Source: Patescibacteria group bacterium UBA3533 (GTDB lineage: Bacteria; Patescibacteriota; Minisyncoccia; Phycocordibacterales; Phycocordibacteraceae). From it: a DNA stretch of 64,000 nt. The notes under the pieces were generated by a model, which was not told the DNA's origin, made no database searches, and saw only the letters and a list, made by a program, of their open reading frames with translations. This document shows positions 1 through 64,000 of this stretch, piece after piece (the first letter of the stretch is position 1; each line of letters begins with the position of its first letter). Location: positions 62,572-126,571 of the forward strand of contig DFOU01000003.1 in assembly GCA_002376865.1 (NCBI GenBank), in the 5' to 3' direction. Made by a program: the position numbers and the translations under genes.

Positions 1-1
1 G

Positions 2-964
2 CATACACTGCTTCTTGCAGAGGCTGGAACTCTCTCTCCTATATCTGTTGAGACAATTCCTGCTCGAGATTTTGAAGATACATTTATTGATGGGGCAGAT
101 ATTGTAATTGCTAATGGATACTATGGAGTGCCAGTTGGTATTGATCCTCTGGTGATGTATTTCAACAAGGCCATGTTAAATAATGCGCGTGTAAGTGAGG
201 CGCCAAAATTTTGGGAGCAGTTCACTGGCCTTGTACCTCGCTTTGTAGAGACAGCAGGAGGGTTCTCAATTGAGAAGAGTTTTGTGGCGCTTGGTGCGTA
301 TGAAAACATTACCCATGCAGAGAAAATACTTGCGAGCTTCTTCTTCCAGGTTGGATCTCCAATTAGAGGTGCAAGCGGGCAGGTAGAACTTGTTGGAGGA
401 GAAAATGAGGATGTGGAGAGTGCGCTTCGTTTCTATACAGAGTTTGCTAATCCAAATACAAGTGCATACAGTTGGAACAAAAGTCTCAAGGAGGATAGGC
501 AGGCATTCCTCGCAAATGATCTAGCTATTTACTTTGCTCCGGCAAGTGAAGGGAAGAGCTTGGCGCTTGCTAACCCAAACATTTCTATTGGTTCTGCGGC
601 ATTTCCGCAGCTTGAGGGAGGGAATTCAGTTGTGTATGGGGATGTGTATGTATTTGCAACACCAAAGGATGCGCGGAATGTAACTGCAGCAAAGACTGCA
701 GCCCTTGCCTTTACAGGAAAGAATGTAGCTGAAGTATTCGCACAGGTGCTTAATATGGCTCCTGTGCGGAGAGATTTGGTAAGCACATCTCAGAATGACC
801 CGCTTCTTGATCTTGCATATGACGAAGCGTTTATTGCAAAAGGATGGCTCTCTCCACAACCAGCAAGAGTAGACACTGTGTTCTCTGCTATGGTTGATGA
901 TGTAGTAAGTGGTAGAAGTGATGCGTTAGATGCGCTCACAAAAGCACAACGTTCACTAAAATAA
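2..964 (+). CDS. ABC transporter extracellular solute-binding protein (family 1-like), 5' end outside window
   Basis: Open frame runs from the window edge to stop at 962-964. Composition and motifs (GADIVIANGYYGVPVGIDPLVMYFNKAMLN..., KGWLSPQP) resemble periplasmic sugar/solute-binding proteins. Confidence 0.5.
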   Translation, partial: HTLLLAEAGTLSPISVETIPARDFEDTFIDGADIVIANGYYGVPVGIDPLVMYFNKAMLNNARVSEAPKFWEQFTGLVPRFVETAGGFSIEKSFVALGAYENITHAEKILASFFFQVGSPIRGASGQVELVGGENEDVESALRFYTEFANPNTSAYSWNKSLKEDRQAFLANDLAIYFAPASEGKSLALANPNISIGSAAFPQLEGGNSVVYGDVYVFATPKDARNVTAAKTAALAFTGKNVAEVFAQVLNMAPVRRDLVSTSQNDPLLDLAYDEAFIAKGWLSPQPARVDTVFSAMVDDVVSGRSDALDALTKAQRSLK

Positions 965-965
965 T

Positions 966-1397
966 ATGCGTACAATACTCTCAATTCTATTTGGACTTTC
1001 ACTCCTTTTAACTCCAGCTGTTGCGTTGGCGCAAGGTGGAGGACCAACAGGCACAGGTCCAGGGAATACTGGAGGACCAACAGGACCTACTCCAGGTGGG
1101 GGTGGAAGTGTTTCTTGTCCAGATGGTTCTTCTGGTCTTTGTAATCCACTACAAGCTGGTTCTCTAGAAGAATTTCTTACAGCAATTCTAGAGTTCATTG
1201 TTCGTCTTGGAACAATTGTCGTTATTGTGATGCTTGTTGTGGTTGGGTTTATGTTTGTAAATGCCCGTGGAAATCCAGAAGAGATTAAAAAAGCACGGGA
1301 CGCACTCCTTTGGACACTTGTAGGGGGAGTAATTTTAATTGGCGCGTTTGTTATAGCAGAGGCCATTAAGGCAACAGTAGAAGCAATTACTTCATGA
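966..1397 (+). CDS. T4SS pilin-like small membrane protein (TrbC/VirB2-like, CPR type); signal peptide plus Gly/Pro-rich linker
   Basis: 143 aa. N-terminal signal peptide (LLTPAVALAQGG), then two hydrophobic helices around the conserved loop ARGNPEEIKKARDALLWTLVGGVILIGAFVIAEAI. First of four tandem paralogs. Confidence 0.55.
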   Translation: MRTILSILFGLSLLLTPAVALAQGGGPTGTGPGNTGGPTGPTPGGGGSVSCPDGSSGLCNPLQAGSLEEFLTAILEFIVRLGTIVVIVMLVVVGFMFVNARGNPEEIKKARDALLWTLVGGVILIGAFVIAEAIKATVEAITS

Positions 1398-1645
1398 CAT
1401 TTAAAGAGTTCGTCACAAGTCTCATAAACTTCTTTGACACAAGCGTCATTCCTCTTTTATTTGCAATCATGTTCTTCATATTTTTATGGGGAATATTTCA
1501 ATACTTTTTTATAAAGAGAGAGGATCCAGCTGCTCGATCTGAAGGCGCACAGTTTATGTTGTGGGGGATCATAGGCTTTGCTGTAGTTATTTCTATGTGG
1601 GGGCTAGTGCGTCTTCTCTTGGGAAGTTTTGGTATAGGGGTATAA
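1394..1645 (+). CDS. T4SS pilin-like small membrane protein (paralog 2)
   Basis: 83 aa, ATGA overlap with the previous gene. Two TM helices flank KREDPAARSEGAQFMLWGIIGFAVVISMWGLV, matching the loop of neighbouring paralogs. Confidence 0.5.
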   Translation: MTFKEFVTSLINFFDTSVIPLLFAIMFFIFLWGIFQYFFIKREDPAARSEGAQFMLWGIIGFAVVISMWGLVRLLLGSFGIGV

Positions 1646-1675
1646 GATTTATCCACATTAGAAGGGTTATTTAAT

Positions 1676-1700
1676 AATACCGGCCTCTTTGGCCGGTATT
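1676..1700 (+). other. GC-rich hairpin between pilin paralogs 2 and 3 (no U-tract)
   Basis: aataccggcc-tcttt-ggccggtatt forms a 10-bp perfect stem right before the start codon at 1711. Possible attenuator or RNA processing site. Confidence 0.35.
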
Positions 1701-1710
1701 ATGTGTCTAT

Positions 1711-2100
1711 ATGAAAAAGAACACACAAATTTTAGGAATCGGTTCTATCAGCGGATTTGCTGCTTATTTGTTTGCAGTAATGCCAACACTTGCGTACGCA
1801 CAGTTTGCTGGAGATAGCATTGAAGGACTTGTAGAAAGCGTTATTAGTTTTATTAATGACACACTAGTGCCGCTTGTATTTGCACTTGCACTTATCGTGT
1901 TTATTTGGGGACTTTTCCAAAGTTTCATTCTTGGAGGAACAGATCCAGAGAAGCGAAAGGCAGGACAAGATCTTATGCTTTGGGGAATTATTGCATTCTT
2001 CGTAATGGTGTCTGTATGGGGACTAGTTAATATCCTTACAGGAACATTTGGGTTCTCAGGTGGAGAAACTGTAACTCTTCCTGGAGTACAGGAGCGGTAA
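1711..2100 (+). CDS. T4SS pilin-like small membrane protein (paralog 3, with signal peptide)
   Basis: 129 aa. Signal peptide ending TLAYAQ, two TM helices, loop GGTDPEKRKAGQDLMLWGIIAFFVMVSVWGLV. Confidence 0.55.
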   Translation: MKKNTQILGIGSISGFAAYLFAVMPTLAYAQFAGDSIEGLVESVISFINDTLVPLVFALALIVFIWGLFQSFILGGTDPEKRKAGQDLMLWGIIAFFVMVSVWGLVNILTGTFGFSGGETVTLPGVQER

Positions 2101-2104
2101 TTAA

Positions 2105-2371
2105 ATGGATCTAGACGGATTACTTAACGGCATTGTCCGAGAATTAGTAAACCCATTCATTTGGCTACTAACTGGGGTTGCAACGATTATCTTTATCTAT
2201 GGAGTTCTTGAGTTTATGGGAACTTTTGGACAAAGTGAGGATACGCGTGCAAAAGGAAGAAGTCATATGATTTGGGGTATTGTCGGGCTTGCCATTATGT
2301 TTGGTGTGTTCGGAATCTTACGAATTGTATTAAATACATTCGGCTTAGATGCTCCAATAGAATCGTTATAA
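2105..2371 (+). CDS. T4SS pilin-like small membrane protein (paralog 4)
   Basis: 88 aa. Two TM helices, loop GQSEDTRAKGRSHMIWGIVGLAIMFGVFGIL. Confidence 0.5.
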   Translation: MDLDGLLNGIVRELVNPFIWLLTGVATIIFIYGVLEFMGTFGQSEDTRAKGRSHMIWGIVGLAIMFGVFGILRIVLNTFGLDAPIESL

Positions 2372-2380
2372 AAAAGAAAA

Positions 2381-2409
2381 CGGCGGGCCATAAAGGCTCG
2401 CCGTTTTTA
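2381..2409. terminator. Bidirectional rho-independent terminator between convergent genes
   Basis: cggcgggcc-ataaa-ggctcgccg hairpin, flanked by an A-run upstream and ttttt downstream. Confidence 0.6.
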
Positions 2410-2421
2410 GTGTGTGTCAGG

Positions 2422-2832
2422 TCATCGTAAAGAAACAATGTGCACCCGTCCTCGATCTTGAGTTTTGAATTCAAGACGGTTCAGGGGGTAGTAGCATCGC
2501 CGGTGTCCATTAGGAACCGTAAATCTTTCCGATTCCCATCGACGGAGTGCGAAGGAGGTGATATCTCCAACTGCGTTGTCTTCAATGCACTCACCTTGAA
2601 TCCCTTGGACAAGGTAGTGGGTCACAAGGACCTCTTCTCGTCCATGTAGGTAATACCAGGTGAGGTAGAAGGCGTATGCTCCCACTGCTGCTAAGGCGAG
2701 AATTTTCCAGGGGATCCGTTTGATTGAAAACCCTTTCATGTTCACGCCGGCAACTGCTGGCCTCCAGTAAAGGAGAATAATAATGATGACAATCGTGATA
2801 ATTGTCAGAAGGATAAACCACATACTATGCAT
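2422..2832 (-). CDS. Small membrane protein downstream of the SPFH gene (possible NfeD-like partner)
   Basis: ORF with an N-terminal hydrophobic helix (WFILLTIITIVIIIILLYW) and a second TM segment. Start site uncertain (2832 or 2823). Link to SPFH is by adjacency only. Confidence 0.3.
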   Translation of the reverse strand: MHSMWFILLTIITIVIIIILLYWRPAVAGVNMKGFSIKRIPWKILALAAVGAYAFYLTWYYLHGREEVLVTHYLVQGIQGECIEDNAVGDITSFALRRWESERFTVPNGHRRCYYPLNRLEFKTQDRGRVHIVSLR

Positions 2833-3961
2833 CACCCTTCTCCTCTTTCTTGGCAAGAAGTTTTGCTGCCGCTGGTGTCAGAAGGTCTGGCGCCACCACA
2901 ACAGTGTTTCCAGCTTCGCCAACATCTCCAAGAGTTTGAAGTCTAAAGATGTCAATGCCGTCTTTGCGTGCATTTACAGCACCCGCTACAGACTTGTATG
3001 CATCTGCTCTTGCTTCACCATCAACGCGTGTTGCATGAGCTGCAGCATCTGCTTCTATCTTGACCGCATCTGCGCGTCCCTCAGCTTCTGTTCTGAGAAC
3101 ATCAGCTTCGATTGTAGCAGTTGTGCGTCTTTGAGTAAGCTCACGCCACTCGGGAAGCGGGTCAACATTCAGAAGGTACGCGTTTGTAATTGTTATGCCG
3201 TACGTTTCTGCAACCCATTCCTGGATTGATTTTTCCGGATCAGGCCCAGTTTCAGGAACATGTCCATCTTCAGCTTCTATGTCCTGCGGGCATAAAATAC
3301 GGTCAGAGAAACCGCCGCTCTTGTGCCCACTTGTTTTTTCGCTGATCAACTCTTCATAAGTTTTGCTCAAGGCATAGTCCTTGGCGATCTCATTGAGAAT
3401 ACTCTCAATAATTTGAGGCCAATCCTCGTTCATGAAGAGTGCCTTATATGGATTGGTAATCCGTATAATAGCAACATATTCGAGAGTCACTGGAATGATC
3501 TCGCCGTCTTCGCCGTGGGTCTCGCCATCGGGCAGTACCATGGCATAGGGGAAGCGTGTAGCAAAACCAAAGTTAGTTGTCTCGTCAGTACGAGCAACAA
3601 TTTCACTTTTTTTGCCGACTTGTTTTAGTTCACGCCAGGATAATTTATAGCTATAAACTGTCTGGGCGAAAGGCACTCCAACAAGTCTCCATCCGAAGAT
3701 GTTGAATCGATTTTTCTTGTAGTCCGGATCAGGTACTATTTCCCAACGCTCTTCGTCAGGACCAGTGCCTTTGAACTTGTGTCCAGAATAAGCCAAGACA
3801 AAGTGACTAAATTCATTGCCGTTTACAACAGCTTGAAATGTCCCCTCGTCAGGCTTTGTGAAAATTATTCCGTTATCCGCAAAGAGTCTGTCGACCCAAA
3901 GTGGAGAGGTAAGAACCACACCGGTTCCTACCGCAGTCATTGTTGATAGGAGCATAGACAT
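2825..3961 (-). CDS. SPFH/band-7 (stomatin/prohibitin/HflKC-like) domain protein
   Basis: 378 aa. N-terminal TM segment, SPFH-like core, then an Ala/Glu-rich coiled-coil tail (EADVLRTEAEGRADAVKIEADAAAHATRVDGEARADAYK). Confidence 0.75.
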   Translation of the reverse strand: MSMLLSTMTAVGTGVVLTSPLWVDRLFADNGIIFTKPDEGTFQAVVNGNEFSHFVLAYSGHKFKGTGPDEERWEIVPDPDYKKNRFNIFGWRLVGVPFAQTVYSYKLSWRELKQVGKKSEIVARTDETTNFGFATRFPYAMVLPDGETHGEDGEIIPVTLEYVAIIRITNPYKALFMNEDWPQIIESILNEIAKDYALSKTYEELISEKTSGHKSGGFSDRILCPQDIEAEDGHVPETGPDPEKSIQEWVAETYGITITNAYLLNVDPLPEWRELTQRRTTATIEADVLRTEAEGRADAVKIEADAAAHATRVDGEARADAYKSVAGAVNARKDGIDIFRLQTLGDVGEAGNTVVVAPDLLTPAAAKLLAKKEEKGDA

Positions 3962-4088
3962 AGCTCTACCTTTCTTTGTTTCAATGAATTTTCTGACGAA
4001 GATCTCGTCTGTTTATTATTATACCATAAACACTCTCTTTGTCAAAAAGAAAGACCGCTATATAAAGCGGTCTTTCTTTTAATTTTAT

Positions 4089-4173
4089 TGGTGGGGATGG
4101 GGAGACTTGAACTCCCACAGGTTGCCCTACTAGTTCCTAAGACTAGCGCGTCTACCAATTCCGCCACATCCCC
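4089..4173 (-). tRNA. tRNA-Leu (anticodon TAG), type II with long variable arm
   Basis: Reverse complement folds as GGGGATG / D-arm GGCGGAATTGGTAGACGCG / anticodon loop CTTAGGA / long variable arm / T-arm GGGAGTTCAAGTCTCCC / CATCCCC-A-CCA. Confidence 0.85.
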
Positions 4174-4208
4174 ATGTGATCGGTTCGCAGTATATCAAAA
4201 ACTTGCGA

Positions 4209-4283
4209 GTCCGCCCACTAGGACTCGAACCTAGGACCCACTGCTTAAGAGGCAGTTGCTCTACCAACTGAGCTATAGGCGGA
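4209..4283 (-). tRNA. tRNA-Lys (anticodon CTT)
   Basis: Reverse complement: TCCGCCT acceptor, D-arm AGCTCAGTTGGTAGAGC, anticodon stem-loop ACTGC-CTCTTAA-GCAGT, T-arm AGGTTCGAGTCCT. Confidence 0.85.
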
Positions 4284-4327
4284 TATGCACCAGATAGTAA
4301 CGAACTATCAAGATTTTGCAACGTTTG

Positions 4328-4413
4328 TGCCGGGAGCGGGACTTGAACCCGCACGATCATAATTGATCAAGGGAGTTTAAGTCCCTCGTGTCTACCAATT
4401 CCACCATCCCGGC
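4328..4413 (-). tRNA. tRNA-Leu (anticodon TAA), type II
   Basis: Reverse complement: GCCGGGA acceptor, D-arm GTGGAATTGGTAGACAC, anticodon loop CTTAAAC, long variable arm TGATCAATTATGATCG, T-arm GCGGGTTCAAGTCCCGC. Confidence 0.85.
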
Positions 4414-4420
4414 AAGAATG

Positions 4421-4492
4421 AGGCCTGGGCGGGAATCGAACCCGCGCATGGAGGTTTTGCAAACCCCAGCGTTACCACTTCGCCACCAGGCC
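4421..4492 (-). tRNA. tRNA-Cys (anticodon GCA)
   Basis: Reverse complement: GGCCTGG acceptor, anticodon stem-loop GGGGT-TTGCAAA-ACCTC, T-arm GCGGGTTCGATTCCCGC, U73 discriminator. Confidence 0.85.
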
Positions 4493-4493
4493 T

Positions 4494-4817
4494 TTAATCT
4501 TGCTGTGACAGCTCATCAATACGCTGTCTATTTTTTTCTCCTTCGTCAATTTTGAAATCAACGAATGGTAGTACTTTAAACGATATTCTCTGCTTTAGGA
4601 AGGTCCTAAAATCATTTCGGTGTCGCTTAAGGAAGGCAAGTGCTCCTTGCTCATTATCATTTGGGAATACGCTAATGAAGATAGTTGCTTGCTTTAAGTC
4701 AGGGGAGATTGATGCATCTGTTGCGGTAATAAGATTATTTCTATTTGCTTCACGAGAAATAAACTCTCCCGCAATCTTCAGTAGCTCCTCTCTAACTTTT
4801 TCTTGTCGCTCAGTCAT
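4494..4817 (-). CDS. rbfA: Ribosome-binding factor A
   Basis: 107 aa. Placed immediately downstream of infB (the canonical infB-rbfA arrangement). RbfA-like pattern (REANRNNLITATDASISPDLKQATIFISV). Confidence 0.7.
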   Translation of the reverse strand: MTERQEKVREELLKIAGEFISREANRNNLITATDASISPDLKQATIFISVFPNDNEQGALAFLKRHRNDFRTFLKQRISFKVLPFVDFKIDEGEKNRQRIDELSQQD

Positions 4818-6304
4818 TATGATTCAACAATATGGTATGCCTCAATGTAATCTCCTTCAGCCATTTCAACTTTTGAATCAAGCTGTCCTCCAAACTCAGT
4901 GTCTACAGGAACTGAATCTACATCTACTCGCATACTCTGAAGGTTGATAAGTTTTCCTTCTCCAAGTACCACATCTCGTCGTAAGACACGCACGGTACTA
5001 TTTAGACGAACTTCTCCTTCTTTTACCTTTGCTCCAAATACTTGTTTTGTTCCAACTTTGTTGAAAAGACGAATAATCTTTGCTCGTCCAAGGACTTCTT
5101 CCTTTTGTACTTTAGGAGCACGAGAGTTAAGGATCTCTTCTACGTACTCAGCAAGTTCATAGATGATATCAAAGCTCTTAGCTTCAATGTCAGAGCGATC
5201 TGCAAGATCCGCTGCTGCCTTATCGATTCCAGTGTGGAAGGCCACACAGACTCCATTAGGAGCCGCTACTGCAGTTTTAATATCTCCTTCATTAATAGCT
5301 CCAACACCACTATCAAGCACCTTAATGGCGATATTGTCGTGTGAGAGTTTCTTTAGCTCATGCTCGATAGCAGGAATACTTCCAACTACATCAGCTTTGA
5401 TAATAAGAGGGAGGATAGCTCCAGTCTCAGTTTCTTTCTGTTCCAAAGCTTCTTTAGGTACTACAACTCCTTCTTTTGCCAACTTCTCGGCATCTTTCTT
5501 TTTGGCAACGGTAGTGAAAGCAGATCCAACAGTAGGGAGTTCGTTAAATCCAACAATACGAATAGGAGATGAGAATGTTGCAGAATCTATCCGATCTCCT
5601 TTAAAGTCTTCAATAAATCGAATAGGTGCCAGTGTATTTCCTGCAACAACAAATGATCCAGTCTTTAGAGATCCGTTTTTAATGATAAGCGTAGCTGAGT
5701 CTCCTCGTTGCTTATCTTTTGTTGCTTCAAGCACGATTCCTTCAGCTGGAAGAGATTCGTCTCCCGTTAGCTCCTCAAGGTCTGCAGTTAGAAGGATAAG
5801 GTCAAGAAGCTCAGGAATACCTTCTCCAGTTTTAGATGAGATGGGAGCGAAAGGGATATCTCCCCCAAGACCTTCAAGGTAGATTTCATTCTCAAGAAGA
5901 GATGTCTTTACCTTTTCAACATTTGCATTATTTGTGTCTATTTTTGTAATAGCAACAACAAAAGGAATGCCAGCTTCTTTAATGGCGGTGTATGCCTCAA
6001 GGGTTTGAGGTTTAACTCCGTCATCTCCTGCAACAATCAAAATAGCGATGTCAGCAATAACTGCTCCGCTTGATCGCATTGCCTGGAAGGCTTCATGTCC
6101 TGGAGTATCAAGGAAGGTAATCTTCTTTTCTCCATCATCAGTTTTATGAAGAACCTCGTATGCGGATACGTGCTGGGTGATTCCTCCTGCTTCTCCATCT
6201 ACTACGTTTGTTTTTCGAACATAATCAAGCAAAGAAGATTTACCGTGATCGATGTGTCCCATCACGGCTACTACTGGAGGTCGTACTGTTGTTTTGTTAC
6301 TCAT
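4817..6304 (-). CDS. infB: Translation initiation factor IF-2, compact form lacking the long N-terminal region
   Basis: 495 aa. G-domain motifs [28 protein letters not shown]-terminal beta-barrel domains typical of IF-2. Confidence 0.9.
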
Positions 6305-6305
6305 A

Positions 6306-6830
6306 TTATTTCTTTGCTTTAGCTAGCACTGCTTGCTCTTCATCAGTTAGTTCAAATGATGATGTGTATTTCTCAACAGGCTTTGCATAGATGCGCATCT
6401 TGTCGCGCATATAAAGGCTTGAAAGCACCATACCATCCCCATCCTCACTTACAAGGGCAGTGGCAAAACTCTGCTTTCCACCTTCTCCTGTTCCATTAAA
6501 TGCATCAAAACGCATAACAGATGGCATTTGAGCACTTTTCTTGATTCGGGCGTCATATGCGATGAATGTTTCTGCAACTTCTTTGTGAAATTGTTCGGCA
6601 TCTTGCTTGTGCTCTACAAGTAAAGTGATAACCGCTTCAAGATCTTTTCCATTTTTCCCTTTGAAAACCTTTCCAAGACGCACAAAAAGAATAACTACCA
6701 AGATAAGGAGAATAAGGTTAAGAAGAAAAAGGCCTCCTATAAAGAGTGTGGTAGGTGTTGCACTACTAAATACGGTGAGAAGCTCAGTCATAAGAGCATG
6801 GTAGTTGCTCTCTTGCAGTTTTGCAAACAA
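6306..6830 (-). CDS. Hypothetical membrane-anchored protein
   Basis: 174 aa. Single N-terminal TM helix (LFIGGLFLLNLILLILVVILFV), soluble C-terminal domain. No family recognised with confidence. Confidence 0.4.
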   Translation of the reverse strand: MFAKLQESNYHALMTELLTVFSSATPTTLFIGGLFLLNLILLILVVILFVRLGKVFKGKNGKDLEAVITLLVEHKQDAEQFHKEVAETFIAYDARIKKSAQMPSVMRFDAFNGTGEGGKQSFATALVSEDGDGMVLSSLYMRDKMRIYAKPVEKYTSSFELTDEEQAVLAKAKK

Positions 6831-6849
6831 GAGCGTACAACAGTAGGTA

Positions 6850-8022
6850 ATGAGTAAGCGAGTATATCTAGATTATGCCAGCGCAATGCCAACAAAGAGG
6901 TCGGCATTTTCTGCAATGAGACCACACATTCTTAATTTCTTTGGAAATCCAGGAGCAAACCACCAGGAAGGGAGAGAAGCAAAGGAAGCGCTTGAGAAAG
7001 CACGCTCTGACGTTGCAGATGTTGTGAAGGTGAAAAAGGAAGAGGTTATCTTCACATCAGGAGCAACTGAAGCAAACACTCTTGCAATAATGGGGCATAT
7101 AGAAGGACTGCGTCAGCAAGGGCGCACATATAAAGACATGCACGTTGTTACGTCTGCTATTGAGCATGTAAATGTGCTTAAGAGCATTGAGGCATTAAAA
7201 GAGAAAGGAGTATTGGTAAGTATTGTATTTCCAAATGAAGAGGGAATCATCACACCTCAAAGCGTAAGAGAGGTTCTAACGAATAAAACAGTTCTCGTTT
7301 CTGTTCAGTATGTAAATAGTGAGATTGGAACAATCATGCCGCTGCGAAAGATAAAGCAGAAAGTATCTGAATTTAATAAAGAGATTGCAGTGCATACAGA
7401 TGCAGCACAGGCAGCGCTTTTTCTTCCAGTACTTATTGAAAGTATCGGAGTAGACATGATGGTGCTTGATGGGCAGAAGTTTGGAGGACCACGAGGAATT
7501 GGAGCCCTTATTAAAAAGAGGTCTGTAGCACTAGCTCCAATTCTATTTGGAGGAGGACAAGAAGGCGGTATGCGACCAGGGACAGAAAATGTAGCTCTTG
7601 CTGTTGGATTTGCTCACGCACTTGTAGGTGCACAAGAGAATTATGAAAAAGTGGGTGAAGAGATAACAATGCTTCGAAACTGGACCCTTAATGAGATTGA
7701 GAAGGAGATAAAGAATGTGCATTTAAATGGAGACAAGATCAAACGAGTCGCAAACAACATAAACATTTCTTTCCCTGGAAGAGATAGTGAGTACCTTGCT
7801 GCATTTTTAGATAAGAAAGGATATGCAGTTTCTACGAAGATAACCTGTGACAGTGGAGCAGGAGAAGGTTCAGATGTTGTGCGAGTGGTTACAGGAGATG
7901 AAGAAAAAGCACTTTCAACACTTCGAATTACATTAGGTCCGGATCATACAAAACAGCAGATGAGAGGGTTTGTGAAAGCTCTAAAAGAGGGCGTAGAATT
8001 TCTTGACGAGCACACAATTTAG
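6850..8022 (+). CDS. Cysteine desulfurase (class V aminotransferase, IscS/NifS family)
   Basis: 390 aa. Class-V aminotransferase fold features (FTSGATEANTLAI, SAIEHVNVLKS, MMVLDGQKFGGPRGIGAL, PLP-lysine region). Confidence 0.8.
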   Translation: MSKRVYLDYASAMPTKRSAFSAMRPHILNFFGNPGANHQEGREAKEALEKARSDVADVVKVKKEEVIFTSGATEANTLAIMGHIEGLRQQGRTYKDMHVVTSAIEHVNVLKSIEALKEKGVLVSIVFPNEEGIITPQSVREVLTNKTVLVSVQYVNSEIGTIMPLRKIKQKVSEFNKEIAVHTDAAQAALFLPVLIESIGVDMMVLDGQKFGGPRGIGALIKKRSVALAPILFGGGQEGGMRPGTENVALAVGFAHALVGAQENYEKVGEEITMLRNWTLNEIEKEIKNVHLNGDKIKRVANNINISFPGRDSEYLAAFLDKKGYAVSTKITCDSGAGEGSDVVRVVTGDEEKALSTLRITLGPDHTKQQMRGFVKALKEGVEFLDEHTI

Positions 8023-8089
8023 TCGTACATTTTAAGCAGTACAGGCGTAACGATTTGTCATTCTGACGCTTGCTTCGTATACTGCTCTT

Positions 8090-8899
8090 ATGGATATTGA
8101 ACAGCTCTCAAAATCACAATTGCTTCTTCTTACTTTGCTAGTTTCTTTTGTTACGTCTACTGCAACAGGAGTACTTACCGTGTCACTTCTTGAGGAGACT
8201 CCTCAGACGGTGACACAGACAGTAAACCGGGTTGTAGAGCGAACAATTGAAAAGGTGGAGCAAGGAGAAGCTGGAGCAGCTGTTGTAACTCGAGAGACTA
8301 CGGTAGTAGTGAAAGAAGAAGATGTGCTTGGAGATTCTGTAGAAGCACATGCAAGTCGCGTTGTTAGTCTGCATGTTGGAACAACAACAAGCGCGTCTGT
8401 AGCAACAGGACTCTTCCTGCCAAATCAAGGACTGATTGCATCTGGCTCTGATGGGGTCAGTGCAGACGAAGTCCTTATCAAATTTGCAGGAGGTTCTGTA
8501 TTTGAGGGAGAAGTAGTAGAGAATACTGAAAGTGGCATTGCACTCATTAAGCCGGTGCTAGGAGAAGAGGAGGCACTCCCTGTAATCGGAGGATATGAGT
8601 TTGCAACACTTGAGGGAGTACGGCGGGGACAAAGTGTCTTCGCGCTTGGCGCAGGATCTGCGCTAGAGACAGGAATTGTTTCTGTAGTAGAAGGTTCTGA
8701 TATTGGTACAAATCTAGCGCAGTCTCGATTGCCATACGGAACAACACTTATTTCAACGCTCGGAGATATTATTGGAATGCATGTAGCTGTAACCGAAGGA
8801 TCTGGTGCACAGTTCATCAGTGCCGAGGACATTCTAGGAGCAGTTGATGCATACCTATCTTCGCAGCAAGTAGCTGAAGAAGAAAATGCAACCATTTAA
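8090..8899 (+). CDS. Membrane-anchored hypothetical protein with a possible degenerate trypsin/HtrA-like fold
   Basis: 269 aa. N-terminal TM helix. C-terminal half resembles the second barrel of S1C proteases ([21 protein letters not shown]...[17 protein letters not shown]), but the GNSGGP catalytic Ser motif and catalytic His are not evident. Confidence 0.35.
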
Positions 8900-11573
8900 A
8901 AATTTCACAACCAAAGCGAAAGAGGCAGTACGAAAGGCACATGAACTTGCAATAGAGAGAGGGCAAAATCATGTGAACCCCGTACATCTTCTCGCTGCAC
9001 TTGTATTGCAGGAGGAGAGTCTCGTATTTTCAGTACTAGATAAAATGGATGTAGATGCCATTTTGCTTGCAGACTCATTGCTTGAGATGCTTGAAGCTCC
9101 AGAGAATGCTTCAACACTTTCTCCAAGCTACCAGCTTTATTTAACTCCAGACCTAGCACAAGCTCTTGAAAATGCTGGGACTATTGCGTCAGATTTAGGA
9201 GATTCATTTATTGGGACAGAGCACCTGTTTATTGCTCTTATCGAGAACCCGGGGCCTGCAGCAGATCTATTGCAGCGATTTACTATTGATCAGGAGACAT
9301 CGCTTAATGTGCTTTCTGAAATCAAGCAGAATAATGGGGGAGAGATTGTAGAGCCAAAGAAATTCAGGGCTCTTACAAAGTACACACGAAATCTAACGCA
9401 GATGGCTCAAGACAATAAGCTTGATCCTGTTATTGGACGTGATGAGGAGATTAATCGTGTAGTTCAGATTCTTTCTCGAAGAACAAAGAACAACCCTGTT
9501 CTTATCGGAGAAGCTGGAGTTGGAAAGACTGCCATTGCAGAGGGGCTAGCGCAGCGAATAGCATCAGGTGATATTCCTGAGTCTCTAAAGGATAAAGAGC
9601 TTCTCTCGCTTGATCTTGGAGCGATGATTGCAGGTACAAAGTATCGAGGAGAGTTTGAGGAGCGGATGAAGAGCATCATGAAAGAAGTTGAGAAGTCTGA
9701 AGGAAAGGTGCTTCTCTTTATTGATGAGCTACACACACTTGTAGGAGCTGGAAATGCAGAAGGTGCAATGGGAGCAAGTGAGATGCTTAAGCCAGCGTTG
9801 GCTCGTGGGGAGATCAGGACTATTGGGGCTACAACTATTAAGGAGTATCAAAAGTATATTGAAAAGGATGCAGCTCTTACACGGCGTTTCCAGCCAATTT
9901 ATGTACATGAGCCAAGCATTGAGGATGCGGTAGCTATTTTGCGAGGGCTTCGAGATAAGTACGAGCTCTTCCACGGTATTCGTATTACAGACGACGCTAT
10001 TGTTGCAGCAGTAGAACTATCTGCAAGGTATCTAACAGAGCGACATCTTCCAGATAAAGCAGTTGATCTTATCGATGAGTCAGGGTCAATGCTTCGCATT
10101 GCGCTTGAGAATAAGCCGGTAGAGCTTGAAGAGACAGATCGAAAGATTCGTCGTCTTGAGATTGAAAAGGCAGCACTTGCAAAGGATCTTCAGGATGAAG
10201 ATATGGAGAAAGAGATCAAGTCTCGTATTCGAAAGGTAGAAAAAGATATCGCTGATCTAAAAGAGAAGACAAGTGAGCTTGAGCTTAAGTGGAAGAATGA
10301 GAAGGAGGTTCTTGAATCTATTCGAGGTATGAAGACACAGCTTGGAGAACTTAAGCAGCAGGCAGACAGTGCAGAGGCAACTGCAGATCTTGGTACTGCA
10401 GCTGAGATTCGTTATGGAAAGATTCCGGTACTTCAGAAGGAGCTTGAAACAAAGATGAAGAGAATGAAGACACTTCAGAAGTCTCGAAGAATTCTTAAGG
10501 AAGAAATTACCGAGTCAGACATTGCAACTGTTGTTTCAAGGTGGACTGGTATCCCAGTGTCGCGAATGCTTGAGGAAGAGGCTCAGAAGCTTGCTCGTAT
10601 GGAAGAAGCTCTCAAGGAGAATCTTGTAGGGCAAGATGAGGCAATTCAATCTGTTGCAGATGCTGTGAAGCGATCACGTGTAGGAATTGCAGATCCTAAC
10701 CGCCCTATTGGATCATTTATGTTCTTAGGGCCAACAGGAGTTGGAAAGACAGAGCTTGCTCGTCGCCTTACAGAATTCATGTTCAATGACGCGGATAATC
10801 TTATTCGTGTAGATATGAGTGAGTTTATGGAAAAACATTCCGTAGCGAAGCTTGTAGGAGCTCCTCCAGGGTATGTGGGGCACGAAGAGAGTGGAACATT
10901 AACTGAGCAAGTACGACATCGTCCGTACTCGGTAATCTTGTTTGATGAGATTGAGAAGGCTCACCCTGAAGTGTTCAATATCTTGCTTCAGGTTCTTGAT
11001 AGTGGGCACCTAACAGATGGAAAGGGAAGGAAGGTGAACTTCAAAAATACTATCGTTATTCTAACTTCAAATGTTGGAGCTGAATATATCGACAAGATGA
11101 GCTCAATTGGTTTTGCCACACACGAGAGTGAAGCACATGAGGTGGAAGACCAGCAGGAGCAGGCACGAGAGAAGGTGATGAAGCAGTTGCGTGAGCAGTT
11201 CCGTCCAGAGTTCTTGAACCGTCTAGATGACATTGTCTTCTTCAAGACTCTTTCAAAGGAAGTGCTTCGAGAAATTGTGGACATGCAAGTGGCAGATGTT
11301 ATTGAGCGACTTTCACAAAAGAAAATTGCCCTGTCTATTGCTCCTAAGGTTAAGGATTGGCTTGCTGCCAAGGGATACAATCCACAATATGGGGCGCGAC
11401 CATTGCGGCGTGTAATTCAAACAAAGCTTCTAACTCCAATTGCATCTCTTATGGTAGATAAGGGACTTATGGCAGGAGGGTCTGTAACAGTAGGGATTAA
11501 GGGAGATGAGCTTACATTTACAGCTCGAAAGAAAGCCGCAACAGCAAGTAAAAGGGTGAAAACAGTTGCGTAA
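8886..11573 (+). CDS. clpB: ATP-dependent chaperone ClpB
   Basis: 895 aa. Two AAA+ modules (GEAGVGKTA and GPTGVGKTE Walker A) separated by a long coiled-coil middle domain. Clp N-domain present. Confidence 0.9.
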
Positions 11574-11602
11574 ATCCCTTAATTTGATAGAGTAGCCGCA
11601 CT

Positions 11603-11758
11603 ATGAGTCAAGACCATTTGGCAAAAATGAAATCAACTGAATCCGATCACATGTATTGGACTCGGAAGAATAAGAAGCGTGTAGAGCGAAAGCTTGAGCT
11701 TAAGAAGTACGATCCTAAGGTTCGAAAGCACGTAATGTATACAGAAGTGAAGAAGTAG
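11603..11758 (+). CDS. rpmG: 50S ribosomal protein bL33
   Basis: 51-aa ORF (below the ORF-track cutoff). Ends KLELKKYDPKVRKHVMYTEVKK, matching the bL33 signature. Confidence 0.7.
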   Translation: MSQDHLAKMKSTESDHMYWTRKNKKRVERKLELKKYDPKVRKHVMYTEVKK

Positions 11759-11817
11759 AACTCTTTCTTCTTTATGCTACACTCTCCGCACGGCACACTG
11801 TCGTGCGTTTGTGTATA

Positions 11818-11888
11818 GGGCGATTAGTTAAGTGGCATAATGAAGGTCTCCAAAACCTTAGTCGGGGGTTCGATTCCCTCATCGCCCG
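11818..11888 (+). tRNA. tRNA-Trp (anticodon CCA)
   Basis: GGGCGAT acceptor, anticodon stem-loop AAGGT-CTCCAAA-ACCTT, T-arm GGGGGTTCGATTCCCTC, discriminator G. Spurious ORF 11824-12021(-) overlaps it. Confidence 0.85.
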
Positions 11889-11897
11889 CAATTAACA

Positions 11898-11925
11898 GAA
11901 AGAGCTCCAGATAGGAGCTCTTTCG
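11898..11925 (+). terminator. Weak hairpin terminator after tRNA-Trp
   Basis: aaagagctcc-agat-aggagctcttt hairpin with a short T-run. Confidence 0.35.
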
Positions 11926-11940
11926 CGGTATTATGAGTGC

Positions 11941-12807
11941 ATGTTTGACCAAATAGTACCGGATTGTGCTCGAGACTCCATAACATACCCTTGTGGGTGT
12001 GAATTTGTAGATGTGATGCAACTTGTGCAGAACATCATGAACTTTCTTATTTACTTTGGAACAATGGTTCTTGTTCTTATCTTGGTATATGTTGGCTTTC
12101 TATTTATAACGAGCCAGGGAAATCCAGGAGCGATTCAAAAAGCTCGAAGCATGGCAATGAGTGCCGTTATTGGGTTTGTGGTTATGCTCGGAGGATTCTT
12201 GATTGTGAGTACCATCATGAGTACGTTTGCAAATCAGGATGAGTACGGAAATTGGAGTAGTTTCTTTGGGATAGAGAGAAGTGTTTGTGAATTGGACTTT
12301 GAAGGTGGGATTGATACAAGAAACCCTGTTGTAACAGGGCCACAAGATGATTGTCCTACATGTGTATCACTTGAACCTCTTGGTATTGATTGTAAAAGCG
12401 GACGTTGTGAAGCAGATGAAGATATTGCAAATAGACTACAAGAGTTAGCAAATACAGCAGGGCTTGCTGCTTGGAGAGTTACAGAGGCTATACCAACCAC
12501 TGCAACACACAGGTGTGGGTGTCACTATAATGGAACCTGTGTAGATATAAACTTTACTGGCAACCTTCAGGCAAGTTCTCCAATTAGTGTAAGTCTTGGA
12601 CAAGAGCTAGGTACAGCAATAGCTGCGTTTATTGATGCTGCAGAGAGTCAGGGGTTGCGTGCAGAGTATGAGGTACCAATCAATGAAGACAAGGTGAATA
12701 TCTATACAGCACCAAGTGGTCCTAATCCAAACTCTATTAAAGTAATTTCTGCAATAACAGCGCCGCACTTTTCTGTGTACGGTCCTAGAGGGTGTCAAGC
12801 AAGATAA
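11941..12807 (+). CDS. T4SS pilin-like N-terminal domain fused to ~200-aa Cys-rich C-terminal extension
   Basis: 288 aa. Residues ~25-95 (MQLVQNIMNFLIYFGTMVLV...SQGNPGAIQKARSMAMSAVIGFVVMLGGFLIV) match the pilin paralogs at 966-2371. C-terminal part has paired cysteines (DDCPTC, CKSGRC, HRCGCHYNGTC). Alternative start at 12016. Confidence 0.45.
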   Translation: MFDQIVPDCARDSITYPCGCEFVDVMQLVQNIMNFLIYFGTMVLVLILVYVGFLFITSQGNPGAIQKARSMAMSAVIGFVVMLGGFLIVSTIMSTFANQDEYGNWSSFFGIERSVCELDFEGGIDTRNPVVTGPQDDCPTCVSLEPLGIDCKSGRCEADEDIANRLQELANTAGLAAWRVTEAIPTTATHRCGCHYNGTCVDINFTGNLQASSPISVSLGQELGTAIAAFIDAAESQGLRAEYEVPINEDKVNIYTAPSGPNPNSIKVISAITAPHFSVYGPRGCQAR

Positions 12808-13697
12808 GATCCAACTTTTTCTAAAAGGTTTTCCTTTGTTCCCCAAGCAACATCTTTATTTCTCTTAAACCAAGTCATTTGGCGTTTTGCATATCCCATA
12901 AGTTCTGAGATAAGTTTTGGTATTAAATCTTCTTCAGCAATAGTTTCATCTAGGTATTCTTTTATAACTCTATATTCAAGTCCAAATGCATCAAGGCGCT
13001 TGTCACCAACACGTTCTCTGAGCATTTTAGTTTCCTCGACAAGCCCTTTCTTTATCGTCTCAGAAAGTCTTTTTGTTATTTTCTCTCGGATATTCTCCCG
13101 AGATATCTCAATTCCCAAGTAGAGAGTGTCGTAAAGGGGTTCTGCTTTTTCTTGTTTTGGAACTTCTCCAAGAGCCTCAACTATCTCAAGGGCACGAATA
13201 AGGCGTCTCTTATTTTTTGGGTCTATAGTTTCAGCTCGTGCTGGGTCTTGAGATTGTAGAATTTTAAATAATGCTGTCGTTGGTACATCCTCTAATTCTT
13301 CTCGAAGCTTTTCATTTGGCGGGACAACAGGAAATGCTCCATCATATAAAACAGCATCCATGTATTGTCCTGATCCTCCGGCAAGTATAGGAAGTTTATT
13401 CCGAGAGATAATATCTTTAATTTTCTCTTTCGCCATCTTTTGAAATTCCTGCACAGAGAAAGTTTCCTCTGGCTCTACAATATCAATCATGTGATGGGGA
13501 ATGCCGTCCATTTCTTCCTCTGTCACTTTCTCAGTTCCAATATCAAGTGTTTTGTACACTTGTCTTGAGTCAACAGAAATAACTTCGCCATTGTATTTTT
13601 TGGCAATTCCTATAGCTAGAGATGTTTTCCCAGATGCTGTGGGGCCAACAATCGCAATAATTTTTGCATCTTTCATTAGCTTCGTTATACTACGCAT
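12795..13697 (-). CDS. miaA: tRNA dimethylallyltransferase
   Basis: 300 aa. P-loop IIAIVGPTASGKTSLAI. MiaA-typical SVDSRQVYK and GGSGQY motifs. Confidence 0.85.
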   Translation of the reverse strand: MRSITKLMKDAKIIAIVGPTASGKTSLAIGIAKKYNGEVISVDSRQVYKTLDIGTEKVTEEEMDGIPHHMIDIVEPEETFSVQEFQKMAKEKIKDIISRNKLPILAGGSGQYMDAVLYDGAFPVVPPNEKLREELEDVPTTALFKILQSQDPARAETIDPKNKRRLIRALEIVEALGEVPKQEKAEPLYDTLYLGIEISRENIREKITKRLSETIKKGLVEETKMLRERVGDKRLDAFGLEYRVIKEYLDETIAEEDLIPKLISELMGYAKRQMTWFKRNKDVAWGTKENLLEKVGSYLA

Positions 13698-13725
13698 ACA
13701 AAATTAGTAAACTAAGAGAAAATAT

Positions 13726-14259
13726 ATGGACAGTTCAGAATTAGAAGGAAAAAATCTTCCAAATGTAACATTCAAGACACGAGCAAAGAATGATTCAGGA
13801 GAGTTTGAGTGGAAAGACGTAACAACTGAAGACTTGTTTTCAGACAAAAAGGTTGTTCTCTTCTCTCTTCCAGGAGCATTTACACCAACGTGTTCTTCAA
13901 CACATCTTCCAGGATATGAGGAGAAGTTTGATGAGCTTAAGGAGCTTGGTGTCGATGAGGTGTACTGTCTTTCTGTAAACGATTCATTTGTGATGAATGC
14001 GTGGGGGAAAGATCTTGGTGCAGATAAGGTAAAGCTTATCCCTGATGGGTCAGGAGACTTTACGCGAGCACTTGGAATGAACGTAAAGAAAGAGAATCTT
14101 GGGTTTGGAGAGCGGTCTTGGCGATACTCTGCACTTGTAGAGGATGGAGAAATCAAGAAGGCATTTATTGAGTCTGGATTTGAAGATAACTGTGAGGAAG
14201 ATCCATTTGAGGTATCTGATGTAGATACAATGCTCAAATATCTTAAAGAGAACTCATAA
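13726..14259 (+). CDS. Peroxiredoxin (Prx5-type, AhpC/TSA family)
   Basis: 177 aa. Peroxidatic Cys motif PGAFTPTCS. Thioredoxin fold. Confidence 0.8.
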   Translation: MDSSELEGKNLPNVTFKTRAKNDSGEFEWKDVTTEDLFSDKKVVLFSLPGAFTPTCSSTHLPGYEEKFDELKELGVDEVYCLSVNDSFVMNAWGKDLGADKVKLIPDGSGDFTRALGMNVKKENLGFGERSWRYSALVEDGEIKKAFIESGFEDNCEEDPFEVSDVDTMLKYLKENS

Positions 14260-14262
14260 ATC

Positions 14263-14287
14263 AAAAAGCGCCTTCGGGCGCTTTTTG
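14263..14287 (+). terminator. Rho-independent terminator
   Basis: aaaaagcgcc-ttcg-ggcgcttttt hairpin plus T-run. Confidence 0.6.
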
Positions 14288-14349
14288 ATTTGTGGGAAGT
14301 TTTATGGCATATTCACTTCAGACTTTAAGTAGACACTTAGGAGATTTCA

Positions 14350-14886
14350 ATGTTTACAGAGCGGCAAATTAATGCCCTGAAGTATGTGATTGCTTATTCA
14401 AAGGATGGAAATTCTCTGGTTAAGCAAATGTTCTGGCTTCTTCTTGATGAGTCTAAATTGATGCGGAAAGAAGTTTGCATTACGCTCATCGAGGGGGAGG
14501 GCTTCTCTGAAGAAGAGGTTCGTGATGCCGGCTACGGAGCATCGGGTTTCTCAAGTACTCTTGGTTCCACGCAAATCGATCAAATCATGATTGCTATGGG
14601 TACTGATTTTCGCTTCAGCTACCACTACGGTCGGTATGGCGAAGATGGTCTTGATACAAGTGGTCAGTTCGCAGGGATCTCGGAAGAAAGAATGCTTGCT
14701 TCTGCTGAAGATGCAAAAGCACTTGTAAAAGAAGGTGTTCCAGTTGCGTACACATTCTGGTTGGCGCGCGACCATTACTCGCGTACTGCCACGCTGGTTC
14801 CTGTCGTTCGCGAGCAGCTTATCTCAATTGATCTTAATAAATCCGGGCTGTATCCAGATCTTGAGAATCAGCAGCTTGAAGCTTAG
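14350..14886 (+). CDS. Hypothetical protein
   Basis: 178-aa ORF with a clean start and flanking terminators. No family recognised. Slightly GC-richer than neighbours. Confidence 0.4.
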   Translation: MFTERQINALKYVIAYSKDGNSLVKQMFWLLLDESKLMRKEVCITLIEGEGFSEEEVRDAGYGASGFSSTLGSTQIDQIMIAMGTDFRFSYHYGRYGEDGLDTSGQFAGISEERMLASAEDAKALVKEGVPVAYTFWLARDHYSRTATLVPVVREQLISIDLNKSGLYPDLENQQLEA

Positions 14887-14900
14887 ATCTCGAGCAACCG

Positions 14901-14923
14901 AAAAGCGTCCTTGTGGCGCTTTT
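14901..14923. terminator. Bidirectional terminator between convergent genes
   Basis: aaaagcgtcc-ttgt-ggcgctttt hairpin (9 bp including one G-U pair). Confidence 0.5.
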
Positions 14924-14925
14924 CT

Positions 14926-15492
14926 CTATTTTACTGCTTCCTTCCAATGTTTCCTGCACACAGAGACGTATGATTCATTTCCTCCAACTTGATTTTGTGG
15001 GCCATCTTGCAGCACTTTCCCATTTTCTCCAAGTCGCAGCACCATAGTCGCTTTCTTTCCACAATGACAAATAGTTCGTATTTCTCTTAGAGTATCGGCA
15101 AGCGCAAGTAGTCTCTCAGATCCTGGAAATAGATTTCCTTTAAAGTCAGTTCGAAGTCCGTAGCACATAACAGGAATATGTAACTCATCAGCAACATGTG
15201 CAAGCTCATCAATATGTTTTGGAGATAGCCAGTGCGCTTCATCTATTAAAACGCAAGAGATGGGGCTCTGTTCTCTTATTTTTTCAAAGAGGTTGTCTTT
15301 TTCATCATACGTATCACACTCGTGTTTTATTCCAATACGAGAAGAAATAAATCCTTGTCCATCTCGAGTATCCATTTTTGCGGTAAGGAGGTACACATTC
15401 ATACCACGCTCTTCATAGTTGTGTGCTACCTGGAGTAGGGCAGTAGATTTTCCTGCATTCATTGCAGAGTAAGAAAAGTAGAGTTTTGACAT
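14926..15492 (-). CDS. tdk: Thymidine kinase
   Basis: 188 aa. P-loop SAMNAGKST. C-terminal zinc-ribbon cysteines (ICHCGKKA...SVCRKH), typical of Tdk. Confidence 0.85.
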   Translation of the reverse strand: MSKLYFSYSAMNAGKSTALLQVAHNYEERGMNVYLLTAKMDTRDGQGFISSRIGIKHECDTYDEKDNLFEKIREQSPISCVLIDEAHWLSPKHIDELAHVADELHIPVMCYGLRTDFKGNLFPGSERLLALADTLREIRTICHCGKKATMVLRLGENGKVLQDGPQNQVGGNESYVSVCRKHWKEAVK

Positions 15493-15504
15493 CGACCTAT
15501 TGTA

Positions 15505-15535
15505 CCAAAAAGAAAAAGCGCCGTAAGACGCTTTT
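15505..15535. terminator. Hairpin with flanking A/T runs between tdk and tRNA-Leu
   Basis: aaaaagcgccgtaagacgcttttt. Confidence 0.35.
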
Positions 15536-15544
15536 TCTTGTTTG

Positions 15545-15626
15545 TGCCGGGAGAGGGACTTGAACCCTCAAGCCTTGCGGCAATAGGTTTTGAATCTATC
15601 GCGTATACCAATTCCGCCACCCCGGC
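15545..15626 (-). tRNA. tRNA-Leu (anticodon CAA), type II
   Basis: Reverse complement: GCCGGGG acceptor, D-arm GCGGAATTGGTATACGC, anticodon loop TTCAAAA, long variable arm TGCCGCAAGGCTTGA, T-arm GGGTTCAAGTCCC. Spurious ORF 15459-15716(-) overlaps it. Confidence 0.8.
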
Positions 15627-15691
15627 AATACACGTTATCCTACGTAAAGTTCTTAAATGGTGCAAATTACATATGATACAATTGGCTGTAT

Positions 15692-16660
15692 ATGGACGCG
15701 AAATTAGCTGAAGCACAGCGGTATGATTCGGTATTCTGGATTGAGGTAGAGAAAATTCAACCTAATCCATACCAGCCACGGAAAGAATTTGACGAGCTAA
15801 ATCTAAAAACTCTTGCAGAGAGTATTCGGCAGTATGGAGTATTGCAGCCACTTGTTGTTACTCGTACTGAAACTGAAAAAGAAGATGGAGGTCTTCAAAC
15901 AAGCTATGAGCTTATTGCTGGGGAGCGAAGGCTTCGTGCCTCAAAGCTTGTAGGATTGCGTGAGGTTCCTGCAGTGATTAGAACTCAAAATGAGGATAGT
16001 CAGATGAAGCTCGAGCTTGCGATTATTGAGAATCTTCAAAGAGAAGATCTCAATGCTGTAGATCGAGCAAAAGCTTTTGATCTTCTTGCACAGAAATTTA
16101 AATTAACTCATGCAGAGATTGGAAAGAAGATGGGGAAGAGTCGAGAGTATGTAAGTAATAGTATTCGGCTTCTTGGACTTCCTGAAGAGATGCAAGAAGC
16201 TATTCGAAGTAAAAATATTACTGAGGGACATGCAAGGCCACTCCTAATGCTTTCTGATCGTCCTGATGAGCAAGCAACTCTATATAAGGAGATTGTTACC
16301 CGAAAGATTTCAGTGCGAGATAGTGAGCAATTGGCGCGGCGCATTGCTGTTGAGAAAACTCGGAAGAATGATCTTTCTCCTGAATTACAAAAGCTTGAAA
16401 AAGAACTCTCAGATGCTCTTGGAACACGAGTGCATATTGAGCGAGCTGAATCTGGAGGAAAGGTGGTTATTGATTTCTTCTCAGAAGATGATCTAAGTGC
16501 GATTAGAAATCACATTGCAGAGGAGGCTGTAAAAGAGGAAGAGCTTTCAGAAGAAGAAATTGTTGAAGATGTAGAAAACGCCCTTGAAGGTGTTGTGGAG
16601 GAAAAGAAAGAAGAGAAGAAGGATGATGATCTCTACAACATCTCAGGATTTACTGTATAG
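15692..16660 (+). CDS. parB: Chromosome partitioning protein ParB/Spo0J
   Basis: 322 aa. ParB N-terminal box (ELIAGERRLRASKLVG), HTH region, acidic C-terminal tail. No parA adjacent. Confidence 0.8.
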   Translation: MDAKLAEAQRYDSVFWIEVEKIQPNPYQPRKEFDELNLKTLAESIRQYGVLQPLVVTRTETEKEDGGLQTSYELIAGERRLRASKLVGLREVPAVIRTQNEDSQMKLELAIIENLQREDLNAVDRAKAFDLLAQKFKLTHAEIGKKMGKSREYVSNSIRLLGLPEEMQEAIRSKNITEGHARPLLMLSDRPDEQATLYKEIVTRKISVRDSEQLARRIAVEKTRKNDLSPELQKLEKELSDALGTRVHIERAESGGKVVIDFFSEDDLSAIRNHIAEEAVKEEELSEEEIVEDVENALEGVVEEKKEEKKDDDLYNISGFTV

Positions 16661-18167
16661 GCTTCTTTCCTGTTTTCTGTCGAATACTCTTTCGTGCAAT
16701 TGATGTCTTTACCATGTCGAGCCATTTTTCAGTTGGCGCGGCATTTTTTCTTGTCATGATTTCAACTCGATCTCCATTTTTTAGCTTTGTATCAAGTGAG
16801 ACAAGCTTTCCGTTTACTTTTGCTCCGGCTAGATGGTCTCCAATGTCGCTATGAATAGCGTATGCAAAATCGATAGGGCTTGAATCAACAGGCAAATCAA
16901 TCACATCTCCTCTCGGGGTAAATACAAATACTCGATAGCTTGTAACGTCTTCTTTTACTCCTTGTAGGAATTCATCACTCTCAGAAAGTGCGGTTTGTGC
17001 TTCAGCAAGATCTGCAATCCAAGTTGGAGTTGAAGCGCTTTGCTTCACTTCTTTATTTACCTTTGGAATAAGTTCTCCCATCCATGTGCGAGCAAGAGTT
17101 TCAAAAGTTTTCTTATTACTATCTCCAAGTTGCTTGTATGAAATATGAGATGCAATTCCGTATTTTGCAGAACGATGCATTTCTTCCGTTCGAATTTGTA
17201 CCTCTACAATTCCAGCGTTCCCTGTCATTACTGTTGTGTGAAGACTTTGGTATCCATTTGGCTTGGGGAAAGCAATGTAGTCTTTAATTTTTCCTGGGAT
17301 CGGCTTAAAGAGATTGTGAACAATTCCAAGAGCTGCATAACAATCATTTACATCTTTTACAATGATGCGAAGTGCGGCAATATCAAAAATCTTTGTAATA
17401 TCTTTATCTTTTCTCTCGAGTTTTTGGTACAGGCTATATAAACCTTTTACTCGAAGCTCTGTACTAAAGTTGGTAATAGAACCCTTTGCAAGTTCTTTTC
17501 GAAGCGTTCTTTGAATCTTTTTAAGACCATCTTCATTTTCTTTGCTCTTTTGCTTCATTACCTCAAGAGTGTGCGTGTATGCATCAGGATCAACATGGGG
17601 AAATGAAAGGTCCTCAAGATCTCGCTTCATAAGTCCCATTCCAAGACGGTCTGCGATAGGGGCATAGATTTCAAGAGTCTCAATTGCAATTCTCTTTCTC
17701 TTTCTCTCAGGCACATGATCAATAGTTGTCATGTTGTGGTAGCGATCAACAAGCTTAATAAGGAGTACTCGGATATCAGCTGAAGTGGCAACAAGAAGGC
17801 GTCGCAAACTTTCGGCGTGCCGCTTCATTCCTCGGTACTTATGCTTTCCAAGCTTAGTAACACCGTGCACCAGAAAGCGAACATCTTTACCAAAAAGCTT
17901 TTCAATCTCTTCTTCACTTGCTCCTACATCCTCTACAGTGTCGTGTAAAAGCCCTGCAGCAACAACTGATCCATCAGCGCCAAATTCTGCCAATTTCTTT
18001 GCAACAGCAGCAGGGTGCATGAAGTATGGTTCTCTAGAATATCGAGTGTGTCCGTCATGAGCTTTCTTTGCAAAAGCATATGCTTCTTTAACGAGTGCAA
18101 GTTCTTTCTCACTTGCTCCCTGCATTTCTTTTTGAATTTCCTTGACGGATGTCATATTGTCTAGCAT
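16650..18167 (-). CDS. (p)ppGpp synthetase/hydrolase, RelA/SpoT family, compact form
   Basis: 505 aa. HD hydrolase domain (HDTVEDV), synthetase domain (IAALRIIV...YQSLHT), C-terminal TGS-like segment. No ACT domain. Confidence 0.85.
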   Translation of the reverse strand: MLDNMTSVKEIQKEMQGASEKELALVKEAYAFAKKAHDGHTRYSREPYFMHPAAVAKKLAEFGADGSVVAAGLLHDTVEDVGASEEEIEKLFGKDVRFLVHGVTKLGKHKYRGMKRHAESLRRLLVATSADIRVLLIKLVDRYHNMTTIDHVPERKRKRIAIETLEIYAPIADRLGMGLMKRDLEDLSFPHVDPDAYTHTLEVMKQKSKENEDGLKKIQRTLRKELAKGSITNFSTELRVKGLYSLYQKLERKDKDITKIFDIAALRIIVKDVNDCYAALGIVHNLFKPIPGKIKDYIAFPKPNGYQSLHTTVMTGNAGIVEVQIRTEEMHRSAKYGIASHISYKQLGDSNKKTFETLARTWMGELIPKVNKEVKQSASTPTWIADLAEAQTALSESDEFLQGVKEDVTSYRVFVFTPRGDVIDLPVDSSPIDFAYAIHSDIGDHLAGAKVNGKLVSLDTKLKNGDRVEIMTRKNAAPTEKWLDMVKTSIARKSIRQKTGKKPIQ

Positions 18168-18202
18168 ACTACCAGCTGGGCAAATAGCAAGAGGATATTG
18201 TT

Positions 18203-18403
18203 ATGCCAACACCAGACGATCCGCGCTTTTGGCCCAAGGATTTGGGAGGAGCACGCAGTTCAGGTCAAAACCCTGGAACCGAAAAAACAAACGACGATAC
18301 TATGGGTGATGACGAGGATGATTTTTCCTGCGGTGATCCTAAATGTATGTCGTGTCCAGGTGGTCAACCTGGAAACTGTTCTGCACTGTTGCATTCTGGT
18401 TAG
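18203..18403 (+). CDS. Candidate small acidic, Cys-containing protein (66 aa)
   Basis: SD-like AAGAGGA 7 nt upstream of the ATG. Acidic N-part, then C-terminal CGDPKCMSCPGGQPGNC. Followed by a terminator. Lies between two minus-strand genes. Confidence 0.25.
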   Translation: MPTPDDPRFWPKDLGGARSSGQNPGTEKTNDDTMGDDEDDFSCGDPKCMSCPGGQPGNCSALLHSG

Positions 18404-18426
18404 GCCCAGCGGCCTTTCAAAGAAAA

Positions 18427-18452
18427 AGCCGACCCTTAGGGGTCGGTTCTTT
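18427..18452. terminator. Bidirectional terminator (serves topA on the minus strand)
   Basis: ccgaccc-ttag-gggtcgg hairpin, flanked by aaaaag on one side and ttcttttt on the other. Confidence 0.55.
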
Positions 18453-27952: not shown

Positions 27953-28285
27953 ATGAGTATCTCAAAAGAATTCACCGAATACATTCTCGATCTACTTTCT
28001 CCTTTAGGAAATATAGAGGTGAAGAGAATGTTTGGTGGCGCACTCCTTAAAGTTCAAAATAAACAACTCGGAATAATAATTGAAGACCAACTGTACTTTA
28101 AAGTTACAAACTCTGAAGTACAAAAAAGATATGAGAGTGAAGGATCAAAACAATTCTCCTATACAAGAAAAGATAAAAAAGACCCTGTTGTTATTAAAAA
28201 CTGGTGGTCAGTACCTGAGGATGTAATAGAGAGTGGTAGTCAACTTGTTGATTTAGCAGAAGAGGTTCTTAGATATCAAGATTGA
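27953..28285 (+). CDS. TfoX/Sxy N-terminal domain protein
   Basis: 110 aa. MFGGALLKV...LYFKV pattern characteristic of the TfoX N-terminal domain. Confidence 0.45.
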   Translation: MSISKEFTEYILDLLSPLGNIEVKRMFGGALLKVQNKQLGIIIEDQLYFKVTNSEVQKRYESEGSKQFSYTRKDKKDPVVIKNWWSVPEDVIESGSQLVDLAEEVLRYQD

Positions 28286-28302
28286 TATACTGTATATAAT
28301 AT

Positions 28303-28878
28303 ATGAACACAAAATTTATTCTTCACGGTGGGTTCACCAGTACACAAAACGAATTAAATAGAAGTTTCTTTAAGGAACTTACTAAAGATGTTCCTGAAGA
28401 TGGTACTGTTTTACTCATTTTCTTTTCAAGAAAAGATGAAGAGTTGGAGCGACTTTTTGCAGAAGATAAAAAGAATGTACTTGATCAGGCTGGGGGAAAG
28501 AAACTTAATGTTGTTTTAGCCACTGAAGAAGATTTTATTAATCAAGTTAAGCAAGCAGATGCTCTTTATATGAGAGGCGGTGAGACTGATAAACTTCTTG
28601 CGAAGCTTCGGCAGTTCCCTGAATTTAAGAATCTTATTAATGGAAAGACTGTCGCTGGTTCATCTGCCGGTGCTTATGTAATTGGTCAGTACAGCGCTGG
28701 TCATTCGGTGACACATATTCGAGAGGGTCTAGGCCTTGCTCCTCTTAGGGTGGTTTGTCATTATCAAAGTTCTGATTTGCCACCAAGTAAAGAGTCTCTT
28801 TCTATACTCAAAGAGACTGCTCAAGACCTAGAGCTTGTACTTTTAAAGAATTTTGAACACAAAAAGTTTTCCTTTTAA
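28303..28878 (+). CDS. Peptidase S51 (peptidase E / cyanophycinase-like) family protein
   Basis: 191 aa. LYMRGGETDKLL and nucleophile motif GSSAGAYVIG. Confidence 0.55.
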   Translation: MNTKFILHGGFTSTQNELNRSFFKELTKDVPEDGTVLLIFFSRKDEELERLFAEDKKNVLDQAGGKKLNVVLATEEDFINQVKQADALYMRGGETDKLLAKLRQFPEFKNLINGKTVAGSSAGAYVIGQYSAGHSVTHIREGLGLAPLRVVCHYQSSDLPPSKESLSILKETAQDLELVLLKNFEHKKFSF

Positions 28879-28915
28879 ATAATAAGCAGATTGATACTAA
28901 AGACTACGTAGTGTA

Positions 28916-30409
28916 GTGTGCACGCTTATGTCAGGTAATGGAGCACTCATCAATTTTAATGATGTCTCATACGAGCACACTGCTAACAAGCCGATTCTAA
29001 TCGACTCTTCTTTTTCTATACGAAGGGGAGCGAAGCTAACCCTTATGGGTCAAAATGGTGCTGGAAAAAGTACACTCTTTGGCCTCATAACAGGGCAGCA
29101 CACGCCAAATGAAGGAAGAATAAATATCGTACATGGTACGAGTATTGCGGTATCAAGACAGGTCATTCCTCGAGAGGATCTTGAGATAACAGTTCGAGAC
29201 TTCTTCTCAAAATGTTTTAGTGAAAAGGTGTATGACATTGATCCACGTATCGATGCAATCTTGGAGGTTGTAAATCTCTCTCCAAAAGACAAAGAAGTAA
29301 AAGAAACATTTAAGGATCGTCTTGTAGGAAGTTTCTCTGGAGGACAGCAGGCGAGGCTTCTTTTAGCTTCTGCTCTTATTCAGAATCCTGATGTGCTTTT
29401 GCTTGATGAGCCAACAAACAATTTAGATGTGGAAGGGATTGAGCACCTTACAGACTTTCTTAAAGCATATAAGAAGACCGTTATTGTTATTTCCCATGAT
29501 GCAGACTTTCTTAATGCCTTCACGCACGGAGTTCTTTATTTAAATACACAGACACGAAGTATCGAGCAGTACACAGGAAACTATAACGATGTAGTAGAAG
29601 AGATTGGTGTGCGGGTAGAAAAGGAGAAAAGAAAAAACGCACAGCTTTCAAAAGAAATTCAAGCAAACAAAGACAAGGCAAACTTCTTTGCAAATAAAGG
29701 AGGGCAGATGCGAATGGTTGCAAAGCGTATGCGAGAGAAGGTAGATCTTGCAGAAGAAAATAAGGTTGATGTACGAAAAGAAGATAGAACTATTCGGGAT
29801 TTTGAAATTCCTACACAGAAAGACATTCCTCTTAATGTTCTGGAGTTAACTTCATACAAGGTAATAAAAGATCATAAGCCAAAGGATGTGAAGTGTGATC
29901 TAACACTTAAGCGAGGAAGTCACCTTCAGATTATCGGACCAAATGGTATTGGAAAAACAACATTGCTTGAATCTCTAGCATCAGGTGAGGCAGCTGGTGA
30001 GGAAGTGGCAAAGGGGATAAAGATTGGATACTACCGACAAGACTTCTCAAACCTAGACTTTGATCAGACAGTATTTGATTGTCTTATGGACGCAATGGAC
30101 AAAAAGATTCAAGAAGATATGCGCTCTATTGCTGCAGGATTCTTGCTTGATGGAGAGATAATGAAAACAAAAATTGGAAACCTTTCAGAAGGACAGAAAG
30201 GACTTGTTGCCTTTGCGCGTCTTAAGATTATTGAGCCAGGACTTCTTATTCTTGATGAGCCAACAAACCACATTAACTTCCGACATATTCCGGTAATTGC
30301 AAAAGCACTAGATGAGTTTAAGGGTGCAATGATTCTCGTGTCTCACGTGCCAGAGTTTGTAGATCAAATACATATAGATGATGTGCTTGACTTGGGGAAG
30401 AAAAAGTAG
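28916..30409 (+). CDS. ABC-F family ATPase (two ABC domains, no TM domain)
   Basis: 497 aa. Walker A GQNGAGKST and GPNGIGKTT. Signatures LSGGQQARL and LSEGQKGL. Walker B LLLDEPTN and LILDEPTNH. Confidence 0.85.
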   Translation: MCTLMSGNGALINFNDVSYEHTANKPILIDSSFSIRRGAKLTLMGQNGAGKSTLFGLITGQHTPNEGRINIVHGTSIAVSRQVIPREDLEITVRDFFSKCFSEKVYDIDPRIDAILEVVNLSPKDKEVKETFKDRLVGSFSGGQQARLLLASALIQNPDVLLLDEPTNNLDVEGIEHLTDFLKAYKKTVIVISHDADFLNAFTHGVLYLNTQTRSIEQYTGNYNDVVEEIGVRVEKEKRKNAQLSKEIQANKDKANFFANKGGQMRMVAKRMREKVDLAEENKVDVRKEDRTIRDFEIPTQKDIPLNVLELTSYKVIKDHKPKDVKCDLTLKRGSHLQIIGPNGIGKTTLLESLASGEAAGEEVAKGIKIGYYRQDFSNLDFDQTVFDCLMDAMDKKIQEDMRSIAAGFLLDGEIMKTKIGNLSEGQKGLVAFARLKIIEPGLLILDEPTNHINFRHIPVIAKALDEFKGAMILVSHVPEFVDQIHIDDVLDLGKKK

Positions 30410-30438
30410 CATATTGAAAATAGGAAAGGAGGCGCGTT

Positions 30439-30885
30439 ATGGAAATCGTGTATGCATACGAGAGACCAAAGGTTGGTTTCGAGAATAGTGTTTTCTTGGC
30501 AGGGCCAAGTCCACGATGTGACGAGGATTATAACTGGCGCCCAGAGGCAATTGAGATTTTACAGAATCTTGGTTTTTCTGGTTCAGTTTTGATTCCTCTT
30601 CCAAGAGGTGGCGTTTGGAGTGAGTATCTTGAGCAGGTGGAATGGGAGCTTGATAATTTACAGCAAGCAACCAAAATCGTTTTTTGGATTCCACGCTCAG
30701 AAACTCTCCCTGGGTATACAACCAATGTTGAGTTTGGATTGTTTGTGTCCTCAGGAAAGTGCATCTTGGGAGCTCCTGATGGTGCACTGAAAATGAAATA
30801 CATTCGTTTTCTTGCTGGTAGGTACAATGTACCCACTTTCAGCACTCTTGAAGATACACTTCGTACAGCTATTGCTACTGTGTAG
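30439..30885 (+). CDS. Hypothetical protein, possibly nucleoside 2-deoxyribosyltransferase-like
   Basis: 148 aa. Strong SD (aaggagg). VFLAGPSPR...RPE pattern weakly suggests an NDT-like Rossmann fold. Confidence 0.35.
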   Translation: MEIVYAYERPKVGFENSVFLAGPSPRCDEDYNWRPEAIEILQNLGFSGSVLIPLPRGGVWSEYLEQVEWELDNLQQATKIVFWIPRSETLPGYTTNVEFGLFVSSGKCILGAPDGALKMKYIRFLAGRYNVPTFSTLEDTLRTAIATV

Positions 30886-30943
30886 CACATTGAAGGTCGG
30901 TTTATTAGCCGGCCTTTACTATTGCAGTGTTAAAATATTTTTT

Positions 30944-31189
30944 ATGAACCACACCGTCTACATACTTAAGTGTGCAGATAACACCTTATATACTGGCTAT
31001 ACAATAGATGTAGAGCGCAGGGTGTCAGAGCATAATTCTGAGAAGATTGGCGCAAAGTATACAAAAGCACGAAGACCTGTAGAGCTTGTATATACAGAAG
31101 AGTTTGAATTTAAAGGGGATGCAATGCGTAGAGAGATAGAGCTAAAGAAACTAACAAGAGCAGAAAAACTTTCACTTATAAAACTTTAG
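30944..31189 (+). CDS. GIY-YIG nuclease family protein
   Basis: 81 aa. YILKCADNTLYTGYTIDVERRVSEHN is a GIY-YIG motif. Stand-alone small domain. Confidence 0.6.
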   Translation: MNHTVYILKCADNTLYTGYTIDVERRVSEHNSEKIGAKYTKARRPVELVYTEEFEFKGDAMRREIELKKLTRAEKLSLIKL

Positions 31190-31204
31190 TAGTAGTGTGA
31201 CTTC

Positions 31205-32452
31205 GTGGGATTACCTAAAAACACATATGACGTCATCGTAATCGGAGGAGGAGCTTCCGGAATGATGGCAGCAGTTATTGCAGGAAAGCGCGGAAAGCGT
31301 GTGCTTTTGCTTGAGAAGAACAAGCACCTAGGAGAGAAGCTTCGAATCTCAGGAGGGGGACGATGCAATATTTTAAATACTGAAGAAGATACAAGAAAAC
31401 TACTCTCGCACTTTGGAGAAGCAGATAAATTCCTTTTCTCTCCATTTGCACAGTTTGGAATGAAAGAAACAAGAGAATTCTTTGAATCAAATGGACTCCC
31501 TATTATGGAAGAAGAAAACAATAGAGCATTTCCAGCATCAGAGAGTGCAGAGGACGTATGCAAGTTTTTTGAGGACCTGCTTCGAGAATATAAAGTAGAA
31601 GTTAGAAAAAAGATTGAGGTAACAGAGCTTGTAAAGCGAAGTGGGAAAATCACACGTGTGCGAGCAGGAGATCAGGAGTTTGCAGCTGAATCTATTGTCC
31701 TTGCAACAGGAGGAGTCTCACACCCTGAGACTGGATCTACAGGAGATGGATTTAAATGGCTTGAAAGTCTTGGGCATACAGCACATGAGCCAAAGCCAAC
31801 CATTGTTCCTCTAAAGGTTGAACAGAAATGGATTCGAGATTTGTCAGGAAACTCAGCGCCTGATGCAAAGATCACATTTCTCCTTGGAAAGGAAAAGAAG
31901 TTCTCAAAGCGTGGACGCATTCTTTTCACACACTTTGGTTTATCTGGGCCAACTATTTTAAATAGCGCAGCTAAAGTGCAAGATCTTCTACATGAAGGAA
32001 TTGTAAATGCGCATATTGATCTGTTTCCAGATTTGGACCTTGGGGCACTCGATGCAAAGATCCAAGAACTCTTTGAAGCAAATAAGAATAAAAATGTAGC
32101 AAATGTATTTAAAGGATTTCTTCCAGCTGGAACACACGATGTACTTGTAACGCGTTTCCCAAATATTGATCCGGAAATAAAAGTGCATTCAGTTACAAAA
32201 GAGCAGCGAAAAGGAATGGTTGAGTTTCTAAAGAGTATTCCTCTGGTTATTTCAGGACTTATGGATCCTGAGAAAGCTGTTATTGCAGATGGAGGAGTGC
32301 CACTAACTGAAATAGACACAAAGACTATGCGATCAAAGGTAATAAAGAATCTATTTATTACAGGAGATCTTTTTAATATCACACGACCAACGGGAGGGTA
32401 CTCATTACAGCTTTGCTGGACCAGCGGATACATTGCAGGGATGAATGTATAA
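31205..32452 (+). CDS. NAD(P)/FAD-dependent oxidoreductase (HI0933/BaiN-like flavoprotein)
   Basis: 415 aa. Rossmann motif DVIVIGGGASGMMAA. GGGRCN and GDLFNITRPTGGY motifs typical of the HI0933 family. Confidence 0.75.
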   Translation: MGLPKNTYDVIVIGGGASGMMAAVIAGKRGKRVLLLEKNKHLGEKLRISGGGRCNILNTEEDTRKLLSHFGEADKFLFSPFAQFGMKETREFFESNGLPIMEEENNRAFPASESAEDVCKFFEDLLREYKVEVRKKIEVTELVKRSGKITRVRAGDQEFAAESIVLATGGVSHPETGSTGDGFKWLESLGHTAHEPKPTIVPLKVEQKWIRDLSGNSAPDAKITFLLGKEKKFSKRGRILFTHFGLSGPTILNSAAKVQDLLHEGIVNAHIDLFPDLDLGALDAKIQELFEANKNKNVANVFKGFLPAGTHDVLVTRFPNIDPEIKVHSVTKEQRKGMVEFLKSIPLVISGLMDPEKAVIADGGVPLTEIDTKTMRSKVIKNLFITGDLFNITRPTGGYSLQLCWTSGYIAGMNV

Positions 32453-32461
32453 TAAATAGAT

Positions 32462-32878
32462 ATGAAGAATCTTATTATTCTTGTTGTATCAATTATTCTA
32501 ATTGGAGGAGGGTTTTATTATCTAAATAGAACTGTTGGGGAGAGACAGGTTGTAGACGCGCCGCTTGAAGCAGATTCACTTGCAGGAGTTTGGCAGAGTA
32601 TAGAAGATCCAAATTTTGTACGAACTATTTATGAAAATGGGGGATACAGTGATCTGTATGAAGGAGAGGAGGTTTCAAATGGTCCGTGGGTTACTTTTAT
32701 GACGGATGCTGCACCTGCAGAGTTTCCCTATCCACTTGAGGAAGATGTAATGTATCTTGAGCTCATGGATGAGGAGGGATCTCTCTACTTTAAGGTTGTA
32801 GAAAAGACAGAAGAAAAACTTACTCTTATTTACTTAGATCGAGGTGGAGTTCTTGAATTTATTCGGGTAGAGCAATAA
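32462..32878 (+). CDS. Hypothetical membrane-anchored protein
   Basis: 138 aa. N-terminal TM helix, acidic soluble domain. Confidence 0.4.
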   Translation: MKNLIILVVSIILIGGGFYYLNRTVGERQVVDAPLEADSLAGVWQSIEDPNFVRTIYENGGYSDLYEGEEVSNGPWVTFMTDAAPAEFPYPLEEDVMYLELMDEEGSLYFKVVEKTEEKLTLIYLDRGGVLEFIRVEQ

Positions 32879-32943
32879 CACCTAGACATTAGTACACTTC
32901 TAACGTACTCTTTGGGAAATCAGGCCCAAAGGCCGTATTTTTT

Positions 32944-34734
32944 ATGGAAATTCGAAACATTGCAATTATTGCCCACGTGGACCACGGAAAGACTACGCTA
33001 ACTGATGCACTTATGCAGCAGACAGGCGCGGTTAAAGCCGGTTCATCAATGGATTCAAACACGCTTGAGCAAGAGCGTGGTATTACCATTTACTCTAAGA
33101 ATGCTTCGGTTACATACAAAGATACAAAAATTAATATTGTAGATACTCCAGGCCATGCTGACTTCGGATCAGAGGTAGAGCGAGTACTTCGCTCAATCGA
33201 TACTGTGCTTCTTGTAGTTGATGCGCAAGAAGGACCAATGCCGCAGACTCGTTTTGTACTAAAGAAGTCACTCGACTTAGGGCTCAATCCTATTGTTGTT
33301 ATCAATAAGATTGATAAGCCAGCTGCTGACACTGATAGAACAGAGGAGCAGGTACTTGAGCTTTTCTATGAGCTTGGCGCAAATGATGAGCAGGCAAATT
33401 TCCCAGTAGTATATGCAATTGGACGAGATGGAGTTGCAAAGAAAAAGATGGATGATGAGGCAAAGGATCTAACGCCACTTATCGATACTATCTTGGAGCA
33501 CGTGCCAAGTGCATCAAGTCCTGAGCTTGAAGAGAAGCCTCTTCGATTCCAGTCATTTAACCTAGCGTATGACAACTTCCTTGGGCGTATGGCAGTAGGG
33601 CGAGTATATGATGGAGTACTAAAGCTTGGAGATCCTCTTTTTATTAAAAAGCCAGATGGAGAGACTCGGGCCGGAAAGACAACAAAGATCTTTTCATTTA
33701 ATGGTCTTGAGCGAGTAGAAGTACAAGAAGCTAAGGCAGGAGACATTGTGCTTGTTGCTGGTCTTGAGAATATTGATATTGGAGAGACGGTAACTACAGA
33801 TGAGAGCGTAGAGCCTCTTGCTGCTATTTCTGTAGATGAGCCAACGATCTCTCTTGCCTTCATGGCAAACAGCTCACCATTTAGAGGGAAGGAAGGAGAA
33901 TCTGTAACTTCACGAGAAATTAGAGAGTATCTTGAGCGTGAGCTTGAGGTGAATGTAGGGCTTAAGGTTGATTTTGATGCAGGAGATCATTTCAAAGTAT
34001 ATGGACGAGGAGAACTTCACATCGCAATTCTTCTTGAGAATATGCGACGTTCAGGGTATGAGATCCAGGTATCTCAGCCGCAGGTAATTATTAAAGAAGA
34101 AGATGGGGTTAAGGTGGAGCCATTTGAGGAAGTGATTATTGATGTGCCTGAGGAGTTCCAGGGAGTTGTTATTGAGAAGCTTGGGACACGAGGTTTTGTA
34201 ATGAAGAACCTTGAGCATGTAGATGCAATCCTACGCCTTACATTTGAAGGACCTACACGAGGATTGCTTGGATATCGAAATCAGTTTGTTGTTGATACAC
34301 GAGGAGAAGGGATCTTTTCTTCACGAGTAATTGGCTTTAAGCCGTATGCAGGAGATATTCAAAGGAAGTCTGTTGGGTCTATGGTTTCAATGGTGCAAGG
34401 AAAAACTCCAGCATTTGCGCTATGGGGTCTTCAGGATCGAGGGCAGCTATACATTGGAGCTGGTACTGAAGTGTATGAAGGTATGGTTATTGGAAATACT
34501 GCAAAAGGGGAGGAGATGACAGTAAATCCTACAAAGGGAAAGCAGCTAACCAATATGCGCTCATCAAGTTCAGATGAATCAGTTGATCTTGTGCCGCCAC
34601 TTACACTTTCTATTGAGCGAGGGCTCGAGATTATGAATGCAGATGAGTATTTGGAGATTACTCCTAATAGCGTACGTCTACGCAAGCAGCTTCTAAAGGA
34701 ATCAGAGCGAGTAAGGGAGAAGCGACAGAGGTAA
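32944..34734 (+). CDS. typA: Translational GTPase TypA/BipA
   Basis: 596 aa. [25 protein letters not shown]-like domain order without domain IV. Confidence 0.9.
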
Positions 34735-34815
34735 TTGACAACACTTTCATTGTAATGCACTATTTCGGCTAGAAGGTAAATTCAAATTTCTAGCTGCAAT
34801 AGAAAGGTGCTAGAC

Positions 34816-35205
34816 ATGAAAAATATTGTGCTACTTACGGCGCTTGTTGTCTCTGGGTTCGCAGTTTCGGCATGTGGAATACAGCAAGATCCGTTGACTC
34901 CAGAGCAGGTCGCTATTGCGGCCGAACTGGAGGATGCTCCTCCTGAAAGTATCTTGGTTTTCAATCAGGATAAGATTGGGGCTCGTTGGGGCTATATCTG
35001 CCAAGAAAGATTTCGTGGGAATCTTACAGTTAGTACTTTTTATCATGATCAGACGTCGCAATGTGGATCTTACTACTCACGGATTCCTGGATGGTCTACA
35101 GAGCATTGGGCCCGAGTGACTATCGAAGTTATCACTCCAAACGATCCTGAGTACGAAGGTAAAGTTGAGTTTCTCATGCGTGAAGTCATGCTTGAAGAAC
35201 AATAA
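34816..35205 (+). CDS. Putative lipoprotein
   Basis: Signal peptide with lipobox-like VSAC (MKNIVLLTALVVSGFAVSAC). ~130-aa mature protein. Confidence 0.45.
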   Translation: MKNIVLLTALVVSGFAVSACGIQQDPLTPEQVAIAAELEDAPPESILVFNQDKIGARWGYICQERFRGNLTVSTFYHDQTSQCGSYYSRIPGWSTEHWARVTIEVITPNDPEYEGKVEFLMREVMLEEQ

Positions 35206-35206
35206 T

Positions 35207-35265
35207 CGCCCGCTCGGCAAGATGAAGGAAGCAAAACCTTCGTCTTGCCGAGGGGCGGTTTTCTT
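35207..35265 (+). terminator. Long-stem rho-independent terminator
   Basis: cgcccgctcggcaagatgaagg...ccttcgtcttgccgaggggcg followed by gttttc. Confidence 0.65.
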
Positions 35266-35393
35266 TATGTAAAAATGTAAAATAATTGACATAATATAGA
35301 AAATATTATATATTCCTGTTAACTCAATTCTCACGGTTTAAGAACTTTGCTCTGAAAATCTCTGGGACTAGAGCAAGTTAAAAAATAAATAAA

Positions 35394-36701
35394 ATGTATA
35401 AGAAACGGTTTTCAAGTAAACGACCGATGCGCTCTTCACGTGGTGGAGGGGGGAGAGGAGGTAAGCGCCCACAGCGTGGTAATTTTATTGACCCTGCTAA
35501 ATTTGTTAGCAAGGCAGTAGCAACAAAGCAGGAGCAGGCTGTCTTTACTCCCGAGCATAAGTTCGTTGATTTTGATCTAGCTCCCGAGCTAAAACAAAAT
35601 ATTATAGATAAAGGATATGAGAATCCTACACCGATCCAGGATCGGGCTATTCCTCATGTTCTCGCTGGAGAGGATGTAGTAGGTATTGCAAATACAGGTA
35701 CTGGTAAGACGGCGGCATTCTTGCTTCCACTTATTACCAAGGTAATTAAGAATCCATATACAAAGGTTCTTGTAATGGCACCTACACGAGAGCTTGCTAT
35801 TCAGATTAATGAAGAGCTTAAGGGATTTACAAAAGGAATGAATATTTCTTCTGTATGTACTGTTGGAGGAACGCCAATGCGTCCACAGCTAAAGCAGCTT
35901 AAGAACAACAACAATTTCATTATTGGAACTCCAGGGCGAATCAAAGATCATGTAGAGCGACGAAGTATTCGTCTTGCTGCATTTGAGACACTCGTTCTTG
36001 ATGAGGCAGACCGAATGCTTGATATGGGATTTGTTAATGACATGCGGTTTATTGCAAAAGGAATGCATGAGAAGCGTCACACACTATTCTTCTCAGCAAC
36101 TCTTTCAAAGGATATTGAAAAACTTATTTCAGAGTTTCTTAATAACCCTGTACGTATTTCAGTTACAACTGGAGATACATCAAAGAATGTAGACCAGGAT
36201 GTAATCCGAATTGGACAAGGGCAGGAGAAGATTGAAATGCTTCATGACCTACTTAATGAGCGAGATTGTGATAAAGCAATTGTCTTTGGAGCAACAAAGC
36301 ATGGAGTAGAGCGTCTTTCAAAAGACCTTATTACTCGAGGATTCAAGAGTGAGGCACTGCACGGAGACAAGAGTCACCCGCAAAGGCAGCGAGCTCTTCG
36401 ACGCTTTAAAGAGGATCAGTCTAATATTCTTGTGGCAACAGATGTTGCGGCACGAGGACTAGATATTCCTAACGTATCTCACGTAATCAACTACGATCTT
36501 CCAATGACGTATGAAGATTATGTTCACCGAATTGGACGTACTGGACGTGGAGATCAGACAGGAAAGGCATTTACCTTTATTGGTGGAGGAACTTCAGCAG
36601 GACAGCAGAAGCGACCAGCACGACCATCATCTAATCGTCGGCCACAATCATCATCACGACCACGGCGCTCATACAGCGGAGGAGGACGTAGGCGGTATTA
36701 A
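35394..36701 (+). CDS. DEAD-box ATP-dependent RNA helicase
   Basis: 435 aa. Q-motif, Walker A ANTGTGKT, DEAD, SAT, HRIGRTGRG. Basic Arg/Ser-rich C-terminal tail. Confidence 0.9.
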   Translation: MYKKRFSSKRPMRSSRGGGGRGGKRPQRGNFIDPAKFVSKAVATKQEQAVFTPEHKFVDFDLAPELKQNIIDKGYENPTPIQDRAIPHVLAGEDVVGIANTGTGKTAAFLLPLITKVIKNPYTKVLVMAPTRELAIQINEELKGFTKGMNISSVCTVGGTPMRPQLKQLKNNNNFIIGTPGRIKDHVERRSIRLAAFETLVLDEADRMLDMGFVNDMRFIAKGMHEKRHTLFFSATLSKDIEKLISEFLNNPVRISVTTGDTSKNVDQDVIRIGQGQEKIEMLHDLLNERDCDKAIVFGATKHGVERLSKDLITRGFKSEALHGDKSHPQRQRALRRFKEDQSNILVATDVAARGLDIPNVSHVINYDLPMTYEDYVHRIGRTGRGDQTGKAFTFIGGGTSAGQQKRPARPSSNRRPQSSSRPRRSYSGGGRRRY

Positions 36702-36705
36702 TACA

Positions 36706-36738
36706 AAAACACCCCAGGAAATCCTGGGGTGTTTTTGT
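36706..36738 (+). terminator. Rho-independent terminator
   Basis: aaaacaccccagg-aaat-cctggggtgtttt. Confidence 0.7.
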
Positions 36739-36754
36739 AGTACACTGTTTTTAA

Positions 36755-37828
36755 ATGATAAAGGAGTTCATTAAAAAGCATCAGCAGAAAATTTCAGCAG
36801 GAGCTCTTCTTGTTGGATTTTTCTGGGATGCTCTAACTCTTACTCGAATAGACTACTTCTTTGAAGTGTTAGTGCTTGGTACACATACCTCGCTTATTGT
36901 CCTTTGGATCCTTCTTATCAATATAATTGAAGGGAAGGATCTTAAAGGCTGGTTCTTTGGGAATATACGAACCGTAGCTCCTATACTGATGCAAGTATCA
37001 TTTGGGGCACTCTTTAGTGCACTTACCATTTTCTATATAAAGAGTGCATCATTTACCACAACTCTTGTTTTCGTACTCATTCTCCTAGGGCTTCTTATTG
37101 GAAATGAATTCTTTAGAAAAAAATATCAAAAGTTTGCCTTTCAATTTTCTGTACTATTTGTAGCGCTCGCATCATTTTTTGCACTCTACATTCCTGTATT
37201 AGTTAGTGCAGTTGGTGCGTGGGTATTTATTCTTGCAAATGTAGTTGCAGCATTTGTTATTTTCCTTCTTGTAGAGTTTTTAAAACTCTTTGTACCAGAG
37301 AGAGTGAATTGTTCTCGCAATGGACTTCGTATAAGTATTGGAAGTATTGTTATCCTTCTTCAGCTTCTTTATTTCTCAAATATTATTCCTCCTGTGCCGC
37401 TTGCTCTTAAAGACAAAGGAATCTATCACGATGTATATAAGAGTGAGCAAACATTTGTTGGAGTTGAAGAGAAAGAAAATTTCTTTGAGAAAATCCTTCC
37501 AGGGACAACCATTCATTTTGAAGAAGGAGAGTCACTTGCAATGTACAGTGCAGTCTTTGCTCCGACAGGGCTTTCTACAAACATAGCTCATTCATGGGAG
37601 TACTTTGATGCAGAGAGTAATGCATGGATTCCTCAAGGAAGAATAAGCTTCCCAATATCAGGAGGAAGAGATAGTGGCTTTAGGGGATATACGCAAAAGA
37701 GCAATATTTTTGAGGGTAAATGGCGTGTGCAAGTTGTTACGAAAAGAGACCAAGTGCTTGGAAGAGTGGTGTTTACACTCAAAAAAGCCGAAAAATCACT
37801 CAATTTCATAGAAAAAGAGCTCAACTAA
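36755..37828 (+). CDS. Polytopic membrane protein with C-terminal soluble domain (DUF2914-like architecture)
   Basis: 357 aa. ~6 predicted TM helices, then a ~140-aa C-terminal domain (GKWRVQVVTKRDQVLGRVVFTL). Confidence 0.45.
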   Translation: MIKEFIKKHQQKISAGALLVGFFWDALTLTRIDYFFEVLVLGTHTSLIVLWILLINIIEGKDLKGWFFGNIRTVAPILMQVSFGALFSALTIFYIKSASFTTTLVFVLILLGLLIGNEFFRKKYQKFAFQFSVLFVALASFFALYIPVLVSAVGAWVFILANVVAAFVIFLLVEFLKLFVPERVNCSRNGLRISIGSIVILLQLLYFSNIIPPVPLALKDKGIYHDVYKSEQTFVGVEEKENFFEKILPGTTIHFEEGESLAMYSAVFAPTGLSTNIAHSWEYFDAESNAWIPQGRISFPISGGRDSGFRGYTQKSNIFEGKWRVQVVTKRDQVLGRVVFTLKKAEKSLNFIEKELN

Positions 37829-37990
37829 GCTGTATTTGCTAGTTTTCCACAGTTTATACATGGAAATAAACAATTACATGTGATTGACATTGTGCTAGGG
37901 TTTCTATGCGTTACTGTATTGTGCATATTCAGGGAGAAGTACAATACACTCTAATGTAGCGCAACAAGGCTCGGCAGGCCAAATATAAAA

Positions 37991-38022
37991 AAGAAGACCA
38001 GCGTACAGCTGGTCTTCTTTTG
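37991..38022 (+). terminator. Hairpin terminator
   Basis: aagaagaccagc-gtac-agctggtcttctt followed by ttg. Confidence 0.5.
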
Positions 38023-38051
38023 TTGACATAGAATTTTGATATATGTAGAGT
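38023..38051 (+). promoter_or_regulatory. Candidate sigma70-like promoter (-35 TTGACA, 17-nt spacer, -10 TAGAGT)
   Basis: TTGACA at 38023-38028 and TAGAGT at 38046-38051. Located upstream of the ClpX-zinc-finger gene. Pattern match only. Confidence 0.3.
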
Positions 38052-38094
38052 GGAAAATGGTAGTACAAACCCTGGCAATGGTGCCAGCTTCAGT

Positions 38095-38709
38095 ATGAAG
38101 GAGGGTGCAGTGAGCACTGAAACCACAGAAAAACTCATCTATTGCAACTTTTGCAAGAAAAGTCAACACGAAGTGTCTTGCATGATAACGTCGTTAGATG
38201 CAAATATTTGTGATGAATGCATAGATCTTTGTGTCGATACATTAAAGATTAGGCGTTACAAAAAGTTAAAAGCGTCTGACAAAAATGGGTCTTTAAAAGT
38301 GTCTTCGGTTATGGGCATAATGACGCACGGTGTCCGTGTTTCTTCTCGTCCTGCAGGGATTATTTTTGAAGAAAAAAACCCTCTCTTGTTAATGGATAGA
38401 AATGAACATGATTCTATATGTGTAGAAGATGTTGTATATATCAGTGGGTCCCATACTCCGTGGAACCTTCTTACTTCAACTGGAGAACGAGACTTAAACT
38501 TTGAAAATGAACTTTTTAAAGTTGTAGGATTTGTTGAGCTTGAAGGTAGAACAAAGAAGTCTAGCGAATTCCCTTGTTCTGCTGATGTTATTTGCACATT
38601 TGCTATTCTGTCTCTGTCGAGTGGCGAGGACGATTCTATAAAAGTGTGTACAGAAGATTCAAAGGTGCTCCTTTTTTGGACTGGTTGTCTAAAGAAGAAA
38701 TTCGCCTAA
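38095..38709 (+). CDS. ClpX-type C4 zinc-finger (ZBD) protein fused to an uncharacterised ~160-aa C-terminal domain
   Basis: KLIYCNFCKKSQHEVSCMITSLDANICDECIDLCVDTL closely mirrors the ClpX N-terminal zinc-binding domain (LYCSFCGKSQ...YICDECV.LC). No AAA+ module follows. Alternative GTG start at 38110 sits 5 nt after an AAGGAGG SD. Confidence 0.55.
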   Translation: MKEGAVSTETTEKLIYCNFCKKSQHEVSCMITSLDANICDECIDLCVDTLKIRRYKKLKASDKNGSLKVSSVMGIMTHGVRVSSRPAGIIFEEKNPLLLMDRNEHDSICVEDVVYISGSHTPWNLLTSTGERDLNFENELFKVVGFVELEGRTKKSSEFPCSADVICTFAILSLSSGEDDSIKVCTEDSKVLLFWTGCLKKKFA

Positions 38710-38714
38710 GAATA

Positions 38715-38748
38715 AAACCGCCTGATTGCATCAGGCGGTTTCTCTTTT
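38715..38748. terminator. Bidirectional terminator between convergent genes
   Basis: aaaccgcctga-ttgca-tcaggcggttt with flanking A/T runs. Confidence 0.65.
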
Positions 38749-38750
38749 AA

Positions 38751-39500
38751 TTAATGTCCGTGTCCGCTCGTTACGAGGATCATAAGTATGAGTCCTGCTA
38801 CAAAGAAGATGATGTGTGGTACTGGCTTACACTCATGATGAATTGATTTAAAGATACTTGGGATAAAGTCTCGAAGGATAATGTGGAGGAATCCTCCTGC
38901 GGTAAATGCAAGAAGAGGAATCACAACACCTTCAATATCTGTAACAAGAAGTCCAATACCGATTCCAATAAAAATAGTTAGAGCGGTAAGGAAATTAAAG
39001 AAGAGTGCCATCCTAGTTGAGTAACCAGCTTCTTTAAGTACAAAGAATTCAGCAATTTCCTGAACCATCTCATGTATGAGAATTCCAACAATAGCTGCTC
39101 CTCCCAGAACAGGGCTTGCTATAAAAAGAGGTACAAGCAAAATACCGTCTCCGATGTTGTGGAGTGAGTCTCCTAGAAGCATGCGCCTCGCATCAATTGA
39201 TGAGTGAGAGTGCTCTTGTGTGGGTCCGTGATGGTGATGTGCTTTTGAGAGGAAAGTAGTAAGTCCTGCAAAGAATAAAAAACCAATGGCAATCGCAAGG
39301 CTTGTGTAGAGCATGTCTCCCTCATGAAAAACTTCTTCAAGGAGTGTGTAGGTAAGTACGATAAATACTCCGGTGGCAAAACTTATCAAGTATCGAATAT
39401 TGTTTGTAAAAAATTTTCCAAGGAGTGCATGTGTTGTAACAACTCCAATTAATGAAGCTGAAGCAATAATTCCTCCTGCAATAAGTAGTTGTAGTTCCAT
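38751..39500 (-). CDS. ZIP-family metal (zinc) transporter
   Basis: Multi-TM protein with a His-rich loop (HHHHGPTQEHSHS) and the HEMVQEIAEF signature helix typical of ZupT/ZIP. Start at MELQLL. Confidence 0.75.
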   Translation of the reverse strand: MELQLLIAGGIIASASLIGVVTTHALLGKFFTNNIRYLISFATGVFIVLTYTLLEEVFHEGDMLYTSLAIAIGFLFFAGLTTFLSKAHHHHGPTQEHSHSSIDARRMLLGDSLHNIGDGILLVPLFIASPVLGGAAIVGILIHEMVQEIAEFFVLKEAGYSTRMALFFNFLTALTIFIGIGIGLLVTDIEGVVIPLLAFTAGGFLHIILRDFIPSIFKSIHHECKPVPHIIFFVAGLILMILVTSGHGH

Positions 39501-39571
39501 GCACAAAACTATAGCGCATAATTCACCTCTTGCTAGTGCAGGAGAATGGTTTTGGCGTATACTGCCTATAT

Positions 39572-40069
39572 ATGAGTAAAAGCAGAAACCACGGAATTGC
39601 GATGCTGGTTGCAGTGATTGCATTTGTAACATTCTTTTCAATTATAGGATTTGGTCGAGGGCTTACTGAGCCTCTTGTCTCAACCATTGAATCACCTGAA
39701 GAGCTTGCAAATGCAACCACGGCGTTTAATACTGCTTCAGTGAATCCAGAAACAGGACTTATAAGTGAAGACACGGTTCTCGGAGATGGCGCTGAAGCTG
39801 TTGCCGGGAAGAGCGTTGTTGTGAACTACACTGGAGCATTTGAAGATGGAACTGTATTTGATAGTTCTGTTGGACGTGCACCATTTGAGTTTACGCTTGG
39901 AGCAGGTCAGGTAATCGCTGGTTGGGATCAGGGAGTTGTAGGAATGAAAGTGGGAGGACAGCGTGTCCTTGTTATTCCTTCAGATCTTGGATATGGAGAC
40001 CAGGGATACGGACCAATTCCGGGAGGAGCAACACTTGTCTTCGAAGTTGAGCTACTTGAAGTAAAGTAA
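39572..40069 (+). CDS. FKBP-type peptidyl-prolyl cis-trans isomerase (membrane-anchored)
   Basis: N-terminal TM helix. FKBP domain [18 protein letters not shown]...[33 protein letters not shown]. Confidence 0.8.
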
Positions 40070-40098
40070 GCAGAATATTTATCATAATAGAGAGATTG

Positions 40099-40120
40099 GC
40101 ACCCGTACGGGTGCTTTTTT
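40099..40120 (+). terminator. Rho-independent terminator
   Basis: gcacccgtacgggtgc followed by tttttt. Confidence 0.65.
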
Positions 40121-40122
40121 CT

Positions 40123-40158
40123 AACTACTGAGTTAACTACGTAGTTAACTCAGTAGTT
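40123..40158. repeat. Perfect 36-bp palindrome (18-bp inverted arms, no spacer)
   Basis: aactactgagttaactacgtagttaactcagtagtt equals its own reverse complement. Followed by gcattttttc. Lies 33 bp upstream of the tgt start. Confidence 0.9.
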
Positions 40159-40190
40159 GCATTTTTTCTCTAACACTCTAGTGTGCAGGT

Positions 40191-41387
40191 ATGAAGTTTG
40201 CAAAAACACATCAAGATGGTGCTGCAAGAGCAGGAATCATAGAAACAGCGCACGGAAATATTGAAACTCCTGCGTTTATTCCTGTTGGAACCAAAGCAAC
40301 TATTAAAGGAGTGCATCCACATGAGGTAAAGGATATTGGTGCACAAGTGATTCTTGCAAACACCTACCACCTCTTTTTGCAGCCAGGAGATGATCTTGTA
40401 AAAAAGCATGGAGGACTCCATAAGTTTATGAATTGGGCAGGTCCCATTGTTACAGATTCTGGAGGATTTCAAGTATTTAGTCTTGGCGCTGGTTTTGATA
40501 AGAGTGTCTCTAAAATGGGAGAGAAAAAGGAGGTGCAAAGCAGAACTCCTGCAGTTTTTGATGAAGCAATATTAAATGAGCATGGGAAGCTCGCCATAGT
40601 TGATGATGAGGGAGTTTCCTTCACATCTCATATAGATGGGACACTCTATCGATTTACGCCGGAGCGATCAGTTGAGATTCAGCATAATTTAGGAGCAGAT
40701 ATCTTTTTTGCGTTTGATGAGTGCACATCTCCTGATGCGGACTATGATTACCAAAGAGAAGCAATGAATAGAACGCACAGGTGGGCGAAGCGTTCTCTTG
40801 ATGCACACCGAAGAAACCTAGACAGCAAGCAGGCAATCTTTGGAATTGTGCAGGGCGGTAGGCACACTGATCTTCGAGAAGAGTCTTCAAAGACATTGGG
40901 GGATATGAATTTTGATGGATATGGAATTGGCGGAAGTTTTAGTAAAGAAGACTTGGGGCCAGCACTCGACGCGGGACTTAAGCATTTGCCAGAGGATAAG
41001 CCTCGGCACCTGCTTGGCATTGGAGAGCCGGCAGATATGTTTGAGGGAGTAGCACGTGGTATTGATACGTTTGATTGTGTTGCTGCAACCCGTCTTGCTC
41101 GAAACGGAACAGCGTATACGCTTGATGGGCCAATTGATCTAAGAAAAGAACCTTTCAAGGAAGACATGACTCCAATAGAGAAGGACCTTCCTGATTCTCC
41201 ATCTGCTCCATATACTCGTGCGTATCTAGCACACCTCTTTAGGGCAAAAGAAATGCTTGGAGGAATGATTGTCTCACAACACAACCTCTACTTTATTTTG
41301 AAGTTAGTTGATGACATGAGAGAAGCTATTAAAGAGGGAAGGTTTGAAGAGTTTAGGAAAGAGTTTTGCGATCGATACTACGCTTGA
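40191..41387 (+). CDS. tgt: Queuine tRNA-ribosyltransferase homolog
   Basis: 398 aa. Tgt N-terminal and catalytic motifs (ARAGIIETAHGNIETPAFIPVGT, GGFQVFSLG, LLGIGEP). The C-terminal CxCxxC zinc motif of canonical Tgt appears replaced (DLPDSPSAP). Confidence 0.8.
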   Translation: MKFAKTHQDGAARAGIIETAHGNIETPAFIPVGTKATIKGVHPHEVKDIGAQVILANTYHLFLQPGDDLVKKHGGLHKFMNWAGPIVTDSGGFQVFSLGAGFDKSVSKMGEKKEVQSRTPAVFDEAILNEHGKLAIVDDEGVSFTSHIDGTLYRFTPERSVEIQHNLGADIFFAFDECTSPDADYDYQREAMNRTHRWAKRSLDAHRRNLDSKQAIFGIVQGGRHTDLREESSKTLGDMNFDGYGIGGSFSKEDLGPALDAGLKHLPEDKPRHLLGIGEPADMFEGVARGIDTFDCVAATRLARNGTAYTLDGPIDLRKEPFKEDMTPIEKDLPDSPSAPYTRAYLAHLFRAKEMLGGMIVSQHNLYFILKLVDDMREAIKEGRFEEFRKEFCDRYYA

Positions 41388-41440
41388 CCAGAAGTATAAT
41401 TAGTTGTACTTTGGCGGAGGTTTGAAAAGAGGAGAGTGTG

Positions 41441-41611
41441 ATGGGAAAGAAGGCAAAAAATCCTGTACGTCATCCACAGGGAGATTTTCTCTCTGAGGGA
41501 GATCGCAAAAGGTGGGAGAAAGCACTTGCTGCTGATGATCAGAGGCTTGGCGGAATCTCACATCCTGGGCACTGTGCCTGGAAAGACGTGGGGCACGTCT
41601 GCCAAAGCTAG
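41441..41611 (+). CDS. Candidate small protein (56 aa)
   Basis: AAGAGGAG SD-like sequence upstream. MGKKAKNPVRHPQGDF...GHCAWKDVGHVCQS. Lies at the start of a GC-enriched stretch. Confidence 0.3.
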   Translation: MGKKAKNPVRHPQGDFLSEGDRKRWEKALAADDQRLGGISHPGHCAWKDVGHVCQS

Positions 41612-41736
41612 TTTTCAGAGGCAACTACATATGTGTAGTTGCCTCTTGACATTTTTGTATAAAAGTTATTGGATAAATATATCCTTAAGAAATTTTGGAT
41701 TATTTTCATCAAGCCAAACTGGAAAGGAGGCACGTG

Positions 41737-42423
41737 ATGAAACAAGGTTCTTTGAAAGCAAGCATTCTTGCCTTTGCACTTACTTTCTTCATATTCTTGC
41801 CTTTGCAAACTGCAGAAGCTGCGGATACGTGGGAGGGACAGGTTCAGGTTGAACGGACCCCAACTGTAATCTCGGCAACAATGAATATCTCTCTTCGTCG
41901 TGATTTCGAAACACTGAATCTCATTGCTTCATGCAATGCCAATCGGAACGACATGAGCCCGTGCGAGTTTTTCGTTTGGTTTCGGAGTCCGCCTCCGCCA
42001 AGAAATACTCAACGAGTCGTTCTCCGTTTCTATAAGGGTGGTGAGAGAATTCTGAGTGCCGCAGCTGGTTCTGAAAATGCATCGTATGATAGGGAAAGTG
42101 GCCGCTTTGTTCTTTCTTGGAGAGAATATTCTGGAACGTCACTCTCTTTGATGCAGACTCTTGCTGAAGGCGGAGAAATTGTGGTTGAGCTCTCAAGCGC
42201 AAACGGCCTGGGACAACCCGTTCCGTATTCGACCCACACATTCGAGGTTCCGGCGCTTCCGCAGCGAGCCATCGAGATAATTCAGACTATGAGGACGTCT
42301 GAAGAACGTCCAATCACATGGGCTCGAGAAGTGTTGGGTCCCTGTCATACTCAGTTGGACGAAGAAAGGATAGTCGCTTCAGCAGAGTTCTCTGGGGCAA
42401 GATTTCAAAATCAAACTTGTTAA
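41737..42423 (+). CDS. Secreted hypothetical protein (signal peptide)
   Basis: Strong SD (aaggagg). Signal peptide ILAFALTFFIFLPLQTAEA. Intermediate GC, higher than the surrounding genome. Confidence 0.5.
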   Translation: MKQGSLKASILAFALTFFIFLPLQTAEAADTWEGQVQVERTPTVISATMNISLRRDFETLNLIASCNANRNDMSPCEFFVWFRSPPPPRNTQRVVLRFYKGGERILSAAAGSENASYDRESGRFVLSWREYSGTSLSLMQTLAEGGEIVVELSSANGLGQPVPYSTHTFEVPALPQRAIEIIQTMRTSEERPITWAREVLGPCHTQLDEERIVASAEFSGARFQNQTC

Positions 42424-42600
42424 GTGGGGTCAAGAATGCAAAGTTGTAAATCAAGGGCGTAGATCACTATAAGTGTCTCGCCCTTTCTTTTTTATATAAC
42501 TCTTGACATATTTTTTAATACTGGTATCTTTTCTGTTCCTGAAATGGTTCAGGTTCCTGGCTTATCGCCAGGCTTTCAATTGGAAAAAGGGATTTCCAAC

Positions 42601-43020
42601 ATGAAATCTGTTCTTACCACGTCTGCCGCTTTGGCGATCGCCTTCGCTTCTACCGCGGTTACGCGCACCGGTGACGGCTCGTCGCTCGTCGAATCCGAGA
42701 ACGTCGACGTCACGGCGAAGCTGCTGCAGATCCAGTCGACCGGCCCCGAACATGTGGCCTCCTATGACGAGGATCTCGCCGCTGAGCTGAAAGCTCTCGA
42801 CGCCGAAGTCACGAACTTCACCTACGACGGCCAGGTCGCCGGCAGTGTCGAAGACGTCCAGGCCCGCATGAAGCTGAATATCGGCCGTATCGCCGGCATC
42901 GCCGTGCGGAAACGCGGTTCGATCCTCGCCAATTACGGCGACATCATGGACACGGCCTCGACCGCCGACGTGACGAGTATCGGTTCGACCGAGACGCCGC
43001 AGGCTGTGGCCGCCGCCTAG
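42601..43020 (+). CDS. Secreted hypothetical protein encoded in a strongly GC-rich segment
   Basis: Signal peptide MKSVLTTSAALAIAFASTAV. Codon third positions are almost all G/C, unlike the rest of the window. The antisense ORF 42562-43200 is judged a GC artefact. Confidence 0.5.
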   Translation: MKSVLTTSAALAIAFASTAVTRTGDGSSLVESENVDVTAKLLQIQSTGPEHVASYDEDLAAELKALDAEVTNFTYDGQVAGSVEDVQARMKLNIGRIAGIAVRKRGSILANYGDIMDTASTADVTSIGSTETPQAVAAA

Positions 43021-43046
43021 CACAGCTGGGTATGCGGTAACAAGGA

Positions 43047-43080
43047 GCGGGATACCTACGGGTATCCCGCTTTTCTTTTT
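43047..43080 (+). terminator. Rho-independent terminator
   Basis: agcgggatacc-tac-gggtatcccgct followed by tttcttttttt. Confidence 0.65.
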
Positions 43081-43104
43081 TATATATAAAGGTAAGGTAT
43101 TGAT

Positions 43105-45111
43105 ATGAAATTTAAGCTTCATGCTCCATATAAACCTGCAGGAGATCAGCCAGAAGCTATCAAAGCTCTTGTGAAGGGAATTAAGTCTGGAAAGAAACAT
43201 CAGACACTTTTAGGTGTTACAGGGTCCGGAAAAACCTATACTGTTGCCAACGTTATTGAGCAGGTGCAAAAGCCAACAATTATCTTAGCTCACAACAAAA
43301 CGCTTGCAGCACAGCTAACGCAAGAGTATCGAGAATTCTTCCCAGAGAATGCAGTGCATTACTTTGTTTCGTACTATGACTACTATCAACCAGAGGCATA
43401 CATGCCAGGTTCTGATACATATATTGAAAAGGAGGCACAGATTAATGCAGAGGTGAATCGATTGCGGCATGCGAGTACGCAGGCACTCCTTACAAGAGAT
43501 GATGTAATTATTGTTGCATCGGTATCTGCCATCTATGGTCTTGGGTCTCCAGAAGAGTATAAAAAGTTCCATCTTCCGATTGAAAAAGGAAAGAATCTCT
43601 CTCGCAGTGAGTTGGTGCGAAAGCTTGTAGGTATTTTCTTTGAGCGAACAAATGCAGATCTTGAGCCTGGAAAGTTCCGTGCTGTTGGAAACAGTGTTGA
43701 ACTTATGCCGGTAAACGAAAAGACAATTTATCGTATTGAATTTGAAGGAGAGAAAGTTAGCACTGTTACGCAGGTAGATCCAATTTCAAGAAGTAACCTC
43801 AAAGACCTCGATTCATACTTTGTATTCCCAGCAAAGCACTTTGTAACGCCTGAGGATGAGAGGGAGCGTGCAATACATGATATTCAAGTAGAGCTTGAAG
43901 AGCAGCTTGCTCGGTTTGAGCGAGAAGCAAAGCCTCTTGAGCGTGAGCGTCTAAAGCGCCGCACACAAAATGATTTGGCATTGATTCGTGAGATTGGTTA
44001 TACCAATGGAATCGAGAATTACTCACGACATTTTGATGGAAGAAAGGTGGGGGAAGCACCGTATACATTACTTTCATATTTCCCAGAAGGATTCCTTACT
44101 GTTATTGATGAGTCGCACGTTACGGTGCCACAACTAGGTGCTATGTATGCGGGAGATCAGTCTCGAAAGAATACGCTTGTTGAGTTTGGTTTCCGCCTTC
44201 CTTCTGCAAAAGACAACAGGCCTCTTATGTTCGAGGAGTTTGAAAAAGTTGTTAACCAAACGATTTACACAACTGCAACGCCAGGAAAGTATGAGCTTGA
44301 AAAATCTGGAGATCCTATTGAGCAGGTTATTCGCCCTACAGGGCTCCTGGATCCTGAGATTATTATACGTGGAGTAAATGAGACGAAGGAATATGTTGGC
44401 CAAGTACAAGACTTTATTGAAGAGAGTGAGAAGGTTGTAAAAGGAGGAGGGCGAGTACTTGTAACAACACTTACAAAGAAAATGGCAGAGGATCTCTCTG
44501 AGTATTTAAATGATAAAGGCGTAAAGGCAGAGTGGCTACACTCCGATGTAAAAACAATTGATCGAATTACAATTCTCTCAGAATTTAGAAAAGGAAAGTT
44601 TGATTGTCTTGTTGGAGTTAACTTGCTTCGAGAAGGACTTGATCTTCCTGAGGTAGAGCTTGTTGGGATTCTTGATGCAGATAAGGAGGGGTTCCTTCGA
44701 AGTGAGACATCACTCATTCAGACAATTGGACGAGCTGCTCGAAATGTAAATGGACGTGTGATTTTATATGCTGACAATATGACAGGATCTCTAGATAAGG
44801 CTATTGGAGAAACAAACAGACGAAGAGAAAAGCAGCTCGCCTACAACAAAGAGCATGGCATTACACCGCAAACTATTAAAAAAGAGATTAAAGATATTGC
44901 AGAGCAGCTACGTACCGATCACCAAAAAGCAGTAGATGAAGTTCTAAAGGTGGAAGAGGAGCTATATAAGAAGAGTCCAAAGAAATATATAAAGGAAAAG
45001 CGGAAACAAATGGAAGCTGCGGTAGAGCGTCTTGATTTTGAAACAGCTGCAATCATTCGAGATCAGATTGCAACTCTAGAAGAGTCGGGGAAAGAAACAA
45101 AAAGCAAGTAG
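43105..45111 (+). CDS. uvrB: Excinuclease ABC subunit B
   Basis: 668 aa. Helicase motifs (GVTGSGKT, DESH). C-terminal UVR domain (FETAAIIRDQIATLEE). Confidence 0.92.
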   Translation: MKFKLHAPYKPAGDQPEAIKALVKGIKSGKKHQTLLGVTGSGKTYTVANVIEQVQKPTIILAHNKTLAAQLTQEYREFFPENAVHYFVSYYDYYQPEAYMPGSDTYIEKEAQINAEVNRLRHASTQALLTRDDVIIVASVSAIYGLGSPEEYKKFHLPIEKGKNLSRSELVRKLVGIFFERTNADLEPGKFRAVGNSVELMPVNEKTIYRIEFEGEKVSTVTQVDPISRSNLKDLDSYFVFPAKHFVTPEDERERAIHDIQVELEEQLARFEREAKPLERERLKRRTQNDLALIREIGYTNGIENYSRHFDGRKVGEAPYTLLSYFPEGFLTVIDESHVTVPQLGAMYAGDQSRKNTLVEFGFRLPSAKDNRPLMFEEFEKVVNQTIYTTATPGKYELEKSGDPIEQVIRPTGLLDPEIIIRGVNETKEYVGQVQDFIEESEKVVKGGGRVLVTTLTKKMAEDLSEYLNDKGVKAEWLHSDVKTIDRITILSEFRKGKFDCLVGVNLLREGLDLPEVELVGILDADKEGFLRSETSLIQTIGRAARNVNGRVILYADNMTGSLDKAIGETNRRREKQLAYNKEHGITPQTIKKEIKDIAEQLRTDHQKAVDEVLKVEEELYKKSPKKYIKEKRKQMEAAVERLDFETAAIIRDQIATLEESGKETKSK

Positions 45112-45132
45112 GGTAAGTGCTAAAGTAAAAGC

Positions 45133-46236
45133 ATGAAGAACATCTCGCTTCGGATGCTTTCCGTAATTTTGGCGGTGCTTGCACTTGCTATTGCAGGTGT
45201 CTCAGTATATTTCGGATCAGAGCTCCTTCGGGAAAACATCCTAGGATTTCTTGGCACAAATACACTTCCTCCACAATTTCAGCAACAGCTTACAGACATT
45301 CTTGTAGCCCAAGGAATTATTACTGTTGCTACGTTCCTTATTGTTGCGATTATTATCGTAGTTATTCTTGAGAGGATGGTAGTAAGGCCGCTGAATCTTC
45401 TTTCTGCTGTTATCCAGCAGTTTGGAAGTGGGCTGCACGCTGATGATATTCCAGATCCAAAAGGAGCTCCCCATGAGATTGATCACATTTTTGAAACCTT
45501 CACTACCATGGCAAAGCATGTAGAGGAGGCTCGAGCTCGAGATGAAGAAATGTCTCGCATTAAGTCTGACTTTATTTCAACTGCAGCTCACCAGCTTAGA
45601 ACACCTCTTACTGGTATTAGGTGGGCGCTTGAAGCCATGGCAAAAGAACCAATGGAAGAGGGGAAGAAGGCAGTAGTGGCTGATGCGCTAGAGAAAAATA
45701 AGCAACTCATTCAAATTGTACGGACACTTCTTGATGTATCTGCCATTGAGTCAGGACGATACAACTACAAATTTGAACCAACATCACTTCCTGAGCTTAT
45801 TGGAACAACTATTGAGCAGTTGCAAGAGCATGCTACTCGCCAGCAAGTTGCTGTTAAATTTATACCTCCCGAATATGTTCCAGACATAAAAGCTGATAAG
45901 GAGCGACTGCGTTGGGTGCTCATCAATCTTATTGAAAATGCTATTCGTTATACACCTCCAAAAGGTTCGGTAACTATTTCTCTTGAGCCTGCTCGAGGAA
46001 GGGTCTTTATATATGTACATGATACTGGAATCGGAATCCCAGATAATGAACGAAACAATATCTTTGAGCGATTCTATCGAGGGAAAGCAGCTGCAAAGAT
46101 GCAAAACGGAGGGAATGGACTTGGACTATATATTGCTCGAAATGTGGTGCGGGATCATGGAGGAGATCTCGACTTTAAGGCAAATGAAGCAGGAATTGGT
46201 ACAACATTCTTCTTTTCAGTACCTGTTGCAACATAG
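45133..46236 (+). CDS. Sensor histidine kinase
   Basis: 367 aa. Two TM helices, H-box FISTAAHQLRTPL, N/G boxes (NLIENAIRYT, GLGLYIARNVVRDHGG). Confidence 0.8.
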   Translation: MKNISLRMLSVILAVLALAIAGVSVYFGSELLRENILGFLGTNTLPPQFQQQLTDILVAQGIITVATFLIVAIIIVVILERMVVRPLNLLSAVIQQFGSGLHADDIPDPKGAPHEIDHIFETFTTMAKHVEEARARDEEMSRIKSDFISTAAHQLRTPLTGIRWALEAMAKEPMEEGKKAVVADALEKNKQLIQIVRTLLDVSAIESGRYNYKFEPTSLPELIGTTIEQLQEHATRQQVAVKFIPPEYVPDIKADKERLRWVLINLIENAIRYTPPKGSVTISLEPARGRVFIYVHDTGIGIPDNERNNIFERFYRGKAAAKMQNGGNGLGLYIARNVVRDHGGDLDFKANEAGIGTTFFFSVPVAT

Positions 46237-46265
46237 GGGTATATATATGATAGGATAAACGCATT

Positions 46266-46652
46266 ATGGCAGACGAAACACAACGAACAGTTTTGGTGGT
46301 AGAGGATGACCCAATCCTGAAGAACCTTCTGGGAAATACTTTCTCAGGACGATACAAGGCAATGTATGCAGGAACAGGGAAGGAGGCACTTCAGTATGTA
46401 GAGGAGTATAAGCCAGATATTATTTTGCTTGATCTCATGCTTCCTGAGATGGGGGGATTTGAGGTACTTGAGCAGCTTCGAGCTCGAACAGATGAGCTTA
46501 AAGATACTCCAGTAATTGTAGTGTCTAATCTTTCACAGGAGAGTGATCAAGAGAAGGCAAAGCAGCTTGGAGCAAATGACTACATGGTAAAGGCAGAGGT
46601 TGCGATTGAGGAGATCACTTCAAAGATTGATCAGTTTTTTCAAGAAGCGTAA
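46266..46652 (+). CDS. Response regulator, stand-alone receiver (CheY-like) domain
   Basis: 128 aa. VLVVEDD, phospho-acceptor Asp in IILLDLMLP, and the conserved Lys region. Confidence 0.8.
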   Translation: MADETQRTVLVVEDDPILKNLLGNTFSGRYKAMYAGTGKEALQYVEEYKPDIILLDLMLPEMGGFEVLEQLRARTDELKDTPVIVVSNLSQESDQEKAKQLGANDYMVKAEVAIEEITSKIDQFFQEA

Positions 46653-46752
46653 ATTCTCTTTACACTGTTGACAACTAAGGTTCCCGAAAGGGGGCCTTTT
46701 GTGTATAGTGCTCCTATACAAACCCTATGGCCAGCTCGTAGGGGGAATACGT

Positions 46753-49377
46753 ATGGCAAATCATAAAAAACATGAACCATCAGATGAGATTGTTGTTAAG
46801 GGTGCAAAGACCCACAATCTTAAAAATGTAACCGTTTCAATGCCTCGCGGCAAAATGGTTGTTATTTCAGGACTCTCTGGTTCTGGAAAGTCTTCGCTTG
46901 CCTTTGATACGATCTTTGCAGAAGGACAAAGACGATATGTTGAATCACTTTCTGCATACGCACGGCAGTTCTTGCACCAAATGCAAAAGCCAGAGGTTGA
47001 TGAGATAACAGGACTTTCTCCTGCTATTTCAATTGATCAAAAGAGCAGGTCAAACAATCCACGATCTACCGTAGCTACTATTACAGAGATCTATGACTAC
47101 CTTCGAGTGCTCTATGCTCGTATTGGGCAGCCATATTGTTTGGATGATGACGTAAAGATTGAGAAGCTTTCAAAAGATGAAATGATCACTTTGGTTACAA
47201 AGAAGATTATTCCAGATCCTAAGAAAGCAGAGGAGGTTATGGGAGTACCCTTGAACCGTCAAAAGATCCAAATCTTTGCTCCTGTAGTGGTTGGAAGAAA
47301 GGGTGAGTACTATCAGCTTCTCTATGATTTGCTCGGGAAAGGATTTGAGCGCGTGATGATTGATGGAAAGATTCACTCACTTCGAGACAAGATTACCCTT
47401 ACTAAAACAAAGCGGCATGATATCGATGGGCTTGTAGATGAGATTTATGTAACTGAGTTTAAAAATGATCCAAGTGGTGCAAAGGAGCGACTCTCTGAAG
47501 CACTCGAGCTTGCGCTTCGGGAGACAGAAGGTCTTGTAAAGATTGGTCATGCAAATGGAGAATTTGAGACACTCTCTGCAAGGTTTATTTGCCCAGTAGA
47601 TGGTGCTGGCTTTCCTGATGTAGAGCCTCGCCTCTTCTCATTTAACTCTCCATATGGAGCATGTCCTGAGTGTAATGGTCTTGGAACAGTTGCACTTTTT
47701 GATGATGAAGTATGTAAGGCATGTGATGGGAAGCGACTTCGTCCTGAGGCACTCAGAGTTTATTTGGGAGGAAAGGGGAAGGATCTTGGAAAAAATATTG
47801 TAGAAGCCGCACATCTTTCGATTACAGATGCAGCAGAATTCTTTGATAATTTAAACCTCACAAAGAAACAAGAAGAGATTGCAGAGCCAATCTTGCGTGA
47901 GGTACGAGCACGGCTTTCATTCCTTCTTAATGTAGGGCTTGATTATCTAACACTTGATAGAAAGGCAAATACGCTATCAGGTGGAGAAGCACAGCGTATC
48001 CGTCTTGCATCTCAACTGGGATCTGGTCTTGTGGGTGCTCTTTATGTGCTTGATGAGCCAACAATTGGACTGCATCAAAGGGATAATGATCGATTGATTC
48101 AAACGCTTACGCAACTAAGGGATCTTGGAAATACCATTATCGTAGTAGAGCATGATGAAGATACTATCTACGCTGCAGACTATCTTATCGATGTAGGACC
48201 AGGTGCTGGAGTGCACGGTGGGGAGATTGTAGTCTCTGGATATCTAGATGATTTGCTAACTGCAAAAAAGAATACAAGTGGATCAAGAACTCTCGCATAT
48301 CTTCGAGAAGAGAAAATGATTCCTGTGCCAGAGAATCGGCGAACTGCAGAGAAAGGAAGTTTGAAGATTGTAGGAGCAAGCAAGCACAATATGGTGAATC
48401 AAAATGCAGATCTCCCTCTTGGAAAGCTTGTTTGTATTACTGGTGTGTCAGGATCTGGTAAATCTACATTCTTATATGATGTTGTTCATAAAAACTTGGT
48501 AAGTCGATTTGATCGGAAAACAAAGCAGGCAGCACACCATAACTGCGCAAAGTTCTTGGGAAGTGAGTATGTAAATCGTGCAGTGCTTATCGACCAATCT
48601 CCAATTGGAAGAACTCCAAGGTCTAACCCTGCAACATATACAGGAGCATTTACGCACATACGAGATCTCTTTGCTGCAACAAGTGAGGCACGGGCTCGTG
48701 GCTGGAAGCCAGGAAGATTCTCTTTCAATGTTAAAGGAGGTCGTTGTGAAGCCTGTCAGGGAAATGGAACAGTGGCGGTAGAGATGCACTTCCTCCCAAC
48801 AGTGTATGTGAAGTGTGATGTGTGTGATGGAAAGCGGTTTATGAAAGAAACGCTTGATGTTACATATAGAGGAAAGAATATCTATGAGGTACTACAGATG
48901 ACTGTAGAGGAAGGGTATGAATTCTATAAAGATATTCCTGCAATCAATGATCGCCTTAAGGCACTCCTTGATGTAGGTCTTGGATATCTAAAGCTTGGAC
49001 AATCAGCAACAACATTATCTGGTGGAGAAGCACAGCGTGTGAAGATTGCGTCAGAGTTGTTCCGTCCACTTCAAACAAAGACAGTGTATCTTCTTGATGA
49101 GCCAACGGTTGGACTTCATTATGATGATGTAGCAAAACTCATTACCATTCTTCAGGAGCTTGTAGAGCGAGGGAATTCAGTATTTGTTATTGAGCACAAT
49201 CTTGATGTAGTTAAGTCAGCTGATCATATTGTAGACTTTGGTCCAGAAGGAGGAGAAAATGGTGGGGTAGTTATTGCAAAAGGAACTCCAGAGGAAGTAG
49301 CGAAAGTCACAAGCTCATTTACCGGAAAATACCTTGCAAAGACACTAAAAAAACATGCAAAGAAAGGATCTAAATAA
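46753..49377 (+). CDS. uvrA: Excinuclease ABC subunit A
   Basis: Two ABC ATPase modules ([22 protein letters not shown]), zinc-finger insertions ([16 protein letters not shown]), signature LSGGEAQR twice. Start at MANHKK. Confidence 0.92.
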
Positions 49378-50566
49378 TTTTGACCTACCTGATAAACCCG
49401 GTGTATATACATTTTTAGAAAAGAAGAAAATTCTCTACATTGGTAAGGCAACATCACTTCGCGATAGAGTACGGAGCTATTTTAATGATGATCTTATAGC
49501 AAGTCGCGGGCCTCGTATTGTAGATATGGTCACGAAGGCAGATGAGGTTGTATATGAGGAAACTGATTCAGTACTCGAAGCCCTTATTCTTGAATCTTTA
49601 AAGATTAAAAAACATCAGCCTTTTTATAATGTAAAAGAGAAGGACGATAAAAGTTATCTCTATGCTGTTGTAACAAAAGAAGAATGGCCTCGTGTTTTGG
49701 TTGTGCGAGGGAAGGATTTAGGAACTACATTTAAATTGGATTTAGTTAAAAATAAGTACGGGCCATTTACAAGCGGGCCGTCACTTAAAAAAGCCCTTGA
49801 GATTATTCGAAAGATTTTCCCTTTCTACGATACAAAAAATGCAGTAACAAGAGATACAAAACATCAGGGAGCTAACCTTGAGTTTAATAGGCAGATTGGA
49901 AGATACCCAAGGGATATCTCGCATACTGAATATGTGCGGAATATTCGCCACATAGAGCTCTTTTTATCTGGAAAGAAAAAGGTAATCCTCAAAGAACTTG
50001 AGAGGGAGATGAAAAAAGCTGCAAAAGAGGAACGTTTTGAAGATGCAGAGCGTCATAAGAGGCAAATGTTCTCGTTAACTCATATCCAAGATGTGTCACT
50101 TATTAAAAATGATTTACGCAGAGTGCACGGTGTTCGTGTGGAGGGGTACGATGTAGCGCACACAAGCGGGCAAGATACTGTTGGAGTTATGACAGTTGTT
50201 GTAGATGGGGAGGTTGAAAAGAAAAACTACAGAAAGTTTCTTATCAAAGAGCATGGAAATAATGATATCGGTTCTCTAACTGAATTACTGGAAAGGCGTT
50301 TTGGACATCCTGAGTGGGAGTATCCAAAGGTGATTGTGGTAGATGGAGGGGTAGCACAAAAAAATGCTGCGCTTAAGGTTTTAGATAAGTTGGGATTACA
50401 AATTCCTGTGGTTGCCGTAACAAAAGATGAATATCATAGGCCTAAAAAGATTATTGGACTGCCAGGAGTTTCAACTCCAGAAGGGGATATTATTCTTGCA
50501 AATGCCGAGGCACATAGGTATTCGCTTTCTTTCCACAGATCACGGAGGGATAACTTAAAAAGGTAG
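49355..50566 (+). CDS. uvrC: Excinuclease ABC subunit C, compact form (GIY-YIG + UvrBC-interaction + RNase H-like regions, no C-terminal HhH)
   Basis: 403 aa. N-terminal GIY-YIG (PGVYTFLEKKKILYIGKATSLRDRV), UVR-like helix (ERFEDAERHKRQM), C-terminal VVDGGVAQKNAALKVL...PVVAVTKDE endonuclease region. Confidence 0.75.
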   Translation: MQRKDLNNFDLPDKPGVYTFLEKKKILYIGKATSLRDRVRSYFNDDLIASRGPRIVDMVTKADEVVYEETDSVLEALILESLKIKKHQPFYNVKEKDDKSYLYAVVTKEEWPRVLVVRGKDLGTTFKLDLVKNKYGPFTSGPSLKKALEIIRKIFPFYDTKNAVTRDTKHQGANLEFNRQIGRYPRDISHTEYVRNIRHIELFLSGKKKVILKELEREMKKAAKEERFEDAERHKRQMFSLTHIQDVSLIKNDLRRVHGVRVEGYDVAHTSGQDTVGVMTVVVDGEVEKKNYRKFLIKEHGNNDIGSLTELLERRFGHPEWEYPKVIVVDGGVAQKNAALKVLDKLGLQIPVVAVTKDEYHRPKKIIGLPGVSTPEGDIILANAEAHRYSLSFHRSRRDNLKR

Positions 50567-50580
50567 GCTATACTTTATCT

Positions 50581-50835
50581 GTGAACGAAGACCAGATAAC
50601 AACAAAAGCTCCGCAAGAAGAGAACTCTCTTATAAAGATTGGAGGGATTATTTTTATAATCCTTTTCCTTCTTTCCGTGCTTGCGTACGCTATCACTCCA
50701 GTACGTCAAACTATTATTTTCTGGTGGCAGGATATGCAGGAGGCACAGCAGTTGCGTGCACTTGCTGATTTTGAAAAAGAGCAGCCGCAAGGGGATCTTA
50801 CAAAGGGAGCAAAACTTCGATTGCTTGATGAATAA
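50581..50835 (+). CDS. Small membrane protein (84 aa, GTG start)
   Basis: Single TM helix IGGIIFIILFLLSVLAYAI. Immediately precedes the paralog cluster. Confidence 0.35.
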   Translation: MNEDQITTKAPQEENSLIKIGGIIFIILFLLSVLAYAITPVRQTIIFWWQDMQEAQQLRALADFEKEQPQGDLTKGAKLRLLDE

Positions 50836-50836
50836 T

Positions 50837-51388
50837 ATGAAAAAATTTCTAACCACACGAACATTTTTTAGTACAGCATTGCCTCTCATTCTTTTCTTTG
50901 GATTTGTAGGTGTAGTTTCTGGAAGTTTTACTGAGCCAGGAAGCAATCCTCCAAGTGGAAATATTCCAGCTCCTATTAATGCAAGTGGTGCAGATCAGAC
51001 AAAGTCAGGAAATCTTTGGGTAGATAATGTAATTGCAGATAGTCTCAAGGCACTTTCTGAGCTTTGTATTGGTACTGAGTGTCGTACAGCATGGTCTGTG
51101 CCAGGACAGGATTTTTCAACAACATGTACCGTAAATAGAAAGATTGTTGCTAACCCTAGTAGCCCGGGAATTCCACATGCGTCTCGAGGGTCAACAGATC
51201 TTTGGCAGCTTGCCCAAGAGTGCCGTTGGCGTATCTCAAGCGCTGAGCGCGATGCAGGGTGGATGCTTGTTGGATTTGACAACTGTCCTTCTGTTGCTAG
51301 TCGAGACTGTGCAGGAGCAAGTTATTGTCAGTATATTCAACTAAGTTGTGAGTCTGGAATTACTACAAGTCGCGGGCGACACCGATAA
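50837..51388 (+). CDS. Secreted Cys-rich protein, paralog A of a three-member tandem family
   Basis: Signal peptide, then FTEPGSNPPSGNIPAPIN, CIGTECRTAW and DNCPSVASRDCAGASYCQYIQLSCESGIT blocks shared with paralogs B and C. Confidence 0.55.
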   Translation: MKKFLTTRTFFSTALPLILFFGFVGVVSGSFTEPGSNPPSGNIPAPINASGADQTKSGNLWVDNVIADSLKALSELCIGTECRTAWSVPGQDFSTTCTVNRKIVANPSSPGIPHASRGSTDLWQLAQECRWRISSAERDAGWMLVGFDNCPSVASRDCAGASYCQYIQLSCESGITTSRGRHR

Positions 51389-51391
51389 TTT

Positions 51392-52090
51392 ATGAATATG
51401 CAAAAATACATACAAAAAGCACTTCACATTTCAGGACTTCTTGCCGCAGTATTCATTTTTGTTGGTATTGCATATGCTATTAACTTCACACATCCAGGAT
51501 CTTCTCCAACTGGGGGAAATGTTGCAAAGCCTATTAATGTAGGTTCAGCAAGTCAGGTAAAAGAAGGAGGACTTACTCTTGACGAGTTAGTAGCAACTGG
51601 AAAAATTACAGGAGAGAATCAAATTTGTATAGGAAATGACTGTAAGAGTGCGTGGCCTGGAGGAAATGCATCACAATTTTCTACAGCTTGTCAAATACAT
51701 ACTCTTACCATTGCAGCAGACGATGACCAGCCAGGTGTACCGCACAATAATACTCGTATTACACGAGATGGTTTGGCGCAAAACTGCAATAGCCACCTTA
51801 CACAAGAAGAGAAAGATCTTGGCTTTATGATGGTCTCATTCGATAACTGCCCTGGTGTGTCAGGGCGAGACTGCTCAGGAGCAAGTTACTGTAAGTACAT
51901 TCGCTTTGAGTGTGATGCAGGTATTACTTTTAGGCAGGGCTCATTCTCTATAGGAGATCCTTCACATGAACCAGCGTGTAGGGACGGAAGAGATAACGAT
52001 GGAGATGGACTTGTAGACATGGATGATATTGGTTGTGATTATCAAGATGACCCAAGTGAGGAAAATGATCCAGGACAACAAAGAAATTAG
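51392..52090 (+). CDS. Secreted Cys-rich protein, paralog B (with acidic Asp-rich C-terminal tail)
   Basis: Signal peptide, FTHPGSSPTGGNVAKPIN, CIGNDCKSAWP, DNCPGVSGRDCSGASYCKYIRFECDAGITF. C-terminal DGRDNDGDGLVDMDD resembles a Ca-binding or dockerin-like acidic motif. Confidence 0.55.
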   Translation: MNMQKYIQKALHISGLLAAVFIFVGIAYAINFTHPGSSPTGGNVAKPINVGSASQVKEGGLTLDELVATGKITGENQICIGNDCKSAWPGGNASQFSTACQIHTLTIAADDDQPGVPHNNTRITRDGLAQNCNSHLTQEEKDLGFMMVSFDNCPGVSGRDCSGASYCKYIRFECDAGITFRQGSFSIGDPSHEPACRDGRDNDGDGLVDMDDIGCDYQDDPSEENDPGQQRN

Positions 52091-52091
52091 T

Positions 52092-52736
52092 ATGAAAACA
52101 ATCTTCAAACAAAAGGAGTTTACAAAAGGGTCTGCAATGGTTATTGCAGGACTCCTGCTCCTTTCAGGAACTGTACTTGCTGCGTCATTCTCTCAGCCCG
52201 GAAGTAACTTCCCAGCAGGAAACACGCTTGCTCCAATTCAAGAATCTTCTCAAGATCAATCTAAAGCAGGTGGTATTACAGCTAATAATGTTCGTGGATA
52301 TAATCTAAAAGGAACATCTGAGGTTTGTATTGGAAATGATTGCCGCAGCTCTTGGCCAACAGGAGGTGGTTCAACACTTTCAACAAACTGTGCGCTTGAA
52401 AACCTTATTCTTGAAGGGGACCCACATGGATCAAGCGGAGCTGTAAAAAAGGGAGATGTAGGTAGTCGTTGCGACAACATCCTTGGTTCACGAGCAAGTG
52501 AAGGGTGGGTAAATGTAGCACATGACAAGTGTCCTGGAGTTCAGGGTCGAGACTGTGCAGGAACTAATTACTGCCAGTACTTTAGAATTAATTGTGCAAG
52601 TGGCGTAACTTTTAGTGCAGGAGATCACACGCTTCGAGATACAGGAAGTGGCTCTTCAGGTGGGAGCAATGGAGGTGGTGGTGGAGATAATGGAACTGAA
52701 GGAGATGGTCCAAATGGCCCTGCTCTTCAAAATTAG
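52092..52736 (+). CDS. Secreted Cys-rich protein, paralog C (Gly-rich C-terminal tail)
   Basis: Signal peptide, [60 protein letters not shown]-terminal GSGSSGGSNGGGGGDNG. Confidence 0.55.
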   Translation: MKTIFKQKEFTKGSAMVIAGLLLLSGTVLAASFSQPGSNFPAGNTLAPIQESSQDQSKAGGITANNVRGYNLKGTSEVCIGNDCRSSWPTGGGSTLSTNCALENLILEGDPHGSSGAVKKGDVGSRCDNILGSRASEGWVNVAHDKCPGVQGRDCAGTNYCQYFRINCASGVTFSAGDHTLRDTGSGSSGGSNGGGGGDNGTEGDGPNGPALQN

Positions 52737-52741
52737 TTTTT

Positions 52742-55525
52742 ATGAATATGCAAAAAACAGTATTTCGAACACTTATTCTCACACTCGTATTTTTCGTGAG
52801 CACGTCATTTGCGCACGCACAATTCTTTTCAGTTCTTGGTGATAATTTTACTAACGCAGAACCAGAACCCACTCCAGTTGCAGTACAAGAGCCATCTCCA
52901 ATTATAAATCCAACTCCTGATCCAATTGTTTCAGATCCAGATCTTACTGTTGGAAATACTACAGTTATAGGAGCACGTGAGGTGGGAAGTACACTTACAC
53001 TCTCTGCAATTATGAGAAATATTGGACTTGGTACTGCAGAGTACGGTCCAGGCTTTCTTGTTTACTCTCAAGTGTACGATAGGACTCGTCGTCAGAACAT
53101 TGGAGAAGGATTGCGTGGGTATGGGTCCCCACTACTACCTTTAAGAAGCAGGGCACTTCAAGATACGTGGACACCAACACAATCAGGAGACTATCAAGCT
53201 CGTTTTTGTGCTGATATTCCGCCAAACCCATCAGGAAACGTAAGTGAGAGTAATGAGGGCAATAACTGTGGCGCATGGACAACTTTTTCTATCAATGCAG
53301 CAGGGCAGCCAGACCTCTCAGTTGATGCACCAAGTATTTCAGGAACACGACAGGCCGGGCAAACGCTTACATTCTCTTCACGAATGAGAAATATTGGAAA
53401 TGCAACAGCTTCACGTTCAGGTAATTTTGCAACCACATTCCAAATCTATCGCTCTTCAACACAAATTGTTGGAAGAGGAACTTCAACAAATGGACAGGCT
53501 CTTTCAGCTGGAGCATCAAGGACCATAACTGATACGTGGACTGCAGAGGCTGGAAGTTATGTTGCGCGCTTCTGTGCAGATATCCCCCCTGCGAGTCCTG
53601 GAAATATTCCAGAGAGCAATGAGAGCAACAACTGTAGCGGATGGACAAGCTTTACTGTCTCAAGTCCTGTGGCATCAGGAGCACCAGACCTTACGGTAGG
53701 TGCTACAAGTATTTCTGGAACACCAACGCTTAATCAGGCACTCAATTTCTCTGCAACAATGTCTAATATTGGAAATGCAACAGCCTCACACTCAGGTGGA
53801 TTTAGAAATTACTTCCAGGTATGGGATTTTACACGAAGTCAAAATAATGGAACAACTATTACAAACAAGGGTTCAAATCTAAATGTAGGACAAAGCAGAA
53901 CGCTAACAGGAAGCTTTACTCCGACTCAAGCTGGAAACTATCAAGCGCGTTTCTGTGCTGATATTCCGCCAAACCCATCAGGAAATGTAAGTGAGAGTAA
54001 CGAGAATAATAACTGTGGAGCCTGGCAATCATTCACTGTTGCTGATGTACCTGCAGGAAGTGGTGCAGGAGACCGTCTTACAGGACACGCATGGTCTTCA
54101 AACATTGGATGGGTGTCATTTTATGGACCGGGGTATGAGGTAAATATTGATGCAAATTCAGGAAATCTCTCAGGATATGCATGGTCTTCAAACATTGGAT
54201 GGATTAGCTTTAATGGAAATCATACAAATGGATGTCCAAGTGGAAGTTGTCAGGCAAATTATAATAATTCAAATGGAAATGTAACCGGATGGGCAAAGGC
54301 GCTAGCTGGAGGAGGATCTAATTCAGGAAACTGGGACGGGTGGATCTATCTTGGACAGAGCTCTCGTGTGGGGGTAAACGTAGATGCCAACTGTAACTGG
54401 AATGGGCGAGCGTGGGGAGGAGGCTCATCATTAAGCACGGGTGTAATCGGATGGCTGTCATTTAATGGACCAGGGTATGGAGTAACAGGAACAGGAGCAG
54501 GGTGTCCTATTGCTGAGCCAGCACCTGTTGCAAGTCTTGCGCTTAATCCAGAAATTATTCTTGAAGGCGCATCAAGTCAATTAACATGGGGGTCAACAGG
54601 GGCAACTAGTTGTGTTGGAACAAATTTCAGTACTGGAGGGTCAACAAGCGGAACTGTAAATGTTTCTCCGAGTACTACAACTGGATATTCTGTTCGATGT
54701 ACAGGACCTGGAGGAGTAGATACTGCAAGCGCGCAACTTACTGTTGACAGTGTAACTCAGACTGCAACAGCAAGTCTTAGTGTCAGTCCAGCAAGTATTC
54801 AAACTGGAAATAGCGCAACGCTATCATGGAGCTCTGCAAATGCAGATAGCTGTACTGGGACAAACTTTAGTACCGGAGGAAGTACAATTGGTTCAATGAG
54901 TGTTTCTCCAAGTTCAACAGTGACATACGGTCTTGAGTGTTCAAATACTGGTAATTCAGACACTGACAGCGCAACACTTACTGTAACTCAAGGTCCAGGA
55001 GGTGGTGGTGGCGGAAGCCGACCAACCGCAGATATTAATGCGAGTCCACGATCAATTCTAATTGGAGAGTCGTCAACAATTAGTTGGACATCAACTAATG
55101 CCGATAGCTGTAGTGGAACAGGATTTAGTACGAGCGGTTCAACAAGTGGAAATGCTGCTGTTTCGCCAACAAGTGATGCAACATATCAGGTACAGTGTAC
55201 AAATAGCCAAGGAAGTACAAATGACTTTGTAGATGTTGAGGTCTTGCAACCAAACATTACTATTACCGTAGATGGTGAGTCAGACTCTATTCGAGTTGCC
55301 AAAGATGCAGTGGTTGATGTTGTCTGGCATGCAGAAGATACTGATAGTTGTGATGTTGTAGGTCCTGGAGTTCTTGTAAACAATGCAACTGACGATCCTT
55401 TCGATGGATCTGCAAGTGTAACTATTTCTGAGCGAAGTGTGTACACAATCGAGTGTGATGCTTCAACTGAAACATATACAGAATCAGTAACGGTTAATAT
55501 TCCTCCAGACTTCGAGGAGTTCTAA
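52742..55525 (+). CDS. Large secreted multi-repeat surface protein (putative adhesin)
   Basis: 927 aa. Signal peptide. Four ~120-aa repeats ending FCADIPPxxPGNxxESNExNNCxxW (CARDB-like), GWxSFNG tandem motifs, then four ~90-aa Ig-like repeats (LxWxSxNAxSCxGTNFSTGGST). Shares the tatgaatatgcaaaaa start context with paralog B. Confidence 0.65.
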   Translation: MNMQKTVFRTLILTLVFFVSTSFAHAQFFSVLGDNFTNAEPEPTPVAVQEPSPIINPTPDPIVSDPDLTVGNTTVIGAREVGSTLTLSAIMRNIGLGTAEYGPGFLVYSQVYDRTRRQNIGEGLRGYGSPLLPLRSRALQDTWTPTQSGDYQARFCADIPPNPSGNVSESNEGNNCGAWTTFSINAAGQPDLSVDAPSISGTRQAGQTLTFSSRMRNIGNATASRSGNFATTFQIYRSSTQIVGRGTSTNGQALSAGASRTITDTWTAEAGSYVARFCADIPPASPGNIPESNESNNCSGWTSFTVSSPVASGAPDLTVGATSISGTPTLNQALNFSATMSNIGNATASHSGGFRNYFQVWDFTRSQNNGTTITNKGSNLNVGQSRTLTGSFTPTQAGNYQARFCADIPPNPSGNVSESNENNNCGAWQSFTVADVPAGSGAGDRLTGHAWSSNIGWVSFYGPGYEVNIDANSGNLSGYAWSSNIGWISFNGNHTNGCPSGSCQANYNNSNGNVTGWAKALAGGGSNSGNWDGWIYLGQSSRVGVNVDANCNWNGRAWGGGSSLSTGVIGWLSFNGPGYGVTGTGAGCPIAEPAPVASLALNPEIILEGASSQLTWGSTGATSCVGTNFSTGGSTSGTVNVSPSTTTGYSVRCTGPGGVDTASAQLTVDSVTQTATASLSVSPASIQTGNSATLSWSSANADSCTGTNFSTGGSTIGSMSVSPSSTVTYGLECSNTGNSDTDSATLTVTQGPGGGGGGSRPTADINASPRSILIGESSTISWTSTNADSCSGTGFSTSGSTSGNAAVSPTSDATYQVQCTNSQGSTNDFVDVEVLQPNITITVDGESDSIRVAKDAVVDVVWHAEDTDSCDVVGPGVLVNNATDDPFDGSASVTISERSVYTIECDASTETYTESVTVNIPPDFEEF

Positions 55526-55545
55526 GAAAGTGATACACTAGCACT

Positions 55546-56469
55546 ATGAGTAGCACTGTAGCTGTACTTCGTGGTGGACCATCTCTAGACCATAAAGCAT
55601 CTCTTAAAAGTGGTCAGTTGGTTTTAGATTATCTCTATGAGTCTCCAGGGACTCATAGAGATATCTATATAGATAAGGACGGTACGTGGTTTGATCGTGG
55701 GCGAGTAGCAGATCCACACAAAGTGCTCAATATGGTAGATCTTGTATTTAATGCACTGCATGGTCCATATGGAGAAGATGGAACGGTGCAAAAGATATTA
55801 AGCCAGCACAAGATTCCATATACAGGATCTGCAGCACTTCCTTCATTTACCTGCTCACACAAAGTGCTCGCAAAGGAGACAGTAAAAGAGCATGGCGTAC
55901 CTATCGCTCGCTATGTACTTTGCGAGAGTGAGGAGGATTTAGAAATGCAGGGAGCTGTTGCGGTTCGCAATCTTGGACTGCCTCTTGTTGTTAAAAGTGT
56001 GCATGGAGAGGGAAGTCACTGGGTTCGCATTGCAACGACGCCTGAGGAGCTCTATAGAGCTTCTGAGGAGCTTATAAAACACGGCCCCATACAATTTGAG
56101 GAGTTTATAAAAGGGAAGGAGGCAAGTGTATATATGGTTGAGGGATTCAGAGACAATCCTTTGTATATGATTCCTCCAATAGAGCTTCAGAAGATTGATG
56201 GAGAGTGGGTAGAGAGGTGTCCTGGGAACTTTACGCGTACACAAAGAGAAGAGATTGAGGCCTCAAGCAAGGAGGTATTTAAGGCTCTTAATATGCGGCA
56301 TTATGGAAAGATTGATTTTCTTATTACGCCTCACACTGTGTACTTCTTAGAAGCAAATGCGCTTCCAAAATTCCATGAAGGGTCTCTATTTTCTAAGGCG
56401 TTAGAGTCTATTGGATCAAATTCAAAAGAGTTTGTGGCCCACATAAAAGACCTTGCACTGAAGCGATAA
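55546..56469 (+). CDS. ddl: D-alanine--D-alanine ligase
   Basis: 307 aa. ATP-grasp fold with Ddl N-terminal pattern (VAVLRGGPSLDHKASLKSG, FNALHGPYGEDGTVQ). Confidence 0.85.
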   Translation: MSSTVAVLRGGPSLDHKASLKSGQLVLDYLYESPGTHRDIYIDKDGTWFDRGRVADPHKVLNMVDLVFNALHGPYGEDGTVQKILSQHKIPYTGSAALPSFTCSHKVLAKETVKEHGVPIARYVLCESEEDLEMQGAVAVRNLGLPLVVKSVHGEGSHWVRIATTPEELYRASEELIKHGPIQFEEFIKGKEASVYMVEGFRDNPLYMIPPIELQKIDGEWVERCPGNFTRTQREEIEASSKEVFKALNMRHYGKIDFLITPHTVYFLEANALPKFHEGSLFSKALESIGSNSKEFVAHIKDLALKR

Positions 56470-56597
56470 GTCTTGTATTCTCCTCTGTACACCTGTTTAG
56501 TTTCGAACTGTGGATCTCACCCACATCGTTCTGAGCGCCGTATTCCGGCAGGTGTACCGGTGGAGGAGCCTATTTGCTCGCTCCTCCACCACAATTC

Positions 56598-56674
56598 GGG
56601 CTCGTAGCTCAGTTGGCTAGAGCGCCTCACTTGCACTGAGGAGGTCGGGGGTTCGATTCCTCTCGAGTCCACCA
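56598..56674 (+). tRNA. tRNA-Ala (anticodon TGC), CCA encoded
   Basis: GGGCTCG acceptor with G3:U70, D-arm GCTCAGTTGGCTAGAGC, anticodon loop CTTGCAC, T-arm GGGGGTTCGATTCCTCT, ACCA 3' end. Confidence 0.9.

Positions 56675-64000: not shown

What the first reader, a model, noticed from the sequence alone, without database searches (positions are those of the whole stretch)
966..2371. Tandem array of four small T4SS-pilin-like paralogs without other secretion-system genes in view
Four same-strand ORFs (143, 83, 129, 88 aa) share a two-helix hairpin design. A hydrophobic helix is followed by a short charged loop (GNPEEIKKARD / DPAARSEGAQ / DPEKRKAGQD / EDTRAKGRSH) and then a [ML]-W-[GT]-[IL]-[IV]-G hydrophobic helix. 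This is the TrbC/VirB2-like pilin pattern common in CPR genomes. Paralogs 1 and 3 have cleavable signal peptides. Paralogs 2 and 4 begin with an amphipathic leader and are translationally coupled (ATGA overlap, 4-nt gaps). A GC-rich hairpin lacking a U-tract separates pairs 1-2 and 3-4. No VirB4, VirB6 or VirD4 is present within 64 kb, so this may be a pilin or other surface-filament locus decoupled from a T4SS.
Basis: partly seen in the sequence, partly recalled or inferred. Interest (0 to 1): 0.55.

Follow-up and report, generated by a model that had tools for sequence, protein, structure and literature searches.

The report
VirB2-like pilin operon in a Paceibacterium
Four small neighbouring genes encode secretion-system pilin-like membrane proteins of a kind already described in ultrasmall Patescibacteria (CPR); the less expected points are that they form one conserved, fast-evolving operon with a solute-binding protein gene and lie far from the secretion-machine genes.

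Summary
Four + strand genes (966-1397, 1394-1645, 1711-2100, 2105-2371) each score above Pfam's threshold for T4SS_pilin (PF18895). Each has two hydrophobic helices joined by a charged loop. No VirB4, VirB6 or coupling-protein gene lies in the 64 kb.

Tandem VirB2-like pilin arrays in Patescibacteria, including arrays far from virB4, are already published (Wang 2023; Quinonero-Coronel 2025). Four related genomes with this same locus are listed there as VirB4-positive. So the separation is physical, and functional independence is not shown.

New detail:
- The array is the 3' part of an operon led by a membrane-anchored orphan solute-binding protein (SBP) gene, whose stop lies 1 nt before pilin 1.
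- About 68 species-level Paceibacteria genomes carry this operon at the same housekeeping position, with 4-7 pilin genes.
- Each array position is its own orthologous class.
- Most relatives have a promoter before the last two genes.
- The SBP and pilin genes evolve faster than their flanks.

Best reading: these are heteromeric subunits of the Patescibacteria type IV secretion pilus or channel, assembled by machinery encoded elsewhere (confidence 0.55). This is a new member of a known kind, of modest interest.

The parts
2..964 (+). 3' part (residues ~96-416) of a 416-aa extracellular solute-binding protein (SBP) gene. The gene starts about 286 nt upstream of the window. It is the first conserved gene of the operon.
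   Evidence: The full-length protein P0129 is 100% identical. Its homologues carry PF13416/PF01547 and are named 'extracellular solute-binding protein'. It has an N-terminal membrane anchor. Its stop is 1 nt before the ORF1 ATG. The same adjacency holds in 61 of 68 related loci, with a gap of 10 nt or less and a median of 2 nt.
966..1397 (+). Pilin 1 (143 aa): signal peptide, low-complexity G/P/T-rich linker with an internal repeat, a conserved NPL motif, then the two-helix pilin domain.
   Evidence: PF18895 scores 35.8 bits (cut-off 26.6) and PF04956 TrbC 29.4 bits (cut-off 27.9). Alignment A3 shows the hypervariable linker and the invariant N60 and P61. This class is conserved at the first array position in 57 of 64 nearest-neighbour tests.
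1394..1645 (+). Pilin 2 (83 aa): no signal peptide, acidic N-tail, two transmembrane helices. It is translationally coupled to pilin 1 by an ATGA overlap.
   Evidence: PF18895 scores 32.5 bits. The -4 overlap recurs in many related loci.
1674..1702 (+). Perfect 12-bp hairpin (ATAATACCGGCC / GGCCGGTATTAT) between the two gene pairs. Its 3' arm contains a -10-like TATTAT (1697-1702), 8 nt before the pilin 3 ATG.
   Evidence: See (-21.9 kcal/mol, z -3.7). It is present only in close relatives (L006, L008, L018). Forty-six of 55 other loci instead have TTGAC-N17-TAnnnT at this position. Its roles as a partial terminator and a promoter are inferred.
1711..2100 (+). Pilin 3 (129 aa): signal peptide plus pilin domain plus a C-terminal tail ending in a conserved P. 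It is the candidate major subunit.
   Evidence: PF18895 scores 42.6 bits. There are 516 word-search homologues, some named 'pilin' by NCBI. This class has the highest cross-genome domain identity, 0.65.
2105..2371 (+). Pilin 4 (88 aa): no signal peptide, acidic N-tail, two transmembrane helices. It starts 4 nt after pilin 3, with AGGAG upstream.
   Evidence: PF18895 scores 34.2 bits. The last-position class is conserved in 63 of 64 tests. A median N-extension of 3 residues means no signal peptide across genomes.
2377..2407 (.). Bidirectional intrinsic terminator (13-bp stem, A-tract before and T-tract after), shared with the convergent gene that ends at 2422.
   Evidence: A strong hairpin follows the last pilin gene in 98% of 65 related loci (median -27.9 kcal/mol, median z -4.0).
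2422..3961 (-). Convergent pair: a 144-aa single-pass membrane protein and a 378-aa SPFH/Band-7-like protein. The position is conserved but the sequences are hypervariable. Whether they belong to the pilin system is open.
   Evidence: Band_7 scores 27.5 bits. A pair of similar size is present in nearly all related loci. There is no BLASTP similarity to the pair in L006, although flanks are 93-100% identical. Identity is 0.11-0.37 in nearly all closely related genome pairs, with one at 0.52.
11941..12807 (+). Fifth pilin-domain gene (288 aa): a pilin-1-like two-helix domain (residues ~27-100), no signal peptide, and a ~190-aa Cys-containing C-terminal domain.
   Evidence: PF18895 scores 24.5 bits, just under the 26.6 cut-off. 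The sequence VGFLFITSQGNPGAIQKARS resembles pilin 1. BLASTP of a pilin 1 orthologue against it gives 42% over 73 aa. It is preceded by a hairpin and GGTATTAT, as pilin 3 is.

Best explanation
The four genes encode VirB2-like (PF18895) pilin subunits of the Patescibacteria type IV secretion system, which is of the monoderm MPF-FATA type.

Proposed steps, each marked as shown or inferred:
1. Each protein inserts into the cytoplasmic membrane as an N-out/C-out helical hairpin with its K/R-rich loop inside. Pilins 1 and 3 use a Sec signal peptide cut by signal peptidase I. Pilins 2 and 4 use a short acidic N-tail. The sequence features are shown; the insertion routes are inferred.
2. The four are ancient, non-redundant paralogues that co-assemble. 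Pilin 3 is probably the abundant subunit. Pilin 1 carries a flexible, variable, surface-exposed N-terminal extension. Pilins 2 and 4 are minor or base subunits. The paralogy is shown; the roles are inferred.
3. A VirB4/TrsD/VirB3/VirB6 machine encoded elsewhere in the chromosome extracts them from the membrane and assembles them into a pilus or channel extension that contacts a host cell (inferred from relatives and the literature).
4. They are co-transcribed with a membrane-anchored orphan solute-binding protein. In most relatives the last two genes have their own promoter. In this genome a hairpin with a -10-like box occupies that position. This probably sets the subunit ratios (inferred).
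For: Family:
- All four exceed the PF18895 cut-off, and ORF1 also exceeds TrbC/VirB2.
- All four give near-full-length but sub-threshold matches to the Mycoplasma ICE 'pilin-like conjugal transfer protein' model NF045849.
- The pilin 1 and pilin 3 profiles are homologous: hhalign probability 94%, E = 9e-8.

Architecture:
- Two transmembrane helices with a basic loop, and acidic N-tails.
- AF2 gives a helical hairpin.

Non-redundant roles:
- Domain identity at the same position across genomes is 0.49-0.65, against 0.19-0.34 between positions.
- The nearest neighbour falls in the same class in 57/64, 62/64 and 63/64 tests.
- Signal-peptide presence or absence is fixed by position.

Surface exposure:
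- Against a genome with 99%-identical IF2, the pilins are 67-93% identical, and dS is 0.76-1.56 for pilins 1-3 against 0.18-0.35 for flanks.
- The pilin 3 changes sit in the N-terminal segment, the loop and the C-tail, while the helices are nearly identical.

Expression:
- TTGAC-N17-TAnnnT lies before the penultimate gene in 46 of 55 loci.
- A terminator follows the last gene in 98% of loci.

T4SS link:
- Pilin arrays inside the T4SS cluster are essential in Southlakia epibionticum (PMC10633639).
- VirB4 is present in 80% of Patescibacteria assemblies.
- Four genomes with this exact locus are VirB4-positive.
- Distal arrays in VirB4-positive genomes are tabulated in the literature.
Against: - No T4SS gene lies within 64 kb here, nor within 10 kb in about 70 related genomes. 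Unlabelled ORFs of 480 aa or more in those loci lack a Walker A motif.
- The rest of this genome could not be searched, so VirB4 presence here is inferred.
- No solved pilin is matched by fold (Foldseek, no hit at E <= 1e-3) or by sequence profile.
- The PF18895 name rests on similarity. No Patescibacteria T4SS pilus has been seen.
- Monoderm T4SSs normally have no pilus.
- Pilins 2 and 4 lack the leader peptide typical of VirB2, TrbC and TraA.
- Tight coupling to an SBP gene has no T4SS precedent that I know of.
- In three genomes a pilin 3/4-like pair sits just upstream of atpB instead.
Confidence: 0.55

Rival explanations
1. The proteins are T4SS components but do not form an extended pilus. 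They would be part of the membrane or cell-wall-spanning channel, as VirB2 is required for substrate transfer even in non-piliated systems, and as the small pilin-like protein of Mycoplasma ICEs may be.
For: - The sub-threshold hits cover almost the whole Mbov_0395 pilin-like model, which comes from a wall-less monoderm.
- Patescibacteria VirB4 nests in MPF-FATA, whose systems lack pili (PMC12102498).
- A review states that pilin-like subunits are needed even when no pilus is made (PMC12857230).
- No filament has been observed.
Against: - Fast evolution of the N-terminal and C-terminal segments, and the variable surface linker of pilin 1, suggest exposure to the outside.
- Four to seven distinct conserved classes is more than a simple channel lining would seem to need.
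Confidence: 0.2
2. The module is independent of any T4SS. The two-helix proteins would form a membrane or envelope complex that works with the co-transcribed solute-binding protein, for example by anchoring or presenting it for capture of host-derived nutrients. The 'T4SS pilin' label would then be only a distant family resemblance.
For: - SBP-pilin 1 adjacency with a gap of 10 nt or less holds in 61 of 68 species-level genomes.
- No ABC permease or ATPase gene lies next to the SBP in any locus.
- The SBP also evolves faster than flanks, for example 0.74 against 0.94.
- No T4SS gene is ever within 10 kb.
- Pilin 3/4-like pairs occur in non-T4SS contexts, upstream of atpB.
- No paper in the searched library links SBPs and these pilins.
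Against: - The whole 20-kb block from the beta-lactamase-fold gene and GyrA to IF2 and ClpB is syntenic, so adjacency may partly reflect genome stability.
- Members of the same Pfam family sit 2 genes from VirB4 in other Paceibacteria, and in arrays beside VirB4 in Microgenomatia (Table S3).
- Family members are essential within the T4SS cluster of S. epibionticum.
- Pilin pairs exist without an SBP (L029, L050, L051, L085).
Confidence: 0.15
3. The array is mainly a set of interchangeable variant cassettes. The paralogues would be redundant, used for antigenic or host-range variation, as proposed for Bartonella and Anaplasma VirB2 arrays and suggested for Patescibacteria.
For: - The published suggestion is in PMC12102498.
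- Copy number of pilin 3-type genes varies from 1 to 4.
- Divergence and dS are high between close relatives, which suggests allele replacement.
Against: - Each position is a distinct orthologous class kept across the class Paceibacteria, with fixed signal-peptide status.
- dN/dS is 0.09-0.29, which indicates purifying selection.
- No repeats or recombination sites flank the genes.
- The genes are co-transcribed, so they are not silent copies.
Confidence: 0.07

Closest known systems
VirB2-like pilin arrays of Patescibacteria (Southlakia epibionticum ML1 T4SS cluster; 441 arrays in 383 assemblies in Quinonero-Coronel et al. 2025)
   Same: The Pfam family (PF18895) is the same. Both are tandem arrays of 2-11 divergent paralogues, with a published mean identity of 25% against 12-45% here. 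The phylum is the same, and distal arrays in VirB4-positive genomes are already tabulated.
   Different: - In S. epibionticum and Microgenomatia the array lies inside or beside the virB4 cluster. Here it is more than 60 kb from any T4SS gene on one side and at least 10 kb on the other.
- Here it is fused into an operon with an orphan SBP gene at a fixed housekeeping position.
- The positional orthology and the internal promoter are not described in those papers.
VirB2/TrbC/TraA conjugative pilins of diderm T4SSs (PF04956)
   Same: Both are small proteins with two hydrophobic helices and a basic loop. Pilins 1 and 3 have a cleavable leader. ORF1 passes the PF04956 cut-off.
   Different: - ORF2 and ORF4 have no PF04956 match, and ORF3 is below the cut-off (18.3 bits against 27.9).
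- No match to solved pilins was found.
- Pilins 2 and 4 have no leader.
- The host is a monoderm with no VirB7, VirB9 or VirB10.
- The genes are not adjacent to virB3 or virB4.
Mbov_0395 / MMCAP2_0565 pilin-like conjugal transfer protein of Mycoplasma ICEs (NCBIfam NF045849)
   Same: It is an ~80-aa two-helix protein of a monoderm MPF-FATA-type T4SS. All four ORFs align over nearly the whole model.
   Different: Scores of 20.8-36.0 bits are below the 40-bit cut-off. That protein is single-copy inside an ICE next to its VirB4.
Type IV pilins (T4P; PilA/PilE type)
   Same: Both are small, hydrophobic-N-terminus surface-filament subunits, often with several minor paralogues in one operon. T4P are also present in Patescibacteria.
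   Different: There is no class III leader (G|FxxxE), there are two membrane helices instead of one, and there is no Pfam T4P match. This array does not belong to that system.

Membership tests
Pfam PF18895 T4SS_pilin | Whole-protein HMM score at or above the gathering cut-off of 26.6 bits | tested here: met
   Scores are 35.8, 32.5, 42.6 and 34.2 bits for ORF1-4. The fifth gene at 11941-12807 scores 24.5, just below.
Pfam PF04956 TrbC/VirB2 pilin | Score at or above the gathering cut-off of 27.9 bits | tested here: inconclusive
   ORF1 scores 29.4 (met) and ORF3 scores 18.3 (not met). ORF2 and ORF4 give no match. ORF1 homologues all carry PF04956 in the precomputed table.
VirB2-type T4SS pilin (functional class) | Two hydrophobic helices joined by a short basic loop, in an N-out/C-out hairpin | tested here: met
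   The AF2 hairpin is. Acidic N-tails and K/R-rich loops fit the positive-inside rule (inference).
VirB2-type T4SS pilin (functional class) | Long cleavable leader peptide | tested here: inconclusive
   ORF1 and ORF3 have n-h-c regions ending in A-x-A|Q that are conserved in homologues. ORF2 and ORF4 have none. This split is fixed by array position across genomes. No SignalP-type predictor was available.
VirB2-type T4SS pilin (functional class) | Encoded with, or in the same genome as, VirB4 and channel subunits (VirB3, VirB6, TrsD) | not testable with these tools
   None is in the 64-kb window or within 10 kb in about 70 related loci. The rest of this genome could not be fetched. Four related genomes with the same locus are VirB4-positive in published Table S1.
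VirB2-type T4SS pilin (functional class) | Polymerises into an extracellular pilus, or is required for substrate transfer | not testable with these tools
   This needs imaging, proteomics or genetics. Fold and profile searches against solved pilins were uninformative.
Patescibacteria VirB2 array (as defined in PMC12102498) | Two or more pilin genes in tandem, or separated by one non-pilin gene, with divergent paralogues | tested here: met
   Four consecutive genes have pairwise domain identity of 12-45%. The published mean is 25% with a maximum of 54%.
NCBIfam NF045849 Mbov_0395 pilin-like conjugal transfer protein | Score at or above the curated cut-off of 40 bits | tested here: not met
   Scores are 29.6, 32.5, 36.0 and 20.8 bits. 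The proteins are related but not members.
Type IV pilin (T4P) | Class III signal peptide with G at -1, a hydrophobic N-terminus and E at +5; a single N-terminal helix | tested here: not met
   The motif is absent from all four sequences, and there is no T4P family hit.

The most novel reading that the evidence does not exclude
The SBP-pilin operon would be a distinct, class-wide Paceibacteria module. In it a membrane-anchored orphan solute-binding protein works physically with a heteromeric VirB2-like filament or conduit to capture or import host-derived molecules. That would be a secretion-system pilus repurposed for nutrient acquisition, with the SBP as its specificity element and no ABC transporter involved.
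Probability: 0.1. Interest if true: 0.75.

Novelty: new member of a known kind. Interest (0 to 1): 0.3.

Why it matters
Patescibacteria make up a large share of uncultured bacterial diversity and seem to live off host cells. Their type IV secretion system and its unusual pilins are essential in the one species tested, but what the system does is unknown.

This locus adds three things:
- In Paceibacteria the main pilin set is a vertically inherited core operon placed among housekeeping genes. It is not part of a mobile element and not part of the ATPase cluster.
- Its paralogues are fixed, distinct classes, which points to a heteromeric structure.
- It is always co-transcribed with an orphan solute-binding protein, and it sits in a fast-evolving patch of an otherwise conserved region.

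These points give concrete targets for structural modelling, metatranscriptomics and genetics. They do not change the general picture already published.

Tried and rejected
- Profile searches of the pilin 3 and pilin 1 alignments against PDB sequences gave only chance matches.
- I looked for a VirB4 query to test co-occurrence on the same contig by contig-length fingerprint. The only pilin-adjacent ATPase found was the 945-aa protein in L029. It sits in a recombinase-bearing mobile element and gives only weak CedD, TraD and VirB4 matches. It was a poor query, and the three homologue searches went elsewhere, so VirB4 in this genome remains untested.
- An apparent 661-aa 'SBP-pilin fusion' in L042 was an artefact of over-extending an ORF in a high-GC genome. 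The real pilin 1 starts at MRRLLPL.
- The internal hairpin is not a conserved RNA element. It is limited to close relatives, and Rfam finds nothing in the array.
- The type IV pilus reading was rejected because there is no class III leader.
- An anti-phage-defence reading of the SPFH pair found no PADLOC match.
- The antisense ORF 956-1366 lies in the G/P-rich linker region and was taken to be spurious. This is a judgement that was not tested further.
Full report
**Observation.** The region holds four + strand ORFs at 966-1397, 1394-1645, 1711-2100 and 2105-2371, encoding 143, 83, 129 and 88 aa.
- A hydropathy scan finds two membrane helices in each protein, and an extra N-terminal hydrophobic segment in ORF1 and ORF3. 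Those two end in ALA|Q and AYA|Q. The A-x-A-Q site is conserved in homologues.
- ORF2 and ORF4 start directly with a short acidic segment that aligns with the mature N-termini of ORF1 and ORF3.
- AlphaFold2 of ORF3 with 24 sequences gives pLDDT 76.5, a signal helix and a hairpin of helices 37-74 and 79-112.
- A perfect 12-bp hairpin lies at 1674-1702, and a bidirectional terminator at 2377-2407.
Only F97 and W116 are invariant among the four.

**Family.** All four pass Pfam T4SS_pilin PF18895, with 35.8, 32.5, 42.6 and 34.2 bits against a cut-off of 26.6.
- ORF1 also passes TrbC/VirB2 PF04956, with 29.4 bits against 27.9.
- All four align over almost the whole NCBIfam model of the Mycoplasma ICE pilin-like protein, but below its cut-off.
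- ORF1 is remote from the rest at 12-19% domain identity. A profile-profile comparison still supports homology, with probability 94% and E = 9e-8.
- A profile of ORF3 homologues finds 9,567 cluster representatives at E <= 1e-3, many with two or three pilin domains in one chain.
- Homologues come from Patescibacteria MAGs, and NCBI names some of them 'pilin'.
- Neither fold search nor profile search links the proteins to a solved pilin.

**Organism and surroundings.** Exact copies occur on marine (Tara Oceans) contigs of up to 317 kb.
- The nearest named relatives are 'Patescibacteria group bacterium UBA2103' and a Wolfebacteria MAG, both of class Paceibacteria.
- Every ORF of 150 aa or more in the window was scanned. 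They are housekeeping genes: IF2, ClpB, MiaA, Tdk, ParB, RelA/SpoT, TopA, DprA, SerRS, Dus, DnaX, BipA, Tgt, UvrABC and Ddl. There is also a small island after tRNA-Ala.
- No VirB4, VirB6, VirB3, TrsD or coupling protein is present.

**What the array belongs to.** The gene cut by the left edge of the window is a 416-aa extracellular solute-binding protein (SBP).
- It has an N-terminal membrane anchor. Its stop codon lies 1 nt before the ORF1 start.
- A scan of one genome per species with the pilin alignment returned 78 loci. My ORF calling and BLAST labelling show that about 68 of them have the same block.
- The block reads: beta-lactamase-fold protein, a 121-aa protein, GyrA, a methyltransferase, the SBP, the pilin array, then a convergent membrane protein and SPFH protein, then RbfA, IF2 and onward to ClpB.
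- Arrays have 5 genes in 36 loci, 4 in 19, 6 in 9 and 7 in 1.
- The SBP-to-pilin gap has a median of 2 nt and is 10 nt or less in 61 of 68 loci.
- No ABC permease accompanies the SBP in any locus.
- No unlabelled ORF of 480 aa or more in these loci has a Walker A motif.

**Paralogue classes.** Over 78 aligned domain columns, same-position proteins from different genomes are 49% (first), 65% (penultimate) and 53% (last) identical. Proteins from different positions are 19-34% identical.
- The nearest neighbour in another genome belongs to the same position class in 57/64, 62/64 and 63/64 cases.
- First-position proteins are about 152 aa. They have a signal peptide and a low-complexity G/P/T/S/N linker of variable length that ends in a conserved NPL motif.
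- Penultimate proteins are about 121 aa with a signal peptide.
- Last-position proteins are about 88 aa with none.
- The paralogues are therefore old and distinct. This fits a heteromeric assembly better than interchangeable cassettes.

**Expression signals.** A strong hairpin follows the last pilin gene in 98% of loci, with a median z of -4.0.
- In 46 of 55 loci with a gap of at least 45 nt, the space before the penultimate gene holds TTGAC-N17-TATCCT, TACAAT or TATGCT. The chance expectation is about 0.004 per gap. A TCCAC motif occurs in 43 of 55.
- The window and its closest relatives lack the TTGAC box. They have the hairpin instead, whose 3' arm carries TATTAT 8 nt before the ATG.
- The same hairpin-GGTATTAT arrangement precedes the fifth pilin-domain gene.
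- I infer two expression modules: SBP with pilins 1-2, and pilins 3-4.
- In three genomes a pilin 3/4-like pair sits on its own upstream of atpB, which fits this split.

**Evolutionary rate.** Against L006, IF2 and RbfA are 99% identical and flanks are 93-100% identical in nucleotides.
- Pilins 1-4 are 81, 86, 67 and 93% identical. dS is 0.76-1.56 for pilins 1-3 against 0.18-0.35 for flanks, and dN/dS is 0.09-0.18.
- The pilin 3 changes lie in the signal peptide, the N-terminal segment, the loop and the C-tail.
- The convergent membrane/SPFH pair shows no BLASTP similarity at all between these two genomes.
- The same pattern recurs in other close genome pairs: flanks 0.85-0.94, SBP 0.65-0.95, pilins 0.45-0.98, downstream pair 0.13-0.37.
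- This is what surface-exposed, interaction-related genes usually look like (inference).

**Relation to a T4SS.** Published work already covers the general phenomenon.
- S. epibionticum has an essential series of pilin genes in its T4SS cluster (PMC10633639).
- Quinonero-Coronel et al. report 441 VirB2 arrays of 2-11 genes with a mean identity of 25%.
- They find pilins near virB4 in only 1,135 of 1,948 assemblies, and VirB4 in 2,417 of 3,035 assemblies.
- Their Table S1 marks Parcubacteria C7867-001, -004, -007 and -008 as VirB4-positive. These are my loci L058, L030, L025 and L037, which carry the same SBP-pilin operon.
- Their Table S3 lists distal 3-4-gene arrays in VirB4-positive genomes.
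- I could not fetch the rest of this genome, so VirB4 here is inferred.
- Cumulative GC skew rises across the whole window, and ParB lies at 15.7 kb. This suggests the replication origin lies to the left, which is where Paceibacteria usually keep virB4. This is speculation.

**Verdict.**
- The pilin assignment is supported. 'Decoupled from a T4SS' is supported only as a physical arrangement.
- The most likely function is as subunits of the Patescibacteria T4SS pilus or channel, assembled by distal machinery.
- A T4SS-independent role with the SBP is a minority alternative.
- The array itself is a new member of a known kind.
- The SBP coupling, the positional orthology and the internal promoter are details I did not find in the searched literature.

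Noticed in passing
window 11941-12807 (+): This is a fifth pilin-domain gene of 288 aa. It has a pilin-1-like two-helix domain without a signal peptide, fused to a ~190-aa Cys-containing C-terminal domain. It scores just under the PF18895 cut-off and could be a tip or adhesin-type subunit. It is preceded by a hairpin and GGTATTAT, like pilin 3.
   Followed up: partly
window 2422-3961 (-), bounded by the tRNA cluster 4089-4492: A convergent 144-aa membrane protein and a 378-aa SPFH/Band-7-like protein keep their position in nearly all related loci. Their sequences are replaced beyond recognition, even between genomes whose flanks are 93-100% identical. There is no PADLOC match.
   Followed up: partly
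gap before the penultimate pilin gene in L005-L084 (e.g. L012, L013, L015, L020): A conserved sigma-70-like promoter, TTGAC-N17-TATCCT/TACAAT/TATGCT, occurs in 46 of 55 loci. An upstream TCCAC(A) motif of unknown role, 3-40 nt after the preceding stop in most loci, occurs in 43 of 55.
   Followed up: partly
L050:4168-5832, L051:9914-11568, L085:9944-11649: In three genomes a pilin 3/4-like pair sits directly upstream of atpB, the first gene of the F-type ATP synthase operon. AtpI usually occupies that position.
   Followed up: no
L029:613-10393 (contig labelled Maricaulis sp., probably mis-binned): A single pilin 3-like gene lies next to a tyrosine recombinase, a 945-aa and a 421-aa VirB4/T4CP/CedD-like ATPase, and a serine recombinase. 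This looks like a mobile element that carries this pilin family.
   Followed up: partly
window 56598-62287: This is a likely integrated island. It holds tRNA-Ala, a 520-aa serine recombinase (56617-58179, -), a LOOT RNA (RF03000, 59976-60088, 65.6 bits), and a 615-aa AAA_15 ATPase that resembles defence ATPases (OLD/Toprim, AriA, PtuA; E down to 7e-22).
   Followed up: partly
window 50681-55525 (+): Three consecutive unknown proteins of about 235 aa each have one membrane helix. They are followed by a 927-aa CARDB-repeat protein. This may be a surface-protein cluster.
   Followed up: no
proteins P0271-P0300; P0018, P0036: Many family members are single chains with two or three tandem pilin domains. 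These are covalent versions of the multi-gene arrays.
   Followed up: no
window 1-64000: Cumulative GC skew rises monotonically, and ParB lies at 15692-16660. The replication origin probably lies to the left of the window. DprA is at 20645-21607.
   Followed up: no
PMC12102498 Table S3: In the published table the PF18895 column is filled only for proteins near virB4. Distal pilins appear only when a CONJScan profile hits them. Distal arrays like this one may therefore be under-counted there.
   Followed up: no

What the first reader, a model, noticed from the sequence alone, without database searches (positions are those of the whole stretch)
41400..43080. GC-rich island encoding secreted proteins between tgt and uvrB; possible horizontally acquired (host-derived?) DNA
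Composition rises stepwise over three genes: a small 56-aa ORF, the secreted 41737-42423 protein at intermediate GC, and the 42601-43020 gene, in which nearly every third codon position is G or C. The last is far above the ~40% GC background, and GC returns to background at the terminator before uvrB. Both larger proteins have signal peptides and no recognisable family. If the organism is an episymbiont of high-GC bacteria such as Actinobacteria, this could be host-to-symbiont transfer. Chimeric assembly is the alternative.
Basis: partly seen in the sequence, partly recalled or inferred. Interest (0 to 1): 0.55.

Follow-up and report, generated by a model that had tools for sequence, protein, structure and literature searches.

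The report
Orphan secreted-protein gene kept GC-rich
A small, lineage-specific gene for a secreted protein in a marine ultra-small (CPR) bacterium is written almost entirely in the genome's rarest G/C-ending codons, and because five diverged relatives keep this oddity at the same spot, it looks like a selected property rather than a fresh gene transfer or an assembly error.

Summary
The GC spike is real, but only one gene carries it. This is "X", window 42601-43020 (139 aa): GC 0.63 and GC3 0.79, against GC3 0.20-0.50 for every other gene in the window. ORF1 and ORF2 are only mildly elevated, and there is no stepwise rise.

Mis-assembly is excluded. Three independent assemblies are 100% identical over tgt to uvrB.

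X is a real, fast-evolving gene for a secreted helical protein. It has its own promoter, a two-hairpin leader supported by covariation, and its own terminator. Only five homologue clusters were found among about 15 billion proteins. All five sit between tgt and uvrB and all are GC-rich (GC3 0.66-0.79, flanks about 0.33). More distant Patescibacteria have tgt abutting uvrB, so the region is a clade-specific insertion.

No donor homologue was found in Actinobacteria, phages, plasmids or anywhere else. About half of the four-fold sites have turned over per lineage, yet A-ending codons stay at 0-6% (background 42%). G and C are randomised between distant orthologues.

The bias is therefore most likely maintained by selection, not left over from a transfer. 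It is the opposite of the codon usage in putatively highly expressed genes. The mechanism is unresolved; mRNA stability or rare-codon gating are my inferences.

The parts
40191..41387 (+). tgt (queuine tRNA-ribosyltransferase). This is the left border gene of the insertion and has native composition (GC3 0.34).
   Evidence: Pfam PF01702, E = 3.7e-134. GC3. 85-88% aa identity to the orthologues in L001, L002 and L008.
41441..41611 (+). ORF1, a 56-aa small ORF (GC 0.52) at a hypervariable position. Relatives carry a fast-evolving 56-64 aa ORF here. The interior of the window's copy is not homologous to theirs.
   Evidence: Protein alignment. DNA alignment to L091 shows conserved flanks and an unalignable interior. 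Identity among L091, L002 and L007 runs pos2 > pos1 > pos3, as expected for coding sequence. L001 and L002 do not align here although their flanks are 95% identical.
41617..41646 (+). Intrinsic terminator hairpin of ORF1 (13-bp perfect stem). It runs straight into the -35 TTGACA of the next unit (41645-41650).
   Evidence: Terminator scan. Inverted repeat I1. The hairpin plus TTGACA is conserved in all relatives.
41737..42423 (+). ORF2, a 228-aa orphan with a signal peptide and a mostly beta-strand, Ig-like low-confidence model. GC3 is 0.415. It is present only in this lineage and one relative.
   Evidence: Only P0006 (self) and P0007 (85% identity) were found. Same position in L091-L093. AlphaFold2 pLDDT 69. 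Weak Ig-like fold matches at E about 0.02.
42455..42498 (+). ORF2 terminator (interrupted GC stem GGGCG...CGCCC) with the tail TTTCTTTTTTATATA. The same 15-nt tail follows the X terminator.
   Evidence: Read from the sequence. Direct repeat D5 at 42484-42498 and 43072-43086.
42503..42530 (+). Promoter of X: TTGACA, 16 nt, TG-extended TATCTT. It is conserved in all five lineages.
   Evidence: Promoter scan, 10 of 12 matches with a TG motif. Alignment A5 shows TTGACA and TGnTAnnTT invariant or nearly invariant.
42538..42573 (+). Conserved two-hairpin 5' leader of X: hairpin 1 at 42538-42553 and hairpin 2 at 42555-42573. Hairpin 2 is followed by a U-rich run and so looks terminator-like. A third predicted helix pairs UUUCA with the UGAAA of the start region, up to about 42606.
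   Evidence: RNAalifold gives 13 pairs, 4 with compensatory changes. 98.5% of cells are paired against 48% or less when the partners are slid, and the covariation score exceeds 500 of 500 shuffles. Single-sequence folds have z = -2.4 to -3.9. The motif occurs only once in the window.
42601..43020 (+). X, a 139-aa orphan made of a signal peptide, a helical bundle and a disordered Ala/Thr/Ser-rich tail. GC is 0.63 and GC3 0.79. A-ending codons are absent from four-fold boxes (0 of 87).
   Evidence: Orthologues P0002-P0005. dN/dS is 0.3-0.6 and identity runs pos2 > pos1 > pos3. AlphaFold2 pLDDT 81, pTM 0.76.
43043..43084 (+). Intrinsic terminator of X: 14-bp stem (7 GC pairs) followed by a U-run. 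GC returns to background here.
   Evidence: Terminator scan. Composition profile.
43105..45111 (+). uvrB, the right border gene, with native composition (GC3 0.33). It heads a conserved cluster uvrB - histidine kinase - response regulator - uvrA - uvrC.
   Evidence: Pfam UvrB domains. Synteny.

Best explanation
The stretch 41.39-43.10 kb is a clade-specific accessory insertion in the ancestral tgt|uvrB junction of a marine Patescibacteria lineage. Among genome representatives this lineage is nearest to Saccharibacteria. The insertion consists of three independent monocistronic units, and only the last one, X, is compositionally aberrant.

X is a vertically inherited, rapidly evolving orphan gene for a small Sec-exported alpha-helical protein. 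It is transcribed from its own sigma-70-type promoter through a conserved two-hairpin leader and ends at a strong terminator.

Its GC-richness is not the scar of a recent transfer. It is confined to the body of the coding sequence (codons about 21 to the end). It is produced by near-total avoidance of A-ending codons, and partial avoidance of T-ending codons, in favour of the genome's rarest C/G-ending codons. It is kept at that state in all five known lineages although synonymous sites have substantially turned over. The bias is therefore most likely held by selection on the transcript or on its translation.

My inferred mechanism, which is not shown, is that the codon design together with the 5' stem-loops and the strong 3' hairpin makes an unusually GC-rich, nuclease-resistant and slowly or conditionally translated mRNA. 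Its product would be an extracellular, presumably host- or surface-interaction, protein. How the gene first arose (ancient transfer from an unsampled donor, or birth within the clade) is unresolved.
For: Real locus: three assemblies are 100% identical over 4921 bp and five more are identical for the sister species.

Insertion: tgt abuts uvrB in L012, L016 and L017, and L010 has an AT-rich spacer without X.

Vertical and syntenic: all five homologue clusters lie between tgt and uvrB.

Protein-coding: the ORF is intact in all lineages at 31-66% aa identity, identity runs pos2 > pos1 > pos3, and dN/dS is 0.3-0.6. The AlphaFold2 model has pLDDT 81.

Conserved bias: GC3 is 0.66-0.79 against 0.32-0.36 in the flanks in every lineage. 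At four-fold sites A is 0.00-0.06 against 0.37-0.45.

Maintained, not residual:
- Four-fold sites of X have diverged as much as those of the flanks (0.52-0.57 identity against 0.52-0.55).
- The flanks retain only about 0.50-0.58 'memory' per lineage.
- Even starting from 100% GC3 at the last split, neutral decay predicts A3 of at least 0.18-0.21 (observed 0/87, 5/86, 4/98; P = 1e-3 to 8e-9).
- It also predicts GC4 of at most 0.65-0.67 for the window lineage (observed 0.83; P = 1e-3 to 1e-4).
- Sites that are G or C in both distant orthologues are random with respect to G versus C (10 same/10 different; 13/7; 7/7).
- In the only unsaturated pair, synonymous differences are 3-4 times rarer in X than in the flanks (5/138 against 183/1527, Fisher P = 0.0017).

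Linked to the coding sequence and strand-specific:
- GC falls to 0.33-0.38 immediately outside the CDS.
- All five orthologues share a 5' ramp, with GC3 0.37-0.53 in codons 2-20 and 0.65-0.88 afterwards.
- T3 is tolerated while A3 is purged.

Regulatory frame: the promoter is conserved and the leader hairpins covary.
Against: - Only five lineages (four effectively independent) are available, and the counts of four-fold sites in distant pairs are small (27-54).
- The L001/L002 lineage (GC4 0.66) lies within the extreme neutral-decay bound. It also shows more GC-to-AT than AT-to-GC changes (4 against 1), so some relaxation or ongoing decay there is possible.
- The neutral model (F81-type, calibrated on flanking genes) is crude.
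- No expression, mRNA half-life or tRNA-pool data exist, so the mRNA-stability and slow-translation steps are pure inference.
- Synonymous-shuffle tests show no consistent extra mRNA structure beyond what composition gives (z = -0.7, -2.1, -0.8, +0.1, -3.4).
- The low synonymous divergence between L001 and L002 could also reflect a recent recombination event.
Confidence: 0.55

Rival explanations
1. Ancient horizontal transfer from a high-GC donor, possibly a host, into the clade ancestor. The present GC-richness would simply be incomplete, neutral amelioration.
For: The codon usage looks like that of a high-GC organism, with GCC, GTC, GGC, CTG, TCG and ACG preferred. The locus is an insertion relative to distant relatives. 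The native-looking promoter and signal-peptide segment next to a GC-rich mature part could be a fusion. GC4 of the L001 lineage is within the most extreme neutral bound, and that lineage shows 4 losses against 1 gain.
Against: - No donor homologue was found in about 15 billion proteins, phages or plasmids.
- A3 deficits reject neutral decay in every lineage, and the window lineage's GC4 of 0.83 exceeds the bound.
- G versus C is randomised at sites that remain G/C. This needs turnover at a GC-favouring equilibrium.
- The synonymous rate is not elevated, as amelioration would predict, but equal or lower.
- The window lineage shows 3 AT-to-GC changes against 1 GC-to-AT change.
Confidence: 0.15
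2. A local DNA-level bias rather than selection on the transcript: GC-biased gene conversion at a recombination hotspot, or a locus-specific mutational spectrum.
For: The junction is clearly recombinogenic. ORF1 alleles are replaced between genomes whose flanks are 95% identical at the nucleotide level. ORF2 was inserted between duplicated promoter and terminator modules. A link between recombination and GC3 in bacteria is established from the literature (my own knowledge, not checked here).
Against: - The enrichment stops exactly at the CDS ends; the leader, promoter and terminator have GC 0.33-0.38.
- The neighbouring ORF1 and ORF2 are not affected.
- The bias is strand-asymmetric, with A3 at about 0 and T3 at 0.17-0.28. 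A strand-symmetric DNA process does not predict this.
- A conserved 5' ramp exists.
Confidence: 0.1
3. Ordinary translational selection: X is extremely highly expressed and uses the organism's optimal codons.
For: The bias is very strong and covers the whole gene, as is otherwise typical of top-expressed genes. X is a stand-alone unit with a consensus -35 box, an extended -10 and a strong terminator.
Against: Putatively highly expressed genes of the same genome use the opposite codons. At four-fold sites C+G is 0.11 in the S1-like ribosomal protein gene, 0.18 in ATP synthase c and 0.10-0.18 in the three larger T4SS pilin genes (0.27-0.30 in the two small ones), against 0.83 in X. X's preferred codons are the rarest in the genome: GTC 2%, CTG 2%, GGC 6%, GCC 7%.
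Confidence: 0.05
4. The GC-rich segment is really a structured non-coding RNA or hosts a functional antisense gene, and the sense ORF is incidental.
For: GC-rich islands in lower-GC genomes are often RNA genes. The codon-aligned antisense frame is free of stops in 4 of 5 orthologues. Two orthologues fold better than their synonymous shuffles (z = -2.1 and -3.4).
Against: - No Rfam hit at E < 1.
- The RNAalifold consensus is only -31.8 kcal/mol, against -157 to -201 kcal/mol for the single sequences, with many broken pairs.
- Shuffle z-scores are inconsistent across orthologues.
- The conservation pattern fits the sense frame (pos2 > pos1 > pos3) and not the antisense frame.
- An open antisense frame follows automatically from the absence of TTA, CTA and TCA codons, and L007 has an antisense stop.
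- The antisense ORF would have to start inside uvrB.
Confidence: 0.03
5. Chimeric assembly joining a high-GC organism's fragment into a low-GC contig.
For: The composition jumps abruptly at 42.6 kb and 43.0 kb.
Against: The sequence across both junctions is identical in three independent assemblies from different samples and pipelines (ERZ842013, ERZ27286447, JGI 3300020447). Orthologous GC-rich genes sit at the same position in four other lineages. The boundaries coincide with the start codon and the terminator.
Confidence: 0.01

Closest known systems
Compositionally atypical 'alien' genes or genomic islets attributed to horizontal transfer, with later amelioration (Lawrence and Ochman framework; my own knowledge)
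   Same: There is a sharp GC/GC3 outlier. The gene is inserted between conserved housekeeping genes. It encodes a lineage-restricted orphan, and its codon usage is unlike the host genome's.
   Different: The anomaly is shared by all diverged orthologues and does not decay as the framework predicts. There is no donor, integrase, tRNA target or flanking element repeats. The boundaries coincide with the CDS rather than with a DNA segment.
Conserved use of rare synonymous codons, and codon-gated expression. Examples are position-specific rare-codon conservation (PMC5438181, found; only its title and the start of its abstract were seen, the paper was not read) and bldA/TTA control in Streptomyces (my own knowledge).
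   Same: Codons that are rare in the genome are conserved across orthologues. This implies selection on synonymous sites. The protein is secreted.
   Different: Here essentially the whole mature-protein coding region uses rare codons, not clusters or a single codon. No dedicated tRNA or regulatory link has been shown.
mRNA stabilisers built from 5'-terminal stem-loops (E. coli ompA and B. subtilis aprE leaders; my own knowledge)
   Same: A conserved stem-loop starts within a few nucleotides of the inferred transcription start of a gene for an exported protein. A strong 3' hairpin is also present.
   Different: The transcription start is inferred, not mapped. The second hairpin looks like an attenuator. 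No half-life data exist, and there is no sequence similarity to those leaders.
Small helical-bundle surface or secreted proteins (apolipophorin-III 1aep; Borrelia OspC 7bml)
   Same: The protein is all-alpha, with a bundle of about 100 residues behind a signal peptide, and it evolves fast.
   Different: The Foldseek matches are not significant (E at least 1.3, TM 0.26-0.32). There is no sequence similarity. This is a resemblance only, not membership.

Membership tests
Recently acquired genomic island (HGT) | Composition atypical for the resident genome | tested here: met
   X has GC 0.63 and GC3 0.79 against background GC3 0.20-0.50. ORF1 and ORF2 are only mildly elevated.
Recently acquired genomic island (HGT) | Absent from close relatives, or patchy in distribution | tested here: not met
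   X is present and syntenic in all five known lineages of the clade. Only ORF2 is lineage-restricted. The insertion is absent only from much more distant genomes with 57% tgt identity.
Recently acquired genomic island (HGT) | Homologues in a plausible donor lineage | tested here: not met
   An exhaustive phmmer search of 1.84 billion representatives found 3 hits, all from the clade. The indexed searches gave the same result. Phage and plasmid tblastn searches found nothing. Caveat: X evolves so fast that distant homologues could be undetectable.
Recently acquired genomic island (HGT) | Mobility signatures (integrase, tRNA target, flanking direct repeats) | tested here: not met
   No tRNA or recombinase lies near 41-43 kb. 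The only repeats are reused promoter and terminator modules of 14-15 nt.
Recently acquired genomic island (HGT) | Composition decaying toward the host genome at the neutral rate | tested here: not met
   A3 deficits have P = 1e-3 to 8e-9. GC4 of the window lineage is above the bound. L001 is inconclusive. G/C sites are randomised.
Assembly chimera | Junctions not reproduced in independent assemblies | tested here: not met
   Three assemblies are 100% identical over 4921 bp. Read-level support is not testable with these tools.
Sec-exported protein | N-terminal n-h-c signal peptide with an AXA-type cleavage motif | tested here: inconclusive
   By inspection: X has MKSVLTTSAALAIAFA|ST and ORF2 has MKQGSLKASILAFALTFFIFLPLQTAEA|AD. 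AlphaFold2 models an N-terminal helix in both. No dedicated predictor was available.
Structured non-coding RNA (Rfam families or a novel conserved fold) over the X body | Covariance-model match or a conserved, covarying structure | tested here: not met
   No Rfam hit at E < 1. The consensus fold is weak. Shuffle z-scores are inconsistent. By contrast, the 5' leader hairpins do covary.
Diversity-generating retroelement target | Template/variable repeat pair and a nearby reverse transcriptase | tested here: not met
   No second copy of any part of X occurs in the window (blastn with word size 7). No reverse transcriptase was seen among the 48 window ORFs that were scanned; about ten larger ORFs were not scanned.
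Translationally optimised, highly expressed gene | Codon usage matching that of ribosomal or energy genes of the same genome | tested here: not met
   The S1-like gene, ATP synthase c and the pilin genes are A/T-ending (four-fold C+G 0.10-0.30, 0.10-0.18 in all but the two smallest pilin genes) against 0.83 in X. The full ribosomal-protein set is not available.

The most novel reading that the evidence does not exclude
X is deliberately written in the genome's rarest codons as a gene-wide translational gate. Its synthesis would depend on a limiting subset of tRNAs (GNN/CNN) or on tRNA-modification state, which is notable given tgt next door. That would make expression of this secreted protein conditional, like a whole-gene version of the Streptomyces bldA/TTA switch.

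Two wilder variants are also not excluded. The first is host-like coding because the message is used in or near a high-GC host. The second is a template strand depleted of T (coding-strand AA 0.03-0.06 against 0.06-0.12 in the flanks) that can still be transcribed after UV damage, next to the uvr cluster.
Probability: 0.12. Interest if true: 0.75.

Novelty: new variant of a known kind. Interest (0 to 1): 0.55.

Why it matters
Atypical GC or codon usage is routinely read as a sign of recent horizontal transfer. Here the atypical state is inherited vertically, shared by diverged orthologues and apparently held by selection at synonymous sites in one gene of a reduced CPR genome.

If this holds, it is a clean natural case for studying what selects for gene-specific codon or GC design: mRNA stability, gated translation or export. 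It also warns against composition-based HGT calls.

In addition, it marks the tgt|uvrB junction of this clade as a hotspot for fast-evolving secreted orphans. These are candidate host-interface proteins of uncultured marine episymbionts.

Tried and rejected
- Family searches (Pfam, NCBIfam, PHROGs, Rfam) on ORF1, ORF2 and X found nothing.
- ORF2 model: low confidence, with only weak Ig-like matches.
- Profile search for distant or donor homologues returned only the five family members. A metagenome scan added one more copy of a known lineage.
- mRNA-structure hypothesis: z-scores against synonymous shuffles were inconsistent (a first run timed out). The consensus fold was weak.
- Antisense gene: rejected on codon-position conservation and because it is a trivial by-product of codon choice.
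- DGR or repeat origin: no template-like repeat was found.
- Enriched DNA motif in X (uptake or methylation site): no convincing k-mer appeared across orthologues.
- High-expression codon optimisation: contradicted by the S1-like, ATP synthase c and pilin genes.
- Leader helix 3 covariation: the paired columns are not homologous in L008, so it remains a per-sequence prediction.
- Population polymorphism: all available assemblies of each species are identical, so there is nothing to analyse.
- Literature searches found no description of this gene or of the phenomenon in CPR bacteria.
Full report
**1. Observation**

A 200-nt sliding window gives GC 0.61-0.64 across 42600-43000. GC is 0.36 just upstream and 0.40-0.45 from the terminator onward. 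Over the whole window the mean is 0.417 (sd 0.041). Outside this locus the maximum is 0.55, at tRNA genes, so the spike is at z = 5.4.

The ORF at 42601-43020 ("X") has GC1/GC2/GC3 = 0.61/0.48/0.79. The 57 other ORFs of at least 120 aa have GC3 0.20-0.50.

The claimed stepwise rise is not there. ORF1 has GC 0.52 and GC3 0.47. ORF2 has GC 0.48 and GC3 0.415. Both are only mildly above background. In about 83 kb of this genome (the window plus both extensions) and in the relatives' loci, X is the only real gene with the pattern GC3 > GC1 > GC2 at high values.

**2. Anatomy**

The region holds three separate units, each with its own promoter-like site and hairpin terminator:

- **ORF1** (41441-41611), with terminator 41617-41646. 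The terminator runs directly into a TTGACA box.
- **ORF2** (41737-42423), with an interrupted GC stem and a U-tail at about 42455-42498.
- **X**, which has:
  - a promoter at 42503-42530 (TTGACA, 16 nt, TG-TATCTT);
  - a leader of about 65 nt;
  - a Shine-Dalgarno AAGGGA;
  - an ATG at 42601;
  - a stop at 43020;
  - a 14-bp terminator at 43043-43074.

The modules CTCTTGACAT(T/A)TTT (41643 and 42500) and TTTCTTTTTTATATA (42484 and 43072) are repeated. This suggests cassette-like addition of ORF2.

Some gene callers chose the upstream ATG at 42544, giving 158 aa. That extension overlies the conserved leader hairpins and is absent from the orthologues, so 42601 is the likely start.

**3. Not an assembly artefact**

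The 4921 bp from tgt to the end of uvrB are 100.000% identical in three independent assemblies: ENA ERZ842013, ENA ERZ27286447 and JGI 3300020447. The identical ORF2 protein is on 7 contigs. For a sister species, five independent assemblies are identical over the orthologous 4.1 kb.

**4. Distribution and organism**

X has five homologue clusters among about 15 billion proteins:

- itself;
- P0002 (70% identity);
- P0003 (69%);
- P0004 (42%);
- P0005 (34%).

A read-everything HMMER search of 1.84 billion representatives found only members of this set, and a profile search added nothing. All five lie between tgt and uvrB, in the conserved order Zip - FKBP - tgt - (small ORF) - X - uvrB - HK - RR - uvrA - uvrC.

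Within this clade, tgt is 85-88% identical. The nearest genome representatives reach only 57-58% on tgt and 65-69% on uvrB, and they are Saccharibacteria or Patescibacteria MAGs. In three of them (L012, L016, L017), tgt and uvrB are about 10-40 bp apart. L010 has an AT-rich 390-bp spacer with no X.

So the three genes are an insertion into an ancestral tgt|uvrB junction, and the insertion is restricted to a narrow marine clade. The marine assignment rests on Tara being among the sources.

**5. X is a real protein gene**

- The ORF is intact in all lineages despite 31-66% aa identity.
- Per-position identity runs pos2 > pos1 > pos3: 0.83/0.74/0.60 for the closest inter-species pair and 0.61/0.50/0.39 for the most distant.
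- dN/dS is 0.3-0.6, against 0.03-0.11 in the flanks.
- AlphaFold2 with the five-sequence alignment gives pLDDT 81 and pTM 0.76. The model has an N-terminal hydrophobic helix (residues 7-19), a helical bundle (32-119) and a disordered Ala/Thr/Ser-rich tail.
- There is no significant fold or sequence match in PDB or BFVD.

**6. The anomaly is conserved**

Orthologue GC3 is 0.66 (L001), 0.68-0.71 (L002), 0.77 (L007) and 0.69 (L008). Flanking genes are at 0.32-0.36. In each case the GC rise is limited to the CDS.

Four-fold site composition:

| Base | X | Flanks |
|---|---|---|
| A | 0.00-0.06 | 0.37-0.45 |
| T | 0.17-0.28 | 0.29-0.37 |
| C | 0.32-0.53 | 0.06-0.11 |
| G | 0.23-0.42 | 0.12-0.23 |

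In the window, X never uses GCA, GGA, ACA, GTA, CCA, TCA or CGA, which make up 35-56% of their codon boxes in the background. Instead it uses the following:

| Codon | X | Background |
|---|---|---|
| GCC | 65% | 7% |
| GTC | 54% | 2% |
| GGC | 70% | 6% |
| CTG | 40% | 2% |
| ATC | 100% | 21% |
| GAC | 90% | 18% |

All five orthologues share a 5' ramp: GC3 is 0.37-0.53 in codons 2-20 and 0.65-0.88 afterwards.

**7. Residual or maintained?**

Flanking four-fold sites are 0.49-0.55 identical between lineages, against 0.33 expected at saturation. That means each lineage keeps only about 0.50-0.58 of its ancestral states. X's four-fold sites have diverged at least as much as those of the flanks (identity 0.37-0.57).

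Take the most generous scenario: 100% GC3 at the moment of the last split, followed by decay at the flank rate toward flank composition.

- Predicted A3 is at least 0.18-0.21. Observed values are 0/87, 5/86 and 4/98 (P = 1e-3 to 8e-9).
- Predicted GC4 for the window lineage is at most 0.65-0.67. The observed value is 0.83 (P = 1e-3 to 1e-4).
- L001, at 0.66, is within the bound.

Sites that are G or C in both distant orthologues are random as to which base they carry (10 same/10 different, 13/7, 7/7). This requires turnover at a GC-favouring equilibrium rather than retention.

In the only unsaturated comparison (L001 against L002), synonymous differences are 3-4 times rarer in X than in the flanks (5/138 against 183/1527 codons, P = 0.0017). 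Amelioration predicts the opposite.

Polarised changes are few:

- Window lineage: 3 AT-to-GC and 1 GC-to-AT.
- L001 lineage: 1 AT-to-GC and 4 GC-to-AT.

I conclude that the bias is held by a directional force acting on the coding strand of the CDS. Selection is the most likely force. The sample is small and the model is crude.

**8. Rival mechanisms tested**

- **Translational optimisation.** This is contradicted. An S1-like ribosomal protein gene, ATP synthase c and the three larger T4SS pilin genes of the same genome have four-fold C+G of only 0.10-0.18 (0.27-0.30 in the two small pilin genes).
- **Structured RNA.** There is no Rfam hit. Synonymous-shuffle z-scores are -0.7, -2.1, -0.8, +0.1 and -3.4. 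The consensus fold is -31.8 kcal/mol, against -157 to -201 for single sequences.
- **Antisense gene.**
  - The codon-aligned antisense frame is open in 4 of 5 orthologues, but that follows from the lack of TTA, CTA and TCA codons.
  - The conservation pattern does not fit that frame.
  - The antisense ORF would also have to start inside uvrB.
- **DGR.** There is no template-like repeat.
- **GC-biased conversion.** The junction is recombinogenic (see section 10), but three things argue against a strand-symmetric DNA process:
  - the bias stops at the CDS ends;
  - it spares ORF1 and ORF2;
  - it is strand-asymmetric, with T3 tolerated and A3 purged.
- **Mobile-element origin.** No phage or plasmid match was found.

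**9. Leader**

Downstream of the conserved promoter, two hairpins (window 42538-42553 and 42555-42573) are conserved. Of 13 pairs, 98.5% of cells are paired and 4 pairs carry compensatory changes. Pairing falls to 48% or less when the partners are slid.

Hairpin 2 is followed by a U-rich run and was picked up as terminator-like. Each orthologue can also pair (U/C)UUCA with the UGAA(A/G) of the start region, leaving the Shine-Dalgarno sequence in or near a loop. The columns involved are not homologous in L008, so I treat this third helix as a prediction only.

The motif occurs only once in the window. The position of hairpin 1 at the inferred 5' end resembles known 5' stabilisers. That is my inference, since the transcription start is not mapped.

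**10. ORF1 and ORF2**

*ORF1 position.* It holds a small gene that evolves extremely fast. L091, L002 and L007 share a motif (TLK-ER-RRR...C-GTP...GDED..LQNP..W-D) with coding-like conservation.

L001 and L002 are only about 35% identical here, although their flanks are 95% identical at the nucleotide level. The interior of the window's ORF1 is not homologous to that of L091, although both flanks align at about 90%.

*ORF2.* This is a 228-aa orphan with a classical signal peptide. It was found only in this lineage and one relative at 85% identity. Its low-confidence model (pLDDT 69) is mostly beta-strand with weak Ig-like matches. Its composition is unremarkable.

**11. Best explanation**

*Shown:*
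- a clade-specific insertion of three monocistronic units;
- X as a vertically inherited, fast-evolving orphan that looks secreted;
- a rare-codon, GC-rich bias that is limited to the CDS, conserved, and inconsistent with neutral decay, assembly error, high-expression codon optimisation, an RNA gene or a DGR.

*Inferred:*
- selection acts on the transcript or on its translation;
- the GC-rich body, the 5' stem-loops and the strong 3' hairpin would give a stable message that is slowly or conditionally translated;
- the product is an extracellular protein, probably at the cell surface or host interface.

*Unresolved:*
- how X originated;
- what the protein does;
- what exactly is selected.

**12. 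Comparison with what is known**

X behaves like an 'alien' gene by every compositional criterion. It nevertheless fails most of the evolutionary criteria for a recent island: patchiness, donor homologues, mobility signatures and amelioration.

The nearest concept is conserved rare-codon usage or codon-gated expression (PMC5438181, title and start of abstract only; bldA/TTA from my own knowledge). Here, however, the rare codons cover the whole gene. I therefore rate it a new variant of a known kind. The protein family itself is new but tiny.

**13. Limits**

- Only five lineages are available, and there is no polymorphism data.
- No expression data or full tRNA set are available.
- Signal peptides were judged by eye.
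- The organism's host is unknown, so the idea of an 'Actinobacteria host' could not be tested beyond the absence of homologues.

Noticed in passing
window 59976-60088 (+): Match to the Rfam LOOT RNA family (RF03000): 65.6 bits against a gathering score of 46.4, E = 4e-10. It lies in the low-GC right-hand part of the window.
   Followed up: no
window 56598-64000: A large serine recombinase gene (56617-58179, minus strand; Resolvase plus Zn_ribbon_recom domains) abuts tRNA-Ala (56598-56674). From there to the window end GC drops to about 0.37, and the genes are mostly orphans plus an AAA_15/AAA_21 ATPase (60440-62287). This is probably an integrated element at the tRNA gene.
   Followed up: partly
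window 966-2100 (L095 10001-11406): A cluster of four small T4SS pilin (VirB2/TrbC-like) paralogues. The first has the lowest GC3 in the window (0.20).
   Followed up: partly
window 41441-41611; L001 9677-9871; L002 9652-9837; L091 1313-1498; L007 1069-1239: The small ORF directly after tgt is hypervariable. It is about 35% aa-identical between L001 and L002, whose flanks are 95% nt-identical. In the window genome its interior is replaced by non-homologous sequence, while the leader and terminator stay conserved. It is absent from L008.
   Followed up: partly
window 41643-41656 and 42500-42513; 42484-42498 and 43072-43086: The promoter module (CTCTTGACAT...) and the terminator tail (TTTCTTTTTTATATA) are duplicated around ORF2 and X. 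It looks as if genes are added to this junction as promoter-gene-terminator cassettes.
   Followed up: no
L095 3640-4730 (same genome, about 5 kb left of the window start): A 1.1-kb stretch with no credible ORF and GC 0.54-0.58 lies between an S1-domain gene and a beta-lactamase-fold gene. It has no Rfam match even at E < 0.1. It may be a divergent or undescribed RNA gene.
   Followed up: partly
L094 13275-14876 (same genome, about 3 kb right of the window end): A 533-aa orphan with GC 0.51 and GC3 0.56 but without the A3 depletion of X (four-fold A 0.20). It sits in the putative integrated element and is a more ordinary candidate for foreign DNA.
   Followed up: no
window 43105-50566 and all related loci: A histidine kinase and response-regulator pair is embedded between uvrB and uvrA-uvrC, and this arrangement is conserved across the clade.
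   Followed up: no
window 42601-43020: The coding strand of X is poor in AA, which means few TT sites on the template strand: 0.03-0.06 against 0.06-0.12 in the flanks. It is also poor in dipurines, so template dipyrimidines are 0.21-0.25 against 0.27-0.35. This may be just a by-product of the codon bias. It is noted because the gene sits in a UV-repair cluster.
   Followed up: partly

Follow-up and report, generated by a model that had tools for sequence, protein, structure and literature searches.

Three tandem paralogs encoding exported proteins

The window analysed here, a stretch of 64,000 nucleotides (64 kb) of an ultra-small, uncultivated bacterium of marine origin that belongs to the Patescibacteria (CPR), carries three consecutive ORFs on the + strand, gene A (50837–51388, 183 aa), gene B (51392–52090, 232 aa) and gene C (52092–52736, 214 aa), with 3 nt between A and B and 1 nt between B and C. 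The gene of a 927-aa secreted protein starts 5 nt downstream of gene C (52742–55525, + strand). A preliminary description had taken A, B and C for tandem paralogs with signal peptides, and pairwise BLASTP bears this out, with 41% identity between A and B (E = 6e-47), 38% between A and C (E = 3e-41) and 35% between B and C (E = 1e-38). Each N-terminus has a positive charge followed by 15–20 hydrophobic residues and then small residues, the make-up of a Sec-type signal peptide as judged by eye from the sequence. In A the signal peptide (aa 1–30) is followed by an N-terminal motif (aa 31–58), a hairpin (C77–W86) and a head (C97–T176) without a tail. B and C have the same architecture with the tails added that had already been noticed to diverge: that of B is acidic, disulfide-closed and Ca-binding-like, with Asp-rich sequence (C-x-D-G-x-D-N-D-x-D-G...C), and that of C is Gly-rich (aa ~183–214). 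The sequence motifs quoted earlier are all found in the three proteins, except that one N-terminal stretch has K-P-I-N instead of A-P-I-N; the paralogs carry FTEPGSNPPSGNIPAPIN, FTHPGSSPTGGNVAKPIN and a third stretch of 19 residues, the one with K-P-I-N. The hairpin block reads CIGTECRTAW in A, CIGNDCKSAW in B and CIGNDCRSSW in C, and a C-terminal block D[NK]CP[GS]V..RDC[AS]G..YC[QK]Y....C..G[IV]T is found in each of them.

A family profile search gave 129 matches at E ≤ 1e-3, about 35 of which span the full domain. That the region is mis-annotated or made up of chance ORFs is hardly conceivable given paralog E values down to 6e-47, the conserved cysteines kept in homologs (11 close ones and about 35 representative distant ones), and syntenic orthologs in five other contigs. 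A, B and C each form an ortholog clade of their own with one gene per genome, in a 1:1:1 ratio in four genomes; the triplication is, from the sequence relationships, old and not recent. The nearest genome with DNA available shows 67% amino-acid identity, a distance at which synonymous sites would be saturated.

A recent duplication had been proposed from a start context shared by gene B and the 927-aa gene. This context is real and measures 18 nt rather than the 16 nt first given (TTTATGAATATGCAAAAA at 51389 and 52739, with 0.01 chance matches expected). However, the encoded proteins are unrelated and diverge after codon 5, and among relatives the shared context amounts to 15 A/T-rich nucleotides in one and is absent in another. 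We have abandoned the recent duplication because the similarity ends at codon 5 and is not kept in the relative L004.

The cysteine framework and the modules of A, B and C

Eight cysteines (C77, C82, C97, C129, C150, C158, C164 and C171 in the numbering of A) show no variation among the three paralogs and all 11 close homologs, in line with the roughly eight noted earlier. The first of them is C79 in B and C, and B has two extra cysteines in its acidic tail. When 42 family sequences are aligned, the full feature set is present in A, B and C and in 33 of the 42; in the remaining members cysteines are missing in pairs, apart from three sequences in which C158 is shifted by a few alignment columns, and loss of a single cysteine occurs in no member. 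C77 and C82 are jointly absent in two of the 42 sequences, C150 and C158 in four, and since each pair is lost jointly, C77–C82 and C150–C158 are probably disulfide pairs. For the other four cysteines the putative pairs would be C97–C171 and C129–C164. The predicted disulfide hairpin of A (51065–51094, + strand) was located by motif search and agrees with the joint loss of C77 and C82 in relatives; the equivalent hairpins of B and C start at 51626 and 52326 on the same strand.

The three proteins had been described as sharing one novel domain signature. The family is indeed undescribed, but the signature is composed of three modules, two of which, the N-terminal motif and the CIGxDC..W hairpin, recur in many otherwise unrelated secreted proteins of CPR type; the hairpin (CxGxxCxxxW) is found in up to 13 copies in giant CPR-type proteins. 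The family-specific part is the head only, about 90 residues long. In A this head (51125–51364, + strand) contains the six cysteines C97, C129, C150, C158, C164 and C171 and is, according to an AF2 model (m7dc502f64ba9), a folded alpha/beta unit with the order strand-helix-helix-strand-strand. The usable model was built on 42 sequences, an input of 11 sequences having been too poor (pLDDT 49). Its mean pLDDT of 73.6 is moderate; the block means of the head are mostly between 63 and 91, with five of nine 10-residue blocks at 80 or above and the lowest at 63, and the N-terminal motif appears as a low-confidence coil. Sequence and fold searches with the head of A gave no match: SEA domains and ferredoxin-like alpha/beta sandwiches are its best structural neighbours, yet they fall short of a fold match. 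The earlier remark that the signature belongs to no recognised family agrees with Pfam, NCBIfam and fold searches, in which A, B and C matched no described family or fold, and literature searches returned nothing relevant on the motif strings or on Cys-rich surface proteins of CPR bacteria. The three proteins offered no identifiable ligand-binding or catalytic site, and for the lectin, toxin and effector roles suggested earlier the analysis yielded evidence in neither direction.

The tail module of B (51968–52039, + strand; aa 193–216, ...ACRDGRDNDGDGLVDMDDIGC...) resembles NCBIfam NF033662 (acid_disulf_rpt), an acidic double-disulfide repeat that the NCBIfam search detected in neither A nor C. 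B orthologs have such acidic tails too, as do distant family members, many of whose tails match the NF033662 repeat (E values of 5e-6 to 9e-6; for B one repeat unit at E = 5.2e-6 and 26.1 bits, below the whole-protein cutoff of 41 bits). The unit in B is credible, yet it is a single one, at 25–26 bits against 41, and the match covers the tail and not the family-defining head. We define the family by a signal peptide, the N-terminal motif, a CxGxxCxxxW hairpin and a head in which six more cysteines keep a conserved spacing; A, B and C carry these features and are classed on sequence as members of an undescribed "handle + hairpin + Cys head" family, where the handle is the N-terminal motif.

Several other identities were considered and rejected. 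A C-type lectin-like domain, suggested by the likeness of GWMLVGFDNC to WIGL-D, found neither profile nor fold support. A lipoprotein would need an L-x-x-C lipobox, which is absent since the first cysteine comes far past the signal peptide, and the C-termini (...TSRGRHR, ...DPGQQRN and ...GPALQN) have neither the LPXTG motif nor the hydrophobic stretch of sortase substrates. Type IV pilins or pseudopilins would carry a class III signal, in which a short leader and G|F-T-L-I-E come ahead of the hydrophobic helix; NCBIfam and Pfam gave no match at E ≤ 1, the hydrophobic segment of A, B and C lies ahead of the conserved motif, and their junction has the V/A-x-A|W/F form expected for signal peptidase I.

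The N-terminal motif and the AWS-repeat partner

The handle of A (FTEPGSNPPSGNIPAPINASGADQTKSG; 50927–51010, + strand), a regex match, begins at the predicted signal-peptidase cleavage site. A logo of 82 metagenome instances gives the consensus F/W-T-E-P...PPxGN...P[IL]N...QxKxG, preceded by V/A/I(−3)-x-A(−1), and in these 82 distinct instances the motif lies 26–46 residues from the initiating Met, with a hydrophobic segment and then a V/A-x-A site immediately before it. The proteins bearing it range from about 100 to more than 1100 aa. How widespread the handle is was measured by exact matching with a hand-made degenerate DNA pattern, whose matches comprise at least 120 metagenome contigs and not one of 2.9 million viral contigs. 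Word-index searches with short alignments of the motif returned 6 and 125 candidates, all of them short fragments, and give no measure of breadth.

The 927-aa protein has a signal peptide, three CARDB domains (1.8e-28 in Pfam), two AWS repeats of the form G[HY]AWSSNIGW[VI]SF (starting at 54083 and 54173), Ig-like repeats and the extreme C-terminus IPPDFEEF; its orthologs at the same position likewise end in FEEF. By phmmer (1.5e-20) it is related to an AWS-family protein encoded next to N-motif genes, the genes for handle-bearing proteins. The AWS-repeat family, defined in the present analysis by a signal peptide, G[WY]AWSxxIGW[IV]SF repeats, Ig/PKD-type domains, a C-terminal Px[WF]xE[IVF] and an adjacent N-motif gene, includes the 927-aa protein by these features. 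The extreme C-terminal peptide of AWS proteins is conserved as LPxW[KRQ]E[IV]xP[FW] or P[DG]FEEF. Of the 21 N-motif genes with visible flanks, 10 have an AWS gene on their own strand no more than 2 kb away, and 18 of the 19 AWS ORFs detected have an N-motif gene nearby. The counts refer to loci picked by one exact motif pattern and not to complete genomes. The link to the downstream repeat protein that had been suspected earlier is thereby upheld, by conserved synteny as well as by the wider co-occurrence of both gene types in metagenomes.

Type IV pili are important for the attachment of CPR bacteria to their hosts, and N-motif proteins with their AWS partner might form an adhesin complex at the tip or base of such pili, which A, B and C would then decorate. 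The conserved C-terminal AWS peptide could be a docking strand, and the gene order pilC ... pilD ... N-motif gene is found in four metagenome loci, in two of which (L021 and L027) the AWS gene comes next. The arrangement resembles the tip complexes of PilY1 and minor pilins (PMC7541494), where a large secreted non-pilin adhesin and small paralogous subunits are encoded alongside each other. However, A, B and C have neither a prepilin cleavage/methylation motif nor an NCBIfam match, and their hydrophobic segment precedes the conserved motif instead of following it; the AWS protein has no PilY1 domain match. Pilus genes are absent from the cluster neighbourhood in five syntenic loci and from the 64-kb window, which has no S26 peptidase gene either, and four or five of 80 loci represent a mild enrichment only. 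A pilus accessory is for these reasons rather unlikely.

The three proteins might also be freely released, as toxins, bacteriocin-like factors, effectors or signals structurally separate from the 927-aa protein. They are small, with signal peptides and four predicted disulfides as in many secreted toxins and effectors, a membrane anchor, an LPXTG motif and a lipobox are all absent from their sequences, and a distant family member (P0032) ends in a Hint domain of the polymorphic-toxin kind. On the other hand, an immunity-like gene and a variable toxin-like C-terminus are missing, the three ortholog groups are stable over four genomes rather than fast diversifying, the operon and its partner are strictly conserved, and the handle is common to A, B, C and long fibre-type proteins. 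A role as independent soluble factors is accordingly rather unlikely.

Genomic setting and a possible surface assembly

The unit to which A, B and C belong comprises five genes with gaps of 1–5 nt and without an internal terminator. It begins with a GTG-started gene for an 84-aa single-pass membrane protein (50581–50835, + strand) with a conserved C-terminal "PQGDLT", whose orthologs of 82–115 aa occupy the same position in L001, L004, L005 and L006. The order small membrane protein–A–B–C–AWS protein is identical in L001 and L004. L006 retains the first four genes on a contig that ends inside C, which places the AWS gene outside the view, and in L005 one family copy takes the place of A, B and C in an otherwise unchanged order. 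A −10-like box (TATACT/TACAAT) located 6–7 nt upstream of the start codon of the 84-aa gene is conserved in five genomes. Such boxes occur at both ends of the unit, and since the downstream ddl gene has a conserved one of its own, ddl apparently forms a separate transcription unit. A consensus promoter and terminator scan gave no signal above shuffled background.

In the four relatives with long enough contigs the unit is situated between uvrC and ddl, and in the fifth, L006, it follows uvrC; the surroundings are a housekeeping region. This position, kept also in the single-copy lineage L005, and the D-Ala-D-Ala ligase encoded by ddl would suit a module serving peptidoglycan and cell-wall organisation or division instead of outside contact. 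The position could also be a chance linkage in streamlined genomes. The apparent transcriptional independence of ddl speaks against an envelope housekeeping role, N-motif/AWS pairs elsewhere are unlinked to cell-wall genes, and CARDB/Ig repeats and variable tails typify proteins exposed at the surface, so that we consider such a role quite unlikely.

The observed paralogy, export signals, cysteine framework, module sharing, synteny and gene pairing can be accommodated by a reading to which we give a probability of about 0.5, namely that A, B and C are Sec-exported, signal-peptidase-processed and disulfide-stabilised cell-surface proteins taking part in a fibre or adhesin assembly of a marine CPR bacterium. 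Cleavage by signal peptidase would turn the handle into the mature N-terminus, the CxGxxCxxxW disulfide hairpin would serve as a neck, and the alpha/beta head of about 90 residues would be locked by three more disulfides. The handle might mount or assemble A, B and C into a surface structure made with the AWS-repeat partner, presumably in physical contact with it, leaving the Cys-rich heads and the tails as exposed ends that may touch a ligand when the cell adheres to a host or substrate. The three proteins would work jointly at a fixed stoichiometry, possibly as a hetero-oligomer. Much of bacterial diversity falls into the CPR or Patescibacteria, the majority of which are believed to live in attachment to other cells; since the bulk of the proteins they secrete lacks annotation, their surface building and host recognition are little understood. 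The locus supplies three searchable elements, the handle, the Cys hairpin and the AWS partner with its C-terminal tag, joined in a small conserved operon. If the pairing reflects a physical assembly, they would offer concrete targets for work on CPR attachment by structure prediction, cryo-ET and proteomics, and hundreds of "hypothetical" CPR proteins could be classed as cargo of one system.

The operon logic of such an assembly is known from the TapA-SipW-TasA biofilm fibre of Bacillus subtilis, where the genes of the Sec-exported subunits adjoin one for a dedicated S26-type signal peptidase, and where the N-terminus newly created in the mature protein is the assembly element (PMC9674648, PMC10151520). 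Similarly, Peptidase_S26 genes directly adjoin N-motif genes in five loci, and the handle starts exactly at the predicted cleavage site. The handle, in contrast, is rich in proline and would probably not be a simple donor strand, and polymerisation of A, B and C is hypothetical. Membership in the TasA/camelysin group (Peptidase_M73) was rejected: A, B and C have no sequence or fold similarity to it and no Pfam match, the window lacks an S26 gene, and the operon logic is alike only at other N-motif loci. More tentatively, the handle and the AWS C-terminal peptide may be two halves of an unrecognised, CPR-wide system of surface display or assembly, served at times by a dedicated S26 peptidase, in which diverse fibre or head proteins share one partner as their mount; A, B and C would then be a minimal, obligately hetero-oligomeric and perhaps heterotrimeric cargo set.

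A conserved N-terminal attachment end combined with a variable distal end is also found in trimeric fibres of the phage-tail-fibre-like Peptidase_S74 type (PMC3742443, PMC8326128). A, B and C differ from these in having neither the S74 domain (Pfam) nor fibre repeats, which led us to reject them as Peptidase_S74 proteins, and in being cellular and signal-peptide-bearing; a trimeric state is hypothetical. The domain, that of a trimeric-fibre chaperone, does occur in other handle proteins, weakly in L034 and clearly in L050 (E = 3e-17), where it is combined with GNVGIGT-type repeats and the Cys hairpin.

Old paralogs in a conserved gene unit

Genes A (50837-51388), B (51392-52090) and C (52092-52736) form, as the preliminary description had it, three back-to-back ORFs on the + strand of 183, 232 and 214 aa. 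Pairwise BLASTP bears out their paralogy, which is clear at 35-41% identity (A/B 41%, E 6e-47; A/C 38%, E 3e-41; B/C 35%, E 1e-38). All motifs quoted earlier were found in the sequences, and the estimate of about eight conserved cysteines can be made precise, eight being invariant in A, B, C and 11/11 close homologs. Read directly from the sequence, all three N-termini have a charged start, a hydrophobic stretch of 15-20 residues and then small residues, in agreement with the claimed signal peptides and with the shape of a Sec signal; A, B and C contain neither a lipobox nor a C-terminal sorting signal. In the best-supported reading they would be exported, disulfide-locked surface proteins composed of a shared N-terminal handle following the signal peptide, a hairpin neck and a family-specific Cys-rich head; we assign a lower probability to freely secreted effectors. 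Tara Oceans mesopelagic assemblies contain proteins encoded in the window.

Five other contigs, one of them from Patescibacteria bacterium UBA2103, have the gene order uvrB, histidine kinase, response regulator, uvrA, uvrC, small single-pass membrane protein (84 aa, 50581-50835, + strand, in the window), family member(s), large secreted protein and ddl, the L006 contig stopping within gene C with the large protein and ddl out of view. For A, B and C, a housekeeping role in the cell wall seems less probable than that of surface proteins. All three genes are present in three relatives and a single copy in one (L005). Neighbour joining separates A, B and C into three clades, each holding one gene per genome from four genomes, and the single-copy lineages fall outside these clades; the triplication is therefore old and not recent, with all three copies retained. 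Gaps within the unit are 1-5 nt, and no terminator-like site was found inside it. In five genomes the small membrane protein gene and ddl are each preceded by a -10-like box 6-7 nt from the start codon (TATACT, TACAAT or TACACT, in some cases with TG upstream). The boxes, at 50561-50580 and 55526-55545 and at the same positions in L001, L004, L005 and L006, suggest leaderless transcripts, and may represent leaderless-type promoters bracketing the five-gene unit.

The window has exactly two copies of the sequence TTTATGAATATGCAAAAA, one at the start of gene B (51389-51406) and one at that of the downstream 927-aa gene (52739-52756), encoding MNMQK in both (chance expectation 0.01). The shared start context is thus real, and with 18 nt slightly longer than the 16 nt first reported, but it does not indicate recent duplication because the 927-aa gene is unrelated to B. 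The counterparts of these genes have 15 A/T-rich nucleotides in common at their starts in L001 and no common stretch in L004. The identity may reflect local gene conversion or chance.

Three modules with separate distributions

The signature had been presented as a single novel domain. Its novelty stands, whereas the single domain resolves into three modules of very different distribution. An HMM of the family's Cys-rich part, searched exhaustively, matched 129 representative proteins, of which about 35 are 170-240-aa proteins with the full A/B/C architecture. In a few longer proteins the head follows a LamG-like domain, precedes a Hint domain or is accompanied by a B-type acidic tail. For the remaining ~90 the match is confined to the first ~25-38 profile positions, corresponding to the CxGxxCxxxW hairpin, which is present up to 13 times per protein in proteins as long as 3,705 aa. 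Cysteine loss inside the family is always pairwise (C77+C82 twice, C150+C158 four times, numbered after A), which supports disulfides C77-C82 and C150-C158; we infer the pairing of the other four head cysteines.

For the conserved regions of A, B and C there was no Pfam, NCBIfam or PHROGs match, 0/42 aligned family members match any Pfam family, and the family profile had no match at E<=1 among PDB sequences. An AlphaFold2 monomer model of mature A, built on the 42-sequence alignment, reached a mean pLDDT of 73.6; in the head (10-residue block means of 63 to 91, mostly above 80) it places a long strand, two helices and two strands. Foldseek with this model returned nothing at E<=1e-3 from the PDB or viral models, in keeping with the claim that the signature belongs to no known family. 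The sole annotated piece is the B tail, one unit of the NCBIfam acidic double-disulfide repeat scoring below the family cutoff. Neither hairpin nor handle is modelled in Pfam or NCBIfam, and no mention of the motif strings was found in the literature searched; no described family covers the head, the handle, the hairpin or the AWS-repeat partner discussed below.

A degenerate DNA pattern for the handle (PPxGNxxxP[ILFM]Nx5QxKxG) matched at least 120 metagenome contigs, several among the matches listed coming from 0.1-um groundwater filtrates, and 0 of 2.9 million viral contigs. Among 84 recovered instances, a hydrophobic segment directly precedes the handle, and where the gene start is visible the distance from the start Met is nearly always 26-46 residues; these proteins are between about 100 and over 1,100 aa long, and some lie in tandem arrays. 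For 82 distinct instances the sequence logo is V/A/I(-3)-x-A(-1) followed by W(71)/F(8)-T-E-P(79)-T/S-x-A-P-P-G-G-N-V-x-A-P-I/L-N-V/T-G/S-xxx-Q-x-K-x-G-x-L. The handle is a widespread, position-locked element and, since it starts at a canonical signal-peptidase I site, should become the mature N-terminus. A clear Peptidase_S74 domain, an intramolecular chaperone, forms the C-terminal end of one handle protein (E 3e-17), and another has a weak, sub-threshold match; this domain is the hallmark of trimeric fibre proteins (PMC3742443, PMC8326128). The trimeric fibre context of the handle, together with the stable 1:1:1 retention of the paralogs, makes a hetero-oligomer of A, B and C plausible.

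P0032, a distant family member, has a C-terminal Hint/intein-like domain straight after the head, pointing to autoprocessing or an attachment chemistry in part of the family. Hairpin repeats also occur in a second class of proteins (P0038, P0049, P0051, P0092, P0104, P0119, P0121, P0126 and P0129) with a different N-terminal motif, PNPGH[SD]A / FGHSxxEID, position-locked after the hydrophobic segment; this motif may correspond to the handle in archaea (DPANN).

The AWS-repeat partner and a putative surface assembly

When all ORFs from 80 motif-selected loci were clustered, the sole strongly recurrent neighbours formed a family of secreted proteins that combine G[WY]AWSENIGWISF repeats with Ig/PKD-type domains and are conserved at the extreme C-terminus. 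The terminal peptide, LPxW[KRQ]E[IV]xP[FW] or P[DG]FEEF (L017, L021, L027, L032, L071, L075, L084; window 55499-55522), is not followed by a membrane segment and may serve as an undescribed kind of docking or sorting tag. The 927-aa protein (52742-55525, + strand) belongs to this family (phmmer 1.5e-20, two AWS repeats, C-terminus IPPDFEEF), and its orthologs likewise end in FEEF. Its proposed pairing with the Cys-rich proteins gains support from the kept synteny and from a same-strand AWS gene within 2 kb of 10/21 N-motif (handle) genes whose flanks are visible for at least 1.5 kb each way; conversely, 18 of the 19 AWS ORFs found have an N-motif gene within 2 kb, both figures describing loci picked by one exact pattern and not complete genomes. 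Residues 439-752 of the 927-aa protein (AWS/Ig part) match PHROG 2155, 'virion structural protein' (E 1e-18), in contrast to the absence of the handle pattern from viral contigs.

A Peptidase_S26 signal-peptidase gene directly adjoins an N-motif gene in five loci (L008, L022, L023, L067, L082), in one locus lying between two of them, which resembles the sipW-tasA arrangement. In four others (L021, L027, L064, L085) pilC and pilD (prepilin peptidase) are found in the same order just upstream, in two of these (L021, L027) with an AWS gene after the N-motif gene. S26, pilC and pilD genes are absent from the window, and a type IV pilus accessory complex has a lower probability than surface proteins acting with the AWS partner. 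As regards function, localisation and interaction, we infer that A, B and C and the AWS-repeat/CARDB protein would function together in a single cell-surface assembly, of which the small membrane protein is probably a part, and that the heads and tails of A, B and C would be exposed and make contact with ligands. TapA-SipW-TasA (PMC9674648) is the closest working analogue in operon logic and tail-fibre-like proteins the closest in architecture; tested for membership, A, B and C fell in neither family. We rate the modules as belonging to a known kind, that of surface fibre or adhesin modules; it is rather doubtful that the locus represents a separate system for display or assembly across CPR.

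A putative mobile element downstream

A minus-strand gene for a 520-aa large serine recombinase (Resolvase + Zn_ribbon_recom, within 56598-58179) runs with its 3' end into the tRNA-Ala(tgc) gene at 56598-56674. From 56 to 60 kb the GC content falls to ~0.38 and the GC skew flips, and relatives carry other genes after ddl. The region looks like a mobile element integrated at tRNA-Ala(tgc). Within this putative island lies a 615-aa AAA_15/AAA_21 ATPase (60440-62287, + strand), which may be of a defence type; the 225-aa ORF next to it (59044-59724, - strand) has no Pfam match. Also inside the putative island is a LOOT RNA (RF03000; 59976-60088, + strand) with an Rfam score of 65.6 bits, above the gathering score.
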